A stretch of 7,269 nucleotides of DNA, from positions 1 through 7,269 of the forward strand of contig RQSC01000362.1 of NCBI GenBank assembly GCA_013416795.1. Reading direction: 5' to 3'. The stretch's first letter is position 1, and every line of letters starts with the position of its first letter. The position numbers were made by a program, and so were the translations under genes. Below are positions 1 through 7,269 of the stretch, in pieces. The notes under the pieces are model-generated. The model did not search any database and was not told the DNA's origin. It saw nothing but the letters and a program-made list of their open reading frames with translations. Source of the DNA: Prasinococcaceae sp. CCMP 1430 (Eukaryota; Plantae; Prasinodermophyta).

Positions 1-377
1 TCGATGGTGTTGTAGTCGTCCTCGTCGTCACTGGGCTCGAAGGGTGATTCCCCCGAGTCGTCCTCCTCCTCCTCCTCTTCCTCCTCCTCATCGGTGTCAT
101 TGTCGTCCTCCTCCTCCGACGTCGTTTCGTGGTCATCCAACTCGTCCTCGTTGTCCTCATCCGGGGGGGCGTCCGTGGCCTCCTCCTCGTCGTCTATGAA
201 ACTGCTGTCGTATGAACCGTCATCCTCTGTCGCGTCCTGTTCGCTGTCCATGGCGTCCTCCCCTCCATCCTCCTCCTCCGAATAATCGTCCTCAGGCATC
301 TCGGACGGGGCGTACTTCTCTGGACGTTTGACTGCGCGTCCCGATCGGGTTGTGGTGGCTGGCCTGGTCGCAGACAT
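1..377 (-). CDS. Acidic low-complexity protein with N-terminal TRSGR-x-VKRPEKY motif (3' end runs off the window); conserved NCLDV hypothetical-type protein
   Basis: Manual translation from the ATG at 377 gives MSATRPATTTRSGRAVKRPEKYAPSEMPEDDYSEEEDGGEDAMDSEQDATEDDGSYDSSFIDDEEE..., open to position 1. The 'TRSGR..K.PE.Y...EDDY...FIDD' pattern matches my recollection of small acidic proteins of prasinoviruses and related NCLDVs. It explains the TCC/TCG repeats on the + strand. Confidence 0.88.
   Translation of the reverse strand, partial: MSATRPATTTRSGRAVKRPEKYAPSEMPEDDYSEEEDGGEDAMDSEQDATEDDGSYDSSFIDDEEEATDAPPDEDNEDELDDHETTSEEEDDNDTDEEEEEEEEEDDSGESPFEPSDDEDDYNTI
61..90 (-). repeat. Imperfect (GAG)n coding trinucleotide run (poly-Glu)
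   Basis: tcctcctcctcctcctcttcctcctcctca on +, encoding the Glu run in the minus-strand acidic ORF. Confidence 0.85.
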
Positions 378-460
378 GTATACTAAGCGGTAAGATTTTG
401 TGCGGCGGTCGAGCGCCTCGAGACCAAAAATATTATCTTCTTCAAAAGTATACAAACGGC
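378..460. promoter_or_regulatory. Divergent intergenic region, putative bidirectional viral promoter
   Basis: 83-nt spacer between head-to-head ATGs (377 on -, 461 on +). It has an AT-rich core (aaaaatattatcttcttcaaaagtatacaaa) and a GTATAC palindrome near each start (378-383, 448-453). Confidence 0.55.
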
Positions 461-1999
461 ATGTCTTTGGAGAATCTCTACCCACTCCCGGTTTCGGTCA
501 ACTCGCCCACCAGCAGGTCTCCCGAGTACCAGAGGCGAATAAACGACCTCGCGGAAATGTACTTCACCGGCCACGAGATACAGGAACTGCGCACGCGCGT
601 TCCCAGCATCCGGTTCGCCATCGAAGAGGCGGACGTTTACAAGCGTTACATCGTCCACGACAACAGGAAGCTTTTGTCTAAGTTGCAGCTATTCGTCGCC
701 TCCGTGTACATATACGACCTCCTCACCGCCAACTTGCGCGAGTTGTCTGACCGTGTTGGCAATGCCACCCAGTCCTCCATGATCACGACTAGCCGCGATG
801 AGATGGCCAAGCTCGCAAATTCTCTTCGTGGGTACGTCGCCGTCGAGTGCGACCGACTGGGATCCACGGGTTGTACCGATAAAAAAGAGTCTAACGGTTA
901 CGTCTATCTGGGGCGCGTACCCCATAACGTCATCGCGAGGATCACATCACTGGAAGAAGATGGTGCTGTCACCGTTCCTAATGATAACGAGGCTCTACTT
1001 CACAAAATTCAAACCGCGGGCCCCATGGGCAGTGGAGCATATGCCATCCGCGCGTTCAAGATCGCACCCTATAACGTGCCATCTCCTACTTACCTTCTGG
1101 GTAAGGACCCTGCCGACGACTGCATGCCCGCTCGACTCATTTATCAGCTCGCGAGCAAGAAAATCGACTGCACGTATCTTTCCATGGACCACCGCAGGAG
1201 GCTAGCCAGGTTAGAAGTAGATTTCCCTCCACTTGTGAGCCAGATGTCGCAGAATATTCTTGACTCGTCTAAAAGGTACAATTATGATACGGGCGACGCG
1301 TACGGGGACATGCCCGTGGCGGGCGAAGCGTTAATCAATGTCGGAGAGCGCTCTGGCCTGAAAGCAAATATTAACACCGCCGCTGCTGCATACATCAACG
1401 AATCTCCTAAGCGTCTTGCCTCGCTGTTTACTGTAGCTGGTGAGCCTAATCTGGTTCTGACATCGTTTGAGAACGTCATCAGGGACTTTATCAAGCGCGA
1501 CATCGTCGCCTTCAACGCTCTCCGCGGTCAGATTCTTGATAAGATCGACGTCTGGTGGAAGCGCAACGGAGCGATGTCGGCCCTTAACACACACCCTTTC
1601 AAAGACGATGGCACTGTTGACGCCCAGGATTCGATTAAGTTTATTCAGAACATCCAGAAGGCGACCTACGCTCTCACCGGCACCATCCCCAAGTGTCCCA
1701 ACGGCTCCTCTACCGTTTGGTACGACAGGGACCCCACCGACGCCAAGGCCCGCATCGTGGACGAGACGATCACTGCCGCTGACGGTACGCGTGTCAGGAA
1801 CCCGTTCGCCAGGTTCGGTATGTGCGCCGACGAGCCCTTCGGGGCCGACGTGATGGCGGGGTACCCGAACCAGGGTTACGCCATTGAACCCTCTGGCGGG
1901 GGGCACTACCTCGTTAACGGCGCGCGCAGGTATAAGCGCCACACCACCGCTGCCAGGCGCACTCGCACTCGCCGACCGGCGGCGCGGAAGTATTACTGA
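461..1999 (+). CDS. Hypothetical protein, 512 aa, with Arg-rich basic C-terminal tail (possible virion/core protein)
   Basis: Long ORF with coding-like codon bias. The ATG at 461 (MSLENLYP) follows an AT-rich leader, whereas the track's start at 350 would overlap the divergent gene. It ends RRYKRHTTAARRTRTRRPAARKYY. No family recognised. Confidence 0.85.
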   Translation: MSLENLYPLPVSVNSPTSRSPEYQRRINDLAEMYFTGHEIQELRTRVPSIRFAIEEADVYKRYIVHDNRKLLSKLQLFVASVYIYDLLTANLRELSDRVGNATQSSMITTSRDEMAKLANSLRGYVAVECDRLGSTGCTDKKESNGYVYLGRVPHNVIARITSLEEDGAVTVPNDNEALLHKIQTAGPMGSGAYAIRAFKIAPYNVPSPTYLLGKDPADDCMPARLIYQLASKKIDCTYLSMDHRRRLARLEVDFPPLVSQMSQNILDSSKRYNYDTGDAYGDMPVAGEALINVGERSGLKANINTAAAAYINESPKRLASLFTVAGEPNLVLTSFENVIRDFIKRDIVAFNALRGQILDKIDVWWKRNGAMSALNTHPFKDDGTVDAQDSIKFIQNIQKATYALTGTIPKCPNGSSTVWYDRDPTDAKARIVDETITAADGTRVRNPFARFGMCADEPFGADVMAGYPNQGYAIEPSGGGHYLVNGARRYKRHTTAARRTRTRRPAARKYY

Positions 2000-2016
2000 G
2001 TCCACAGAGGGACGAC

Positions 2017-2568
2017 ATGGACAACGCGGATTCGCGTGCCTACAAGTTCGCCATGGACTATGATGACCGCAGACGTAAAGCCGACGCGTGGTGGAATGCC
2101 ATGACGGCACGTCGCGCGGCCCGCAACAACGTGTACGAACACTACATTTCTTTCAACCGCGGGCACATGGAGACGTTGGGCAGTCTGTATCGTGGTAAGC
2201 AGCAGTTGACCGAGGACGAGAAGGACGTCGTGGACGCGTACAGAGTGGAAGGAGAGCCCGCGTTGAAAGGCGACACGCTGACGGAGTGGACCGCTTCGTC
2301 CGTGCCGTCATCCGGGTGGGTTTCCTGCATAGCGTGCAGTGGCATAATGCCCGCCCACAAGGTGGAGTTCGCCAATCCCATGCCCTCTCGCGACCTGTTC
2401 GCGTTTTACCATGCCACGTGCTTCGACAGCCTTACCGCGAGCGATTCATTGCGCATTCAGGAGCGCGTGCCACCGGCGCCTGTTCCTGATATCGTCGAGA
2501 CGCAGCCAGGGGCCGTTGTCGCGGTGGATTGGGACCTTGACAAACCCACCGGGGGGTACGACTGTTGA
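2017..2568 (+). CDS. Hypothetical protein, 183 aa, with putative CxxC-x24-HxxC zinc finger
   Basis: Starts 17 nt after the upstream stop. C104-I-A-C107 ... F-Y-H132-A-T-C135-F; GC3-rich codons. Confidence 0.8.
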   Translation: MDNADSRAYKFAMDYDDRRRKADAWWNAMTARRAARNNVYEHYISFNRGHMETLGSLYRGKQQLTEDEKDVVDAYRVEGEPALKGDTLTEWTASSVPSSGWVSCIACSGIMPAHKVEFANPMPSRDLFAFYHATCFDSLTASDSLRIQERVPPAPVPDIVETQPGAVVAVDWDLDKPTGGYDC

Positions 2569-2621
2569 TTTCATTCGTCTAAAAGCGCGGATACAATTTC
2601 GCGGCCTGTATCAAGGCACGA

Positions 2622-3650
2622 ATGGCGATGGCGACGGTCTGCATTGGGAGGCCGGTGTCGACCGGCGCTGTCCCGAACGATTACCCCGATAAGTGGGTGT
2701 GCGTAGGGCCCAAACCGCGCGTTGGGCCGAAGGTTACAAAAATATACAACGAGGAGGTGCTGCTGTACAGCAGCAAGCACAGGGACGAGACATTGGCGGT
2801 GAGAAACGTGTGTCCTCATCGGGGCGCGCGCCTTTCTCACAACTGCAAAGTGGACGCGGACGATTGCGTCCGTTGCGCGTACCACGGCCTGCATTGGGGG
2901 ATGCAGAACAATGCGGATAATTACCTCGCGGCGAAGGAGGATGGAGACCTGGTCTGGGTTAACGCGGGCATCGGTGACGGCGAATCCTCGCCCCCCACAA
3001 TGCCCGAGTTCGCCGACGCGGGATACAGGACGTTTTCATACTCCACGTTCATCGGGGCCCACCCCATGATCGTCATGGAGAACCTGTTGGACCACGCGCA
3101 CCTGGAGCACGTGCACAAGGTCAAGATAGTGGACGCCAAGAGCACGGAGGTCGCCATGGACCCGGCCTCCACCGAGAGTGTTCTCACTGGGAAAAGCGTG
3201 TACGGCTACCCCGTCACGAACGACAATGTGGCTCGCATGCTGTTGGACTTTATGCCGTCAGAGGGGAGGCGGCAGGAGGGGGCGCCCGAGGGGATGAAGA
3301 TATGGGTCGAGAACGAGTTCGCGTTGCCGTACACGTCCAGCCTGCGCTTCATGATTTCCGGACACGACAAGCCCTTCTTCGTGTTATGGTTCAGCGTGCT
3401 CCCCTTCGAGAGCGACAAGTCCCTGGTCACTTGCCGCGTGTCTCGCAACATTTTGACGAGCCCGCTGTGGGACGGTTTGTTTTGGATGCTTAACCATCTC
3501 CCGCTGAAGGAGGACGACGACATCGTCCGTAACGTGGTCGCCGATGACTGGTGGCGCAATCACCTGAGGAAGAGTGACGCCTTCGTCAAATTGTACAGAG
3601 ACAAGATGAAGTCGGTGTACGGTATCATGTTTTTGGAACCGTTTGCGTAG
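2622..3650 (+). CDS. Rieske [2Fe-2S] mononuclear non-heme iron oxygenase, catalytic subunit (CAO/PAO/VanA/KshA-like superfamily)
   Basis: Rieske motif C64-P-H66-RGARLS-...-C85-A-Y-H88-G, followed by the typical 'GDLVWV' strand. Fe(II) site E153-N-L-L-D157-x2-H160-x4-H165. C-terminal carboxylate ligand region 'LKED298' and late 'SDAFVKLYR' (D....YR) helix. The start could be 2622 or 2628. Confidence 0.93.
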   Translation: MAMATVCIGRPVSTGAVPNDYPDKWVCVGPKPRVGPKVTKIYNEEVLLYSSKHRDETLAVRNVCPHRGARLSHNCKVDADDCVRCAYHGLHWGMQNNADNYLAAKEDGDLVWVNAGIGDGESSPPTMPEFADAGYRTFSYSTFIGAHPMIVMENLLDHAHLEHVHKVKIVDAKSTEVAMDPASTESVLTGKSVYGYPVTNDNVARMLLDFMPSEGRRQEGAPEGMKIWVENEFALPYTSSLRFMISGHDKPFFVLWFSVLPFESDKSLVTCRVSRNILTSPLWDGLFWMLNHLPLKEDDDIVRNVVADDWWRNHLRKSDAFVKLYRDKMKSVYGIMFLEPFA

Positions 3651-3706
3651 TTGTCACGCACATGCGTTTAAGTAGGAGCAATTTTATCAACGTATTATAT
3701 CGTATC

Positions 3707-4171
3707 ATGGAGGATCTCACGGGTCTGGCTCGTCGCCTTCGTTCTGGTGGCATGCATCAGACCAGGGCGGCGGGTGGGGGGTCGATGATGCCCCAAATGC
3801 AAGCGGCACCACCACAGGCAGGGGGCATGTCCCCTACTGCAATGAGGCTCCCATCTGTGCACTCCCAAGAGGGCTCGGAGCTATCGGGGATGACCCCTAT
3901 GGGTCCTGCCGCCATCAAGACAGGCTCTGTCGCCAAGGTCGGCAAGCATGCCACTGGACAGGCCTCTGTCGGTGGCGGGGGGTCTGGCAGCGTGCTGCCG
4001 GCCATCTTAGGAGTCGGTGCGGCCATTGGCACCATCCACTTCGGCGCGGGCGTGTTCCCTGACGTGTTCAAGGGCGCGGACGGCAAGATCGATCGCACCC
4101 GGTTGAACGTGGGGGGGGTGTTGGCCGGTTTTATTGTTTTCTTGGTAGCCAGGTACCTATATTCTCAATAA
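3707..4171 (+). CDS. Membrane protein with disordered G/M/P/Q/A-rich N-terminus and two C-terminal transmembrane helices (NCLDV-type)
   Basis: Hydrophobic segments VLPAILGVGAAIGTIHFGAGVF (3992-4057) and LNVGGVLAGFIVFLVARYLY (4103-4162), joined by a short charged loop. The ATG at 3707 is preferred over 3662 because 3662-3706 is AT-rich spacer-like sequence. Confidence 0.8.
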   Translation: MEDLTGLARRLRSGGMHQTRAAGGGSMMPQMQAAPPQAGGMSPTAMRLPSVHSQEGSELSGMTPMGPAAIKTGSVAKVGKHATGQASVGGGGSGSVLPAILGVGAAIGTIHFGAGVFPDVFKGADGKIDRTRLNVGGVLAGFIVFLVARYLYSQ

Positions 4172-4229
4172 ACGTTCGCTTAACATGTGCAATATTATTT
4201 CAATGCCAACGTTGTAAAGGGACGCAGCG

Positions 4230-4988
4230 ATGGTGGCAGAGAGGGACGACGACCCGCGCGTGGACACCAACGTGTTAGTCGACAGCAAGCGAGAGTACAT
4301 TGAGAAGCTCGAGCGCTGCCTGTCTCAGCCTATCTACAACGCGCTCAAAAACATTCTGCAAGACGCCATGAACGTGTCGGAGGTGAAGGAGCTGGACGAG
4401 CTGGAGTGCTTTTCCCAGCTGTTGTCGGAGGTGCCGAGCTGGAACGCGGACATTGTGGATTCTGAGACGCGCGAGGTGATGCAGGCGGCTCCGTTTCTCA
4501 AGGAGCTTCTCAAGGCATACTTCGTCTGTGCCAGCATGATCCTTGGCTCCATCCGCAGGTCACATCACACCGAGCAGCATCGGCTGAAGGTGAAGGTGCC
4601 GACCTGCGAGCGGTTCGTCCACTCCGTTATCAAGATGATGGCCGCCGACATTGAGGATGACATCCCTCACTACCTCACCCAGACGGAGGACGGCGAGTTC
4701 AAGCTCAGCAAGCGGCACATCATGAAGGGGGTGAGCGAGAGCATCAGGAACGCGCTGCACAGTTTTACAACCAGCGACGACATCCTAAAGGGGTACATGG
4801 ACGACATCATGGGCGACGAGCCGCCCCTGCCCCCGCGCATCCGCCTGGACGACGAAGAGCCCGCTGCCCCGAAGACCAAGTCTTTCAAGCTGGGCAGCAA
4901 CATCCTTCGCACGAGCAAGCCGACTCTCGCGGACGACGATGACGAGGATGACACCGGTGTCGTTGTGGAGGAGGACGAGGATTTTTAA
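4230..4988 (+). CDS. Conserved NCLDV protein of unknown function (DUF5764-like)
   Basis: N-terminal 'NVLVDSKREYIEKL', then 'FSQLLSEVPSWN', 'LLKAYFV...ILGSIR' and 'KVKVPTCERFVH' match the pattern I recall for this phycodnavirus/mimivirus family (NVLVEAK.EY, FQ.LLKEVPNWN, LKLP..E.F). Acidic tail. Confidence 0.8.
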   Translation: MVAERDDDPRVDTNVLVDSKREYIEKLERCLSQPIYNALKNILQDAMNVSEVKELDELECFSQLLSEVPSWNADIVDSETREVMQAAPFLKELLKAYFVCASMILGSIRRSHHTEQHRLKVKVPTCERFVHSVIKMMAADIEDDIPHYLTQTEDGEFKLSKRHIMKGVSESIRNALHSFTTSDDILKGYMDDIMGDEPPLPPRIRLDDEEPAAPKTKSFKLGSNILRTSKPTLADDDDEDDTGVVVEEDEDF

Positions 4989-5009
4989 TCGGTTTATAAA
5001 CTTAATATA

Positions 5010-5678
5010 ATGCAAGTGACCATTTCCCCAAACGGGCAAAAAATACTGTCATCATCTGCCAATTGCAAACAGGGTAGCGTGCAAAAGGTCAGGTTGCATC
5101 TGAAACAGTCTGCGTTCAAGGAAATCATAGATAGCATGCACCTCGGCGCGGAAAGGGGGGGGACGTTTGACATTGACATGAGCACGCTGGCGTTGGAAAA
5201 CAACAAGGTGGTGAACGTGGGCGGCACCAACGACGTGGAGACGCCGCATGGCATCATAGAGTGGCACACTCACCCTTCCAAATGCACGATGGGCGAGTGC
5301 TCGCTGGCGTGTCCTAGTGACATAGACATTCTCGTGTTTTTGGAGGACGCGTTGTCGGATAACGTGTCCCATTGGGTGTTCAGTCTGCTGGGCACGTTTG
5401 TGGTGTGCCTGTCCCCTGCACTTGTGGTGCGCATGCGACAGGCGCAGGACAGCGGTGGCTTTAAACAGGAGTGCAAGAGGATCCAGGACTTGTTTAATCG
5501 GTTGCAGGAACAGTTTGCGTCTCGCTACGTCACTTCGAAGGACGAGGCTGAGAAACGGAGGCACGAGGAATGGCACAAGGCGCAATGGATCAAGTTGGCG
5601 CGCGATACCGGTTTCGCCGTCGCGGTATTCCCCTGGGGGGCAAAGCCCAGTATCGAAGTGCTCGTGCAGTGCGGTTGA
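5010..5678 (+). CDS. JAB/MPN+ (JAMM)-like metalloprotein
   Basis: E48 in 'AERGGTF', then 'IEWH86-T-H88-P ... P-S103-D-I-D106', then a hydrophobic strand 'HWVFSLLGTFVV'. This is the order of JAMM catalytic residues, but the H-to-S spacing is 14 rather than the canonical 7. Confidence 0.65.
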   Translation: MQVTISPNGQKILSSSANCKQGSVQKVRLHLKQSAFKEIIDSMHLGAERGGTFDIDMSTLALENNKVVNVGGTNDVETPHGIIEWHTHPSKCTMGECSLACPSDIDILVFLEDALSDNVSHWVFSLLGTFVVCLSPALVVRMRQAQDSGGFKQECKRIQDLFNRLQEQFASRYVTSKDEAEKRRHEEWHKAQWIKLARDTGFAVAVFPWGAKPSIEVLVQCG

Positions 5679-5725
5679 GCTCGTCACCGGCGCGATAATA
5701 GTTCTCTAGGCCTGTACTTGAAGGC

Positions 5726-6514
5726 ATGGATGTCAACTTGAGGAAGTTCGACCCGTCGCGCATTAAAGATGACAGCGTGGTGTGCATCGTATCCAAACGC
5801 GGTTCTGGCAAGACCACGCTGGCCACGGATCTCATGTACCATAAGCGCCACATCCCTTCCGGTATCGTGTTGTCTGGCACGGAGGGGTCTAACAAGCATT
5901 GGGGTAAGTATATACCATCGCTGTTTATCTACAACCAGTTTAATCGCGGGGCTCTCAAGGCGCTCATCAAGAACCAAAAGGCTAAGGCCAAGAGAGGCGA
6001 CGAGTCTCACGCGTTCGTCGTGATGGACGATTGCGTGTACGATGCCACCGTGATGCGCGACCCGTGCATCCAGGAAATAGCTCTCAATGGGCGGCACATG
6101 CACATCTTCTTTTTGTTCATCACGCAGTACACTATGAACGTGTGGCCTGTCATCCGCAGCAACATCGATTACGTGTTCGCGCTGAAGGAGAACATCATCA
6201 TGAACAGGGAGAAACTGTACAAGAACTTCTTCGGCATCGTGCCGACCTTCGAGGCGTTCTGCCACATATTAAACGAGTGCACGCAGAACTACGAATGCCT
6301 GGTGATCGACCACACCAGCGGGTCGAATAAGCTAGAGGACGTTATCTTCTGGTACAAGGGCGAGACGAGGCCGCCGTTCAGGGTCGGCTCTTCTAATTAC
6401 TGGAAATATGCAAGCCTCCATCATGATCCTAAGAAAGACGATTCGGACAGCGACACAGAGACGGACAACAGGCGCATATCAACGCGCGTGGTCAAACACC
6501 CAGCGTGCGATTAA
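5726..6514 (+). CDS. A32: A32-like virion DNA packaging ATPase (FtsK-HerA superfamily)
   Basis: N-terminus 'MDVNLRKFDPSRIKDDSVVCIV', Walker A 'SKRGSGKT', 'SGTE', Walker B 'FVVMDD', family motifs 'NGRH' and 'ITQY', and 'RSNIDYVF..EN..NREKLYKNFFG', 'CTQNYECLV', 'FWYK'. Confidence 0.97.
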   Translation: MDVNLRKFDPSRIKDDSVVCIVSKRGSGKTTLATDLMYHKRHIPSGIVLSGTEGSNKHWGKYIPSLFIYNQFNRGALKALIKNQKAKAKRGDESHAFVVMDDCVYDATVMRDPCIQEIALNGRHMHIFFLFITQYTMNVWPVIRSNIDYVFALKENIIMNREKLYKNFFGIVPTFEAFCHILNECTQNYECLVIDHTSGSNKLEDVIFWYKGETRPPFRVGSSNYWKYASLHHDPKKDDSDSDTETDNRRISTRVVKHPACD

Positions 6515-6769
6515 ATAATACCAAAATGCAGCCGCCGCAAAGGCACGTTGGCTGACTTATTACGCTACCATTTAATTAAAATCCTTTGCCATGAAAATCA
6601 CAATGAGTACTGGCCTGCATGCCCCTTGGCATAACACAAACAGCAAAGTGCGCTGACACTGTAGGAAATCTAGCTATCGCTGGCGTAAACTGGCCACGAT
6701 AAACGAAAGAGAGAGTTCAAAACGGCCATTGCTCATTCAGGCAAGGCACTTCCATGGCCTTTAGCTACA

Positions 6770-7269
6770 CTACTTAAATGGCAGCTCCATCTTAATGCGC
6801 TTGGGAGCCCCCTGCGAGACCGGCTCGTGGTCGCCGTCGGTGGCGGCGGCACCGGTCACAACACCAACACACAGCGCAGACGCAGATGTGTAGTGGTCTA
6901 CAGCGGCGGCGACAGCGGAGGCGACCATGGCGCGCAGGGAAGTATGTTGTGCGCCATCCGGTACAGTGGAAGCAGCAGCGGAGGCGACAAGTGGGGCAGA
7001 GGGCACCACGGACTCGGGTACAAGCACGTACCCTGGAGGCAGACCGAGCGCCACCAGCTCTGTCGACGCGCGCTGCTGCTGCTGCTGCTGTGGGAGTGCC
7101 TGCGGCATCTGGAGGCGCTGTGCAATTGTCCGCGTCACTGCCTTATGCTCCTGCAGTCGCTTTGTGTAGGCCTCCTGCTGCCGCTCGTATACCTCACGCT
7201 GCTTTGCGTAGTCCTGCTGCTGCTCCTTCGTGTTGTTAGCCTGCACGAGAGCGGCCTCCGCCGTAAGCC
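6770..7269 (-). CDS. Partial (5'-truncated) coiled-coil / polyQ / Ala-rich protein or terminal exon, eukaryote-like
   Basis: The frame is open from the window edge (LTAEAALVQANNTKEQQQDYAKQREVYERQQEAY...) to the TAG at 6770-6772. The track's start at 7246 is an internal GTG. Q/E/K/R-rich helical segment, Q6 run, C-terminal 'PKRIKMELPFK'. Confidence 0.6.
   Translation of the reverse strand, partial: LTAEAALVQANNTKEQQQDYAKQREVYERQQEAYTKRLQEHKAVTRTIAQRLQMPQALPQQQQQQRASTELVALGLPPGYVLVPESVVPSAPLVASAAASTVPDGAQHTSLRAMVASAVAAAVDHYTSASALCVGVVTGAAATDGDHEPVSQGAPKRIKMELPFK
7073..7090 (-). repeat. (CAG)6 microsatellite encoding polyQ
   Basis: ctg x6 on the + strand; QQQQQQ in the minus-strand ORF. Confidence 0.9.

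Follow-up and report, generated by a model that had tools for sequence, protein, structure and literature searches.

The closest described relatives of the protein analysed here are Rieske non-heme iron oxygenases of solved structure. SxtT and GxtA (SxtDIOX; PDB 6wn3, 6wnc and related entries) are cyanobacterial enzymes of some 334 residues that combine a Rieske domain with a VanA-like catalytic domain and belong to a biosynthetic cluster. The methylxanthine N-demethylases NdmA and NdmB (PDB 6ick, 6icl) are trimeric Rieske enzymes of the monooxygenase type and have a dedicated reductase, NdmD. The dicamba O-demethylase DdmC (PDB 3gb4) and the vanillate O-demethylase VanA are encoded in bacterial catabolic operons together with ferredoxin and reductase genes, and the 3-ketosteroid 9α-hydroxylase KshA (PDB 2zyl, 4qdc) falls in the same structural class. 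PAO, CAO, Tic55 and PTC52, with the PAO-domain proteins of Phycodnaviridae, are also Rieske and mononuclear iron oxygenases, represented in the green lineages as well as in some viruses of algae.

The locus studied lies in a stretch of 7269 nucleotides, referred to below as the window, which is of viral type along its whole length. The features to which the text refers are as follows; percentages for the flanking genes are identities to the corresponding genes of a collinear relative, L018.

350 to 1999, forward strand: 549-residue gene (TTG start; first ATG at 461), the first of the conserved block; 34% identity to a cut 453-residue L018 gene
2017 to 2568, forward strand: 183-residue gene to the left of the insertion slot; 33% identity to a 199-residue L018 gene
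2622 to 3650, forward strand: Rieske non-heme iron oxygenase gene; ATG start, 342 residues, intact and unbroken
2694 to 2903, forward strand: Rieske [2Fe-2S] domain, residues 25–94 (Pfam PF00355), with C64, H66, C85 and H88
3054 to 3560, forward strand: catalytic domain of the VanA_C type, residues 145–313 (Pfam PF19112), with D157 as the bridging residue and H160, H165 and D298 as iron ligands
3662 to 4171, forward strand: 169-residue gene to the right of the insertion slot, with a hydrophobic C-terminal segment; 26% identity (E 3e-5) to a 190-residue L018 homologue
4230 to 4988, forward strand: DUF5764 gene (Pfam PF19068, E 1.5e-23); 58% identity to its L018 homologue
5010 to 5678, forward strand: 222-residue gene of the conserved block; 39% identity to a 231-residue L018 gene
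5726 to 6514, forward strand: A32-like packaging ATPase (Pfam Pox_A32); 95% identity to the gene model Mv10148

The open reading frame at 2622 to 3650 is a real gene rather than a chance reading frame, as is evident from homologues reaching an E value of 1e-151 and from a dN/dS ratio of about 0.28–0.32 in comparison with the copy at family locus L001. Decay had been named beforehand as an outcome that would speak against the gene; the ratio instead indicates purifying selection, although dS in this comparison is about 0.9, near saturation, and dN/dS mostly reflects the viral past of the gene. The ATG is preceded by in-frame stops. A preceding sequence-only reading had proposed a complete Rieske oxygenase at this position, and this is borne out: the limits of the frame are exact, and the protein matches PF00355 with an E value of 2.5e-10 (40.6 bits against a cut-off of 20.3) and the VanA_C family PF19112 with an E value of 4.1e-9 (37.3 bits against a gathering cut-off of 23.5). 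Exact look-up of the protein returned no database record.

Residues C64, H66, C85, H88, N154, D157, H160, H165 and D298 were counted directly in the frame. The Rieske motif reads C64-x-H66 ... C85-x-x-H88, and the 2-His-1-carboxylate iron site with its bridging aspartate is made up of D157, H160, H165 and D298, the motifs of which align with their counterparts in SxtT, DdmC and NdmA. Every position listed earlier as a cofactor ligand is present, with one correction: we take D157 to be the bridging aspartate and N154 a second-shell residue of Rieske oxygenases, so that neither is a metal ligand.

The AF2 monomer model of the protein (pLDDT 89.8, pTM 0.87) has the two-domain fold of the class, a Rieske β-sandwich joined to a helix-grip catalytic domain. 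Comparison with the PDB using Foldseek gave 297 matches at E≤1e-3, of which the best 50 are all Rieske oxygenases. GxtA and SxtT head the matches (E 4e-18), which also include DdmC, NdmA, the guaiacol O-demethylase 7qwt and KshA; all of those named are monooxygenases or demethylases, and the identity of the window protein to every solved enzyme is 13–19%. Searching the PDB with a profile of the family recovered SxtT (1.3e-27), NdmA (1e-24) and DdmC (9e-22). As had been noted from the sequence, the Rieske domain lies close to the N-terminus, with about 24 residues ahead of it in the Pfam bounds and the first strand of the model starting at residue 25. These leading residues vary among the three closest copies and are disordered in the model, in which pLDDT falls below 50 for residues 1–14 only. 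Such a short and variable N-terminus is compatible with the presence or the absence of a targeting signal; the oxygenase may be cytosolic, as had been proposed. No membrane helix is predicted in the protein, the highest 19-residue Kyte–Doolittle mean being 0.98, in agreement with the earlier observation that it has no N-terminal membrane anchor.

We propose, with a probability of roughly 0.7, that the gene product is a catalytically competent, soluble Rieske monooxygenase of the VanA/DdmC/Ndm/Sxt/KshA class, belonging to a family specific to giant viruses. By analogy with the enzyme class, the oxygenase would assemble as a head-to-tail α3 trimer. Electrons from NAD(P)H would travel by way of a ferredoxin and/or a reductase to the [2Fe-2S] cluster held by C64, H66, C85 and H88, and would then cross the subunit interface through D157 to the mononuclear Fe(II) at H160, H165 and D298, where O2 would be activated. 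The electron partner is presumably the host's, since none is encoded nearby: no ferredoxin or reductase Pfam families were found in the window or within ±10 kb of six annotated family loci. A small organic substrate would thereby be hydroxylated once or would lose an N- or O-linked methyl group oxidatively; cis-dihydroxylation is not expected. In the virus the gene would serve as an auxiliary metabolic gene, its product having a metabolite of the host or of the virus as its target during infection. Giant viruses of algae rewire the infected cell through such genes, and the Rieske family would add to them a reaction dependent on O2 and iron. Because the enzyme type is standard, the questions that follow are narrow ones, namely which substrate and which electron donor are used.

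The window protein belongs to a discrete family of proteins of about 300–345 residues, all of them metagenomic, which a HMMER search recovers with E values from 1e-48 to 1e-16. The window copy nests inside this family in a neighbour-joining tree, which carries no support values and is used for clustering only. The contigs on which members reside carry the NCLDV major capsid protein (MCP), P9_TM, PBCV_P4 or DUF5899, or are included in IMG/VR; their capsid genes are of the chlorovirus type, and in 10 family loci MCP or P9_TM lies no more than 10 kb from the Rieske gene. The IMG/VR members were recovered with a closer, 11-sequence alignment of the family, scans of IMG/VR with the single window protein or a 4-sequence alignment having given no matches. 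We conclude that the family is specific to giant viruses and uncharacterised, the enzyme type itself being ordinary and well known. The notion of a one-off viral enzyme has to be abandoned in view of the many metagenomic giant-virus contigs with a member and of two viral UniProt entries that share the fold. The suggestion that the enzyme is a candidate for undescribed chemistry fared better: we found no paper describing the family, and the sole related note in the literature concerns PAO-domain proteins in Phycodnaviridae.

An alignment of 34 family members shows C64, H66, C85 and H88 to be invariant (34/34), while the residues of the iron site are conserved in most members (D157 in 31/34, H160 in 28/34, H165 and D298 each in 27/34). 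VanA_C is matched by 21 of the 34; among the 90 nearest relatives outside the family, 75 match VanA_C and 40 match KshA_C. One subgroup has kept the iron–sulfur cluster and lost the iron ligands, from which it follows that not every member is catalytic; its sequences hint at a second, non-catalytic role.

The eight complete open reading frames of the window are all unbroken and are packed in the manner of a virus, with spacers of 11–58 bp. In L018 the same block occurs without a Rieske gene, the 190-residue gene directly following the 199-residue gene. The Rieske gene is therefore a lineage-specific accessory gene, inserted between two neighbours that adjoin each other in L018. Its surroundings had been described as a giant-virus packaging gene block, and a giant-virus-type block it is, but the A32-like ATPase gene is the only packaging gene in it. 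The product of that gene scores 21.6 bits for Pox_A32, just below the cut-off of 22.8, and has 456 homologues, for many of which a PF04665 match had been precomputed; a PDB sequence search with it gave only P-loop matches at chance level. A linkage of the Rieske homologues to A32, which had been raised as a point to check, does not hold, since A32 is found within the flanks examined in 0 of 22 other family loci and L018 has the block without the Rieske gene. For the neighbours of 549, 183, 169, 222 and 158 residues, neither Pfam, searched with a relaxed threshold, nor sequence comparison with the PDB yielded a match; a single-sequence model of the 222-residue protein was poor (pLDDT 43.3), and the hydrophobic segment of the 169-residue protein reaches a Kyte–Doolittle value of 1.85 at residues 148–166.

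The ATPase also bears on the origin of the window. Its counterpart Mv10148 is a gene model of Mesostigma viride, a species reported to contain 222 Megaviricetes viral regions (bioRxiv 10.1101/2025.04.19.649669), and at an identity of at least 90% the Mesostigma A32 cluster comprises 8 sequences and about 15 gene models, with further paralogues at 63–77%. An exact look-up of the 95%-identical model returned no database record. On the strength of this match to a multi-model cluster, we regard an endogenous giant-virus region of M. viride or a very close relative as the most likely identity of the window; the free virus genome that had been assumed as its setting gives way to an endogenous viral element. 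The Mesostigma protein set contains no Rieske model above 66% identity despite its approximately 15 near-identical A32 models, so that the gene may be missing from sister copies, or else a different strain or assembly may be the source of the window. The copy studied here would show that an intact giant-virus Rieske gene can enter the genome of a streptophyte alga by way of an endogenised virus.

With an endogenous origin comes the possibility of a silent relic, a gene that is inactive in the alga and owes its intact state solely to the youth of the insertion. We consider this a serious contender, though at somewhat less than even odds. The window matches a multi-copy family of Mesostigma viral regions, truncated models occur elsewhere in that genome, including one Rieske paralogue of 251 residues and several members of the A32 cluster of 126–228 residues, and since dN/dS is mostly a signal of divergence in the viral phase, the endogenous copy could be silent. 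The virus-like spacing, the eight unbroken frames and the retention of every ligand run counter to this. Silence of this kind bears on present activity alone; the enzyme mechanism could still have operated in the viral phase.

The remaining alternatives accept an active oxygenase and differ over its substrate or its source. A sterol or steroid oxygenase resembling KshA, Neverland or the bacterial SdmA, acting on host sterols or lipids for the virion membrane or for manipulation of the host, is unlikely. KshA_C (PF19298) is matched weakly by the window protein and by 6 of the 34 family members, and KshA is among both the Foldseek and the profile matches; the score of the window protein for this domain, however, is 19.3 bits against a gathering cut-off of 23.3, and in both comparisons the Sxt, Ndm and DdmC enzymes come ahead of KshA. 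Among the NCBIfam equivalogs (SdmA, BenA, AndA, GbcA and others) none comes near its cut-off for the window protein or its relatives. The top model is indeed SdmA (4β-methylsterol monooxygenase), but it reaches 20.6 bits with the window protein and at most 36.5 in the relatives against a cut-off of 600, and the match is restricted to the Rieske domain. Nor does the protein have a membrane anchor.

It is quite unlikely, too, that the enzyme is directed at nucleobases or nucleosides, for instance by oxidative N-demethylation or by hydroxylation of modified purines or pyrimidines, in concert with nucleotide salvage and as a supplier of an adjacent deoxynucleoside kinase. The suggestion comes from two observations: the best solved sequence and profile matches, SxtT/GxtA and NdmA/NdmB, act on purine-like heterocycles, and of the 22 other family loci 7 have a deoxynucleoside kinase gene within 700 bp of the Rieske gene, in two arrangements, one of these loci also containing a DNA methylase. 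The adjacency is nevertheless confined to one high-GC subclade in which the wider gene order (RING, P9_TM) is conserved as well, and it may thus be inherited synteny; the kinase is absent beside the Rieske gene in the window, in L001, L006 and L008 and in others, and identity to the Ndm and Sxt enzymes is below 20%. If true, the reading would imply a chemistry, in salvage or in the modification of DNA, for which no viral example is known.

An enzyme of the LLS1 type (PAO/CAO/Tic55/PTC52) that oxygenates chlorophyll catabolites or tetrapyrroles, remodelling or detoxifying host pigments, would suit a green algal host lineage, the occurrence of PAO-domain Rieske proteins in the Phycodnaviridae pangenome (PMC10598087) and the presence of a heme oxygenase gene in family locus L008, at a distance of about 8 kb on the upstream side, yet we judge it decidedly improbable. 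The PaO domain (PF08417) is not detected in the window protein at E≤0.01, and it occurs weakly in 1 of the 34 members (E 0.0014) and in 3 of the 90 outside relatives. A C-terminal CxxC of the PAO/Tic55 type is lacking, as previously remarked, the sole CxxC being C82/C85 inside the Rieske motif; no membrane helix is predicted, no clear transit peptide is seen in the short, variable N-terminus, and the best solved relatives are the Sxt, Ndm, DdmC and KshA enzymes. A PAO-type enzyme was rejected on these grounds, and the substrate classes put forward earlier need revision to that extent: tetrapyrroles in the manner of CAO and PAO are poorly supported, and the nearest solved enzymes are SxtT/GxtA, NdmA/B and DdmC.

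Lastly, that misassembly or a recent capture from a host brought an algal or bacterial gene into viral DNA is very improbable and was rejected, for although the relatives just outside the family are generic VanA_C and KshA_C Rieske proteins, the gene is intronless, its GC3 (0.81; neighbours 0.65–0.83) and spacing match those of its neighbours, it is flanked by two genes conserved in L018, and it nests in a family whose members come from many independent viral contigs.

The proposed soluble viral monooxygenase can finally be set against the known systems. SxtT and GxtA are the best matches by sequence (E 1.4e-7), by profile and by Foldseek, and they share with the window protein a like size, the domain layout and aligned cluster and iron motifs; they differ in identity (18–19%), in a TM-score of about 0.61–0.69 and in their cyanobacterial biosynthetic cluster as against a viral clade, and nothing suggests a common substrate. 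For NdmA and NdmB, profile positions 13–293 of 304 align, including the Asp-ligand motif, at 17–19% identity; the Ndm enzymes exceed the window protein in length by about 30 residues, and close to the viral genes no partner gene was observed. The highest TM-score, 0.73–0.74, belongs to DdmC, which shares the VanA_C Pfam class and, when aligned, has its iron-ligand histidines at the same residue numbers, whereas identity to DdmC and VanA is 16–17% and the viral gene is not in an operon with ferredoxin and reductase. KshA, at 13–15% identity, matches more weakly. From PAO, CAO, Tic55 and PTC52 the protein is set apart by its domain content, by the missing C-terminal motif and helix, and by a different closest clade. 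Among viral proteins in BFVD, A0A0P0YMZ6 and F2Y2Q3, for which no functional description was found, are alone in having this fold (E 1e-19 and 5e-15). Their identity to the window protein is 14–19%, but at 301 and 312 residues and with TM-scores of 0.66–0.77 they are of a size with the family described here.

The open reading frame at 2622–3650 is complete and intact, as the sequence-only reading had it: it appears in a mechanical ORF list as an ATG-initiated frame, and in-frame stops closely precede the ATG. The encoded protein has homologues with E-values down to 1e-151, and comparison of the gene with the nearest copy for which DNA is available, at locus L001, gives dN 0.26 and dS 0.83–0.95 (dN/dS 0.28–0.32), with identity falling from 83% at codon position 2 to 72% at position 1 and 56% at position 3. 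These homologues and the codon-level pattern of divergence show that it is no chance ORF of GC-rich DNA. The gene and its surroundings are laid out as follows.

Features of the window
1–299, minus strand: acidic ORF, beginning at about 299 and leaving through the left end
350–1999, plus strand: large first gene, 549 aa from the listed TTG start
2017–2568, plus strand: 183-aa gene
2622–3650, plus strand: Rieske oxygenase gene, ATG start, 342 aa
3662–4171, plus strand: 169-aa gene
4230–4988, plus strand: DUF5764 gene, Pfam E 1.5e-23
5010–5678, plus strand: 222-aa gene
5726–6514, plus strand: A32-like ATPase gene, Pox_A32 at 21.6 bits, slightly below the cut-off of 22.8
6515–6769: largest non-coding stretch of the window, 255 bp, GC 0.46
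6770–7246, minus strand: 158-aa Gln/Ala-rich ORF

The residues earlier listed as cofactor ligands (C64, H66, C85, H88, N154, D157, H160, H165 and D298) were all found in place by residue count, but in the usual account of the class N154 and D157 are not metal ligands, while the others stand: D157 is the aspartate linking a Rieske histidine to an iron-ligand histidine of the neighbouring subunit, and N154 belongs to the second shell. The protein has no C-terminal CxxC and no predicted N-terminal membrane anchor, in line with the sequence-only reading: its sole CxxC (C82/C85) lies within the Rieske motif, and hydropathy averaged over 19 residues peaks at 0.98, a level at which no membrane helix is predicted. 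Pfam identifies a Rieske domain (PF00355) at residues 25–94 (40.6 bits, cut-off 20.3) and a VanA_C domain (PF19112) at residues 145–313 (37.3 bits, cut-off 23.5); the match to KshA_C is under its cut-off. AlphaFold2, run on an alignment of 34 family sequences, gives a confident model (pLDDT 89.8, pTM 0.87), in which pLDDT drops below 50 solely at residues 1–14 and the first strand begins at residue 25. The preceding 24-residue N-terminal segment is short, disordered in the model and variable between the three close copies; it is compatible both with the cytosolic location proposed in the sequence-only reading and with a targeting signal.

Gene packing is virus-like, with spacers of 11–58 bp between the seven plus-strand genes, one minus-strand gene at the right and the acidic ORF at the left. 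All eight complete ORFs are unbroken, and the GC3 of the Rieske gene is 0.81, its neighbours having values of 0.65–0.83. The label 'packaging gene block' proves too strong, since the block holds a single packaging gene, the A32-like ATPase, together with genes of no known role. This ATPase has 456 homologues, many with a precomputed Pox_A32 match; it and the DUF5764 gene are the only two neighbours with recognisable domains. Translation of the 549-aa ORF probably begins downstream of the listed TTG, the first ATG being at 461; its product has a strongly basic C-terminal tail, and Pfam and PDB searches with it matched nothing. Near its C-terminus, the 169-aa protein carries a hydrophobic stretch (residues 148–166, hydropathy 1.85) that looks like a tail anchor. 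In the 222-aa protein, a His-x-His ... Ser-Asp-x-Asp stretch is reminiscent of a metalloprotease-type motif; the protein matched nothing in Pfam or in a PDB sequence search, and its single-sequence AF2 model (pLDDT 43) is too poor to use. The minus-strand ORF at the left end is extremely rich in Asp and Glu, overlaps TCC triplet repeats at 61–89 and 256–279, and is oriented away from the first plus-strand gene. At the right, the 255-bp non-coding stretch separates the A32 gene from the convergent Gln/Ala-rich ORF.

Two contigs from short-read assemblies, L018 and L019, are collinear with the window. In L018, the 549-aa gene is kept as a cut 453-aa gene (34% identity), the 183-aa gene as a 199-aa gene (33%), the 169-aa gene as a 190-aa gene (26%, a weak match at E 3e-5) and the 222-aa gene as a 231-aa gene (39%, including the His-x-His ... 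Ser-Asp-x-Asp stretch), with identities of 58% for DUF5764 and 63% for A32. In L018, the 199-aa and 190-aa genes adjoin across a gap of 77 bp with no Rieske gene, and in the window the Rieske gene is placed exactly between their 183-aa and 169-aa equivalents. This direct adjacency in L018 shows that the Rieske gene is a lineage-specific accessory insertion, outside the conserved block proper. The genes flanking the L001 copy (66% identity, the closest with DNA) are unrelated to those in the window. A standing linkage of Rieske homologues to A32, which the sequence-only reading had put forward for checking, was not borne out: an A32 homologue was present in the fetched flanks of none of the 22 other family loci.

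Most probably, the window is one of several copies of an endogenous giant-virus element in Mesostigma or in a very close relative or strain. Its A32-like ATPase is 95% identical to the Mesostigma viride gene model Mv10148; around Mv10148 there is a cluster at ≥90% identity of 8 distinct sequences in about 15 Mesostigma gene models, three of them short (126–164 aa), with additional paralogues at 63–77%; and a 2026 preprint reports that viral regions occupy 1.19% of the M. viride genome, the largest share among streptophytes, contributed by 222 Megaviricetes regions, of which the high-confidence ones are embedded in the genome (10.1101/2025.04.19.649669). The Mesostigma protein set contains no protein identical to any from the window, and despite its many A32 models no Rieske model above 66% identity was found there.

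A word-indexed search returned three close relatives only: two Mesostigma gene models, one full-length (66% identity) and one truncated (251 aa), and a Logan contig. When 1.84 billion representatives were searched exhaustively with HMMER, 757 matches at E ≤ 1e-3 were obtained, among which about 40 proteins of ~270–355 aa form a distinct shell (E 1e-48 to 1e-16) ranked above generic Rieske oxygenases. These are all metagenomic and bear automatic names only, for example 'phenylpropionate dioxygenase-like ... large terminal subunit'. The contigs that carry them are viral: L002, from a 103-kb contig, encodes P9_TM and DUF5899; L004 encodes P9_TM, PBCV_P4 and Evr1_Alr; L009 and L010 encode P9_TM; L008, a 98-kb viral contig, encodes the NCLDV major capsid protein; a capsid-protein homologue lies 2–6 kb upstream in L006, L025, L027 and L028; and L011 is an 88-kb IMG/VR contig. 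On L008, the major capsid protein gene is immediately preceded by a heme oxygenase gene (1846–2442), which is some 8 kb away from the Rieske gene. The family forms one cluster when 135 sequences are joined in a neighbour-joining tree, calculated with no support values; inside it, the window protein, the full-length Mesostigma model and the Logan contig copy make up a tight branch. A second giant-virus Rieske group (L012–L016 and L034–L052), of 374–400 aa and 22–27% identity to the family, is separate; its contigs have a GC of 0.24–0.39 and several are labelled GVMAG. BFVD holds only two viral proteins with the Rieske oxygenase fold of the window protein.

The Rieske ligands C64, H66, C85 and H88 are invariant in the 34 family members, and D157 is kept in 31, H160 in 28, and H165 and D298 in 27 each. 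The losses at the iron site cluster in a subgroup of about ten proteins (P0026, P0030, P0032, P0036, P0038, P0039, P0041, P0042, P0043 and P0045), which keep the cluster motif and have neither D-x2-H-x4-H nor the Asp ligand. One such member, at L009:3307–4206, stands in the order dNK (deoxynucleoside kinase)/small ORF/Rieske/RING, as do intact members. The subgroup may be a non-catalytic, electron-carrier-like derivative.

Our literature search found no paper describing this viral family. The only related statement it brought up is that PAO-domain Rieske proteins occur in the Phycodnaviridae pangenome (PMC10598087); they belong to a different family. The Rieske gene adds a new viral member, as yet uncharacterised, to an enzyme type that is very well known. 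It is not confined to the window, and oxygenases are already known from giant viruses. The value of the analysis lies in an accessory insertion shown within a viral block that a streptophyte alga has most likely endogenised, in the definition of a virus-specific Rieske family and in the recognition within it of a subgroup without iron ligands.

Leads to the substrate are weak. At seven loci of one high-GC subclade, a dNK gene is found no more than 700 bp away from the Rieske gene. In L002, L004, L009, L010, L020 and L022 it is upstream and divergent, whereas in L011 it follows the Rieske gene on the same strand (Pfam dNK E 1e-39); it is absent from the window. Together with nearest relatives of the Ndm and Sxt type, this adjacency permits a nucleobase or nucleoside substrate, but inherited synteny is the simpler account of it, because the wider order (RING, P9_TM) is also kept at the dNK loci. 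The heme oxygenase gene on L008 is another weak lead, and the sterol-type matches are all under their cut-offs.

The analysis shows the fold of the window protein, its two metal sites and the family to which it belongs; the established mechanism of the class suggests how it would act. The protein would assemble as a head-to-tail α3 trimer, its [2Fe–2S] cluster would be reduced by a ferredoxin or reductase, and D157 would carry electrons to Fe(II) bound by H160, H165 and D298, where activation of O2 would lead to hydroxylation or oxidative N- or O-demethylation of a small substrate. No gene for an electron-donor partner was found in the window or within ±10 kb of six annotated family loci, and a host donor is therefore assumed.

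The best PDB sequence matches of the window protein are SxtT and GxtA (E about 1e-7), followed by DdmC, NdmA and KshA. With the family profile, SxtT (1.3e-27) and GxtA (1.9e-25) again lead, followed by NdmA/NdmB at about 1e-24, in a near end-to-end alignment that includes the Asp-ligand motif, DdmC (9e-22) and KshA (3e-20). In Foldseek comparisons with the model, GxtA/SxtT give an E-value of 4e-18 and DdmC the highest TM-score (0.73–0.74), with further matches to NdmA, guaiacol O-demethylase, carbazole dioxygenase and KshA, all in the range of 13–19% identity. Among the 90 nearest non-family sequences, VanA_C is present in 75, KshA_C in 40 and the PaO domain in 3; Pfam detects no PaO domain in the window protein and a weak one in 1 of 34 family members. 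No NCBIfam equivalog comes near its cut-off, the best being SdmA with 20.6 bits for the window protein and at most 36.5 for its relatives, against 600. From these comparisons, we conclude that the protein belongs to the VanA_C structural class of the Rieske oxygenase superfamily, outside the PAO/CAO family and every characterised equivalog. Since monooxygenases and demethylases prevail among its close structural relatives, hydroxylation or demethylation is favoured over cis-dihydroxylation.
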